A stretch of 64,000 nucleotides of DNA from Octopus sinensis (taxonomy: Eukaryota): the NCBI RefSeq assembly GCF_006345805.1, contig NC_043010.1, forward strand, positions 18,600,001 through 18,664,000, given 5' to 3'. Made by a program: the position numbers and the translations under genes. Shown piece after piece: positions 1 to 64,000 of this stretch (positions are counted from its first letter, which is position 1; each line of letters begins with the position of its first letter). Under the pieces are notes generated by a model. The model saw only the letters and a program-made list of their open reading frames with translations, did not search any database and had not been told where the DNA came from.

Positions 1-271
1 TTTCTCTGGAATTGGTCGAATTGATGGAGACACCTCTCATGGAAATTCAATGAGATTTGAAAATCAATGAAAGTTGTTTGTCATTTATTTTCTCGCTCTA
101 CAAAGAATGAACTAAATTAGCCGTCAGTCAAATTATGATTAATGGTGTGAAAGTGAGTATTAGCAATTGGTTGATAACTGATGAAGAATTTGGGACCCTC
201 TGTGTTTGCCTCCCATCCGGTCGTACACTCAGAATATGTTATGTCGTTTGTTTATTTACCATACATTTTTC

Positions 272-302
<31 letters not shown>

Positions 303-380
303 TGAGTACAGACACACGCATACATTGGCCACTCCACCCACTGTAGCATGCACTTCTAATCTTTCTCTTTCTCTCTACAG

Positions 381-479
381 GTGTAACTCCAGACTGACCT
401 CTTCATTGGAAGTAGCTGCAAATCAAAAGATGGTGTGGACACTGGATCAAGCAAGTGACCACCTCCACGGACTAGACAT
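381..479 (+). CDS. DNAAF9: DNAAF9 exon ([32 protein letters not shown])
   Basis: ctctctacag acceptor, gtaaga donor, phase 2-2, only one open frame. Confidence 0.8.
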
Positions 480-829
480 GTAAGACCTTCTCTGTTTATT
501 GAATGCTAAGGGTCATGGAGAGGGGTGTGGTTCTTATACCCCCACTCCTGCCTTCCTTCCTGCCTTCCTTCCTTCCTTCCTTTATTTTTGAACCTGGGGA
601 AGTAAATTGAATGTGTGGCTGTAGGTGTGAACCCGTGGCTAAGTTCTCTCCATTGTTATGTGGTTGTGGGTTCAATCACACTGTGTAGCACATTGGGTTA
701 AAGGTCTTCTACTATAACGTTAGGGGCCATCCCCCCCAATATCTATGAACAGAAACTGTGGAGAAACCTGTCATGATAAATACTCACACACACCCACACG
801 CACACACACACAGATGAACACACACACAT

Positions 830-866
<37 letters not shown>

Positions 867-1008
867 TACATACATGCATGAACCATAAAATGTCAGGAAG
901 TATGAGAGATGAATATATTTATTTAACCATTTGATAGCCATAAGATTATGGCTGTTTGCTGCAACAGCAACAGGATTCTATGAATCTATATGTCACTATA
1001 TATATATA

Positions 1009-1062
<54 letters not shown>

Positions 1063-1109
1063 TGTGTGTGTGTGTGTGTGTGTATGTGTGTGTATATGGC
1101 ACGCTACAG

Positions 1110-1181
<72 letters not shown>

Positions 1182-2287
1182 ATGTATATGTATGTGTGTG
1201 TGTACACCAGAGTAAGCACATAAATGTGAAACAAAGTGGAAAAAATAGTACTTGAGTCCCTGAGGTAGAGTAATATGCTTCATTAATAAAGCTGCAAAGA
1301 CATCACAAAAACTGTTACTCAGAGTTTCACATTCCCATTCATCAGAGAATTTTGGTTGAGAATATATATATATGCTGTGAGTCAATGGGCAGACAGAAAC
1401 AAAAAAACAAAATGCAACTGAATGAGGGAAAATTTGAGCTGATGCATTTTGGAAGAAATTCCTCACTAAAACAACCATACTCTCTTCCTTCAGGGGAACC
1501 GCTCACAGCCTCTAACAATATCAGAGACCTGGGTGTAATTGTTGATGACGATCTCAGTTGGAGTGCACACATCAACAAGAAGGTTGATATAGCTCGTAGG
1601 ATGAGTTCCTGGATCTTAAGAACTTTCCGGTCCAGAGAACAAGGTGTCATCATACCACTTTTTTCCTCCTTTGTACGGCCACACCTTGAATACTGCTGCC
1701 CACTGTGGTCTCCTCACACAAGACAAAACATCTCCAGAATTGAGTCACCCCAGAGGGCTCTCACTAAACAAATTGAAGGCATGGCTGCTCTCGATTATTG
1801 GGATCGCCTTAAAACCTTGAAACTTTACTCCCTCCAGCGTCGCCGTGAGCGGTACATCATTTGTACGATGTGGAAAATATACCGCCAAATTTGCCCAAAC
1901 GACCTAAACATTAGCTTCAAGGTCCATCCAAGACTTGGACCACGGGCTATACGTCCCCTGCCAAATTCAAGATCACAACATACATGTACACTGCAACATA
2001 ATTTCTTTTCCTCAACAGGCCCTGCCCTATTTAACATTGTCCCGAGGGAGATCAAAGAGGAAAAGGATCCCACCAACTTTAAACAGAGTCTGGATAGATT
2101 CCTTCAAAGAATACTAGATAAGCCACCCATAATTGGATACAACTCACCCAACAAGAACTCACTACTTGAACAAAACTTGACTTAAACAGGATTCGAATAA
2201 TCCTATCAGGTGGTGCTATTAAGTTAGACATGGCCTGGACCAATCTCTGGTCGAAACATATCTAAGTTTTATCTAAGTTCTAAGTTT

Positions 2288-2320
<33 letters not shown>

Positions 2321-2688
2321 GGGTGATTCAAAAGTCTCCATACATAGAAAAATTTTATTTTTTTATAAGAGACAGTTTATAAGATCCCCTGATGTGACCC
2401 CTCTTGATTTCTATCTTTGGGGACATTTGAAAGGCATGATGTATCGCAGAAAGATAAAAGACCTAAATGATTTGAAGGAACGGATCACCAACTCCTTTGC
2501 ACACGTATCACCAGATGTGCTTATTACGAGTTCACAATGAGTGGGGTAAACATCTTGCAATGTGTGTTTGAAACAAGGGTAACCATATAGAGCCTGTTAA
2601 GTAAAAAAAAGAGAAACTGTTCTTATAAAAAAGATAAATTGTTCCTATGTATGGCGACTATTGAATCACCATGTATATATATACATAC

Positions 2689-2738
<50 letters not shown>

Positions 2739-2923
2739 GAAATTTACAGAAAAACAAAAGACAAAAACAGGTGTATAAACAACAAACAGATGTATTAGAC
2801 TCAGGAAGGTCTTTTATATTTTGAGCCTCCATTCTTCAACAGAAAGAAACATGAGAAATAAAGAGAGAGGGGATAAAAAAGCCTTTGGAGTTAGCGATAT
2901 GTATATATATATATATTATATAT

Positions 2924-2965
<42 letters not shown>

Positions 2966-3225
2966 CGTTACCAACATTGCTTCACTGGCACATGTAAAAA
3001 GATTCAAGCGAGGTCATTGCCAGTATCGACTGACTGGCCCCCATGCCGGTGACACATAAAAAGCACCCACTACACTCTCGGAATGGAAGGGCATCTAGCT
3101 GTAGAAACTCTGCCAGATCAAGACTGGAGCCTGGTGCAGTCATCTGGTTTGCCAGCCTTCAGTCAAAACCGTCCAACCCATGCTAGCATGGAAGGCAGAC
3201 GTTAAACGATGATGATGATGATGAT

Positions 3226-3266
<41 letters not shown>

Positions 3267-3572
3267 AAATAAGAAAATGGAGAAATACATCTTAATCAAT
3301 AATCAACTACCAGATAATACCCAATCACATAATTTATTAAACCACTACATATGAACATTAAGGTCAAACATAATAGTATAGAACAAAACAATGTGCATTA
3401 ATGAGTAATATGATACAATAAGTACAGCATGTATAAGTGAATATAAATAAATACAAATATAAATATAAACTACATCTTACAGCTGTTTCAGCCATGCAGA
3501 TATGGGTGCCTCATTATGCTCATATTAGCCATGTGTGATAGGTTAATATGTAGTTATAAATGAGACATATAT

Positions 3573-3604
<32 letters not shown>

Positions 3605-4014
3605 ATATTTTAAAATTTTAGTCAAGTCAGTCTGTTGCCCATCTGAGTTTTTCCTTCGAATACACAACTTAATGAGGCATTGCAGGCAAAACTCGAGCAA
3701 GGGAGGGGCTTGACCAAAACAGAAATATGAATCTGTGTTATGGTTTTGAGGATACTTTTGTCTTCTGAGAGTGAACACTCAACAGAACGGACCTTGCTTT
3801 AAACAATAACATCAATAACATTGCTTCTTCTGTGTTCCAGTTTCCTGCACCATTTATTGGTCAGTAACAGCCACATACAACAACCAATCGTCACTGACCT
3901 GGGGAGAATTCTACTGACAGGGTCCAGCCCATTGCCTACTACTACTACCACTGGCACAGAAGATAACAAACACACGGTAGGTATGCTGACTGTTTGTTTT
4001 ATTATTATGGTGGT

Positions 4015-4066
<52 letters not shown>

Positions 4067-7000
4067 AAGGAAATAGAGGAGGAGGTTCTGGTCTTTGTAG
4101 AATGAACTTAAACTCACATCTGACATAGAAGCTGGCCATTTGTTGGTGTCACACACAACTTCATGTACAGACACACACAAACACTCACACACACACACAC
4201 ACTCATGCATATATACATACATATATCCACATGCATGTACGTACACATGCATGCACACACACACATATACACCCACAGGTATGATGAAGTGGGTAAGAAG
4301 TCTACTTCCCAACCACATGGCTTTTGATTCAATCCCATCATGTGGCACCTTCAGCAAGTGTCTCTACTGCAGCTATAGGCTGACTAAATCCTTGTGAATG
4401 GATTTGGCAGACGGAAACTGAAAGAAGCTTGGTGTGTGTGTGTGTGTGTGTGTCTGTCTGTCTATGCCTGTGTCTGTGCTTGTTCCCTTACCACCATTTG
4501 ACAACCGGTGTTGGTTTGTTTACATCTCCTGTTACTTAAAGGTCCAACAAAAAGAAGAGATTTATAGAATAAGTACCAGGTATTTAAAAAAAAGGCATTG
4601 CCCCAGCATGGCCACAGTTTAATGACTGAAACAAGTAAAAGAAAGTGAAAGAATGATTTCCAAGGGAAACTACAAGGAATGCTGTTAATTACGATGACAT
4701 CATTGTCAGTTGTAATGATTAGAGTTGTTTGGTCATTAATTAGCATTAACGAGTAAAAGTATTGTGTGGTCAACTTTCAGGTTGTGGTCACTATACTGGC
4801 TGGAATCAGAGGAAGTTATAAAGAGAGTTTCTGCAAAGTCTTCACTGGACTGGCGAAAGACTACAACAGGTGAGTACTGATGATGATGGTGATGATGCTG
4901 ATGAGGATGAATGGTGATAGTGGTGGTAGTGGTAGTAGTGGTGTGGTAAGATGGTGTGTGTTGCTGTTGGTGTTGTTGTTAACTCAGGCCTCTGTATATC
5001 ACTAATGACCATAAATGAAGGTCCTAGTTGCCCGTCCCATTGCAACACCATTGTCTGTAGCTGAATAGTCCAATGCATGAACTACAAGTCAGACTTGGGG
5101 GTCATCTGTCCTGGTTCTGTTTGATTTGTGGCATTGACTTATGGCTGGTCACTGTGGTCCTCCATGTTGTGTCATTGCCAGAGACATGGCAGGAGTATCC
5201 TCTCCCAGTAAGTTGCCTGGTTCAATCTCTCCTGTATAAGATGTTCAACATGGAAGACAGGTTGTTGCCAATGAAGCGTTTCACCCTTCCCCACACTAAT
5301 CATGGATCAAAAGGAACAGCTTGACCGTTACAATTTGGCCTCAGCATTGTCATCGCAGGAGTTGTCAGAATGAGATTGTAGACTCCAAGAATGAACCTCC
5401 AGCTCCCAATTTTCCCTTAGAGTTTACTTCCAAAGTTTTTTTCCATGGCCAAGTGGTTGGGTATGGCCACAAAGCAGCAGAGGTATGGAATCAGGGTTTT
5501 CTTTCTCCCAGATGTGTTGCATCCTCTCCTTCATGCTAAAAATCTCCATCTACCCAACAACAGTCTATGCCATCATCTCACCTAAATCAGAGACATGCTG
5601 TCACCAGTTAATATCTTAAATGCCAGGAGGTCCATCTTGCCTCGGTCTCTCTACTGGTCAATCAATGTGGACCAGCTCTACTAGCTGCTCTATTTTAGCC
5701 TTAATTTTTGATTTGTGTTAATATAAAAATGGAACATTCCTGTGTCACCTTGTCGTTGCCATCTCAGTTGTGTTCTGTCTCTCTACAGTTGGATAATCTT
5801 TCAGCAACCGATCAGGAATGCAGAAGAGTTTGATGCAAAGAAGTTGCAACAGCAGCTCTCTTGCAGTCTGCAAAATCAATCCCAGCAGATCCGGAGATCC
5901 GCCAGCGGAGGCAGGAAATCTATGCGAATCATTGTTGTTGTTCCTGGGTAAGTCTTGTCCATTGTTTTAGAACGGTCAGTCATTGTCCACTACTGTAGAG
6001 AAGTAACCCATTTGCCATTATTATTTTAACACACAACGGTAAAGGGCTAATGGTGGATTTGAACTTAAAACCTCTGACTCAGAAGCCTCCGTACCTTACC
6101 ACCCCACCAGTCATTCCACCTGTATTAACCCCCACACACACACACACACGCACAAACACACACACACACAACACACACACACAAACACACACACACACAT
6201 GCACACTTCACACACACACACACACATACACATGCACACACACACACACACACTATTTAGTTGTTCTGCTTTTTATATTTACAGTTATACTGAAATCATT
6301 GATGTGGTCAGAGCTGTCCACTCACATCCAGACCGTCACATTGCAGCACAGATGGACATCGGTCAGTTTCTGTTATGTCTTTCTTCATCCAGTAAATTTT
6401 AGTGGTCACTAACAGTTGTACTCAATGAATCATTGGTCATCTTAGTCAGTTTTAGACACTACAACAAATTGTTGTCTTTATCAGCCTCATGTCCTGAATA
6501 AGTAGTACTCAGGGTAGGCAGTAGGCATCAATAAAATGCACACTAAAGGACTTTTCACTATCAAAGAATATGAAACAGTATTTTAAATACATACATGCAT
6601 AGAAATATATATATAAAATTAAATAAGGGCAGAGATTGATATTAATCAATTAAAACCAGTGGCCTAGCATATTTTTAAAAAATCCGAAGATTAAATATTT
6701 TTTCATACAAACTTTAGAGGACTGACCACTAAAAGTGGACAGCCTGTATGCTAGATATAGAATGTGTTCTCAAGAAAAAAATGACAGACTATGCTGATAA
6801 TCTTGCAGATGTTTGTGTATCCATATACGTAAATATTAACAAGTGAAACTAATTAGTACATAGGTTATCGTTTTTTATTTTGTATATTTTCATTTGTCTT
6901 GCTTATTTTTACACTTAGGTTTTTTGCTGGATTTTTTTCTTGAGAACACTTTCTTCATGGAAAATGGTGATTTTGATGTCTATATCTAGCATACAGGCTG

Positions 7001-7714
7001 TCCACTTTTATTGGTCAGTCCTCTAAATTTTGTGTATATATATATATATATACGTACATTATATATATGTACTGTCTGTAAAAAATATAATTCCGAAAGA
7101 AGAAGCACACTCTTAGATGTAGAACAGTATATATTAAAAATGGGGGAAGGCTGGTTCATGGGATCACCTTAGGTTTCCTGTCCATAAAGGGTTTAGCTTT
7201 ATGGCATATCATCACATCCCAAAACTTGTTGGCCTAAGACCTCTTAAAAATATTGAGGTTTTGGGCGAACGGGTTTTGGGATCTGACGATATGCCATAAA
7301 GCTAAACCCTTTATGGACGGGAAACCTAAGGTAATCCCATAAACCAGCCTTCCATCATTTTTAATATATATATATATATATATATATTTGTGTGAATGTG
7401 TGAATATTTGTGTGTGTGTGTTGTTGTTATTGTTGTTGTTGTTGTTGTTGATCATCATCATCATTTAACGTCCGCTTTCCATGCGAGCATGGGTTGGACG
7501 ATTTTGACTGAGGGCTGGCGAACCAGATAGCTGCACCAGGCTCCAGTCTTGATCTGGCAGAGTTTCTACAGCTGGATGCCCTTCCTAACGCCAACCACTC
7601 CGAGAGTGTAGTGGGTGCTTTTACGTGCCACCGGCACGAGGGCCAGTCAGGCGGTACTGGCAACAACCTCGCTCGAATCCTTTTATACATGCCACCAGCA
7701 CACGTGCTTGTTGT

Positions 7715-7752
<38 letters not shown>

Positions 7753-8513
7753 TAATAATAATATAAAACAGTTTGATTTGGCTCCATGCAGCTTTAAAGT
7801 TTCACAGGCTTCTTGCAGAAACTTTAAGTTGTGCATTTCCTTTCGTTTGTCCACTTACTCGTATCGGCAGCACTTTTAAGGCCATTATTAAATGACCCCT
7901 ATCTGAGACTACCTATCTATCAGCATGTGTGTGTGCGTGCGTGGCGCCCTCTGTTGCAATTGATATTTAACTCCAGTTATTTCCCTTGTCAGGTGCTGTC
8001 ACAGTTTGTGTGAATCCCGACAACAGTTTTCTGGAGAACAGGTACAGTGCACACCCTCCTACCCCATTGTATTCTACTGAAACACTACACTGAAACACCA
8101 CTCTTACCTCGCCAACACCACATTATGCACAGCCTTTCCTCCTACCCACCACACTCACCCAGCCACATTAGACCAATTATGGAGACCCTCAACATTCACC
8201 TGGACCTTTTACAAGTTTCTCTATATTCAGGACTTACCTGCTTTCACTTCTAACAAGCTGCACTCTTCTGTATCATCCTTCACTCATCCAACATCCTAAC
8301 CTCCACTCACACACATCATTGCACCACTCAGTGAGACCCTACTGCTGTTCATTATTTACATTATTTACATTATTTATATTTGATGGATATTTGTCCTCAA
8401 CTTGTTTGTTGTTATCACAACGTTTCGGCTGATAGCCCGTGGGCATATGGCGTAGTGGTTAAAAGCATGGGCTACTAACCCCAAGATTCCAAGTTCAATT
8501 CCAGGCAGTGACC

Positions 8514-8546
<33 letters not shown>

Positions 8547-9811
8547 TTGAAAAATACCTTAGGAATGAGAACCCAGGTTCGAAATTTCCCCAAGACATCT
8601 GATGAAGGCTGGAGGGTATATCAGCTGAAACATGTTAACAACAAACAAGATGAGGACAAATATCTGTCAAATATAAATAATGTAAATAATGTTGATAATG
8701 TACATAATTCCTCATCTCTTAAATATAGAACTGTATTACCTACTGCTGTTGTTATCTACACAAACATTTAAACGTCCACTGAAAACAAGACCATCATCCG
8801 ACTGATGAGCACAATCTCTCTCTGTCCAACACACTACAAGCCTCAACTCACAAACTCACCGTTTCCTCTTTCTTGCCTCTTGAACTAATACCAGGATGAC
8901 CTCTACTCTCCTGCTGGCTCTGTATTTCTCCCACCAGAGACCACACCAAACACTTGCCAATCCTTCCTTCCCGTAACATTCATCCCACAGATATTTTCAA
9001 AGCTACAACAATCCCATCGATGTCACCAATCTTAATGGCACTACAAACGTCGTCTCAGTTGCTCTACCTCCTCCTCCTTCTTTCACTTGCAATTCTGTAC
9101 AACACACCACCCCAACTGTCTGTTAGACACCACACCAGCCCTGCCTGACACCACTATCTCCAAACACCACAAACCATCTCCACAATAACAACAACAACAG
9201 CAACAACACATCATTTTTGAAGGGCCATTTCTTTTGTCTCTTGTAGGTTCATGTTCCCTACACTGTGGAACCAATGTCTGGAAGGTTGGATCAATAACAT
9301 CCTGTTCATTGCTTCCAAGAAGTCTGAGGTAAGTCCAAACATGACCATATCTCCTCTCCTTCTTCACCACTTTCATATCAAACTTCTCTACAGAATTTTA
9401 GAGAATTCTAGACAAAATCTGGCAATGGAGATATTTTATTTTATACAGAATCTGTATTTGGCTTTCTAAATGTTAAAATCAAAAATCCAAAACTTTCAAA
9501 TAACAAACATTACTTGTGGTTGTTGCTCCACCACAATGGTACAGAAACTCCCTTGTTATGTCATCAGAAATATTATGGGGCAGGAACTGGACCGTTAGAA
9601 GAAACCTGGAGCCAATGATGTCCTTTCTTTTTATCAAAATATGTTTTATAGGTTCAAGCATGGCTGTGTGGTAAGAAGCTTGCTTCCCAACCACATGGTC
9701 CTGGGTTCAGTCCCACTGTGTAGCGTCTTCAGCAAGTGTCTTCTACTATAGCCTCGGGCCAACCAAAGCCTTGTGAGTGGATTTGGTAGACAGAAACTAT
9801 ATATATATATA

Positions 9812-9849
<38 letters not shown>

Positions 9850-12800
9850 CCCCATCACTGCTTGACAACCGGTGTTGGTGTGTTTATGTCCCCTTAAATT
9901 AGTAGTTCAGCAAAAATACTAATAGAATAAGTACTAGGCTTAAAACATAAGTTCTGGGGTCAATTTGTTCAACTAAAACCCCTCCAGGCGGTGCCCCAGC
10001 CTGGCTGCAGTCAAATGACTGAAACGAGTAAAAGAATAAAAGAATAGAAAACAGACACAGCAATAAAGTAGCAGAGACTGTAGAGAGAGGGGGGGAGTGA
10101 GACAGAGAGAGAGAGAAAAATGTCTAATGTTATTGTATTCTATTTATAGAATACATTTGGTTTGTTCTGAGTAAGACTTTGGTTCCAGAGTTGCAGGCTT
10201 TAAGGTGTGTGGAACCACCCTCTTTGTCACTGTAGTGTCCCAGCTCTTCTCTGACCCTCAATATTAGCACCTGTCAGGATCCCAACAATAGGTTAATTAG
10301 CATCTTATTGGAAGAAACTCCAAACACAAACCCACACAGCTTTGTGAGTGTCTTGGGAAAGGAAAAGGCAAAGGGAGTCGACCTTGACAGCAAATCGAGC
10401 TGTGGACTCCCTTCGACACCATTGAGGCAACTCGAGGGTACATGGAGCTCTCCAACCCTGTAAAGCAATTCACCTAGATGGTCACTCCAATTTAAAACCA
10501 ACAGCTTGCTGGTCACTGCAGCCATCTTAGCCTGCTGAGCCACTGCATCCAGACCCCCAAGAAGGAGACCAGATTGCACAAAATAGATCTCACTTCTAAC
10601 TTACTAAGCACAGGCAAGAAGAAAAGCCCTGCAGGCATGGAGAAGAGACAGAAACAGCAGGTACTGGATGGTACTGGATGGTACTGGCTGTCACAACTCT
10701 GTATGAAGATGCCTGCTCATCTCCATGATCTTCAAACACAAGGAACTGTCATCAGGTCTGTAGAATATATCTATAGATTGTTTACCAACACTCTACGCAC
10801 AGATAATAATGATAAGGAAATTATTGTATACAGTGCTCAGGTGCACCACAACTTGTCAAAAGTGCGTATAAAGCACGTGTGGCATGTAAAAAACACCCTC
10901 TACACTCACGGAGTGGTTGGCGTTAGGAAGGGCATCCAGCTGTAGAAACTCTGCCAAATCAGACTGGAGCCTGGTGCAGCCTCCTGGCTTCCCAGACCCA
11001 AGTCGAACAGTCCAACCCATGCTAGCATAGTTTACGGACGTTAAATGATGATGATGATGATGAAATCTTTGTAGTAAAAGAGAGACAAGACAGATTAATT
11101 TCTCTTTGGTGTTGGGGTTTCATCTGCAACTGAGTACATTCCTTGACTATCCACAGAAGACTCTACTTTTAGAACCATTAGGTCTACACCAACCGGATGC
11201 ACCAACTTGCATTTTTTTGCCGTTGGATCACTTACAAAGTTACTGGTGCATTTTACGTTTCACGGTTGGTTACCATTTATTGCTATCTTCTGCAAAATAC
11301 TTTATGCATCCAACTCATATTACAAAATGAATTTTTGCACAAGGCCAGCAATTTTGGGGGAGGGACTGAGTTGACCACATCAACCCCAGTATTCAGCTGG
11401 TACTCATCGTCCCTGAAAGGATGAAAGGCAAAGTTGACTTCTGTGGTATTTGAACTCAGAACGTCAAGATGGACGAAATACTGCCAAACATTTTGTCCAA
11501 CATGCTAATGAGTCTGCCTGCTTGACACCTCAGAAATAATTATCGTTAATAATATTTTCTTAAGGCAGTGAACTGACAGAATCTTTACCATTTCTTCTGG
11601 TTTCACATTCTGAGTCCAAATTCTGACAAAGTTGTTTTGGCATTTCATTCTTTTGGAGTAGATGAAATAAGTTGAATACGGAGTGGGTGGGTGGGAGGGG
11701 GCGTCGTTGACTGGCCCCTACCTCACCCTCACCCCCAAAGAAATTTCTGGATTTGTGCCTATAGTAGAAAGAATTATTATTGTTGTTGTTGTTATATCTT
11801 TTTCATGACCACCACTCCAGAAGAACCTCCATCTTATCAAGAAGATAGAACAATTGGTGAAGAAGAAGAACCACCAAGTCAACATCCTCACCGTTTTTGA
11901 TGGTCAACTGAACATGTAAGAATTTCTCTTCTCCGCCCCCCTCCACCTCCCCTCCCCTGTCTCTGGACATTTCGACCAGAACAACTACTTTACACATCTG
12001 ATTCGTCTTGTTGTTGTAGCACTATTTCACTCATGAGACTGTGGCCATGCTGGGGCACCGCCTTGGGAAATTTTTAATCAAATCAATCAACATCAGTACA
12101 CTTTTTCTTTTTTTCTTTTTTTTTTCCAGCCTGGTACTTTACTCTATTGACTTCTTTTGTCGAACCGCTAAGTTATGGGGAAGTAAACACACGGACACCG
12201 GTCGTCAAGCAGTGGTGAAGGACAAACAAGACACAAAGAAGCGCGCGCACACACACACACACAAGGCTTCTTTCAGTTTCCGTCCACCAAATCCACTCAC
12301 AAGATCCGAGTCGAACGTGTAGACTAAGCTAAGCTTAAATCCATATGCAAAACGATAAAAATAAGCCAGTTTTCACACCTTTCCTCTTATACTCAGTCTA
12401 TCAATAACCATATTTAATTTTCGATTCAAACTTTGATTAAAAAAGCGATGAATTGTTTTATTTTCTGCAAAATCCGTTGAGAGGGAAAAAAATAAACATG
12501 CTAAGTAGTCCAAGGGAAATAATCCTGCAAGTTTGATGGAGTTATTTCCCTTACACTGTTAAGTCTATTTCTGAAATAAGCCGATTCATAATGATTTCTC
12601 TCCCATTCCGTGTTTCAGTAAATATCATGAAAGTCTACGTGTTATTAATGGGGCTTAATATATAAACCTGAGTCATTGCTGGAATTATTTCAATAATGTA
12701 AAATAACAGCTTGGATCTTTTCGGTTTGAACGGCAGTTTTTTTAAAATAAAATTCCACGTAACTAAACACTTTTAAACTTCGTATACTGGTAGAATGTGT

Positions 12801-13693
12801 TTATAAAACATCTTTTTCTCTTGGCTTTATTGAGAAAATTCTATAGTTTGTAAGATATTTGGGTTTTTTTTCTTCAATTTCTGCAATTTCAACCAATCAC
12901 TGACGTCTATTGAGGTAAACAACATTCTGTGCCGTATCAATATGTCCCCCCTTTAAGAAACAGATTGGGTTTATTTACATTTGTGAAGAAAAAAAGATAC
13001 CCTTCCCCCCACCCCTAACCCTAACTAACCCAAACCCTAAAACAGATTGAAATGCAATAGATCAATACTAGGGTCATAATTATGGGTGACAATTTCATAA
13101 GACACCACTAGAAAAAACTGCCGTTCAAACCGAAAAGATCCAACAGCTTTTAGCTCAGCCAGGAAACATATTTCACAGCAACGCAATGTATCTTGAGGTT
13201 GTCCTCGAGAATATTCTTGCAGATTCCGGATTCCACGACACATGAGGGTGGATTGTTCAGTGATGTTCTTTATAAATGACTTTGGCAATATTTCCCCTTT
13301 TTCTGGTGTTTTTTATTAAATGGAAGCACCAATAAAGCCATCACAATGAACCAAAACCAAAGGTCTCTCCAGATTGAAACAAAAACACATGAGGCTAACA
13401 GAAAAGTCTTGTTAGGATCATTATTGTATGCCAGGCAATCCTAATTGCCATCGCCAGTCAAAACGGTATGTTTTAACAGACTGATACATAAAATAGACAG
13501 AAATAAGGGGTCATATACATTTATTTATTGATTAAAGGCTTACAGCTGTTTCAGGTGTTCGTTTTGGTGCATTCATCTTATCGGCCAATTGACTGAGTGA
13601 CTGAAAACATAGGAAACCACTACCCTCAAAGCTATCTTCTTCAGAACTTCTGGAGAAGATAGCTGTGCGAGTAGTGGTTCCAGTATTATATTG

Positions 13694-13747
<54 letters not shown>

Positions 13748-16700
13748 ATGTGTGTGCATGCGTGTGTGTACATTCCTTAATTGTTTATTGTTCATTCTTG
13801 AGTCCCAGATCTAAAACCCATTGTATCTTTAGGACACAGTGATTTCATCACCCATACTCTCAACAATACGCCCTTAAATATGGTTTCTGATTATAAATAT
13901 CTTGGGTCATACATATCATCATATGGAAAAGATTTTCTGACTAGAAAGGGTTTGGCCTGGTTAGCCTGTAATGATATGCATAAGATCTGGTCATCAAATC
14001 TAAGTAGAGATTTCAAACTTAAAATCTTCAAAGCCACGGTCAAACCAATTCTACTACCTGGACGTTATCAAAGAAGCTTGAGAGGCGGTTGGATGGAACT
14101 TACACTCGCCTCCTTATGAGAGTTCAAAATCTTTCGTGGAAGCGTCATCCAACCAAAGTACAAATATATGGGAAATTACCACCTGTATCATCTCTTGTGA
14201 AAGGTAGCAGAGTTCAGTTTGCTGGACATTGTTGTAGAGCTGAAAACAAGGCAATTTCTACTCTTCTCCTCTGAAAGCCATTTGCTCGCAATACCAGAGG
14301 GCACACACTCTCCTACCCTGATGTAATCTCCGGGGATACAGGTATCCAGCAACAGGACCTCCGTAATGCTATGGACTGTGAAGTCTGGTATAGCATAGTA
14401 AATTCCATTGTCTCAACCACGGTCAAACAATAATAAAATAATAAATAGGGATACTAATCGTGATCTGTGACTAATTTTTGATTCCTTGCCCTCACATCCA
14501 TCCTATTATACTCCATTTTCTCTGAAAGACTCCCTATTTGAACGAACTAGGACCTCATTCATTTTACTTCTGGCCCCTCCATGCATCTGTCTAAGCCTTT
14601 ATCTAATGCTGTCTAATTAACATTAAAGAATTCTAAATCCCTTAATCTGCTTCTTCCTTTCTTCAGGAGTTCCGATATTGATCTGATCCTTTCAGAAAAT
14701 AGCTTCAACACTGATGAACTGATCAGATCCAGACACCTGATAACTCCGAATTGGTAAGTGGACGACATATGGGAACAGTCTCCGCCAGGGAAGCTGTTTG
14801 CTATTTCTAACCCTGAAGGCAATTGAGTCTAGGTCTTCTCATTCTTATCCTAACTTTTTTATGGCCCCAAGTGCTAAATGGACAAACAGGGACAGTTGTT
14901 TATGGGGACATTTTATGAATAACAATGATTGAACAATAACATTGGTTTCAATATGATAATGAAGAGATGCCAATAATGTCCTGCTCTGTCTTGTAGTGGA
15001 ACATTATTATAAGACAGAGATCATGGTAAAGATCAAGACATTCCACTCATGGCCATCCCCCCCTTTTTTTGTCATTTTCACAGTGTCTAAATAATATCAA
15101 ATTAAAAGAGTTAATATTGCTGATACTTTCATATCTATTTTAATGTAATAATGTTGATTACTGGACAATAATGTTGATTATAATTTAGGAGAGTTGATTA
15201 CACTATAATCAATTAACAATGTGATAATATTCAAGTCATTATAGTTAGAAAGTTTAATGTTGATTAAATTCTTACAGCGTTGATTAATTTCAATAGCATG
15301 ACACTTTTGCTTCTCTTTCATTAATAGTAATTAACCTAGCAAAGTTTCAATTACAATGTTATAAAGTTCTTAGCATTTTATTCAAATAACTAGCGCTATG
15401 ACCCGGCAACGCTGGGTCATAGTGCTAGTGCATGCATATACAGCTGCATGCGTGCGCACATACACGCGAGTACTGTCCAAATCTCCGACCAATCACATAC
15501 AGCTATCTGGCATTCAATTGGCATATCAAGTTTTGGGCATTTTGATTGGGTTTTGGATAGAAAATTCACAAAAAGTCACTTCTATTGATTTTTTTAATGG
15601 CTTTGCGGAGTGAGTAGGGAAATGTAAAGATGTGCACAACCACCCTTAGACAGTTTTGAATGACCATAGAAGGTGAGAGCCCTCTAACTGAAAAATTGTG
15701 GATTTGTATAAAGGACACACACACAGACGTTTTGCCGTTTATATATATACTCTCTTTTTACTCTCTTTTACTTGTTTCAGTCATTTGACTGCGGCCATGC
15801 TGGAGCACCACCTTTAGTCGAGCAAATCGACCCCGGGACTTATTCTTTGTAAGCCCAGTACTTATTCTATCGGTCTCTTTTTCCGAACCGCTAAGTGACG
15901 GGGACGTAAACACACACCAGCATCGGTTGTCAAGCAATGCTAGGGGGACAAACACAGACACACACACATACATATATATATATATACATATATACGACAG
16001 GCTTCTTTCAGTTTCCGTCTACCAAATCCACTCACAAGGCATTGGTCGGCCCGGGGCTATAGCAGAAGACACTTGCCCAAGATGCCACGCAGTGGGATTG
16101 AACCCAGAGCCATGTGGTTGGTTAGCAAGCTACTTACCACACAGCCACTCCTGCGCCTATATAGAGATTTCATTTCAATAATATTAAGAATATATGATAA
16201 TATTGATATACTTTTGTTACAGTTTGATAGTATTTATAGAAGGTAGGAATTAAATAATATTAGTTTATTTTTTGGGATAGTTTTGCTTACCTGATAATAT
16301 CGTTGGGTGAAGTCCAATAGTGTTGATTTTATGTTAGAGTAATATTTATCTAATGTGTGCTAAGGCTGACTATGCTTGATAATGTTTGTTAGAGTTTGAT
16401 AGTGTTGATTACATTGTAATAATGTTTGTTTGGGCAGCAATAATGTTAATTGGAGTTCAGCAGTACTAATTGTAACAATGTTACTTCAAATATGATAGTG
16501 TTGACAACATTGGAGTAATATCAATTACATTGTGATAATATTGATAATTAGACAACAATGTTTGTCTCCCATCCCCTCCCCACCCCACCCTGCTCTAGTA
16601 ATAATTATTGTCATATTTCAGGATGGACCCTCAGACATCGAAAACACAATATTCTGCTGCTGTCCCTGTGGTGGATGTGAAACTGGTGTTTGACAAGGAA

Positions 16701-17835
16701 TTGGATAAGACTTTGTTCATACAGAGACTAACAGGTTGGTAGATAATCTGTGACATATAACAAGTGGATATATCACAGATTATCGTGGTTGTCATGGTTA
16801 CGATTTACTGACGTACCACAGATCATAACAAATCATATGTGTGATTTCCTATTTTGTCATCATTCATCTTATAATAATGAAATAATAATGAAATTGTTGT
16901 ATACAGTGCTCAGGTGCACCACAACTTGTCAGAAAGTGCATATAAAGCATATGTATTAATGTACAAATGTCTAGGAAGCAAACAATGTATGAGTCAGATA
17001 CATGCTTGCGTGTGTATGGAGGGGAGAAAATCAGGTGTAGTGTTGGCGAATCTCAGAAAGCATGGAAGTTTTGAAGGATGCAGTGCTCCGACAACTAACA
17101 ACTGATGCCGGCAGTTTGTTCCATGCTTCAGCAACTCTTAGCAGGAAAAAATGTTTCCTGAAGTCATGGGAGCTGTGCTGTTTTCTGACTTTGTAAACAT
17201 GTCCACCGGTGTTAGACAGGTGGAGTTTGATGTGTGAAGGATGGAGTCTTGATATGTAAGAGGTTGTCTCATAGGTTATGGCACTTAGAGATGGTTAAAG
17301 GATATTTTTACCATAAACATTTTCACTATAGGAAAATTTTCCATAAAAAAAATAAGTAAATTGCAAAAAAAAAAATTTTAATTAGCTGTTTTCTTAAAAT
17401 TACTAACTAGATTACATCATAAAATTAGTTATATTACTGACTATAACGTATCTTAAAGTTAATTAATTTAATATTAGAGTTCATATTAACATATTGCCTT
17501 TTTGTTATATTTATGATATATCTTGGCATATCATTCTGTATGTCGTATCATGTTTATGACATATCTCTTATATGCATCATATTTATATCCCATTAAATAA
17601 AGTACAGTCCAAGTAATTGTTAGGATTTTATTTTTTTATGTAATTAGATATTTTTACTAAATTGTTTTGATTGACTGCACAGATCAGTTTTGTAAATCTC
17701 TTTCACAGAAGAATTCTATTGTAGAACTAAATATCTTAATTAGAACTAAAAACCTAAATAATTAATATCTAAAGTTATTAATGTTTATGTTTCAGAATTT
17801 AAGATTGCACAGTGACTTTAAAATGAAGCTGTGTA

Positions 17836-17871
<36 letters not shown>

Positions 17872-20577
17872 ATACACACACACACACACACAGATATGTC
17901 TATGCATGTACGTATATACCACTTGAATTCAACAGGTCTGAAAGAACAGTTGGCAGGATATCCTTTCCACGGCAATGTCTACCATGTACGAGGGCAAGTT
18001 CAATTCCTAAGTAAGTAGCACACAGTTACCCACTCTATGTAAGAACATCATCATCATCATCATCATCGTCGTCGTCGTCATCATCGTCATCATTTTACAT
18101 CCCCTTTCGATAGTGGCATGGGTTGGTGAAGACATCACAGCCTATGTCAGTTCTTATTCAGTGTTACTGTCTTCCTTGATAGGTTGAGCAACCTTGTATT
18201 GTGTAGACATTCCATTTTCAGCAAAGTCTATACAGATGGAGGCTCTTCCTACCACCAACCACTTCACACAATATGCTGTGTGCATTTTATCCTATCACCA
18301 TTAGAGTTTGTTATGTCCATGACAAGACTAAAAGGTCCTCTCTGCCCCTAATCTCTCTCCACTCATTAACCAACGGAGTGTACTTTGTGCACTTTATCAT
18401 GGCACCTGCATCATCATCATCATCATTCTCATCACCATTATCATGTTGTGCAGTGTTGTAGTATAATAGTGAAGGGAGACTGAAACATCTCCATTAATTG
18501 GATGGTGCTCAAAAGATTGAACAGTGGAAAGAATACACATCCAATTTAAATTAAAACGTTCCAATGACTCTCTAAATTTATGAAAGGTGTTTTTCACCAG
18601 GGGCATCCACGCAGATAAATTCATCCTAACTAACTGGAGGATATCATCACTGTTATATTAACAGTCTCACATCACAGATCCAGCTCGATCAATCTTCTGT
18701 TTTCTATTTCTGACATAATGAATATTTTCTATGTATTGCTTTTCTTATGGTATGTTATTTGTAGCACCTTGCTTATAGTACCTTCTTTCTGTATGTGTCT
18801 GCATCTCTCAGAAGAAAAATCTATGTGTGAGCTCCAATACATAACACTGTCCAATCAACTGATCATTGACAAGGTGACCCTACAGCCACAGCCCCCTGGT
18901 CAGAAGCTTCAATCACAGCAAAAGTCCTTCCTTGTCTTCTCTGGTTGTTATCTCAACAAAGACGAACTGAAAATATGGCTGAAGACCTGCCTTAAAAAGG
19001 TAAGGGCTTTGTCCATTAAACAGGGGGTTCTTTTGTCATTTTCATTTTTCTATTCTTCTATCACACTGTTTTTTCTATTAGGGGGCAAATGCCCCTTGCT
19101 CAACTCCTGGGAAGAATTTAGAATAATAATAACAAAACCAAAACAAGCTTATTGCTTGTGCGTAACAACTCATGGAAAATGGTAAAAGAGGAGACAGAGA
19201 ACAGCAGTCATTCCAAGAAAATAAAGACAGCAACCAAAGCCAAAACTCCACAAAATAAAACACAAAAATTACAGAAAAGTGAAGAGTTAAAGAGCTGTAA
19301 AAAGGAATGAGTGGACAGACATCTCAGGGCGAATTCTAGGAAATGTGTGTCCTGACAGTTATCAAGTGATAGGACAGTTTATTCCATGCTTCAGCGATTT
19401 TGAGTGTGAAAAATGAGTGTGAAAAGTCATGGGTGTTGGGTAGTTTGGGGATTTTATATGCATATTCATGGGTTATGTATGTGTGTGTGTGTATTTATGT
19501 ATGTATGTATGTATGTATGTGTGTGTATGTATTTATGTGTGTATGTGTGTATGTATGTATGTATGAATTTACGTATGTGTGTGTGTATGTATACAGTGAA
19601 CTCTCAATTTAACAGACTAATGGGGAAAGATTTGTCTGATATTATCAAAAGTTTGTTAACCCTTTAGTTACTGTATTTCTGTTGGGATGTTCTGCATTTC
19701 TTTCAATTACTTTTAAATATAACCAAGAATTTAGTAAAATAACTTAGTTATCATTAAGCTGATGTTAGTAACCTAAATTGTGACTAAGGTTTGGTGGAAG
19801 ATTTTAATTCAAAACTTATGAAAACAAGATATTTGTGCTACAGAGCCAGAAGCAGTTTTAGCTGGGTTGGTAACAGAAGGGTTAAATTGAAGGTCCACAT
19901 GCAGTCACACTCACACTCCATCTCATGTTCACTCCACCACAACACACACTACAAACACTACTAACATCCTACATACCATCAACAATTTGTTTACCATCAC
20001 CATCATCTCTCTCGCTCTCTCTCTTTCTCTCTCGCTATCTATCTATCTCTCTATTTATCTATCTATCTATCTCTTGCAGATTGGTAGCCAAAAACCATTT
20101 CTTGACCGTCACCAGCTGTCGAACAAACTTGTCCGGTTGATTCAGGTTTGTCACTTTGCTTGATATCTTCAGATATTTGTTTATGAGAGTTCGTTATAAT
20201 TGTGAGTTAATTATAATTGGCAACAGCACCAAATAGTTTCTTTAAGAGTCACAGGACTCTCAGTGAGGTTGGGTCGAATTTAGAGGGAGGTTACAAGATC
20301 TCATGGCGTTTATGCCTTGCTATCCTTACCTCTCCACTGAACCACCACACAACATCTCTTCATCAGCACTCTGTGATGTTAGTCTCTTGTAGTCCAAGGT
20401 AGACAATTCTGCAATTTCTTACATTATTTGCATTCGATGGATATTTGTCTTCATCTTGTTTGTTGTTAACTCAGTGTTTCGGCTGATATACCTTTCAGCC
20501 TTCTTCAGGTGTCTTGGGGAAATTTCAAACCTGGGTTCTCATTCCTAAGATATTTTTCGATGTTATTATTGTTGTTG

Positions 20578-20636
<59 letters not shown>

Positions 20637-20840
20637 ATCACTGCTTGAAATTGAACTCGGAATCTTGGGGTTAATAGCCTGCACTCTTAACCACTATGCC
20701 CACGGGCATATGGTGTAGTGGTTAAGAGCGCGGGCTACTAACCCCAAGATTCCGAGTTTGATTCCACGCAGTGACCTGAATAATAGTAATAATAATAATA
20801 TAACAATAATAATAATAATAATAATAATAACAATAATAAA

Positions 20841-20911
<71 letters not shown>

Positions 20912-20915
20912 TAAT

Positions 20916-20973
<58 letters not shown>

Positions 20974-22013
20974 CAACAACAACAACAACAACAACAACAA
21001 CACAACAACAACAACAATGCATTTGTGTTAATTTGTGCCTTTTCATTCCAGAAACGCCATAGTGTTGACCAGTTACCTCCTGGCTGGTTCTTCAATGGTC
21101 AGTCTTATGTGAGCCTCACAGGGGAACGCTCACCCAATCATCCCAGTATCCTTTTCACTCAGCAAATAGAATCTTGTTTGCTTAATTAATGACATCACTT
21201 TCTCTCCTGTCCTGCTATGCGTGTGTGTGTATGTGTGTGTGTGTGTGTGTGTACATGCGCGTGCATGTGTGTTAATGTTTGTTTTATCCTTGTCTTCACA
21301 TTAACACCTTTGAAATAATTATGTGAAAATCAGTGGAATATAAGTAATTCCATTTCTTCAAGAAATGGGTAAGAGATGCTGACCAACAAATCATGTCTTT
21401 AGAATCTCGTCTCAGTCTTGCTAGCAGGGAAAAAGTAGGCCTAATGGTGATGGTGATGCTGAGGGGATGAGGAGGGAGAGAATACAAATATATATTCGTA
21501 TATTTAGGCGGCGAACTGGCAGAAACGTTAGCACGCCGGGCGAAATGCGTAGCCGTATTTCGTATGTCGTTATGTTCTGGGTTCAAATTCCGCCAAGGTC
21601 GACTTTGCCTTTCATCCTTTCGGGGTCGATAAATTAAGTACCAGTTACGCACTGGGGTCGATGTAATCGACTTAATCCCTTTGTCTGTCCTTGTTTGTCC
21701 CCTCTGTGTTTAGCCCCTTGTGGGTAGTAAAGAAATATATATATTCGTATCTTTCTATCTATACACATACACACATACACACACACACACATACACATAC
21801 ACAAACATGCACACACACACACACACACATGCACACACACATGTTTGTATCCTGAAGAACCCATATTTCGGTGTTGTTCCTTAATGTCTTTCAGATCTTG
21901 ACCAATTCCTTGACCATTACACTGCAACTAAAAATTCTGAAATTACAAATTATAACAAAAAAATTGACAAACAAAATCAGGAAAATATTCTTCAGTTTTT
22001 TGAAGAAGACTAA
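381..22013 (+). CDS. DNAAF9: 3' part (15 coding exons) of dynein axonemal assembly factor 9 / Shulin / C20orf194 orthologue; 5' exons lie upstream of the window
   Basis: Exons 381-479, 3841-3976, 4781-4869, 5789-5947, 6285-6361, 7993-8041, 9247-9328, 11821-11915, 14667-14753, 16622-16734, 17936-18010, 18812-18999, 20080-20145, 21052-21145, 21895-22013 all have AG/GT ends and join in phase without stops. Peptides [66 protein letters not shown] resemble, from recall, the human DNAAF9 C-terminal half in the same order. Confidence 0.9.
1205..1355 (-). mobile_element. Short repeat carrying a decayed type I hammerhead motif (same family as 50110-50475)
   Basis: Minus strand CTGATGA-ATG GGAA TGT-GAAA-CTCTGAG-TA-ACAGTTTT at 1308-1353; the downstream tail (gcatattactctacc...ccactttgtttcacatt) matches 50400-50470. 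Confidence 0.65.
1375..2290 (+). mobile_element. 5'-truncated CR1/L2-clade LINE (ORF2 RT C-terminus and 3' UTR)
   Basis: ORF 1352-2185 with [31 protein letters not shown]; short tandem tail (ctaagtt)n at about 2262-2288. Confidence 0.9.
2320..2673 (+). mobile_element. Internally deleted Tc1/mariner-superfamily element
   Basis: About 35-bp TIRs (agggtgattcaaaagtctccatacatag / ctatgtatggcgactattgaatcaccat) flanked by TA; interior translates to [21 protein letters not shown]...DLKERI. Confidence 0.85.
2965..3225 (+). mobile_element. RTE-related short repeat / LINE 3' end with (GAT)n tail; other copies 7452-7700(-), 10880-11062(+), 27597-27752(+), 28190-28275(-), 29135-29328(+)
   Basis: Shared motif ggaagggcatccagctgtagaaac...gtccaacccatgctagcatgg...gacgttaaacgatgatgat; the same tail ends the RTE RT fragment at 26218-26995. 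Confidence 0.8.
3841..3976 (+). CDS. DNAAF9: DNAAF9 exon ([11 protein letters not shown]...EDNKHT)
   Basis: tgtgttccag acceptor, gtaggt donor, phase 2-0. Confidence 0.8.
4275..4650 (+). mobile_element. tRNA-derived SINE family A with internal microsatellite; other copies about 610-775(+), 9655-10045(+), 12030-12305(-), 15750-16158(-), 30360-30975(+), 40545-40735(+), 42150-42515(-), 45770-45965(+), 45998-46380(+), 52985-53362(-)
   Basis: A box tggctgtgtgg and B box gggttcagtccc in the better copies; shared 3' part ...cagcatggccgcagtcaaatgactgaaacaagtaaaag. Confidence 0.85.
4781..4869 (+). CDS. DNAAF9: DNAAF9 exon ([29 protein letters not shown])
   Basis: actttcag acceptor, gtgagt donor, phase 0-2; degenerate P-loop-like segment. 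Confidence 0.85.
5789..5947 (+). CDS. DNAAF9: DNAAF9 exon ([14 protein letters not shown]...MRIIVVVPG)
   Basis: ctctacag acceptor, gtaagt donor, phase 2-2. Confidence 0.88.
6285..6361 (+). CDS. DNAAF9: DNAAF9 exon ([25 protein letters not shown])
   Basis: tttacag acceptor, gtcagt donor, phase 2-1. Confidence 0.9.
6704..7035. repeat. Inverted repeat pair (about 6704-6781 vs 6932-7035)
   Basis: agaggactgaccactaaaagtggacagcctgtatgctagatatag is reverse-complementary to ctatatctagcatacaggctgtccacttttattggtcagtcctct. Confidence 0.85.
7128..7368. repeat. Fold-back element with about 120-bp arms, each arm containing a hammerhead motif
   Basis: Arms 7128-7243 and 7255-7368 are diverged reverse complements; flanked by TA repeats. 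Confidence 0.85.
7278..7338 (+). ncRNA. Type I hammerhead ribozyme motif
   Basis: GGGAT-CTGACGA-[tatg CCATAAAG ctaaacc CTTTATGG acgg]-GAAA-CC taa GG-TA|ATCCC: 5-bp stem I, canonical core, GUA cleavage triplet. Confidence 0.8.
7993..8041 (+). CDS. DNAAF9: DNAAF9 exon ([15 protein letters not shown])
   Basis: cccttgtcag acceptor, gtacag donor, phase 1-2. Confidence 0.85.
8350..8738 (+). mobile_element. tRNA-headed SINE with hammerhead motif and an inverted copy of its 3' end at the 5' side; 12-bp TSD
   Basis: TSD cctactgctgtt (8338-8349, 8739-8750); inverted 3' fragment 8350-8433; tRNA-like head 8441-8513 (A box tggcgtagtgg, B box aagttcaattcc); (TAA)n; CTGATGAA-GGCTG..CAGCT-GAAAC at 8594-8636. 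Confidence 0.8.
9247..9328 (+). CDS. DNAAF9: DNAAF9 exon ([27 protein letters not shown])
   Basis: ctcttgtag acceptor, gtaagt donor, phase 2-0. Confidence 0.9.
11335..11775. mobile_element. Two diverged copies of SINE family B in opposite orientation
   Basis: aaggatgaaaggcaaagttgac...tttgaactcagaacg (minus) and ttctgagtccaaattc...catttcattcttttggagtagatgaaataagt (plus). Confidence 0.65.
11821..11915 (+). CDS. DNAAF9: DNAAF9 exon ([31 protein letters not shown])
   Basis: cactccag acceptor, gtaaga donor, phase 0-2 bridges the neighbouring exons; similarity weaker than other exons. Confidence 0.7.
12713..13141. mobile_element. MITE with GGATCTTTTCGGTTTGAACGGCAGTTTT TIRs, 8-bp TSD and internal telomere-like hexamers
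   Basis: 28-bp TIRs; TSD aacagctt (12705-12712, 13142-13149). Confidence 0.92.
13830..14440 (+). mobile_element. RTE-clade LINE 3' fragment (frameshifted)
   Basis: YKYLGSYI...[25 protein letters not shown] and [16 protein letters not shown]...VQFAGHC. Confidence 0.85.
14667..14753 (+). CDS. DNAAF9: DNAAF9 exon ([28 protein letters not shown])
   Basis: ttctttcttcag-type pyrimidine tract and AG, gtaagt donor, phase 2-2. Confidence 0.9.
15390..15748 (-). mobile_element. Non-autonomous Helitron-like element
   Basis: Minus strand ends in GC-rich hairpin gacccagcgttgccgggtc followed by CTAG-T; 5' end tatatataaacggcaaaacgtctgtgtgtg. Confidence 0.65.
16622..16734 (+). CDS. DNAAF9: DNAAF9 exon ([10 protein letters not shown]...[15 protein letters not shown])
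   Basis: atttcag acceptor, gttggt donor, phase 2-1. Confidence 0.8.
16885..17230 (-). mobile_element. CR1/L2 LINE 3' end fragment (same family as 24495-26157; smaller piece at about 19310-19445)
   Basis: Minus strand reads [38 protein letters not shown]. Confidence 0.85.
17936..18010 (+). CDS. DNAAF9: DNAAF9 exon ([24 protein letters not shown])
   Basis: ttcaacag acceptor, gtaagt donor, phase 1-1. Confidence 0.88.
18812..18999 (+). CDS. DNAAF9: DNAAF9 exon ([16 protein letters not shown]...[23 protein letters not shown])
   Basis: ctctcag acceptor (CAGAAG tandem acceptor, 18815 also possible), gtaagg donor, phase 1-0. Confidence 0.88.
19660..19881. mobile_element. piggyBac-type MITE
   Basis: TTAA-CCCTTTAGTTAC ... 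GTAACAGAAGGG-TTAA. Confidence 0.75.
20080..20145 (+). CDS. DNAAF9: DNAAF9 exon ([22 protein letters not shown])
   Basis: ctcttgcag acceptor, gtttgt donor, phase 0-0. Confidence 0.8.
20418..21017. mobile_element. Head-to-head pair of the tRNA-headed hammerhead SINE: near-complete minus copy (20418-20696) plus a plus-strand tRNA head (20704-20776) with (TAA)n/(CAA)n
   Basis: Same sequence family as 8350-8738; minus-strand GACAC-CTGAAGAA-GGCTGA..TCAGCC-GAAAC at 20468-20513; axis at atgcccacgggcat. Confidence 0.8.
21052..21145 (+). CDS. DNAAF9: DNAAF9 penultimate exon ([31 protein letters not shown])
   Basis: tttcattccag acceptor; U12-type donor GTATCCTTT; phase 0-1. Confidence 0.9.
21146..21894 (+). 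other. U12-type (minor spliceosome) GT-AG intron
   Basis: 5' site GTATCCTTTT (21146-21155); branch site TTCCTTAAT (21877-21885) just upstream of the AG at 21893-21894. Confidence 0.85.
21507..21735 (+). mobile_element. tRNA-derived SINE family B; other copies 22590-22820(-), 33205-33450(+), 34312-34548(-), 35692-36105(- partial tandem dimer), 56450-56663(+), 58175-58405(+), 59775-59990(-)
   Basis: A box tggcagaaacg, B box gggttcaaattcc, central gcctttcatcctttcggggtcgataaattaagtacc (resembles the MetaSINE-type central domain, from recall). Confidence 0.85.
21895..22013 (+). CDS. DNAAF9: DNAAF9 terminal coding exon ([38 protein letters not shown])
   Basis: In phase with the previous exon, TAA at 22011-22013; AATAAA near 22282. 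Confidence 0.85.
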
Positions 22014-23219
22014 ATAATGAGGGGCGGGGCATTTTTCTGATTGCACCCCTAAACAGGTTCTGACTGCTTACAGTCACATTATACCTGGTCATAATCTCAT
22101 TTTACAACCAGTTCAACACCAGCAGTGCACACTAAGGGTGGCTACCTTACATAAAGCCATACAATAGTGACACCACATATTAAGGGTGGTTACCCTTAAT
22201 CCATACAGCTGAAGGGTAAGTTACCAGAAGTTAACCCGTAAATATCAATGTTTATCCCTACTATTACAAAACCTTTCGTGAAATAAAAGAACAAAACACT
22301 TCTTTGCCTTTTGATTTGATTTCAGTTCCAGAAATGTGGCACAGTGGTGTGACACTGAGTGCCTGAGTGGCACAGTATAATAGCACACTGGATATATGGG
22401 TGGCAATAGTTGTGTAGTGTTGGTTACTGTTGTGGAGAAGTGCGAAATGGTGGTGTGTAGACATTACATCTAAGTTCATCCCTCTAAAAACTGTATTCAA
22501 ATGGATTTGAACTCTGTACTTCGTGTTTATGAAACATAGTTTATACATTACTGTTTCTCTACTTCCTCATGGTACCTATTATTTACCTATTTCTTTATTG
22601 CCCACAAGGGGCTAAACATAGAGGGGACAGACACGGATAGACAAAGGGATTAAGTCGATTACATCGACCCCAGTGCGTAACTGGTACTTAATTTATCGAC
22701 CCCGAAAGGATGAAAGGCAAAGTCGACCTTGGCGGAATTTGAACTCAGAACGTTACAGCAGACGAAATACGGCTACGCATTTCGCCCGGCGTGCTAACGT
22801 TTCCGGCAGCTCGCCACCTTAGACACTTGCTCAAGGTGCAGGGGGACTGAACCTGGAACCATGTGGTTGGTAAGCAAGTTACTTACCACACAGCCACTCC
22901 TACATCCAGACCAGGGAGTCGGTGATATTTAAATACCACGGTGTTTCGGTTTGCTAGTAAAAGTTGTTTCCCCTGGTAAAGTATTGCAACTTTGATAACG
23001 TGAAAGCCGGGAAGTTGTAAGAGAAATAGACAGGAACGCAGACAGACCGACAGGCAAAGAGAGACAGACACAGCGGCCCAGCAACAAAATTTGTTTAGGG
23101 TGCAAACCCAGGTTCAAATTTTTTTATGAAAAAAGCGGATTATTTTCAATGTTAACATTAAAACAAAAGCAGGCATGATAATTTTTATTATTATGAGTGT
23201 CGGCTGAAATGTTTCATAG

Positions 23220-23450
23220 GGTGAGCAAGACACTCTCATGGAATGGGACCAAATGAAGATCATTTTTTTAACGCAGTTCCTCTTACTGTCCACACACTTC
23301 CATCGGTAGTTGCAGTGCTTGGATCACACTGGTGAAGAAGCTGTTCTGTTGGTCAAAATAGTCATCAACAGGAGACAAGACATCATCACAGTGATGCTGG
23401 TGCCCAGCTGAGTGTTTTTCTATAACTAGATGGAACCAAATCCCTAACAT
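23220..23450 (-). mobile_element. Decayed mariner transposase C-terminal remnant
   Basis: Minus strand EKHSAGHQHHCDDVLSPVDDYFDQQNSFFTSVIQALQ resembles the mariner C-terminus. Confidence 0.6.
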
Positions 23451-24443
23451 AGGGAGGGTGATCAACCCGTTCAAAGCCAGTCATGCACAGCAGCCATTGA
23501 AAGCAAGAACTTGTGTACTGAAGCATTGTCCTAATAGAACAGGATTCTATTCATTAGTTTTTCTGGGTGTTTGGTCTTGATAGCCTTTCATAACTGCCTT
23601 AGCAAGTTGGCATTGAAGTTTCCATTGATGGTGTGATCATTTTGAAGATGGTCAATTAACACAATATTTTTTGCATTAACGTATAGTATATGTAATAATG
23701 TGAAGTATATTTTGCATATTAAAATGTTTAAATTTGGAAATATATCAAGCAGAGCAAACATAAGCAGTAAAAATACAAATTGCAAATATTTAAAAATGTG
23801 GGATGAAAGCTAACAAAAAACGGAAGAAAATAGTGGTGCTTGTGTTCCAAGGGTACAATTAGAAGGCTCAGGAGAAGGATAGAAAGATGGAAGAGAAGAG
23901 AAAAGAGTAGAAGGAAAGAAAAGAATGAAAAGTGAAAAGGTAAACTGGGGGTCTGAAGTGAGTGCTAGGCAGGAAATGAAACAAAATACATGTCTTACCT
24001 ATGCACTGGTCAAGTAGAAAAAAAGATGAGTGATAAAAAATTGGTACCAAGAAATGAAGAAAGAGAGACGGAGTGGAGTAGAGAAGGTTGGGGAAGAACA
24101 AGTATGAAGAATGAGGGAATGCAGAAAAAAAAGAGGATAAAGACAGAGAGTAGGTAGTTGAGAGAGATGGAGAGAGGAAGTAATGGAAGGGAGTAAAGAA
24201 AGGCAGCAGATGGGTAGACAGGCAGCTAGAAATAGATGGGGAAGGTTTTGTGCACAAGAGGGTAGAGGAGAAGGACAGAGAAATAGATAGGAAAAGAGAA
24301 AGTCTTGCACCAAATATTGAACACTGTGTGGGGTACCATTGAGTGGGAATAGAAGTGGGCTGTGTGACACATTATATTGACTAACAACCGTAAAATATTG
24401 CACAGGAAGTCAACACACACACACACATATGTGTATGTGTTTG

Positions 24444-24476
<33 letters not shown>

Positions 24477-24494
24477 ATATAATATAATGATGAA

Positions 24495-26157
24495 GGAAAT
24501 TGTTGTATACAGTACTCAGGTGCACTACAACTACAAAATAAAAAGGCAGATTTCAGGAAGCATGGGAGTCTTGAAGAATGGAGTGTCTTGACAACTGACA
24601 ACTGATGCAGGTAGTTTATTCCATGCTTCAGTAATTCTGAGTGTGAAAAAGTGTTTCTGAAAGTCATGGGTGCTGTGTTGTTTTTTGATTTTGTAAGCAT
24701 GTCCACGAGTGTTTGTCATATGGAATTCAAAAAGTTGCCTAGGGTTGTTATTGGAAAGGTGGTGGATAATCTTGTGGGTGTCTACTAAGTCAGTTGCCAG
24801 ATGTCTGAGCTTCAATGTGTCCAGTGTCCATACCCAAGGAAGCAAGACGTTCAGAGTATGGTAGATGTCTGACAGCGGGTATTTGTTTTGTTGCACATTT
24901 CTGAATTTTACTGGAGAGTTATATACTGAGCAAGATAAGGGGTTCCAGACTGGTGATGCAAATTCCAAGTGTGGACGTACCATTGTCGTATACAGTTTTA
25001 AATAGAAAGCTGGAGAGCAGCTGACAAAGTCCTTACTGAGTGATGCTAGCACCCCCACCGCACCCCCCTCAGCCACCTTGACAATCTTAGAGATGTAGTT
25101 TGTCCAACACAGATCACTTCTGCTAGGAGACTTCTTGGGATTGGTGTTACTGAAGGAGTATATAAAGGCTGTATTTTTCCTCCCAAAATGCATGGTGATG
25201 CACTTATCATCCACAGCTAGCTTGAGTTGCTAGTCAGAGATCCATTGCTGCATTGTGTCCAGGTATAATTGCAGGAAAGATCTATAGTGCATAGGATCTG
25301 TTCTTTTTATTTCGAGGTACAGCTTGATGTCATCAGCATATTTCAGCACTGTAAAATTCCTCAAATTGGCATCTATATCATGAATATATGCAACAAACAG
25401 TAGGAGTCCAAGAACATATCCCTGTGGTACACCTGAAGTCATCTTGGAGGGTGAAGAATGATGTCCTAGAACAGTAACTCCCTCTTTCCGACCGAGAATG
25501 AAGGACTTCAGCCAGTTATAGAGATCATCCTTCACACCCACTGCAGAGAGTTTTACCATGAGTTGTTTGTGTGGTACAGAGTTGAAGGCTTTAGCAAAAT
25601 CAGGGGAGACAGCATCCACCCATGAGCTGCCATCAGTAACTCAGGTGATGTCCTCATCCTCAAGAAAGTCGATGAGTTGACTACAGCAGCTGGAGTTGGG
25701 ATAAAACCAAATTGTGAGGATCGAATAAGGCTGTGAGACCTCCAAAAGTTCTAGAGTGTTTCTCTGACACAGGACTCCATCAGTTTGGTGATGCAGCTAG
25801 AAAGGCTGACTGGACGGTAGTTGACAGGTGATGTGTGATCCCCTTTTTTGAACAGGGGGACGACACTGGCAATTTTCCAGTGCCCTGGAGTGACACAGTT
25901 GTTAAGGCAGAATAGAAAAAAGGAAGAAAGCTGGTGCAATAGAAAGAACCCACCATGTTTGAGAAGCAGATAAGTTACACCATCAAGTCCAGGAGAGGAA
26001 TAGTTGCACTTGTTCTTGAGGTGGCATCGCAGCATTCTGAGTGTGAATTTCACAGATGTTACGGAATTTGATGTCAGAGTTGGTGAGGAAGGTACATTGG
26101 GATTTTCAGCAGTAAAAATGCCAGCATAGCATTCAGCAATAAGCTCAGCACATTCCT
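24495..26157 (-). mobile_element. CR1/L2-clade LINE ORF2 (RT), degenerate and 5'-truncated
   Basis: SSPGLDG, VVPLFKKGD, NYRPVSLSS, DFAKAFNSVPH, SGVPQG, KYADDIKLY, VRPHLEFASPVWNP across successive minus-strand ORFs. Confidence 0.93.
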
Positions 26158-26217
26158 TGGAATGTGTGTATGTGTGTGTATGTATATATGTATGCATGCA
26201 TGAATATGTGTGTGTGT

Positions 26218-26995
26218 CATCATCATCATCATTTAACTTCCATTGTCCATTCTGGCATGGGCTGGCAAACTGGAAGGCTGCACCAGACTCCAGTCTGATT
26301 TGGCATGATGTTCTACAGCTGGATGCCCTTCCTAATGCCAACTACTCCGAGAGTATAATGGGTGCTTTTACACGCCGACAGCACGGGTGCCATTTCTGTG
26401 ACACCAGAATCTGTCACGACTGTGATTTTGCTCAGCTTGATGGTCTTCTCAAGCATGACATAATGCCAAAGGTCTCAGTCGTTGCCTCTATTACGCCCAA
26501 TGCTCAAAAGGAACTCGGCCACGTTACCTCTATGAGGACCAGCACTTGAGAGGAACTTTGCCATTTTGACTCCATGTGGCCCAACACTCAAAAGGTGTTC
26601 ATCCACTTTGCTTCCGTGAGGCCCAATATTTGAAAGATGTTCTTTATGTGCTACCAGCATGGGTGCCAGCCACGACTGTGATTTCTCTTGGTTTGATGGG
26701 TCCTCTCCAGCACAGCACATCGCCAAAGTTCTCGGTCACCAGTCATTGCCTCTGTGAGGCTCAAAGTTTGAAGATCATGCATCACCATCTCGTCCCATGT
26801 CTTCCTGAATCTACTTCTACCACAGCTAGAGGTTAGCTCTTCTTTACACTGTTGTCCTCATCTACACGCATCACATGACCACACCAGTGCAGTCGTCTCT
26901 CTTCTACATCATATCTGATGCTTCTTATGCCCATCTTTTCTCTCAATATGCTTACACTGTTGAACATGCACACTGACATTGCACAACCAGCAAAA
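26218..26995 (-). mobile_element. RTE LINE 3' end: RT C-terminal remnant, tandemly repetitive 3' UTR and (GAT)n tail
   Basis: Frameshifted WLCNVSVH...EKMGIRSI...RRLHWCGHVMR...RKTWDE at 26790-26995; about 35-bp imperfect repeats at 26480-26770. Confidence 0.75.
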
Positions 26996-27147
26996 CATAT
27001 CTTCATCATTTTAATAATTATTACCTTTGAAGGTTATTTTTTCCATACTGACCACTTGATAAAATCGTTATTTTATTTTTAAATTAACGATCTTATCCTT
27101 ATTTATATAAATTCATATATATATATATATACACATACACATACACT

Positions 27148-27199
<52 letters not shown>

Positions 27200-27532
27200 T
27201 AATATATAAATATATGCATATATACATATATCTACATACCTACATATATATGTACATATACGTGCATATATAGGTACAACTGAAGAAAAGGAATATTCCT
27301 TGTGCTGTATGTTTTTTTGGGAAAAAAAGTTTGTTTCTATGTTTTTGTTTTTATGTTTTTGTTTCTCATTGCGCTCAACTTTTTTTTAGATGTCCTGTAC
27401 CCATACATGCATGTGTATATCTACATATATATGTAGGTATGTACATATATGTATGTATACATGCATATATTCATATATTATTTATACTATTATATGATCG
27501 AACGCTATGCATCCTTTTCCAAGTAAGTTTTT

Positions 27533-27565
<33 letters not shown>

Positions 27566-27949
27566 ATATATATATATATAATATATATATATATATGGAG
27601 TGGTTGGCGTTAGGAAGGGCATCCAGCTGTAGAAACATTGCCAGATAAGACTGGAGCCTGGTGCAGCCTTCTGGCTTCCCAGATCCCCGGTCGAACTGTC
27701 CAACCCATGCTAGCATGGTGAGCGGACGTTAAACGATGATGATGATGATGATACACACACACATATATATAAATATGCATGCAGGTACGCACACATATAT
27801 ATAAAGATGTCATCAATCTTTTATCTCAAAGTCAGAAATTCTTGGTTCTTTGCCAATGTTGTTTACCAGTGAAATGCTGGCTTCTTACATGTGTTACATT
27901 GACATTACCTGTACCAACATATTATATCTACCTAACTAGTTGTTCATAC

Positions 27950-27956
27950 ACCTCCT

Positions 27957-28049
<93 letters not shown>

Positions 28050-28284
28050 ACACACACACACACACATGCACATATATATCTTTCTTTTTCTCTCTTTCAT
28101 TTTGTTTGTGTGCATATCTCTTACACTTCTTCACACACACACACACATGTATTCGTGTAAAAGGAGATGCAACGTGCTGATAAGGATATCATCATCATTT
28201 AACGTCCATGTTTCATGCTGGCATGGGTTAGATGGTTTGTCTGGCACTGGAAAGCTGGAGAGCTGTACCAGCTTCATACAAATA

Positions 28285-28316
<32 letters not shown>

Positions 28317-28334
28317 CATATATATATGTGTGTG

Positions 28335-28365
<31 letters not shown>

Positions 28366-28436
28366 GTATGTATATATATATGTATATATATATATGTATA
28401 TATATTATATGTATGTATATATATAGTATATATATA

Positions 28437-28506
<70 letters not shown>

Positions 28507-28712
28507 ATATGTATGTATATATGTATGTATATATATAATGTATATATATATAGTATGTATATATATATATTATATATATATATGTATGTATATATATATA
28601 ATATATATATGTATATTATATATGTATGTATATATATATATATATATGTATGTATATATATATATGTGTATATATATGTGTGTGTATATATATATATATA
28701 TATATGTGTGTG

Positions 28713-28745
<33 letters not shown>

Positions 28746-28760
28746 GAATATATATATATG

Positions 28761-28793
<33 letters not shown>

Positions 28794-28823
28794 GAATATA
28801 TATATATGTATATATATATATGA

Positions 28824-28914
<91 letters not shown>

Positions 28915-28951
28915 ATATAACGTGTATATATATATATATATATATATATAC

Positions 28952-28989
<38 letters not shown>

Positions 28990-29130
28990 GTATATATATA
29001 TATATATATATATATACGTGTATATATATATTATAATATATATATATATCTATATATATATAATACGTATATATATATATATATCTATATATATATTATA
29101 ATATATATATTATATATATATATATATATG
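27950..29130. repeat. Long compound microsatellite field, mostly (TA)n with TG/TACG interruptions
   Basis: Directly visible; about 850 bp of nearly pure TA from 28280. Confidence 0.97.
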
Positions 29131-29786
29131 TGCCTGTCGCATGTAAAAAGCACCCACTACACTCTCGGAGTGGTTGGCGTTAGGAAGGGCATCCAACTGT
29201 AGAAACTCTGCCAGATCAAGATTGGAGCCTGGTGCAGCCATCTGGCTCGCCAGCCCTCAGTCAAAATCGTCCAACCCATGCTAGCATGGAAAGCGGACAT
29301 TAAACGATGATGATGATGATGATGATGAAAATGGAGAAGAAATTAAAAACGATGAACTTTTATAGATGTAATAAGTGATAAACTGTTAGATTTCTTCAGG
29401 AAAAATAAGTATGTTTACTGTCTTGACTTGTGAATTATTGATGATTCAAAAATATTGTTAGATTGAAACATATACAGAATTTCTTTTTGGATATTTTTGG
29501 GTTGTTTTGTTGATGCGGTTCCTTTATACTTGTTCTTTTAGGTATATCTTATGATATTTTAATTTGCATTATTTTTCCAATTGTGATTCAAATAAAATGA
29601 ACCAAGAATCTTTTTTAATTTATCTTCTCCATTTTCTTTTATTGACTTTTTAATTTTATGACACTATTTATAAATATTGAGGAAGTTTCTATCAATATAT
29701 TTGGTTAAACCCTGTTGGCATCTGGATTGTCTTTAACAATCCCTTACAAGGATATTGCTTCCTCTAATTCTGAATGTACGTACATG

Positions 29787-29831
<45 letters not shown>

Positions 29832-30635
29832 TGCAGTGGACTCCTGCTGAGCCCATAATCCAGAGGTTATTAAATTGAAGCTTTGCTCTTGAAACTCAGC
29901 ACAATTTTTGTGGCTGAGTGGTAAAAAGTTTGCTTTCCAACCGCATGCTATGGCTTCAAGAGACACAGATATCTCAATAGGGCAAAAGATTTAGCTGCAT
30001 CTGATGCCAACCTGCTAGACATAGCAGCCAAACAATAAACTCCATATGTACTCTAACCCTTTCCAGATTAAACTTAAAACTGATATCAGAATATTTAAAA
30101 ACTATAAAAATGAGTTTGTTTTTGTGATTACAAGTCAGGAAAGACGAATACATGTATACCAGGAACTAGAAAAACAGTAGTGTGCCATGCTTAATCAAAT
30201 GGTGCAACACAGATTTAAGCCAGATGTTGCTAGATTTCTCAAATTTATGATTACATTGGAAAGGGGTGGAGACCTAAATCTGGGATTCCTCACCAGATGC
30301 TTTCCCTAACACCAACACTCACCCATTTCCAAGAAGAGTGGTTTGTTTTTCATACAGCTCGGCAGGAGTGGCTGTGTGGTGAGTAGCCTGCTTACCAACC
30401 ACATGGTTCTAGGTTCAGTCCCACTGTGGCACCTTGGGTAAGTGTCTTCTATTATAGCCTCAGGCCAACCAAAAGCCTTGTGAGTAGATTTGGTAGACGG
30501 AAACTGAAAGAAGCCCGTCATATACACACACATACACACACAATATATATATATATACATATATATATATATTGTTGTCCCTTTTTGTATCACCTAGTTG
30601 TCCGGATGTTTTGCGTTCTTGTCCATTTTGTATTT

Positions 30636-30725
<90 letters not shown>

Positions 30726-31656
30726 TGTGTGTGTGTGTGTGTGTGTATGTGTGTGTGTGCATATGTTTGTGTTTGCCGTTGTTCCCCTGAACATCGCTTG
30801 ACAACCGATGCTGGTGTGTTTGTGTCCCTGTAACTTAGTGGTTTGGCAAGGGAGACAGATAGAATAAGTACTAGGCTTACAAAGAAGTCCTGGGGTCGAT
30901 TTGCTCGACTAAAGGCGGTGCTTCAGCATGGCCGCAGTCAAATGACTAAAAAACTAAACAATAAAAGAATAAACGACATTGATCATTTGATGATGAACCT
31001 CATTTGCATATACTGTGCCATATTGAGACAAAGTGATATGCACACACACACGTACATAAATACAGAGAGAGAGAGAGAGAGAGAGACGTATGCATATACA
31101 CAGCACACACACATATAAAAACCGAGACGCATATATTCCATCAGAAGATAAGACAAATGTGTCTTTAGTGGGATCAGGTGTTAGGAGATTAACAGATCAA
31201 CTCCATACTGCTTACTTGATCTGTTTTAATCTGTTTTTTTACTCTTTATCTCCTGTTTTTATCAACATGGCCATATGTTATAACTGTTCATGTTCATATG
31301 AGTGCCACGTTGTGTGCATGTGTGTGTATGTGTGTGTGTGTGTGCATATATATATATATATGAATATATATATATGAATATATATATATATATATGAATA
31401 TATATATATATGAATATATATATATGAATATATATATATATGAATATATATATATATGCATATACTAAGTAATTAAGGGTTTAGCAACGAATTGCCTCAC
31501 CAACACACCGAATTTAGAAATAGCAGTCAAAGAGATATAGCTATTCCTTCTACTAAAAGGGGGATCTCAGTAAAAACACAGCACTTGAAAGGCAAACACA
31601 GACAGGTAAGAAAGAAAGAATGAAATGACGGCAATCTATCATACAATTTTAAGTTA

Positions 31657-31748
31657 CCTACGGACGTACATTTCGAAATCAAGTTTTAGGAAAGCATAAG
31701 AATTAGAAAATTCTACCTTACCCAAACTTCTTTTCTCATCGGCGCAGG
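31657..31748 (-). ncRNA. Type I hammerhead ribozyme motif with long stem II
   Basis: CCTGCG-CCGATGA-GAAA...TTTC-GAAA-TGTACG-TC|CGTAGG. Confidence 0.75.
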
Positions 31749-32242
31749 ATACTACAATTATGAATAATTGTATATTAAATTTTGAGATACTAGAAGGCAT
31801 TATCTCAACTCAGTGTCAGAGCGAGCCAAAGCATGACCAGTACCACGAAATTCAAAGTGTGAATGAAAGTTTGTGTCACCAGCCCCCTTCCACCCGCGTG
31901 TAGCCAAGACAAAATGCTGTGGTCATTTACTGGGATAAAATATGGTTATCAGTAACAGTAAAGGGTGAAATTAATTAATTTGGAATAATTATCAATTACA
32001 CCAAGTAGATTTCAGCATGTAAAAGCCCCATTCGAGGAAAATTTAAGTAATACTAAGTAATTAAGGGTTTAGCAACGAATTGCCTCACCAACACACCGAA
32101 TTTAGAAATAGCAGTCAAAGAGATGTAGCTATTCCTTCTACTAAAAGGGGGATCTCAGTAAAAACACAGCACTTGAAAGGCAAACACAGACAGGTAAGAA
32201 GAAAGAATGAATGACGGCAATCTATCATACAATTTTAAGTTA

Positions 32243-32334
32243 CCTACGGACGTACGTTTCGAAATCAAGTTTTAGGAAAGCATAAGAATTAGAAAATTCT
32301 ACCTTACCCAAACTTCTTTTCTCATCGGCGCAGG
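32243..32334 (-). ncRNA. Type I hammerhead ribozyme motif with long stem II and palindromic stem III
   Basis: CCTGCG-CCGATGA-GAAA...TTTC-GAAA-CGTACG-TC|CGTAGG; 6-bp stem I, GUC cleavage triplet. Confidence 0.8.
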
Positions 32335-32540
32335 ATACTACAATTATGAATAATTGTATATTAAATTTTGAGATACTAGAAGGCATTATCTCAACTCAGT
32401 GTCAGAGCGAGCCAAAGCATGACCAGTACCACGAAATTCAAAGTGTGAATGAAAGTTAACTATATATGCATATATATATATAATATATATATATATATAT
32501 TATATATATATATATATGTATATATATATAGATATATATG

Positions 32541-32580
<40 letters not shown>

Positions 32581-32904
32581 TAAATATGTTATACATACAA
32601 CACACACACTTATAAATGCGACCTTCAGTGTATACATCCACGTGCATTTCTGTCTTATACAATAAGCCTCTCGGGGCCCACTCCTCCCCCAACCCCACAG
32701 TGATTGCATATTTAGAACCAGGTTAACCCCCTGGAGGAGTCTCTCTGCATTGCTTTGGTCTGCCAGCCTGATGCTCCGATTCCTATCTCCCTGGAACATC
32801 TCTTGTGTTCTTACAACCAACGAAATTCAGACTACGAAGTTTAACCTTGGAAGTAGAAGTCTGGCGATGAAAGAAGCCAGAGAGTTTTGGGGAGAAATTA
32901 AGTC

Positions 32905-33170
32905 TAATCATCACCACCACCATCACCACTACCACCACCACCACCACCACCACCATCCCCATCCCCATCTCCACTACCACCACCACCACCACCATCCGCA
33001 TCTCCACTACCACCATCCCCATCTCCACTACCACCACCACCACTATCCCCATCTCCATCACCACCACCACCATCCCCATCTCCACTACCACCACCACCAC
33101 CACCATCCCCACCACCACCACCATCCCCATCTCCATCACCACCACCACCACCTCCACCATCATCATCATT
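32905..33170. repeat. (CAC/CAT)n trinucleotide low-complexity repeat with higher-order unit catccccatctccactac
   Basis: Directly visible. Confidence 0.9.
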
Positions 33171-33509
33171 CAGAAATTGTATGACAGCCATTAAGAATAA
33201 TGTCAGCTATAGCAGAATCATTTGGATGCTGGGCAAAATACTTTGCTTCTCAAACATGATGGCTTCTTTCTATTGAACCAGCATTCCATCCATCCTGATG
33301 TTCTGAGTTCAGATTCTACCACAGTCACCTTTGCCTTCCATCCTTTGGTGGGGAGGGTCAATGAAATAAGTACCAGTCATGTACTGAGGTCAAAGTAATC
33401 ACCTTACCTCATCTCCCAAAATTACTGGCCTTGAGCCACAATTCGAAATCAGTAATTTTGGTAATCCTTTAATTTTTGTGTCTGCTTTGGCATTAAAGCC
33501 TGCTTCATA

Positions 33510-33926
33510 TTGTTTGGGGATCAGATACCTCAGGGCAACAATTTTGTTTTGGGATCAGATGCCTCTGGGCAGCAATTTTGTTTGGGGATCAGATGCCTCT
33601 GGGCAGCAGTTTTGTTTGGGGATCAGATGCCTCTGGGCAGCAATTTTGTTTGTAGATCAGATGCCTCTGGGCAGCAGTTTTGTTTGGAGATCAGATGCCT
33701 CTGGGCAGCAATTTTGTTTGTAGATCAGATGCCTCTGGGCAGCAGTTTTGTTTGGGGATCAGATGCCTCTGGGCAGCAATTTTTGAGGGGTATCAGATGC
33801 CTCAGGGTAGCAATTTTGTTTGGGGATCAGATGCCTCTGGGCAGCAATTTTGTTTGGAGATCAGATGCCTCAGGGCAGCAATTTTTTGGCGGGGATCAGA
33901 TGCATCAGGGTAGCAATTTTGTTTTT
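33510..33926. repeat. 34-bp minisatellite, about 12 copies (ttttgtttggggatcagatgcctctgggcagcaa)
   Basis: tcagat motif recurs at 33521, 33555 and onward with 34-bp period; no spacers. Confidence 0.95.
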
Positions 33927-35031
33927 TGATGAAATCCTTTCTCTCAGATGAAATCCATGGAACAGGAAGTGATTGTCAGTTTCTTCATATTGAGACAATT
34001 CTCCAAGAAGCAAAACTTCTTCCTTCAAATCATGAACCAGATTATTTTCTCTTTCAAATGTTTTCTGTGTTTCTTGGTTTTTTCTCTCTTTTTCTTTTTA
34101 ACGTAAAATTGAAATCCATGAACAATTAACGAAACTGAAATATTTGAAAAGTTGTGCAATATATTCCTTATATCAAGATTAAAAGGAAGCAAAACAAGAT
34201 TGTAAATGAGGCAAAATGATGCATGGCAAAATATAAGAAAAAGAACTTATTTTAGACAAAAGGCTCAGCAGCCCCCTACACCAAAAGACTGCCCAGTAGA
34301 TGGCTTTTCAATTTCTTTATTGGCCACAGGGGGCTAAACATGGACAAACAAGGACAGACAGGGGACAAACAAGGACAGACAAAGGGATTAAGTCGATCAC
34401 ATCAACCCCAGTGCATAACTGGTACTTATTTAATTGACCCCGAAAGGATGAAAGGCTAAGTCGACCTCGGCGGAAATTGAACTCAGAATGTAACAGCAGA
34501 CGAAGTACTACTGAGCGTTTCGCCCAGCATGCTAATGTTTCTGCCACTGGGTGGCTTTTTGGCCAGTGTGTGTGTGTGTGAGAGAGAGAGAGAGTTTGAA
34601 TGCTGTAAAGTGACTGATGTTCATTAGGGCATCCAGCCATAGAAACCATGCCAAAGATGATACATTGGAACAAGACATCATCCTCCAATTCACTAGATTC
34701 TGTTGAGCTGACCAACCCTGGCCAGCACCAAAAAACCAACAAATTTATTTGTTGATGTGATTGTGTTTCACTAATTAAAATAACGAGGCCAACAAAAGGT
34801 GTTTTGTTTCATCCTTCTCAAACGAAACAAAACTTCTTTTGTTGGACTCACTGTTTAAATAAAACCAAAATACTCTCAAAATTGATACTTGTAGTACTTT
34901 ATTGTAATTATTGTAAGTGGCTCTTCCCATATTACTTTGAATAGGTAACCAAAGAGTAATATATATTTATGTCAATGTGTGTTTAAATACTTTTAATGTT
35001 AACAATAATTTTATCATACAATCCCATGCAT

Positions 35032-35064
<33 letters not shown>

Positions 35065-35115
35065 TATATATATCCCATACAAACACAGACAAACTTACCT
35101 ATACACACATAATTG

Positions 35116-35176
<61 letters not shown>

Positions 35177-36399
35177 ATACACCCAATAGTTTTTCCTCTC
35201 ATTGTTCCACAAAGCCGTACCTCACAAGCCACAGCTCACAAGCTTCAGCTCTCAAAATCCCCACAGCTCATATCCTTGACACAGATGTTAAGTGCAACAA
35301 TAAGAAGCTTTTCAACTTCTAAGAGCTTACAAACCAACAACTTTATATAATGAGGTTAGATTCAGCTTTCAGAAAACAAGCAACAGGTGATTTTTTTTTT
35401 TTTTTACAAGTCATTTCCAGTCTGTCTTTGTGGTCTGAAGTATGTGTATAGGTTGGTGTTGGTGTGGTTGTTATTCATGATGATGATGATGATGACAACA
35501 ATGTCTCTGTTGCTTTTGTTGTTGTTTATGCTGCTGCTGCTGTTTTTGATATTGTTCTGTAGTTACAAGCCTGTTTCCATTCATGACCATCCTGCCTTGT
35601 TTTTATTCTTTTCATGTATGTGTGTGTGGAGCCACATTATTCGATGCATCCTTCAGATGCAGTGAGACTCCATTATCCAAAGTATACTTCATATTTCTTT
35701 ATTGCCCACAAGGGGCTAAACACAGAGGGGACAAACAAGGACAGACAAACGGATTAAGTCGAATATATCAACCCCAGTGCGAAACTGGTACTTATTTAAT
35801 CGACCCCGAAAGGATGATAGGCAAAGTCAACCTCGGCGGAATTTGAACTCAGAATGTAGCGACAGACGAAATACCTATTTCTTTACGACCCACAAGGGGC
35901 TAAACACAGAGAGGACAAACAAGGACAGACAAACGGATTAAGTCGATTACATCGACCCCAGTGCATAACTGGTACTTAATTTATCGACCCCGAAAGGATA
36001 AAAGGCAAAGTCAACCTCAGCAGAATTTGAACTCAGAACATAACGGCAGACGAAATGCCACTAAGCATTTCACCCGGCATGCTAACGTTTCTGCCAGCTC
36101 GCCACTTCCAATGTATACTTCTGCCACAGTGCATCTAGGATTACATTATCCAATGTGTCCTTCAGATGTTGTGCATATATAACCCGATCTGTCCTTCAAT
36201 CATAGAAATATATTATTACAGCGTGTCATTCTGATATAGTGTATCAAGGACTACACTAGGCAATGTGTCCTTTAGGCACAGTGTATCTAGGACTACACTA
36301 GCCAATGAGACATAATGTTATAGCTAGGATAATGTATAACAAGATCTTCAGAAGGATAACCCCAAGGACAAAGAAATAAGAACCCACAGTATGGTGGAA

Positions 36400-37262
36400 G
36401 CCATAGCCACTCGTAATAAAAAGGAGTACTGGTGGAATGTCCTAGTGAAGACCTCAATAAAATGTAAGCACAACATACCTGATATAACTGATTTGAGATT
36501 GAGAAGAGAAACTGCAGAGTTGTAGAAATTAGCTGCCCAGTGGATGTTAACATAAAGCTGAAGAGCAATGAAAAAGAGAACACCTGAACTATTGGGAAAG
36601 CTGCAGATAATCTATCCAGATTACAAGTTCAGGTTTATTCCTGTAATTATGGGGCCCTGGGATATGTAACACACTACCTAACTACCAATCTTTAAAATTT
36701 AGTCTTCTCAAAACCAGAAAGGAGAAAGCTGATTGGAAGACTACAGATCCAATCCATCACTGGAACTGTAAAAATCTGTAAAACTTTCCAGAAGTTTATC
36801 ATTTAAATATATATGAGCATGTCTAGATATGCAACTATATGCATGAGAGTACATACATAAAGCAAAACATACAAATCTGTACATCTACATACAAAAATAC
36901 CTACCCTGTTGATGTTGTTGAAATTCCAACGAAGAAACCTTGAATCTAGGTTAGAAACCAGCTCTTTCTCTATTGGCAAGAAATCTTGAAATAAACTGAA
37001 TAATGACATACATGCATGTATACATGCATGCATACATACATATTCATGCATAAATACATACACACATACATACATACATATTCATGCATACATGTACATA
37101 CATACATACTTACATACATATATACATACATACATCCATATAAACAAAAATACCCTGTTGGTGTTGAAATTCCAATGAAGGAGCTTTGGATCTAGGTTAA
37201 AAACCAGTTCATTCTCTATTGGCAAGAAATCTTGAAATAAACTGAATAATAATATACATACA
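36400..37262 (+). mobile_element. R4/Dong-like (restriction-like endonuclease) non-LTR retrotransposon 3' remnant with duplicated 3' UTR block
   Basis: VVEISCPVDVNIKLKSNEKEN and IMGALGYV parallel 41650-41810; 36895-37010 repeated at 37145-37260. Confidence 0.7.
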
Positions 37263-38852
37263 TAGATAAGTATGATTTGAGGGATATTTAGCTGTTCAGT
37301 TTCAATGCATTGCTCTAGGAATATATAACAATTCCAATTTCCAGCATTGACTGAGTCTGATAGAAATTTTTTTTAAATCTCAATTTTCAAACATTTGTAA
37401 CTTTTATATGATTCATCTGTCTGAAAAAAAAATGGTTAGGATTTTTGTAACTAGCTTTAAAAACTAAACTACATCTTGTAAAAATTTTCCAAAAAGTCAG
37501 ATTTAGTGTGCCAAACTGAAAATCACAAAAAGTGTTTTATTCAAGAGGAGTGAAACAAAACACTTTTTATTGGACTCACTATTTTATTAATACAAACACA
37601 CATGAATATATAATCATCATTTTAGGTCTATTTTCTATACTGATATGGGCTGGATGGATTGACAGAATCCAGTAATGTGGAGGAGTATGTCTTACTCCAA
37701 TGTTTCCTTTTTGGTTTCTATGGCTGGACGCCCTTCTTAACATCAATCACTTTACAGCATATCTGGGGGAAATTTCATTGTTGCACCAGCATTACAGAGG
37801 ATACCTTGCTCTCAGAAGAGCCCTCTTGATCCTTGTGTTGTTGCTCCTTGAATCAATTACTTACCACCTACAGAGTACTGGGTACTTTTTGTGGCACCAA
37901 CACCATTACAGTTGCCTTGCAGCTTGCAAAGCAAAAGAGAGCCCCCATGATGCAAGGAAAAAATGTGAGGGGATGGTATGAGAAATAGCAGAGGAAACTG
38001 TTAGGGTGGGAGTAGTGAAAACAGAAGAGAGGGGGAGGGGGATTTAGTAATGTCAAAGGTTAGCAGCGAGTGAGAGGATAATGGTTATAAGGTGGGTTGA
38101 ATAGATGGACCCAGTGATGGGTTGGGTCAATTTGTTTGCTATGCCAGCATTTGTTGGCTGTTTTCACCAAGGTCCAGGTCTGTTTTTATTGAAGTTATAC
38201 ATATTTATTGTTGAGGGAGACAGGAGGGAAATTAAGAGAGGGAAGGTGAGCAATTGGAGGGAAAAGAGAAAAAAGTATCAGAAGATTAGTGAGAGTCAGA
38301 GAGTGAGTGATAAGGGCAATGGGGAGGTTGAGTAGGAGGCACATTACAGGTGGGTGAGTAAAGCGATGCAGAGAGGAGAGAGAAGATGATAATGGGAGAC
38401 CATAGTGTATTGTCAAGGTAACATGTTGAAATGAGCATAATGACCTGAGAATCAGGAAAGGAGAGTAACGGTTGCCAGAATGCAATCCCTCCCCACAGAA
38501 GCATCAAGATTTGAGAGGAAAGAAAAAGAAGTGGGGGCAGGATATAGGTGGGGAAAGTATGGGGACGCACAAATTGAGTATTTAGATATGGTGGCATGGT
38601 ACAGTGAATAAAAATGATGGGGAGATGAGCAGGTACAGAACAGGTGATGTAGGGATACGAGCAAGGCTGTCTTAACGGCATTATAGGTCCCTGGGCAAAT
38701 CAGTGCATTGGGCCTTAAGATATTTATTTATTGATAGCAAACCACAACATACAGAGATCAGAATCAGGCCCCTAGACCTTTGAGGCCATTAGGCAACTGC
38801 CCTGTGTGCCCATGCTATAAGATGGCACTTGATGTGAGGGTTTAGATTAAGT

Positions 38853-39552
38853 CAGTAGTTCTCAGCCAGGGTCCATATGATCCTTAGGTTATCCATAGAA
38901 GATTTTTTTTTTTTATTAAATTTTATCTGCAATAAATTGTTCATACTTCTACAGTATACAAAATATTTTAACAGTTTTTTTTAAAATACAATTTCTAATA
39001 ATATTTAATGATAAAAATATAAAGGGATTTAAAAAAAATATCAATTGAGGGTCCAGTAGGATAACTCAGGGATCTTTTCGGTTTGAACGGCAGTTTTTTC
39101 TAGCGATGTCATATGAAATTGTCACCCATAATTATGACCCTAGTATCGATCTATTGCATTTCAATCTGTTTTCGGGTTAGTTAGGGTTAGGGTTAGGGGT
39201 GAGGGGTGGGGGAAGGGTATCTTTTTTTCTTCACAAATGTAAATAAACCCAATCTGTTTCTTAAACGAGGGACATATTCATACGGCACAGAATGTTTTTT
39301 TTACCTCAATAGATGTCACTGATTGGTTGAAATTGCAGAAACTGAAGAAAAAAACAACAAATATCTTACAAACTATAGAATTTTCTCAATGAATCCAAGA
39401 GAAAAAGATGTTTTATAAACACATTCTACCAGTATACGAAGTTTTAAATTTTTTAGTTACCTAGAAATTATGTTAAAAACTGCCGTTCAAACCGAAAAGA
39501 TCCTAACTTAGGAATCAAATAGGTAAAAAAAAAAAATGTTTGTAAACCGCTG
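38853..39552. mobile_element. hAT (Charlie-like) MITE containing a nested MITE
   Basis: Ends cagtagttctcagcc / gtttgtaaaccgctg; 8-bp TSD gattaagt/gattaagc. Confidence 0.65.
39070..39503. mobile_element. GGATC-TIR MITE with (TTAGGG)n
   Basis: TIRs as at 12713; TSD taactcag/taacttag. Confidence 0.92.
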
Positions 39553-40048
39553 GATTAAGCAAAAGAAAAGAAGGTTGCCTGTACAAATATTGAAGGTTAA
39601 GCGCATGCGTGTACTCTTCCATTATTGTAACAAGTATTTTGCTGAGCGAAATTATGTCATGTGGTATGTCATCATCTTACCTGATGATATAAACAACATT
39701 GTTTACACTCGCCTTCTCGGCTCACTCCTACTTCGTCCCCCCACCTCAACTGCTCACACTATTACTCTACACTTGTTTACCAAAGAGGCTTTAACACACC
39801 AACAATAAACAACACGGTTCTTGTTTCGGGCGCACCCCACCCTACCTCACCCCACCGCCAGTCGTCAAACTACCCAACTCCGCTACCACTGACACCAATT
39901 ACCTCTACTCACTAATTATTTACACTTTTACTCCCCACCACCACACTAATGGTTGTTAATCTATACGTGTTCTATTGATTATAGTCTTGATGAGGGGGAG
40001 AAGAGGAAAAGGCGGTGAGGTCGCCCTACATTTCAACATATATATATA

Positions 40049-40081
<33 letters not shown>

Positions 40082-40779
40082 AATTTAAAATGAGGGTGAA
40101 AAATTAGATATTAACTTAATTAGCATCGATTTCACACCAGTTGTCTAGCATATAAAAAAACTGAAGGTTCAATAAAATTGTATTATATACATAATGTGTA
40201 TGTGTGTATAAATATATATATATATATATATTTGATATCTTTTGTTGCCTTCAACTTCCAGCATACGGTCTCCTGCCTCAAGTCACCTTTCACTGCTTAC
40301 CTCGGGTCTTCTTATAACGCTGATAGGATTTGGGTCAACGCATGCGGGATTGTTTTGTGTGTGTGTATGTGTTTGTGCAGTGCGCTCGCATATGGGAAAA
40401 TGAGCGTATGTGTGTGTGCGTGTGTAGGTCTGTGCATGTCTGTGCGCGTGTGCGCATAGAAAAAGAGAGAAAAATGTATATACATGTATGTGTATCTATG
40501 TTTCTGTGTATGCGTGTGTGTGTGTGTGTGTGTGTCGTTCTGTTTCTGCCCCATCACCGCTTACTAGCCGGTGCTGGTTTGTTTACATCCTGGTAACATA
40601 ACGGTTCGGCAAAATGGAACGATAGAATAAGTACCAATCTTTAAAAAAAAAGAGTTCTGAGTTCCATTTGTTCTACTGAAATTCCCTCAACGCGGTGCTC
40701 CAGCATGGCCGCAGTTCAATGAGTGAAAGAAGAAAAAATGAACGATGATTACATATATATCACTATGACCTACAGTCAG

Positions 40780-41945
40780 ACAGACACCGGAAAATATGGA
40801 ATTCAGAGCTGCCTACATTTAACAAGACCATATCTCAATGCTTTTGCATTGTCAGTGCTAGTACAAACATTTAAAACAATGGACTGGACACTTGACAAAA
40901 CCTGCAGCCTGGACAGTCAGTCTAGACAGCCTTTCAATGTCGTATTGTATATCACTCAGACTACACCCGCTGAACAGTAAAAAAAATGAGGACATTCCAT
41001 GCATGCATCTAGAAAATGAGAGCAGCAAGATCTTCAGAGTTGGAAATGAGCTACTGTACAGGTAGTGTGACAATGGAAATGTTACATGCGACCCAATGGA
41101 GGCTGGACTGGCCTACCTAAACAAAAGCTAGGAGGAGAAGCAAGCATCATGCCAATAAAAAGCAACGCATGGCTATATATCCGGTAAGCCAGAGAGCAAC
41201 TTCGGCATTGACAGGAAAAGTATCTTCTCCTGGACCTGTGATAAAAAATATTATATTCCACCTCGAAGGATATACCTTCGCTATCCAGCAACAAGAGATA
41301 GCTACTAAATACCTGATAAACAAGAAGGACAAAGGTACCACGAAACCCCCACGTTGTGATGAAAAATGTCGATTCTGTTATACCAGTGTGGAAGTTTTCA
41401 TTCACACCATCAGCAGCTGCTCCAACATGTCTACATGTAACCTGTCCCTGAGGCATATAGTTGCGAAGACTACAATGCTATCTGCAGGAAATACTGCCCC
41501 GACTTATACTTCAAAGACACGTCAGAACCAGCATACATCCACACCTTTGAAAGCAAGGAATATTGGTGCAAACATAACAGCCCTGACAGAAATTCAGTGC
41601 AAGCATAACAGACTTGATATTGTTCTGTGGGGGCAGGGGACAAAAGTCAGGCACTGCTGTAGAGGTCAGTTGCCCAGCGGATGTCAATATACAGTCAAAA
41701 GTCCAAGAAAAAGAGAATATTTCTGGCGAATTAATACGGAGCTTACAGCTCTTGTACCCTGACTATGAACTCTCGTTTGTATCTATCATCAAAGGTGTAT
41801 TAGGTTATATACCAACAAATTTGTACAAGGTCTAGAAATACTTGGTTTTTCGAAGAAAGAGCAATTGATGCGGGTTCTCCAAAATCCAAACTATTAACGG
41901 CACAGCAGAAATTTGTGAGACATTCAAAAGATTTTCTTTCTGAGA
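40780..41945 (+). mobile_element. R4/Dong-like non-LTR retrotransposon ORF C-terminus (CCHC knuckle and REL endonuclease), degenerate
   Basis: EGYTFAIQQQEIATKY, CRFC...HTISSC, HNRLDIVLW, VEVSCPADVNI...EKE, IIKGVLGYIP. Confidence 0.85.
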
Positions 41946-42856
41946 TTCTTATGTGAATAGACGCACATACTTGGGTGTATATATATCAACAGTTTAATCA
42001 ACGCACAACTTAACCACATATTTACAAACACCGGGAACTCTCTTAACACAAAAAGTCTTGTCACTTTAAGAGCGACCGGTTTGAACTCTCTTAAGAACTT
42101 AAATAAAACTCAAAGAACACACACGCACAATTTTTTTTTCTCCCCCATCTTTTATTTGTTTCAGTCATTAGACTGCTGCTATGCCGACACAGCCTTGAAG
42201 AATATTTGGTCGAGTGAAACGACCCCGGTACATTTTTAGGCCTGGTACCTATTCTATCGGTTTATTTTACCGAACCGCTAAGTTAAGGGGAAGTAAACAC
42301 ACGAACACCGGTTGTCAAATAGCGTTGGGGACAAACACAAACACTAAGATACACACATGTAAATATATATGCGACGGGCTTCTTTCGGTTTCCGTCTACC
42401 AATCCACTGATAAAGCTTTAGTCGATCCGAGATTACAGTAGAAAATAGTCACTCAAGGTGGGACACAGTGGGACTGAACTCGGAACCATATAGTTAGGAA
42501 ACAAGCTTCTTACCACAAATGGTATCGACCAGACCATCGGATGCTGTTGTACACCGCTTGTCACGATGCCTATCGCATTTGTTTTAGCATTCAAACGATG
42601 ACACCTTCTGATTTGGTGAGCATACCAGCATTCCTCCCGAACGAAACGCCAGTCTGTTGCAGGGTTGGTACCCATTTACACCTGAGTGAACTGGAGTAAC
42701 GTGTAATGAAGTGTTTTGCTCAAAAACGCAACACACAGTCGGCCTGGGAATTGGAACCAAGATCTATGAACTTCATCTTTCTTGTGTACAATGAGCGTCT
42801 TTCCTCTCTTCAGAGCTCCAAACGGTTAAGAAAGAACATGCTTTCGTCCTTGTTTA

Positions 42857-43362
42857 TCTATATATATAAAACTCTAGTTGTGTGAGTGTCTGTCCCCTTC
42901 GATTTAGATTCCTAACTCCTCCCACATTTTGCGGTGCAGTTTAACCAAATTCGGGTATCTTATAGTCGTGATTCATATCGAGCCCGTCTGACTATTAGCG
43001 CGCGTCAACGATGAGTCTACGATTTTAAAAATATTTTAACATCATTTTTTCTTCCATTTTAATGCATAAAATGCATCGTATGTCGATGGCGGCGGAGTTG
43101 GCGTCCATGCTCACAGCTGCACCTGTTTGCTTCTCCCCCTTCCCTCCCTCGTGAAGCTGTGGGGAAGGGAGTGTAAAGAAATCAACGTCGTAATGCGTTG
43201 TGAAGGAAACCAGCGTTCTTTTAGAACAACGACTTCATGGCTTGAAGACACCAAAACAAAAATGGCTAAGAAAGCCCGAATTTATAAGGGAAGTAACTCT
43301 CTAAAAATGCTTATATAGTTATTTCCCTTACAAACCCGAGCAACGCCGGGCGATACTGCTAG
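42857..43362 (+). mobile_element. Non-autonomous Helitron-like element
   Basis: A|TCTATATATATAAAA 5' end; 3' hairpin cccgagcaacgccggg then CTAG|T; inserted at AT with no TSD. Confidence 0.8.
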
Positions 43363-43771
43363 TTATTTATAAGAATTAAAGGAGGAAATCCATAAATCTC
43401 CATCAAATATACGACACTGTGAATTCTGAGAATAAATCATTATTTATCGTAGAATCTAAAGATAACAAAATGTCTTTAAACTACAATACTTGGTTACATG
43501 TAACTTGAGAATGTTATTATGAAGTGAATTACATTACACACTGATAAGGACACAAAATGCTACCCTTTGACTGAGCTGTATGTCGTCAGTTTTTATTTGA
43601 TGCCATGGTTACGATTTCTTGTTGAGTTTTTCCCTCATAGAAGTTAAGTTTTAAATCCACAACTAAGACATTTTCAGTGCCAATCGAACATGACAAATTT
43701 ACTAACCGGACGGTATATCAGGACAGACTCTTCCAGTCGTCATTGTCCTCGCCAAACAGAGACAGACATAC

Positions 43772-43861
<90 letters not shown>

Positions 43862-44433
43862 ACACAATTAACTAGTCAGAAAATCTCTCTAAGAGATGAA
43901 AGTAATAGCTATACTGAGAATTAATGTTGATTGCCACGTCAATATGGCTGATCCATAGCAATCGACATTACTACCGTTTTTAAGTCAGAGGAGGAGAAGC
44001 TTCCTTCCAATGGTTATCGATGCAGTCTGCACCCAATATATATCGCAAGCAGAGGAGCGAACCCCTACCATCTTCAGTACAGTTATTATTTTCATTTCTT
44101 ATGGAGATTTTATAACTGGCTACTTTGCTTGTTGCAAGATGAGTGACTGATTGTCGCTTAGTTTTCTATATATTGCGAGTTGGAGGGAATTACTGCTATT
44201 TCTAGCGAACAGGTGTCCCCAACTGACGAGGGACACAAATAGCCTGAAACCGTACCTTATGAGGATCCTGTTGTCTGCTGGAAGATGATAGGGGTTCGGT
44301 CCCCTGCTTGATATATATATTGGGTGCAGATTGCATAGTTAACCCGCTGGAGGAGGCTCCTTCCGGGGTTAAAAATGGTAGTAACATCGATTCCTATAGA
44401 ACAGCTGTAGTGATGTTGCGATAAACATTACTT

Positions 44434-44464
<31 letters not shown>

Positions 44465-44825
44465 TACAAAATACAAAATACAAAACATCCGGACAACTAG
44501 GTGATTCAAAAGGGGACAACAAAACATCCAGATAGACGATACAAAAAAAACACGGACGGGTCATTCGAAGCCTTTTATCTTCAGTCAAGAACCGGATCAT
44601 CCTCGCAATTTCGGCTGATTAATCTTGAGATTGTTCCAATCTGGCCAGCCCCAAGGAAAAACTAAGCTAAGAGCATTAGATTCCTTGGAAAAAGCATCGA
44701 ATGTATATATACATACGTACGTACGTATGTATGTAAGTATGTATGTATGTATACATATAACAAGTAAAATAACAGTAATGTATAGATTTGTGTATTTTTT
44801 TGTAAATAAATGTGTATGAAATAAA

Positions 44826-45497
44826 TTACAATAGAATTGCCAGGGAGAACTGAGATACTTATCAATGATGGCCTAAAGACACATTGCCACCTGTCACAAT
44901 AAAATAAATTCCATCAAGAGAACAAAATTACAGGGGTAAAAAAAAAACTTATTAAAAGAGTTCGAAAAAATTTTGTCTCTGATATTTAGGCGCGAAAATT
45001 AAAACTATTTTTTAAAACTTTTTTTGATTGTCAACGCCATTCAAAACTAACGTCAAAAATGATTGATTGGAAAAACGTCAATAAGCGTTTTGACAAAGTT
45101 CAAGGACATAGCCGAGTTAGTTCTAAGCAACATTACTACGTATGGTAATGTTAATCGCAAGCATATTTAATTGTAAACGTAGATGTTCTAAGTTCAAATT
45201 CGAAATAGCTATCAGTTCCACACACACATATAGTGTTTGTGTATCTCTGGTTACCTGTCTATTTATCTGTGTACTACCTACCTATTTACCATTTTGCACC
45301 CCTTCTCTGGCTTTCAAACAAAAATGCTAATTGATATGGCGACTGACTGCTTAGTTGTTAAAGGGTCTGTGTACAGATATTACAATAGAATTGCCAGGGA
45401 GAATTGAGATACTTATCAATGATGGCCTAAAGACACATTGCCACCTGTCACAATAAAATAAATTCCTCCAAGAGAACAAAATTACAGGGGTAAAAAA
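44826..45497. repeat. About 118-bp direct repeat pair (44826-44945, 45380-45497)
   Basis: ttacaatagaattgccagggaga...aaattacaggggtaaaaaa present twice, offset 554. Confidence 0.9.
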
Positions 45498-46409
45498 TGC
45501 TATTTAGTTCGTTTGTTAAGTCCTAAATAAATGTAACAACATACGAACATACAACCATTTCTTATTATAAGATACATTTTCTCTACAATTGCCTGTGCAA
45601 TTAAACGTATACTGTTTCGCCCAGAGGCAAAATGAATATTTTGCTGGGTTCTCTGTTTACGATTAAATTTGTTGACTCTCAGACTTGTTTCACTTTATTA
45701 TTCTAAGTGACCACCAAGTACGTAAGAACTAATCTCTTTCAAGAATAAATATGTGTGTGTGTGTCATTGTGTTATATTGGCTCCCAGCCATTTGATAGCC
45801 GGTATTGGTTTGTTTACATCACAGTAACTTAGAAATTCCTCAAAGAGACTGAAAGAATAAGAACCAGGCTTTAATAAAATAGTACTCGGGACGATTTGCT
45901 CGATAAACTTTTCAAAGCGGTTCCTCAGCATGGCCACTGTCGGATGACTGAAACAGGGAAAAGATAGCGAATTATCGAATATATATGTATGTATATAAGA
46001 GTGGCTGTGTGGTAAGAAGCTTGCTTCCCAACCACATGGTTCCGGGTTCAGTCCCACAGCGTGGCACCTTGGGTAACTCGGGCCGACCAAAGCCTTGTGA
46101 ATGGATTTGGTAGAAGAAAACTGATAGAAGCCCGTCGTATATATATTTGTGTGTGTGTGTGTTTGTGTGTGTATTTGTCCCACCCACCATCGCTTTGACA
46201 ACCGATATTGGTGTGTTTACGCCCTCGTTACTTAGCGGCTCGGCAAAATAGGCCGATAGAATAAGTACTAGGCTTACAAAGAATAAGTCCTGGGGTCGAT
46301 TTGCTCAACTAAAAGTGGTGCTCCAGCATGGTCGCAGTCAAATGACTGAAACAATTAAAAAAGTAAAGAGTAAAAAGAATGTGTGTATGTGTATATATGT
46401 ATGTATATA

Positions 46410-48792
46410 TTGTTATATTTCGGAATGGTCATTTTGCCAGTTTAGCCAATAAAAACACATGCACTATATATTTGGTGTTATTTTGCTTCAGTGTTATTTA
46501 TTTTTTACATTAATCTTAATCTTATTTCGGCCAGAGTTCTTTCGTCACACTCCTGTGACTGCATCAGTGGTCCTTTGTTTTCTTCTTTTTTATTTGTGTC
46601 TCTCCTTACTAACCGTCAGCCATTTTGTATTTTTAATGTATGTCTTCATTGCGTCTATGTTTATTTAGTGTGTGTATGTGGGGGATGCCTGTAATATTTG
46701 TATCTTCTGTTTATATACGTTCATGTATTTATGGTATTTATGGCTATCATACCAAGAGTTGGCCTTCCCTATTTTCTTTTTTGTCCTTTCTATAGTGTTC
46801 CATGACTTGTTCCTATAGAGTGGGCAAATCCCATTCCTATCATTACATAATATATTATCAAATTTCTTCATGGCTCCTTTGTATACTCTGATCCTTTCTT
46901 TATGGTTCTAACCTGAGAACTGCATGCGGTGAATGAAATATATGCCCAGGACGAGGGGGCAGCCATCGGCGTTAGTATCGCTGGTGATATGGCCAACCTT
47001 TTCATGGTATGGTGGGACAGAAGGCTTAAAGAACGCCTAACACAGAACTCCATACTCGTAAACATGTACTCTCGCTATGTTGATGATATCAACATAGTGG
47101 TAAAGGCACCCCCACAAAAGAGTAATGTTGATATAGTAATAGAAACTAATACTATGGAGAGCATCCAGCAAATAGCTAACTCCATCCACCAGAGTATTAA
47201 GGTCACAATAAACTACCCCACTAAACACCCCAACCATAGACTACCAGTACTAGACACTGAACTCTGGCTAGAAATTGTGAATAATAAAACCCAAATCCTT
47301 CATTCATACTATGCCAAACCTATGGCCTCAAAATACTTGATCCACCGGAACTCAGCCATTGCGGACAATGCTAAATTCAATATTTTGATGGCAGACCTCG
47401 TCAGAATAATGAGAAATGTGTCACGCATGTGCGAGCCCACAGAGTTAAAGAGACACATACAATATTTCATTCACCGCATGCAGTTCTCAGGTTACAGCCA
47501 TAAAGAAAGGATCAGAGTATACAAAGGAGCCATGAAGAAATTTGATAATATATTATGTAATGATAGGAATGGGATTTGCCCACTCTATAGGAACAAGCCA
47601 TGGAACACTATAGAAAGGACAAAAAAGAAAATAGGGAAGGCCAACTCTTGGTATGATAGCCATAAATACCAGAGTGTCATGTTCGTTGACACCACCCCTG
47701 GAGGTGAACTGGCGTACCGCTTTAGAAGGACCCTAGACAAACTTAAGCTAAGAATTAAGGTTGTTGAAAAGCCAGGCAACCCTATCAAATCTATAATTGG
47801 TAGAACCTATCCTTTTAGTAGAACCCCCTGTACGGATAAGTACTGTACTGTATGTAGATTTAGCCCACAAACAAACTGTAAAGCCAGAAATGTAGTCTAT
47901 AGTATAAGATGTATAGAGGGACGATGCAGTAACAAGACAACGACATACGTAGGGGAAACGGCAAGAAGCATAGGAGGCGGGTAAATGAGCATTGGAGACA
48001 ACTCAAGGAAGATAAAAGCTCATCGATTCTGTACCAACACGCCGAACAGGAATACGGGGGATCAATCAACAATATAGAAATTAAAATATTGTCCACACAT
48101 AGAACAGATGCAACAATCAGACAAATTACAGAAGCTACACACATGATAGAAAATAAACCTAGCCTGAATAGAAAACTAGAATGGAGCACTAGCACACACC
48201 ACAACATATGACGATAGAGGATCCCGAAAACATAATAAATACACAGATAAATAAACAAATAGAAATAAATAACTATATATATATATATATATATATATAC
48301 TGTTTTTTTTCGATTCGATTTATTATTATTATTACTAGTATTGTTGTTATACATACATACAAGCATATGTAATGATAATAATAAGTGGATGTAAACACAT
48401 GAACAAAATAAAAATAAACAAAAACAACAACAACAAAAACAAAATACAAATTACATGAACGTATATAAGCAGAAGATACAAATATTACAGGCATCCCCCC
48501 ACATACACACACTAAATAAACATAGACACACATAGAGATAAAAGCATGTGCAAATGAAGACATACAATAGAAATACAAAATGGCTGACGGTTAGTAAGGA
48601 GAGACACAAATAAGAAAGAAGAAAACAAAGGACCACTGATGCGGTCACAGGAGTGTGACGAAAGAACTGGCCGAAATAAGATTAAGATTAATGTAAAAAA
48701 TAAATAACACTGAAGCAAAATGACACCAAATATATAGTGCGTGTGTTTTTATTGGCTAAACTGGCATAATGACCATTCCGAAATATAACAAT
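46410..48792 (+). mobile_element. 5'-truncated Penelope-like retroelement with inverted 5' segment and hammerhead-like motif in the 3' region
   Basis: 46410-46727 = revcomp of about 48453-48792; 46730-46941 = revcomp of about 47462-47672; RT-EN ORF between. Confidence 0.93.
46938..48211 (+). pseudogene. Penelope-like RT (C-terminal half) plus GIY-YIG endonuclease, one frameshift near 47975
   Basis: YAQDEGAAIG, YSRYVDDI, LPVLDTELW, CTDKYCTVC, NVVYSIRC...YVGETARS; shifted frame continues RVNEHW...LYQHAEQ...RQITEA...LNRKLEW to TGA at 48209-48211. Confidence 0.92.
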
Positions 48793-48852
48793 ACCTATTT
48801 CAACATACGACTTCACGTAAAAAATCTTGCACAACAAATATTTAAACGTATG

Positions 48853-48905
<53 letters not shown>

Positions 48906-49109
48906 GTTTTTATTATTATTTTGTGATTTACTTAATCATCGGTATATTATTGTTATTTTAATTTTAATATTTCTATTATATGTAATTTTCTAGATGGTGT
49001 AATTTAATTGTTCATTTTGAAATGGTAAAAGGTGTTTTTTTTTCTAATTTTTATCTCTATATAAATATTATGTTTTGTGAAATTTGATTTGGTATTTCTA
49101 AATTTAATT

Positions 49110-49891
49110 GGATCTTATCCTTTTGAACGGCACATGTCAATCCAATTTCTAATTAACTAAACACATTTAAACTTCGTATACTGGTAGAAGTGTTTATAAA
49201 ACATCATTTTTTCTTAGCTTTATTGAGAAAATTCTATAGTTTATAAGATATTTCGTCTGAAATTTCGAGCATTTCGGCAATTTTAACCGAATCGCTGACC
49301 TCCATTTGGGGTGAAAACATTCCGTGCTGTATGATTATGTCCCTCGTTTAAGAAACAGATTGGGTTTATTTACATTTGCGAAGAAAAAAAGATACCCTTC
49401 CCCCACCCCTAAACCTAACTCTAAAATAGATTGAAATGCAATAGATCGTTACTAGGATTATAATTATGGGTGACATTTTCATCTGACACCGCTAGGAAAA
49501 AATCCCATTTTCCGTAGCGGTGTCGTATGAAATTGTCACCCATAATTATAACCCTAGTATCGATCTATTGCATTTCAATCTATTTTAGATTTAGGGTTAG
49601 GGGTGGGGGAAGGGTATCTTTTTTTCTTCACAAATGTAAATAAACCCAATCTGTTTCTTAAACGAGGGATACCGCACGGAATGTTTTCACCCCAAATGGA
49701 GGTCAGCGATTGGTTAAAATTGCCGAAATGCTCGATTTTAAAGTGGATATATGTTACAACATATAGAATTTTCTCAATAAAGCCAAGAAAAAATGATGTT
49801 TTATAAACACATTCTACCAGTATACGAAGTTTAAAAGTGTTTAGTTAACTAGAAATTGTGTTGACATGTGCCGTTCAAAAGGAAAAGATCC
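49110..49891. mobile_element. 782-bp palindromic double MITE (variant subfamily of the GGATC-TIR MITE)
   Basis: Two inverted halves meeting near 49505; outer TIRs ggatcttatccttttgaacggcacatgtcaa / ttgacatgtgccgttcaaaaggaaaagatcc; TSD atttaatt on both sides. Confidence 0.88.
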
Positions 49892-49939
49892 ATTTAATTT
49901 TTCCCTGTAAGTTAGGAATAATATTCCCTCAAATAATTA

Positions 49940-50046
<107 letters not shown>

Positions 50047-50109
50047 TTTGAGGGAATATTATTCCTAACTTACAGGGAAAAATTAAATGGATCTTTATAT
50101 ATATATATA

Positions 50110-50202
50110 CTTTATTTAAAAGCAGCAGAAATTCAACAAAACCTATTACTTGGAGTTTCACGTTCCCGTTCGTCGGACAGTTTTGTATATATATATATAT
50201 TA

Positions 50203-50235
<33 letters not shown>

Positions 50236-50475
50236 CTTTATTTAAAAGCAGCAGAAATTCAACAAAACCAGTTACTCTGAGTTTCACGTTGCCGTTCATC
50301 GGACAGTTTTTGCTAGATTCTAGCAAAAACTGACCGATGAACGGCAACGTGAAACTCAGAGTAACTGGTTTTGTTGAATTTTCTGCTGCTTTAAATAAAG
50401 CATATTACTCTACCACTGGTATTTGAGTACTCTTTTTTCCACTTTGTTTCACATTCATGTGTTTACTCCGGTATA
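50110..50475. mobile_element. Cluster of three short hammerhead-bearing repeats (two minus, one plus), the last two forming a palindrome centred at 50318
   Basis: AAAACTGT-CCGAYGA-ACG GNAA CGT-GAAA-CTC A GAG-TA|ACTGGTTTT at 50138-50184(-), 50264-50310(-), 50326-50372(+). Confidence 0.8.
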
Positions 50476-50501
50476 TATATATATATTCATGTGTTTACTC
50501 C

Positions 50502-50554
<53 letters not shown>

Positions 50555-51242
50555 CACACACACACACACATACACATACGTGCAAAGCAAAACGTAAGAG
50601 AAAGAGAGAATGGAGGAACTGACACTCAAATACAAAAGATAGAATTAAATGTTTTGTTTCTCCAAGAATAGAAGTGAGACCAAATGAAATAGAAGGTGAG
50701 AGAGGGGGAGAGGGAGAGAGAGAGAGAAAGAATGGATGAGTGTTGTGGAAGACAATGTATGAAAGATGTCTAAAAGTTAGGTGAATGTAAATGAGGAGCG
50801 ACGGGGACGAGATTTTGAAGGTCATAAAGATACATAGGTTATATATATATATACAGTTTGACATCTGTAGCTTTTTGTTAACGTTTGAGTTTTTTTTGCG
50901 TATGTAAGTGTGTCCTGTACGAACATTTATCTATGTGTGTATATATGTATGTTGCACAGATGTCCTTGAAAATATATATTGTTGTATGTGTGTGCGTACG
51001 TGCATATGTATGTGTGTGCATGTATGTCTTTACACAGGTGCACACATACACGCGCGCGCACACACACACATATTTATGTATGGAGAATTTGGGCGCGAAA
51101 TTAATTCGGTCAGCCCGTCTGTCGTCTGTTAATTCATTGAATGATTTTCATGTTCATAGCGATATACGTTTCCAAAGACGTTCACCTCCATTTCATATTT
51201 CCAATTTCGGTCTCTGCTAGTGTCACCATCTGAAGACATCGT

Positions 51243-51635
51243 TGATCTTTTCGGTTTGAACGGCAGTTTTTTCTAGCGGTGTCATATGAAATTATCACCC
51301 AACCTGTTTTAGGGTTAGGGTTAGTTAGGGTTAGGGGTGGGAGGAAGGGTATCTTTTTTTCTTCACAAATGTAAATAAACCCAATCTGTTTCTTAAACGA
51401 GGGACATATTCATAAGGTACAGAATGTTTTTTTTTACCTCAATGGACGTAATTGATTGGTTAAAATTGCAGAAATTGAAGAAAAAAACAACAAATATCTT
51501 ACAAACAATAGAATTTTCTCAATAAAGCCAAGAGAAAAGATGTTTTATAAACACATTCTACCAGTATACGAAGTTTTAAATTTCTTAGTTACCTAGAAAT
51601 TATGTTAAAAACTGCCGTTCAAACCGAAAAGATCC
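51243..51635. mobile_element. GGATC-TIR MITE with (TTAGGG)n; small internal deletion, left end damaged, no TSD
   Basis: Same TIRs and body as 39070-39503. Confidence 0.88.
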
Positions 51636-52285
51636 TAGAACCTTCCTAATTTGATTAAACAGAACCCAATTTGTCCCTTCTCTCAGTCCTCAAAGCATTC
51701 CCACGTGTCTCCTCTATGAAAAACACTGGTCTTTACAATGAGCATTATATATATATATATGTATGTATGTGTGTGTATGTGTGTGTGTGTGTGGTGTGTG
51801 TGTGTGTGAGTGTGTGTGTGTGTGTGTGTGTGGTGTGTGTGTGTGTGTGTGTGTGTGTGAGTGTATAATTCGTAAACAAGAATATCATTGGCAGTGACTT
51901 CGAAGTTTCGCTCAGCTAACCCATCTTCCGACGGCGATGCGTTGAAATTAATCTTGACATTATATAGCCTCTGTTGAAGCCAAAATTATCTTCAACGCAT
52001 TGCAGTCCGACGATGACTCAGCTGGCTGGAACTTCAAAGCCACTGTCAACAACATTCTCGTTTAAGAATAATAAATTTGTACTCTACAAAAGTATGGGGC
52101 GATATATTCATATTCCATATACGTGTGAGCATATAGCTATAAAACAAGATGGAGATAGTAGTACTCGAATATTAACGATAGAGTAAAATATATTATTTTA
52201 TAGAAGCTGGAAAACTTCACGAATTGTTGCTCCGAGTTTCATGTAACCAATTATCATACTGACTCGAACGTTTGGAACAATACCG

Positions 52286-52697
52286 GGATCTTTTCGGTTT
52301 GAACGGCAGTTTTTTTCTAGCGATGTCATATGAAATTGTCACCCATAATTATGACCCTAGTATCGATCTATTGCATTTCAATCTGTTTTAGGGTTAGGGG
52401 TGGGGGAAGGGTATCTTTTTTTCTTCAGAAATGTAAATAAACCCAATCTGTTTCTTAAACGAGGGACATATTCATACGGCACAGAATGTTTTTTTACCTC
52501 AATGGACGTCATTGATTGGTTGAAATTGCAGAAATTGAAGAAAAAAAACAACAAATATCTTACAAACTATAGACTTTTCTCAATAAAGCCAAAATAAAAA
52601 GATGTTTTATAAACGCATTCTACCAGTATAAGAAGTTTAAAAGTGTTTAGTTACCTAGAAATTATGTTAAAAACTGCCGTTCAAACCGAAAAGATCC
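52286..52697. mobile_element. GGATC-TIR MITE
   Basis: TIRs intact; TSD caataccg (52278-52285, 52698-52705). Confidence 0.93.
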
Positions 52698-52924
52698 CAA
52701 TACCGTGCGTTATAAATGTTTATTAATCATGAAATAATAGTTATTTGCTAAATCACCAAATAAACATTTAAAGCTGATAAGACAAGGGTTACTGCTTCCA
52801 AAATTCATGGAATGTAATGGATAATGCGATTGATTTGACAGAAAACAGGATAAACGAATAAAATAAAGTCGAATATAACCGAATGACATAAATCACATTT
52901 CATTTGTACAGGCAAATACTCTTT

Positions 52925-52984
<60 letters not shown>

Positions 52985-53842
52985 TTCACTCTTTTACTTG
53001 TTTCAGTCATTTGACTGCGGCCATGCTGGAGCACCGCCTTTAGTCGAGCAAATCGACCCCAGGACTTATTCTTTGGAAGCCTAGTACTTATTCTGTCGGT
53101 CTCTTTTGCCGAACCGCTAAGTTACGGGGACGTAAACACACCAGCATCGGTTGTCAAGCGATGTTGGGGGGACAGACACAGACACACAAACATATATACG
53201 CACACATACATATATATATAAATACACATATACGACGGGCTTCTTTCAGTTTCCGAGGCTATAGTAGAAGACACTTGCCCAAGGTGCCACGCAGTGGGAC
53301 TGAACCCAGAACCATGTGGTTAGTAAGCAAGCTACTTACCACACAGCCACTCCTGCGCCTATGATAGTCTTGATATTTGCAATAAAGTGCAAATTTAAAG
53401 CAAAAATAATTTTAGAAACTAAGAATTAAAGTAACATAAACGGAACAAGGCATATGTCATTATCCGCTGTATTTTTCGTTGAGGAGACCCAACGATGTCG
53501 AAACACCAGGTGTCTTAAAGTCTCCTTAAATTAATTGAGTGTATTATGAAGACATTCCTCTGAAAAAAGGAACGTCGTTCTCCGATTAGCCTTTCCACCT
53601 TCGAATCTGCCGGAATGGATATGCATGTCATCGCTCATAAAAACAAAACAAAACAGAAAACGATAAAACAAAAATTAATAAGTATCGTAATATGTTTGTC
53701 CTAGCGAAAAGTGCGTGAGAGATGGGAGCTAAGCCTTTGCTATATTAATTGTTTGATACACACACATATTCTTTTCTTTTACTTGTATATATATATACAA
53801 ACATGAATATACATATACATACATACATACTTGCATACACAT

Positions 53843-53873
<31 letters not shown>

Positions 53874-53956
53874 TACATACATACATACATAAATACACAC
53901 ACACACACATACATACATACACACACACATACATACATACATAAATACACACACAC

Positions 53957-53987
<31 letters not shown>

Positions 53988-54404
53988 TACATACATACAT
54001 ACATACATACATACATACATACATACATACATACATGATTCGCCATGATAGATCGCTAGCCACTACACACATTTTTTATTTTCTCTCCTTGTTTCTTTCT
54101 GCGTTCCTTTCTGTGGAAGAGCGTAGGCTCGAAACGTTATTATTCACTTATTCACTTTCCGACGTTATACTAATACATCTGTTTGTTTTCTACACCATCT
54201 GTCTTCGTCTTTCTTTCTTTTTTATTTTGTTAATTCTCTACATACATACATATATATATATATATTTAATTCGAGGATATGTTAACCTCGTGAAGGGTTG
54301 GTTGCATCCAAGGAAATACTGGTTCAATACTTAGTATTTTGGGGGAATGAAATTCCCTTAAAACAACAGGTATATATTAAGCATATAGTTTATATCCAGT
54401 TAAA

Positions 54405-54755
54405 AGAAGAAAAGAAAATGGAGATAAGGAAGTTAACAATTATTTATTATTAACAAATTAATCGTTTTCGCTTCTTACAGCCGTTTCAATTCATACTCAA
54501 TAATTTAATTACAAATTTGTACATTAAATTTATGTGACATTAGTACAATTTCATCAGAGAAAAAAAAAATTTTGGATGTTATATGTGGACCTGTCAATTC
54601 ATTCCAGCAGACTAATGTCACATAAATGTAAATTTAATTTACAAATGTGTAATTCAATTATCGAGTATTAATTGAAACGGCTGTAAGAAGCAAAGATGAC
54701 CAATTTGTTAATAATAAATAATTATCAACTTCCTTATCTCCATTTTCTTTTCTTA
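54405..54755. mobile_element. Fold-back element (about 140-bp diverged arms) whose left arm holds a complete minus-strand hammerhead
   Basis: 54405-54545 vs 54610-54755 are reverse complements; HHR 54472-54561(-): TTCT-CTGATGA-AATT...AATT-GAAA-CGGCTG-TA|AGAA. Confidence 0.8.
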
Positions 54756-55102
54756 TCTTCTTAACGACAGCAGCAGTGGCAGTGATACTGATGGCAATAA
54801 CAGCAACAACAACAACAACTACCATGATGGTAACATCGTTGGCGAACACACATACACAGAGGAATACAGGAACTGTACCATATTTTTCGGGTCTTAGGAC
54901 AACGGCAGCACCATGGGGTGAGAGTGTGAGGCTGCTGAGGGAAGGCCACACTGCTGCTAAAAACTATGACACAAACATACACACACGCACACACACATGC
55001 GCACAAACACAGACTCAAATGCATGCGCATATAAGGATACACACCTTAGAAGAACATAATGGAGTAAGTGAAGCAAGAAGACACACGAAAACGAATAATA
55101 GT

Positions 55103-55144
55103 GTCGCTGAAGAGGTCACAGATGTGTGACGAAAGATTTCCGGC
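55103..55144 (+). ncRNA. Minimal type I hammerhead motif in a diverged solo Penelope 3' fragment (about 55050-55235)
   Basis: GTCG-CTGAAGAG-GTCAC agatgt GTGAC-GAAA-GATT-TC|CGGC; flanks resemble 48600-48765. Confidence 0.72.
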
Positions 55145-55264
55145 CAATGGACATGAGTTAGAATAAGAACAATAATAAACGTGTGAAGAACGAATATATA
55201 GTGCGTGTGTTTATTTGGCAAAAAAAGAGACAACAATATATATATGTATATATATATATATATA

Positions 55265-55520
55265 TCACCGTGATCACCGTGACCGACCAGACTATCAGAT
55301 GTTGCTACACATCGCTGATCACAATGCGCTTCGCATTGTTTTAGCCTTCAAATGACGCCACCCCGCTGGCTAAGCGGGCAGGCCAACAGAAGGAAGAGTG
55401 AGAGAAAGTTGTGGTGAAAGAGTACAGCAGGGACCGCCACCAACTCCTGTCGGAGCCTCGTGGAGCTTTAGGTGTTTTCGCTCAATAAACACTCTGGGAA
55501 TCGAAACCGCGATCCTATAA
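55265..55520 (-). mobile_element. Third SINE family (related copy at about 42525-42770)
   Basis: Shared gaccagac..tc.gatg.tg.tacac...cgcatt.gttttagc.ttcaaa.ga; B-box-like ggtttcgattccc on the minus strand. Confidence 0.6.
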
Positions 55521-55717
55521 TTGAAAATCAAGAAGGAGTATGGTTGGACATTTAATTTTTAATCACTACAATTGTTTCCACGCATATGTACTTCCAGGTG
55601 TGCCCAAACGCTAATTTGGAAGTACGTATTATATTGCTACTGGATAGCACAGGGTGAAATCTGAAGGTGGACGAGGCTTATACTCTACTCTACTCTGTTC
55701 TCAACAGAATATACTAT

Positions 55718-55773
<56 letters not shown>

Positions 55774-55780
55774 TGTGTGT

Positions 55781-56803
55781 AGGGTGTTAGGGCTAAATTT
55801 GACAGTTTGCATAAAAGGAAAAGAAAACGCAATATTCCATCCGAAAACAAAAGTTTTGTTTTTTTTAATTAAAAAAGTATCAGCTAGATTATGATTAGGA
55901 AATCACAGTTTACTCAAAGTAGCCACTCTCAGCTCCCATCACAACCTCTTGAGGGATCCCGAACCTGGCGCATGCGTTGCTCACTGTGTCTCTGGGAAGA
56001 TCTTCGAACACCTTGATCTTGGCCACCAGCTCGCCTTCGGTGTTGCTGGTGGTTTCTTTCTCAACCGTGCCTCACACACAGTGATGCATGGCATTACAAT
56101 CGATGGAATTAGGAGGCTAGAAATTGGGAATGGTGAAGTCGTAGAAATTCTTCGACAACCGCTTATCGCTCTTTCTGGAGGCAACGAACGAAATTCTGCT
56201 GCCATACATATGACCTTCGAGCCTAAATCTTGTTCAAGGATGTGTGGAGCGGTATGACGTGACTTTCATAGAGACACACCCAGAGGCCATCACAGTTTGG
56301 GTGAATTTGGTTTTTATGACATCCATATCATGTCTTACATCTTTTCCAGTGTTCACAGAGCATTGAGTAATAATCATGATGTCGACATTTTCATACCCGG
56401 CGCGAACCATCGTGATACAGATAACTCTTTTCCAATATTCAGGCAGCTTAGGGCGGCGAGCTGGCAGGACGGTTAGCACGCCGGGCGAAATGCTTAGCGG
56501 TATTTCGCCTGCCGTTACGTTCTGAGTTCAAATTCCCCCGAGGTCGACTTTGCCTTTCGTTCTTTGGAGGTTGATAAATTAAGTACTAGTTGTGTACTGG
56601 GGTTGATCTAATCGACTGGCCTCCTCCCCCAAAATTTCTGGCCTTGTGCCCAGAGTAGAAAAGAATATTCAGGCAGCTTTCAGTCTTCCATGTCAGCTAA
56701 CTTTTTCTCAATTACAACTTCAATCTTCATGCTCTCCAACGCCGTTGACTATTCACCTGGAAAATAAGGAGATATAAAAGTTAAATTTAACCCGAAGACC
56801 ATA
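55781..56803 (-). mobile_element. Decayed Tc1/mariner-superfamily transposon interrupted by a SINE
   Basis: Minus strand F*PPNSIDCNAMHHCV*GTVEKET...NACARF...AESGYFE*, KTKFTQTVMASGCVS; degenerate TIRs agggtgttagggctaaattt / aaatttaacccgaagaccat; SINE B at 56450-56663 with 16-bp TSD aatattcaggcagctt. Confidence 0.85.
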
Positions 56804-56859
56804 TATATATATTGTGTGTATATATACAAAACAAAACAGGAAGTTGGAAATTTTATTTG

Positions 56860-57252
56860 GGATCTTTTCGGTTTGAACGGCAGTTTTTAACATAATTTCT
56901 AGGTAACTAAAAAATTTTAAACTTCGTATACTGGTAGAATGTGTTTATAAAACATCTTTTTTTCTTGGCTTTATTGAGAAGATTCTATAGTTTGTAAGAT
57001 ATTTGTTGTTTTTTTTTCTTCAATTTCTGCAATTTCAACCAATCAATGACGTCCATTGAGGTAAACAACATTCTGTGCCGTATGAATATGTCCCTCGTTC
57101 AAGAAACAGATTGGGTTTATTTACATTTGCGAAGAAAAAAAGATACCCTAAAACAGATTGAAATGCAATAGATCGATACTAGGGTCATAATTATGGGTGA
57201 CAACTTCATATGACACCGCTAGAAAAAACTGCCGTTCAAACCGAAAAGATCC
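56860..57252. mobile_element. GGATC-TIR MITE lacking the telomere-like block
   Basis: TIRs intact; TSD tttatttg (56852-56859, 57253-57260). Confidence 0.92.
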
Positions 57253-57764
57253 TTTATTTGTTATTATCTCTTCACCATTACATATGTTTCATTTTCTAAT
57301 AGGAATCACAAAGTTGTACATTTTGGATAAACATGTAAGATATCTCCCTCCTATTAAAAATTCTTCAGACAAAGAACCAAATATTACAAAAATTTGCGTT
57401 TCGCTGAAGCGTTTGTATCTAGTTATTAATCAGGGGTCGTATAGACAGATGGAAGAGAGATTAGTAAGAAAAACAAATCTAGTTGTAAGGAAAAAGAGAA
57501 GAGAGAGAGTTGGATGTTTGTGAGTTTAACTTAGAAAACTAGAGGACGGCTCTAACGTAAACGATATTTCATGGTTGAGTGATTTTGTGACACTTACAAA
57601 GTATCGATTTTATTTTAATGGGAACAAATATTTGGAGTACTTGTTTTTGCGCGCATGCGTTGTGTGCGTGTGTGTGTATTTGTGTGTGTACTTGTGTGTG
57701 TGTGTGTTTGTGTGTGTTTGTGTGTGTGTGTTTGTGTGTGTATTTGTGTGTGCATGTGTGTGTG

Positions 57765-57797
<33 letters not shown>

Positions 57798-57950
57798 TTG
57801 TGTGTGTGTGCGCGCGTGTGTTTGTGTGTGTGTGTGCATATAGCATCTTGAATTGACATTCCTGTTGATGTGTGTATTATGAGATTGCCTGTCATTCATT
57901 GCAGATCATGTGTTGCTTGAATTGTAGACTTTTCAGGTACGTACGTATGG

Positions 57951-58015
<65 letters not shown>

Positions 58016-61000
58016 GAGGGGAGCTGTCATAGTATATGTCTTATCCTGTTTGGAGTTCACACTCTTTTGTGTGTGTGCTTTCAAAATACTTTTATTCTGG
58101 TGTTTTTTTGGGTTTTTTTGCAATGTGAAACTGTGTCATTTGTCTTGTGTAGAGCGAGCGTCTCTTGTGTGATCGAGCTGGCAGAAACGTTAGCACGCCG
58201 GGCGAAATGCGTAGCCGAATTTCGTCTACCGTTACGTTTTGAGTTCAAGTTCCGCCGAGGTCGACTTTACCTTTCATCCTTTCGGGGTCGATAAATTAAG
58301 TACCAGTTACGCACTGGGGGGGGGGGGTGATGTAATCGACTTAATTCGTTTGTCTTTCCTTGTTTGTCCCCTCTATGTTTAGCCCCTTGTGGGTAATAAA
58401 GAAACATGATATTTTTCTGCGATGCATACAAAGCAGATACATTTCAGAACAATTTGTATATGATGATCCGCAGTTTATTATTTTCACATTTTATATTTGC
58501 TGTTACGTTGTTTCCTTTCGCCTCCTTATCTTCTGGATAGGTTCAGAAATATACGCACTCACGCACGTGTGTCTTTGAAGGTCCCTCTAGTGACGCTACT
58601 TTTTGGTTTGTCCAATTTGTGATACCGTTGCTTTATAGACCAAGCTTGCTTGTAAATAGCTCCCATGTAATGGACATGTCCCTGTTCTGGTAAAGTTGTA
58701 TAAGGTTTCGACTGTGTGTCGCGTGCGCTTTGATATGTTGTTGCTAAGTTAATATATAGTGTGTTTTATATTTTGTGCAGCTGTAGCTAATTTCAATGCT
58801 GTTTCTGTTGAATAGTCTGTTCAGAAATGTTTGCTATCTAGTGTAAAAGAAGGGTGTATTACATTTGTTGCCATATTAAGGCTGAAAATTAGGTTGAATC
58901 AGACGACTTTTTTTTCTTTTTCTGAAATTTATTTATTGTTTATTTATGGTGTCTTGTGTAAGCATTGCAATTTCTCATTAAAACTACTCGCTTTTAGGGC
59001 TTCGTTGTGGAACGGTGCTTCTTGGGAAATCATTTCTTTGTTAGACGAAATTTTTTATATTGCCACTATAGTGGGTGGTTTCAGTTTATGATTATATAGA
59101 TAATGGTATTTCGTTGGGTATAATGGTATATTTCTGTGGAGTTAATCTTTCCTAGTATTCAGGTTAATGTTACCTTGAAGTATCTTACTACGGGTAGGTT
59201 AGTTTCTAATGTTATGTTTGCTCGAATACTTTAAAGAACTTTATGAGACCTTTCCAACATTTGTCTTGTTCAAGTCCATCCATATTTTGGGGTGTCCCAA
59301 AATATGCAAGTCCGTCCATTTTTAGGGATGTCCCAAGATATGGACGGACAAGGACAAATGCAACTTCACTAGAATAGAGACATGTCCATTTCCGAATTGC
59401 CGATCAATTTCCCGACGGTATGTCTATCACGGTCTCTCTTGACACGAAGGCTCGACCTCCTTTCCGGTCGTCCATGGAGTAAAATAAGGCTGTAAAATCG
59501 CTTTAACGCTATTTGAATTATCTCTGGGCGCTGTGCTTTAAAACACGTCACTTGAGATCGCAGATGGTGTGTATAACCACACAAGAGAATATAGTTAATT
59601 GCTGAACTTCTCTAGTTTAAGACCCACCAGGAAGTGCTGAGATACGTGTGTTCGCGAACACCTTTCGGCTGATGACTCAGCAGCTCGTTTAACTGAAAAT
59701 ATCCTGAAAAGTAACGAGTAAATTGATATGGTGGTAGCATTAAATTTACAAAAATGCAATTATAAATAATATTGGCTTCAAATTCTTAGCACAAGACCAG
59801 CAATTTCGAGGGAGGGGTAAGTCGGTTACATCGACCCTAGTATATCACTGGTATTTAATTTATCGACTCAGAAATGATGAAAGGCAAAGTTGACCTTCGG
59901 CAGAATTTGAACTCAGAATGTGAAGACGGATGATATGCTGCTAAGCATTTTACCCGGCGTGCTAACGATTCTACCAGCTAGCCGCCTGTAATTATAAATA
60001 ATCTAGTATATATAAATCATAATATGTGTGTGTATATTGACTAATGCATACATTTCCACAATTCTCAACCGATTTTCACCAAACTTTACACACATTACTT
60101 ATGTCCCAAGGATGGTCATGCACTATAACATTTTGTCCAAAGCTCCCGCATAAATGGACAAACCGGGAAATACGGTGGTTTACACGGGATTTTCTCTAAT
60201 TTGTTGTATGTACATAGTTTTTTGTATGTAGGGTCTTCCATACTTTTTAATCTATACGGTCGTATATTGGGCATTAGAGAATATTTTCGGGTGGGTTTCA
60301 CATTTTTGGATTTATTATTTATTTATATGTCGTAATTGTGTATTATTTCTTGGTTAGAGACTATCATAAAAGTGGAAGGATTTTGTCTATTTATTTCGAC
60401 TGTCCACCTGTGGCGGTGATTAAATTGACTAGGAACACTGTACACGATGAATATCCAATACCAAACAATCTTAATCTTCATATTTAAACTAGTTTAAACT
60501 TTGGCAAGCTTACCTTTACCTGTTCTGAGTTACTTGAGAGGTGACGTTCCCTTCTCTCTCTTCTATTTGTTGATACTTACCAACGCATTGCTACACTTTA
60601 AGGATGCTTATTTACCCATCAATTATATTTCGAACGCGACATCTTTTCACTGTGAACTACTAATGATTCAAAGCAGTATTCCTGAACTAAAGTCAAACTC
60701 TTCATGTCTTCATTTTTCGTTATCTGAAGTCAATTTCAGTGGTCATGAACTGTGAGCATGTAGTAAATACATTCCTTTAACTCTACTTTTTCAAGTAGGT
60801 GTTATATTGCCATTTTTGAACGTACCAATCATACTACTCTCCGAAAAAATAACTCCCTTTACTGTTCAATAAACATAAACTTGCAGAGGGGAAGTTTCAA
60901 TGTCTTCCTTCAATTTTCCTACACCATTTATGTGGCTGTTTCTGACAAGAAATTTCGCTTTCATGTAAAACTTTTATATTTTGTAGTCATTATCCGTAAT

Positions 61001-61349
61001 CTACTCCCAAAACACTTCAATAGCTCTACTTTGCATCGCTTGCAAACTTATATGTTCTATGATCATTAAAGTGCAACGACCTCCACAAAAACCAGCCTTC
61101 AATTTAATTTATCGTTCTTATGTTAATCAGAAACATAGATTGCCGTTCTACTCATAAACCTTCTAGGTAGTTCAATTATTGGTGAAAAAAATTCCGCCAA
61201 AGCAACTTAAACCGTCCAAAGGATGGGTACGTTTGCTAGTGTAGCAATATCGTCTCTCATTGCTATCTTCACTGTTTGAGAAGAGTATTAAGAATGACCT
61301 CGGTCGAGATTACAAACAGCTTTGGCTAGTTTAACATTGTTGTAAACAC

Positions 61350-61460
61350 TAATTCGATTGGCTGACACGTTGGTCTCTACTACGCTCGCACCGCTGGTTA
61401 TAACTTGGCGCAAAATGTCTCGACTTATTTTCGCGCCATAGTCCAAGCAGCCAATCACAG
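61350..61460. promoter_or_regulatory. Candidate Pol II promoter: two CCAAT boxes and two E2F-like sites in locally CpG-rich unique DNA
   Basis: gattggctg (61356), ttggcgcaaaa (61405), ttttcgcgcc (61428), cagccaatca (61448). Confidence 0.45.
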
Positions 61461-64000
61461 CTTTCCATTTCTGAAGTTCACTGGGAGCCTGGTGAAGCTT
61501 ATAAAACAAGGTTTCTCAGAAAAAATATTCGTCTTAGGTTTCCAGTCCTTCTCAGGGCGAACCTCTGACCACACAGAGCTCGTCGTAGGCTTTTAGTTCT
61601 TTTAAGAGCTAAGTCTCTGACCACACAGAGAATACTCGACCAAGTTCCAGTTTCGAGGCAAGCGACCACCATTAATACAAGATGTTACAGATACCTCTCA
61701 TACTGTCAGTGTGAAAAATCACCATGAAGAAAACGGTTACAAGATATCTATAACTAGAGAAACATAACCAAGCAGAACATATAATGAAAAAGCAGCAAGA
61801 ACTAATCGACAAACATCGAAGATTTAAATTGTACACGAGACAACTACAGATTCAACTATAGCGGTTAGGTGAAATTCTCGCCACGAAGAAAACGGCTACA
61901 GAAACATGTCTGGAAGTATATTCATATCAAGAGAAAGATAAACACAACGAGTGATTCAATTAATCTCAACTGCGACATGCAATATCTTGATATGGGACTC
62001 TTACAGTGTACCTCATAAACGGTAAATCAATTATCTGTTCTTGGGTTCTAGTTTCTTCTAAGAACTACCTTAAGCCATCTGTTATTACCTGTTGCCAAGC
62101 CGATACCAACAACATTAACTGTGAATCAAATCCCATCGACAATTCACTGGTCAGTACCTTTTTACGCCTAACGAACACACAGACACAAAAACATGCGAAC
62201 ACTTACAAACTTCCAACATCAAGCATGATTGTAAAATATGTAAAATAAATAATGTATATATCTTAAAAAGAAATCTTGTTGTCATTCCAAACTTATGTGT
62301 ATTGCCGCTGCATGTAAAATATAGTCAGTAAAATATATTATTAAGAATAGGATCGCGTTACTATTTTTATACTAGTATTAAAATAAAAAAAATAAGAATA
62401 TGGATTTATATTCTAATGAGTTACTTATATGCTTATATATAATTAAAGAAATATAATACTATAGAGTCAACCAAAATGGTTGTAGGAGGATTTAATGTAA
62501 AATTCAGACTCTTCCTAGAAATCCGCATACAAGGGTTCTTAAAAGCCGAAAGCGATCTTAAAGCTGCACCTCATTCCACACATATTGCAGATCGTTCAGC
62601 AATTGTCGTTAGTTGTTAAAAGACTAAAAGCCACACATGCACTTCACAAGGTCACCAGTAAAGAAATTAGATTTTTAAGCAACATTTGAAAGCAGACAAT
62701 CAATTGGTAACATGAAAAATACATCGTATGCTTTAATACAAGTTTTGTTTTGTAATGAGCCGTAGTTCGACTATTATTTAAAAGTTACGTAACAAGATTT
62801 CAACGATACATGACAGAAACACTAACCTAAGACTAATAATATTGTTTTTCTGTCAGAATGTGAAAGGTGTTGTTTTAACATTTAAATATATTTTAGTATA
62901 ACAAAGAGTTGGGGTTCGGGGTTTCAAGGTGGAAGGGTTATGAATTAATACATTAGTAATTTAATTACAGCTTTCAAACTAACACTAATTTGGAAGTTAT
63001 TTGCTCCTGTATGGCTTAAGAAGTAATTTTTAGATGGCTATATAATCTGTTTTCGGTGTCACGGCGGCCAGATTAGTCCGCTCTGGTAAGAAACTTAAAA
63101 TTTGAAATTGCACTCTAAGCTGATTATTATAATGTTTCGGACGGTGACCTCTTACCTTCAGAGATAAAGGGGTTTTTTTTCAGTAAAAAGTACCCGTTTA
63201 GTACTGGGGGGTCGATACAATTGATTACATCTTCCCTCTACTGTAGCTTTGTGTCCTTGTTGGAAATTAATATTTACTACATTTTAACTGGTTTGATCTC
63301 AGTGAGACACTGTTTTCGTGGATGTCTAGATCTGTAGGTCGGTGACTGGGCGGGAAGAAATCCTAGGTTACAGTTCCAAGAGTTAAATGATTGAACAAAG
63401 TGTGTGTGTGTGTGTGTGGATGGGAGGGTGATTAGACACAATAACGGTAACGAGTAGGCGTTAGTGGGAAAGATATACAAATAACTAGTTCAGTTGGAGA
63501 AAAAGGCCATTGTAGTAAAACGGTAGAAAGGATAGAGACATCATTACCGAAGGAATCAATGTGTAGCGGATTCGAAACCGAATCACTTGGTAGCCGAATA
63601 AACATCACAACCAAGGTACATCAGTTTCACGCGATCGGCCAATTAAGCGACCAATTAGCGCCTAGCGATCCTGTGATTCAACTGTTTAGAATCTTGTCAC
63701 TGAACCCAATGTAAAGATGATTTTTAGCGATAACCCCAGCCGCTCGACTTCTCCATTCTCTTCACTACCATCCGATGGCAGATAGAAGGCAAAGACTTAG
63801 TCGCTATGAATATAGTGCGATCGATTTCCTGTTGTGATAAGCCAGCCACACATTGCTATATCAGTGAATTGTCATTGATCCCAGTAGTATGTCTCTCCCG
63901 GTGTGTAATTGTCGCTGTTAGTTTTTGTCAAAAAGACCAACACAGAAAACCCTATGTGCTGTAAGTAAGTCTTCTGTTAAATGTTCACGAGTGTTGTTAA

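Follow-up and report, generated by a model that had tools for sequence, protein, structure and literature searches.

Metazoan non-LTR retrozymes and Penelope-like elements (PLEs) are the closest described systems to the element considered here. The former are non-coding, low-GC tandem units, each with one type I hammerhead, that are dispersed as dimers to multimers. Their units measure 170-400 nt according to Cervera and de la Pena (2020, PMC7229834), and consensus lengths of 51-972 bp are given by Li, Clavereau and Pollet (2026, bioRxiv 10.64898/2026.07.22.740005). Retrozymes have been found in molluscs, with PLEs proposed as the mobiliser (PMC7229834; bioRxiv 10.64898/2026.07.22.740005). PLEs are called a "strong candidate" mobiliser of animal retrozymes in PMC7229834; the 2026 preprint treats the mechanism as open and favours local satellite growth. 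PLEs with their pseudo-LTRs and tails leave partial tandems, an inverted 5'-truncated partner and a tail at one end (PMC8557442, PMC11167929); their RT starts at two sites, their targets are AT-rich or (TA)n, and a hammerhead lies upstream of their ends. Craig et al. (2021, PMC8557442) remark in qualitative terms that a one-sided tail is frequent. Frangieh et al. (2024, PMC11167929) showed that the purified anole PLE protein makes nicks in both strands and extends them. Its RT starts at two internal sites bounding the tail, a dimer is predicted, and uncut RNA is the dominant substrate in vitro; the available part of that paper makes no mention of inversions, circles or retrozymes.

How does the octopus element compare with these systems? 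It shares with metazoan retrozymes the make-up described above, and differs in its 586-nt unit, its 61-nt stem II and a U4C core in about half of loci. Metazoan non-LTR retrozymes yield circRNAs, and for the octopus family a circle is predicted. New here are paired fixed 3' ends, one per arm, about 100-110 nt apart and mostly in (TA)n. These paired ends, the head-to-head arrays and the target duplications are undescribed for retrozymes in the available parts of PMC7229834 and the 2026 preprint. For a cephalopod retrozyme, or for paired retrozyme ends, the openly searchable literature gave nothing closer than the papers cited here; repeat databases may already list the family. We think it probable that the element is a non-LTR retrozyme inserted into (TA)n by a PLE endonuclease/RT from a predicted circular RNA template. 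The locus lies in a 64,000-nt stretch of the Octopus sinensis genome (the window, meaning the whole of the DNA analysed), with the following parts:

31462..32456, minus strand: the whole insertion (locus L070), 1.69 units, a 5'-truncated single arm whose 3' end is the family's site A
31871..32456, minus strand: the full 586-nt unit used as coordinate reference, unit position 1 being 32456
31462..31870, minus strand: partial second unit, unit positions 1-407
31451..31464, plus strand: left copy of a 14-bp target-site duplication, its final 3 bases overlapping the element's A end
32461..32474, plus strand: right copy of the 14-bp target-site duplication, with 3 extra bases from the element's 5' end
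31663..32248, minus strand: candidate self-cleaved 586-nt monomer or circle, as bounded by two predicted cut sites

An earlier note on this DNA had described a near-identical partial tandem duplication in a TA microsatellite with no ORF, and this description holds. Positions 31462-31871 duplicate 32050-32457 at 99.0% identity over 410 columns, with 2 substitutions and 2 one-base indels; (TA)n lies on either side of 31462-32456; and the longest stop-free stretch there, in six frames, is 67 aa. The duplicates are spaced by 586 at the hammerheads and by 588 in the 3' part, and no third copy of the 586-nt unit occurs elsewhere in the window. Unit coordinates are numbered from 32456 along the minus strand, with the predicted cut after unit position 208. 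The monomer, which the note had considered longer than typical animal retrozymes, is indeed above the 170-400 nt of PMC7229834 but falls inside the 51-972 bp of the 2026 preprint. Other features of the window include an open frame at 6043-6399 with a Pfam DAAF9_2 match (E 5e-9), which is probably an exon, and a reverse transcriptase fragment at 24534-25640 on the minus strand (RVT_1, E 8e-18 at 25233-25640), which is likely a decayed LINE and had no PLE match by tblastn. There is also a motif near 30880-30940 that we take to be a SINE, a degenerate CAC/CAT-rich tandem repeat with periods of 9 and 12 bases at 32876-33211, and a minisatellite of ~15 units with a 34-bp period at 33439-33953.

Each unit carries a hammerhead motif, read as follows:

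32243..32334, minus strand: type I hammerhead 1, from sequence, folding and covariation
32334-32329/32248-32243, minus strand: stem I of hammerhead 1, CCUGCG/CGUAGG
32328-32322, minus strand: core CCGAUGA (U4C) of hammerhead 1, from sequence
32321-32261, minus strand: stem II region of hammerhead 1, 61 nt, then GAAA, from sequence
32257-32250, minus strand: palindromic, three-pair stem III of hammerhead 1, then GUC, with the predicted cut at 32249/32248
31657..31748, minus strand: type I hammerhead 2, as hammerhead 1 except for C-to-U in stem III at 31670, with the predicted cut at 31663/31662

On a reading of the sequence, the two cuts proposed earlier, 32249/32248 and 31663/31662, and their 586-nt product are correctly placed. 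The earlier claim of a minus-strand type I hammerhead in each unit is borne out for stem I, CCGAUGA and GUC, but not for a palindromic stem III in both units: stem III is a perfect palindrome, ACGUACGU, in the upstream hammerhead only, and the downstream one has a G-U wobble (C-to-U, 31670). Stem II is long, at 61 nt, but less unusual than had been supposed, with ~55-60 nt also in the hammerheads of Hydra-type PLEs of the same genome. The folding z-scores of the two window hammerheads are -2.6 and -2.4. A scan with Rfam, which the note had put forward as a check, recovered no hammerhead family in 29000-35000 at E <= 5, probably because of the long stem II, and gave only microsatellite-driven miRNA matches; a hand-written hammerhead pattern scan likewise missed both window motifs. 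The identification of the hammerhead rests on sequence reading and covariation. Among the other loci, a pattern scan picked out two type I hammerhead-like motifs, at L085:2146 (+) and L087:1191 (+), whose flanking stems are perfect and which are unrelated to the family.

There is evidence from the other copies that the hammerhead structure is under selection, in the form of core conservation and covariation. Outside U4 and N7, the 5' half of the core shows next to no variation (per locus, C3 in 91/92, G5 in 92/92, A6 in 91/91, G8 in 91/91 and A9 in 90/91), and the 3' half is fixed by sampling in the 60 loci chosen by pattern. Across the unit, 122 of 562 columns have a variant in at least 4 loci. 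With U4C permitted, the core is intact in 177 of the 183 segments that span it; position U4 is C in 42/92 loci, the window copy included, and U in 50. Variation in stem I is limited to one pair (G-U to A-U or the reverse), and stem II pair 138-194 is A-U in 57 loci and G-C in 29, with upper stem II plastic among copies. Among 33 distinct copies, 97.7% of cells are paired and 13 double changes are seen against 3.3 in shuffled data (0/500), a signal that relatedness of the copies can inflate; slid control structures are 30-47% paired. The U4C change lowers activity in vitro, yet is viable and infectious in a viroid (PMC3088659). By analogy, the short palindromic stem III suggests cleavage as a dimer. 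Dimeric cleavage has been shown for amphibian retrozymes with a short stem III (PMC7229834), and in the Xenopus retrozyme preprint 1/9 dimers were cleaved (bioRxiv 10.64898/2026.07.22.740005). Newt satellite 2 and axolotl retrozymes (PMC7229834) also have a short palindromic stem III; the window family differs from them in sequence, in its longer unit and in its long stem II.

The unit is a dispersed repeat. A search of 2.72 Gb of genome with the 586-nt unit as query gave 188 matches within the best 40 of 2905 candidates, and a 19-mer across the cut site has 772 exact genomic matches against 0 for its reversed control, which shows that the repeat is not a chance occurrence. With 772 exact 19-mers and multi-unit arrays, single-copy status is ruled out. 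The loci examined were the 40 top-scoring and 60 from the first 100 listed pattern matches, the latter on two contigs. Identity to the window unit ranges from ~72% to 100%, and arms measure 0.1-7.8 units; some arrays of 7-8 units have a single orientation, and most arms in pattern-sampled loci are shorter than 1.3 units. Two loci ~124 kb apart on one contig (L037 and L046, G000:C2) are the same insertion with the same flanks, from a segmental duplication or an uncollapsed haplotype. Copy number, tandem arrays, the conserved hammerhead and PLE-type ends likewise agree with the earlier view of a young non-autonomous element of the retrozyme/PLE kind. At the level of sequence, the element has what would be expected of a non-LTR retrozyme and of a non-autonomous element mobilised by a PLE; an autonomous partner carrying the same end domain is not among the PLEs sampled. 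Two other classifications were rejected. An autonomous PLE does not fit, there being no RT plus GIY-YIG ORF in the unit or linked to arms, and neither does a plant LTR retrozyme (which has its type III hammerhead within LTRs and a 4-bp duplication), given the type I hammerhead, 11-15 bp duplications and multi-unit arrays found here. No run recorded as RNA contained the unit; contigs of four runs, three guessed to be RNA and one of unknown kind, do contain it, although contigs cannot show ends, strand or circles. In particular, a circle junction is identical to a tandem DNA junction, so contigs cannot reveal circles.

The paired fixed ends are the main feature of the family and are invisible from the window alone. 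They map to the unit as follows:

32038..32057, minus strand: site A, the more frequent 3' end, unit 400-419 with mode 407, used by 82/145 arms
31462, minus strand: site A in the partial unit, at the same unit position, forming the window copy's end
31934..31963, minus strand: site B, the second 3' end, unit 494-523 with modes 510 and 517, used by 45/145 arms
31940..32119, minus strand: conserved, structured end domain, unit 338-517, shared at ~70% with sister hammerhead families

Among the 145 arms with a readable flank, 127 end within these two windows, which cover 50 of 586 positions, and 18 end elsewhere; TA-like sequence follows the end in 112. The distance of ~100-110 nt from A to B corresponds to a PLE-type "tail". 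Head-to-head pairs (n=44) comprise 30 AB, 10 A plus unclassed and 4 B plus unclassed, with 0 AA and 0 BB; such AB pairing departs from a 50:50 split with p = 2e-9. The 5' ends of arms are scattered; a pile-up of 5' ends at unit 187-199 was partly created by the sampling pattern at 196-214 and is not claimed. Each site lies 13-25 nt past a predicted hairpin followed by ACCCU, and the PLE protein likely docks on the end domain. The motif preceding site A is presumably like a plant telomerase template, a likeness on which we make no claim. Target duplications of 11-15 bp were found at 6/104 loci, against 0.6 expected from mismatched pairs, under a stricter landmark test in which 23/104 loci had a landmark in both flanks. 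This count replaced a first one (14 vs 5.4 expected) that had included landmarks from the element itself.

The same pairing is seen in the genome's autonomous PLEs. A Hydra-type PLE has inverted insertions with one short and one long end in 11/11 loci, ten of them picked for being inverted, and 8 further loci show the short/long pairing; its tail is ~150 nt. Three Neptune-like families, with tails near 40 nt, show the pairing in 4/4, 4/4 and 3/3 of the loci with both ends found, other loci having given one end or none. Altogether the rule held in all 30 autonomous PLE pairs checked. Together with the two RT starts of PMC11167929, this suggests that the retrozyme ends are PLE RT start sites. 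The Hydra-type PLE is very young (L303:1738-4434 and L304:1825-4521), and numbers at least 150 copies at >=98%; its open frame is 899 aa long, and its hammerhead has a ~55-nt stem II. Its place in the Hydra clade is based on two features given in PMC8557442, the DKT motif and a C-terminal endonuclease, not on a tree. Pfam gave no hit on the 899-aa ORF, and Atlas groups it with HTH_animal and GIY-YIG clusters. The three Neptune-like families (L163:4088-6523, L253:1653-4007, L261, L262) are also young, with frames of 811, 784 and ~700 aa; in two of the three, the palindromic stem III motif is not preceded by a clear canonical hammerhead core.

By architecture, the Hydra type is the PLE closest to the window family, with a long stem II and a long tail; it also shares the (TA)n target, the palindromic stem III and the strict short/long pairing, but has no sequence similarity to the window unit and a different end domain. 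Relative to PLEs in general, the window family lacks an ORF and has a tail of ~100-110 nt rather than the 30-40 nt of published accounts (PMC8557442, PMC11167929), and there is short AU microhomology between its ends and the TA target, whereas the anole PLE is described as starting without homology. No PLE with the unit's end domain was found in the three young Neptune-like families, the one young Hydra-type family or ~80 other Hydra-like loci. This partner search consisted of protein searches of the same genome, scoring the best 150 of 8,000-18,000 candidates each. End-domain matches near PLE fragments (L257, L285, L302, L313, L362, L363, L365, L370 and L388) were rejected as a PLE partner: TA tracts or other repeats intervene, or, where inspected, the match is on the wrong side or strand.

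Other retrozyme-like families share this organization. A second young tandem family, with a ~559-nt period (L108:1700-2258, G000:C1:190528499-190529054, and L203-L222; 1417 candidates), has a canonical CUGAUGA core, a palindromic stem III, a UU cut site, long inverted arrays, and ends near 462 and 553-556 of the query. A third, with a ~566-nt period (L076:1985-2262, L175 and L173-L202; 2543 candidates), has a hammerhead-like motif with a stem II region longer than 100 nt, and ends at 193 and 278 of the query. Both sister families show the two-end pattern, with 4/4 AB pairs in the third family, and both share the end domain with the window family at ~70%. Further variants occur at L057, L181, L213, L362, L363 and L365. 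A joint fold of six end-domain examples retains the long-range stem and the hairpin before site A.

Did the two arms of an insertion come from one RNA? Across 17 inverted loci, divergence is 0.56% within arms and 0.70% between arms, with a median distance to other loci of 3-7%. The 17 were hand-chosen; L036 and L039 (complex) and L037/L046 were left out, as were L043 (2.45% between arms, one segment aligning poorly), L121 (a mixture of two insertions) and inverted loci with little segment overlap. Locus-private variants are found on both arms of L032, L047, L051, L056, L066, L121 and L130; for example, 472C is present in 8/8 segments of L047 and in 0/78 other loci. Within loci of at least 4 segments, 151 variants belong to a single unit and 20 are shared (7 of the 20 from L121), a star-like pattern, and adjacent units diverge by 0.38% vs 0.39% for non-adjacent ones in 7 loci; assembly polishing may homogenise neighbouring units. 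Arm lengths are uncorrelated within pairs (rho 0.19, p 0.32; 29 of the 30 AB pairs, L102 left out). In these pairs 27/29 A arms cross the cut site and 27/29 B arms run past site A, which requires strand displacement or a second RNA. Two RNAs would fit the arm-specific differences at position 561 of L049 and position 391 of L130, and also L099:2451-3174, where a third-family arm (B end) and a window-family arm (A end) stand head to head with no TA between them; L099 could reflect the use of two distinct RNAs in a single event, or one insertion nested in another by chance.

The cut site itself is read exactly through by 737 units, and 3 copies start there. The start pattern gave 5 hits, comprising 3 true 5' ends and 2 small deletions, and a control position gave 2 hits, 1 of them true; 3 starts against ~1 expected by a rough estimate is a weak pile-up. 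One of these copies, L394:1333-1525, extends from exactly the predicted cut site to site A and has TA sequence flanking its 5' end; it may, like L395 and L397, be a trace of cleaved RNA used as template. With 737 read-throughs and 3 starts, a cleaved linear monomer was at most a minor template.

Several other explanations have to be weighed, the first two of which concern the template. The same PLE enzyme, acting at the same ends, could have copied a linear transcript that reads uncut through an existing array, in which case the hammerhead is unneeded and there is no circle. We consider this unlikely, even though the anole PLE prefers uncleaved RNA in vitro (PMC11167929), the core carries U4C, the single-orientation arrays of 7-8 units are possible sources, and reading through the cut site is explained equally well. 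Linear copying only shortens, yet long arrays occur in several subfamilies, and private variants in every unit of an array need a one-unit bottleneck. In addition, the strict AB pairing suggests that both primers were on one unit, and no flank is common to 53 free 5' ends, a weak point since most copies are truncated. A private variant in every unit, combined with array growth, argues for a circle; an uncut linear multimer fits the read-through but not the growth. R2-type template jumps leave many stops and untidy joints. It is very unlikely that the template was the cleaved linear monomer, with arrays made by RT jumping from the 5' end to the next 3' end: the 737 exact junctions speak against such jumping, and what points to it are the 3 copies beginning at the cut site and a few junctions with small deletions (L393, L396, L399).

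The remaining explanations concern how the arrays arose and what the units are. Unequal crossing-over, by which short insertions later grow into satellites, was proposed for Xenopus retrozymes (bioRxiv 10.64898/2026.07.22.740005), and 20 variants are common to at least two units. Adjacent units are, however, no closer than others, the two arms of a locus resemble each other almost as closely as do units of one arm, and arrays share their fixed ends with short copies; this reading is already largely refuted, and we regard it as highly improbable. The PLE-specific insertion marks, and arrays apparently born whole, instead indicate direct copying by a PLE, against later amplification. It is hard to credit that the units are mere terminal repeats of an autonomous PLE after 5' truncation. 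PLE hallmarks are seen throughout, and the short arms of most pattern-sampled loci would be expected of such repeats, but arms in the 100 loci run upstream into further unit sequence, never into a linked PLE ORF, and nearby PLE fragments are separate insertions. As for an assembly artefact, the duplication at 31462-32456 does sit in a microsatellite, and support for the locus comes from the assembly; the idea is nevertheless scarcely conceivable, because the two copies differ at 4 places, the same unit junction is found at many independent loci, and a 14-bp target duplication brackets the copy.

The preferred reading is a retrozyme probably copied by a PLE. Its insertion very likely depends on a PLE, there are good grounds to think that one template is shared by both arms, and on balance that template appears to be circular. 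The steps may be as follows. A tandem copy would be transcribed on the hammerhead strand, and two hammerheads, probably dimerized via their palindromic stem III, would release the 586-nt monomer, which by analogy a host ligase would close. A PLE protein dimer may then dock on the structured end domain and nick both strands of the TA tract ~14 bp apart; the target and its duplication are observed, and the enzyme is the presumed one. Both nicks would prime on a single RNA, one of them at site A and its counterpart at site B, in keeping with the observed use of one of each. Each RT would proceed by strand displacement past the cut site and could roll round the unit up to 7-8 times, which would give the multi-unit arms observed. 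Finally, the two cDNAs would join head to head, or a single one would persist, as in the window copy. There is a resemblance to L1 twin priming, in which both target strands prime cDNA on one RNA to give an inversion. The window family differs in that its presumed priming sites are internal and fixed and its arms overlap for several units, needing strand displacement.

What would this mean for retrozymes and PLEs? The element is of a known kind, with an unusually clear record of insertion and a two-site, two-strand priming model. The use of one end of each kind, in the retrozyme and in four PLE families, connects the inversions, which have long been known, with the anole PLE's two RT starts and predicted dimer. 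It also points to a small RNA domain and a geometry of the target, both of which are testable in an existing in vitro system. A broader proposal is plausible, although we advance it tentatively: a PLE dimer occupies two fixed sites of similar structure on a single circular retrozyme RNA and primes the two strands of the TA tract simultaneously; two RTs roll round the same circle to yield head-to-head arrays of up to 13 units per event; and a superfamily of several retrozyme families shares one folded docking domain. If true, this would explain PLE inversions and one-sided tails generally, and the arrays would preserve, in the genome, a record of rolling-circle target-primed reverse transcription.
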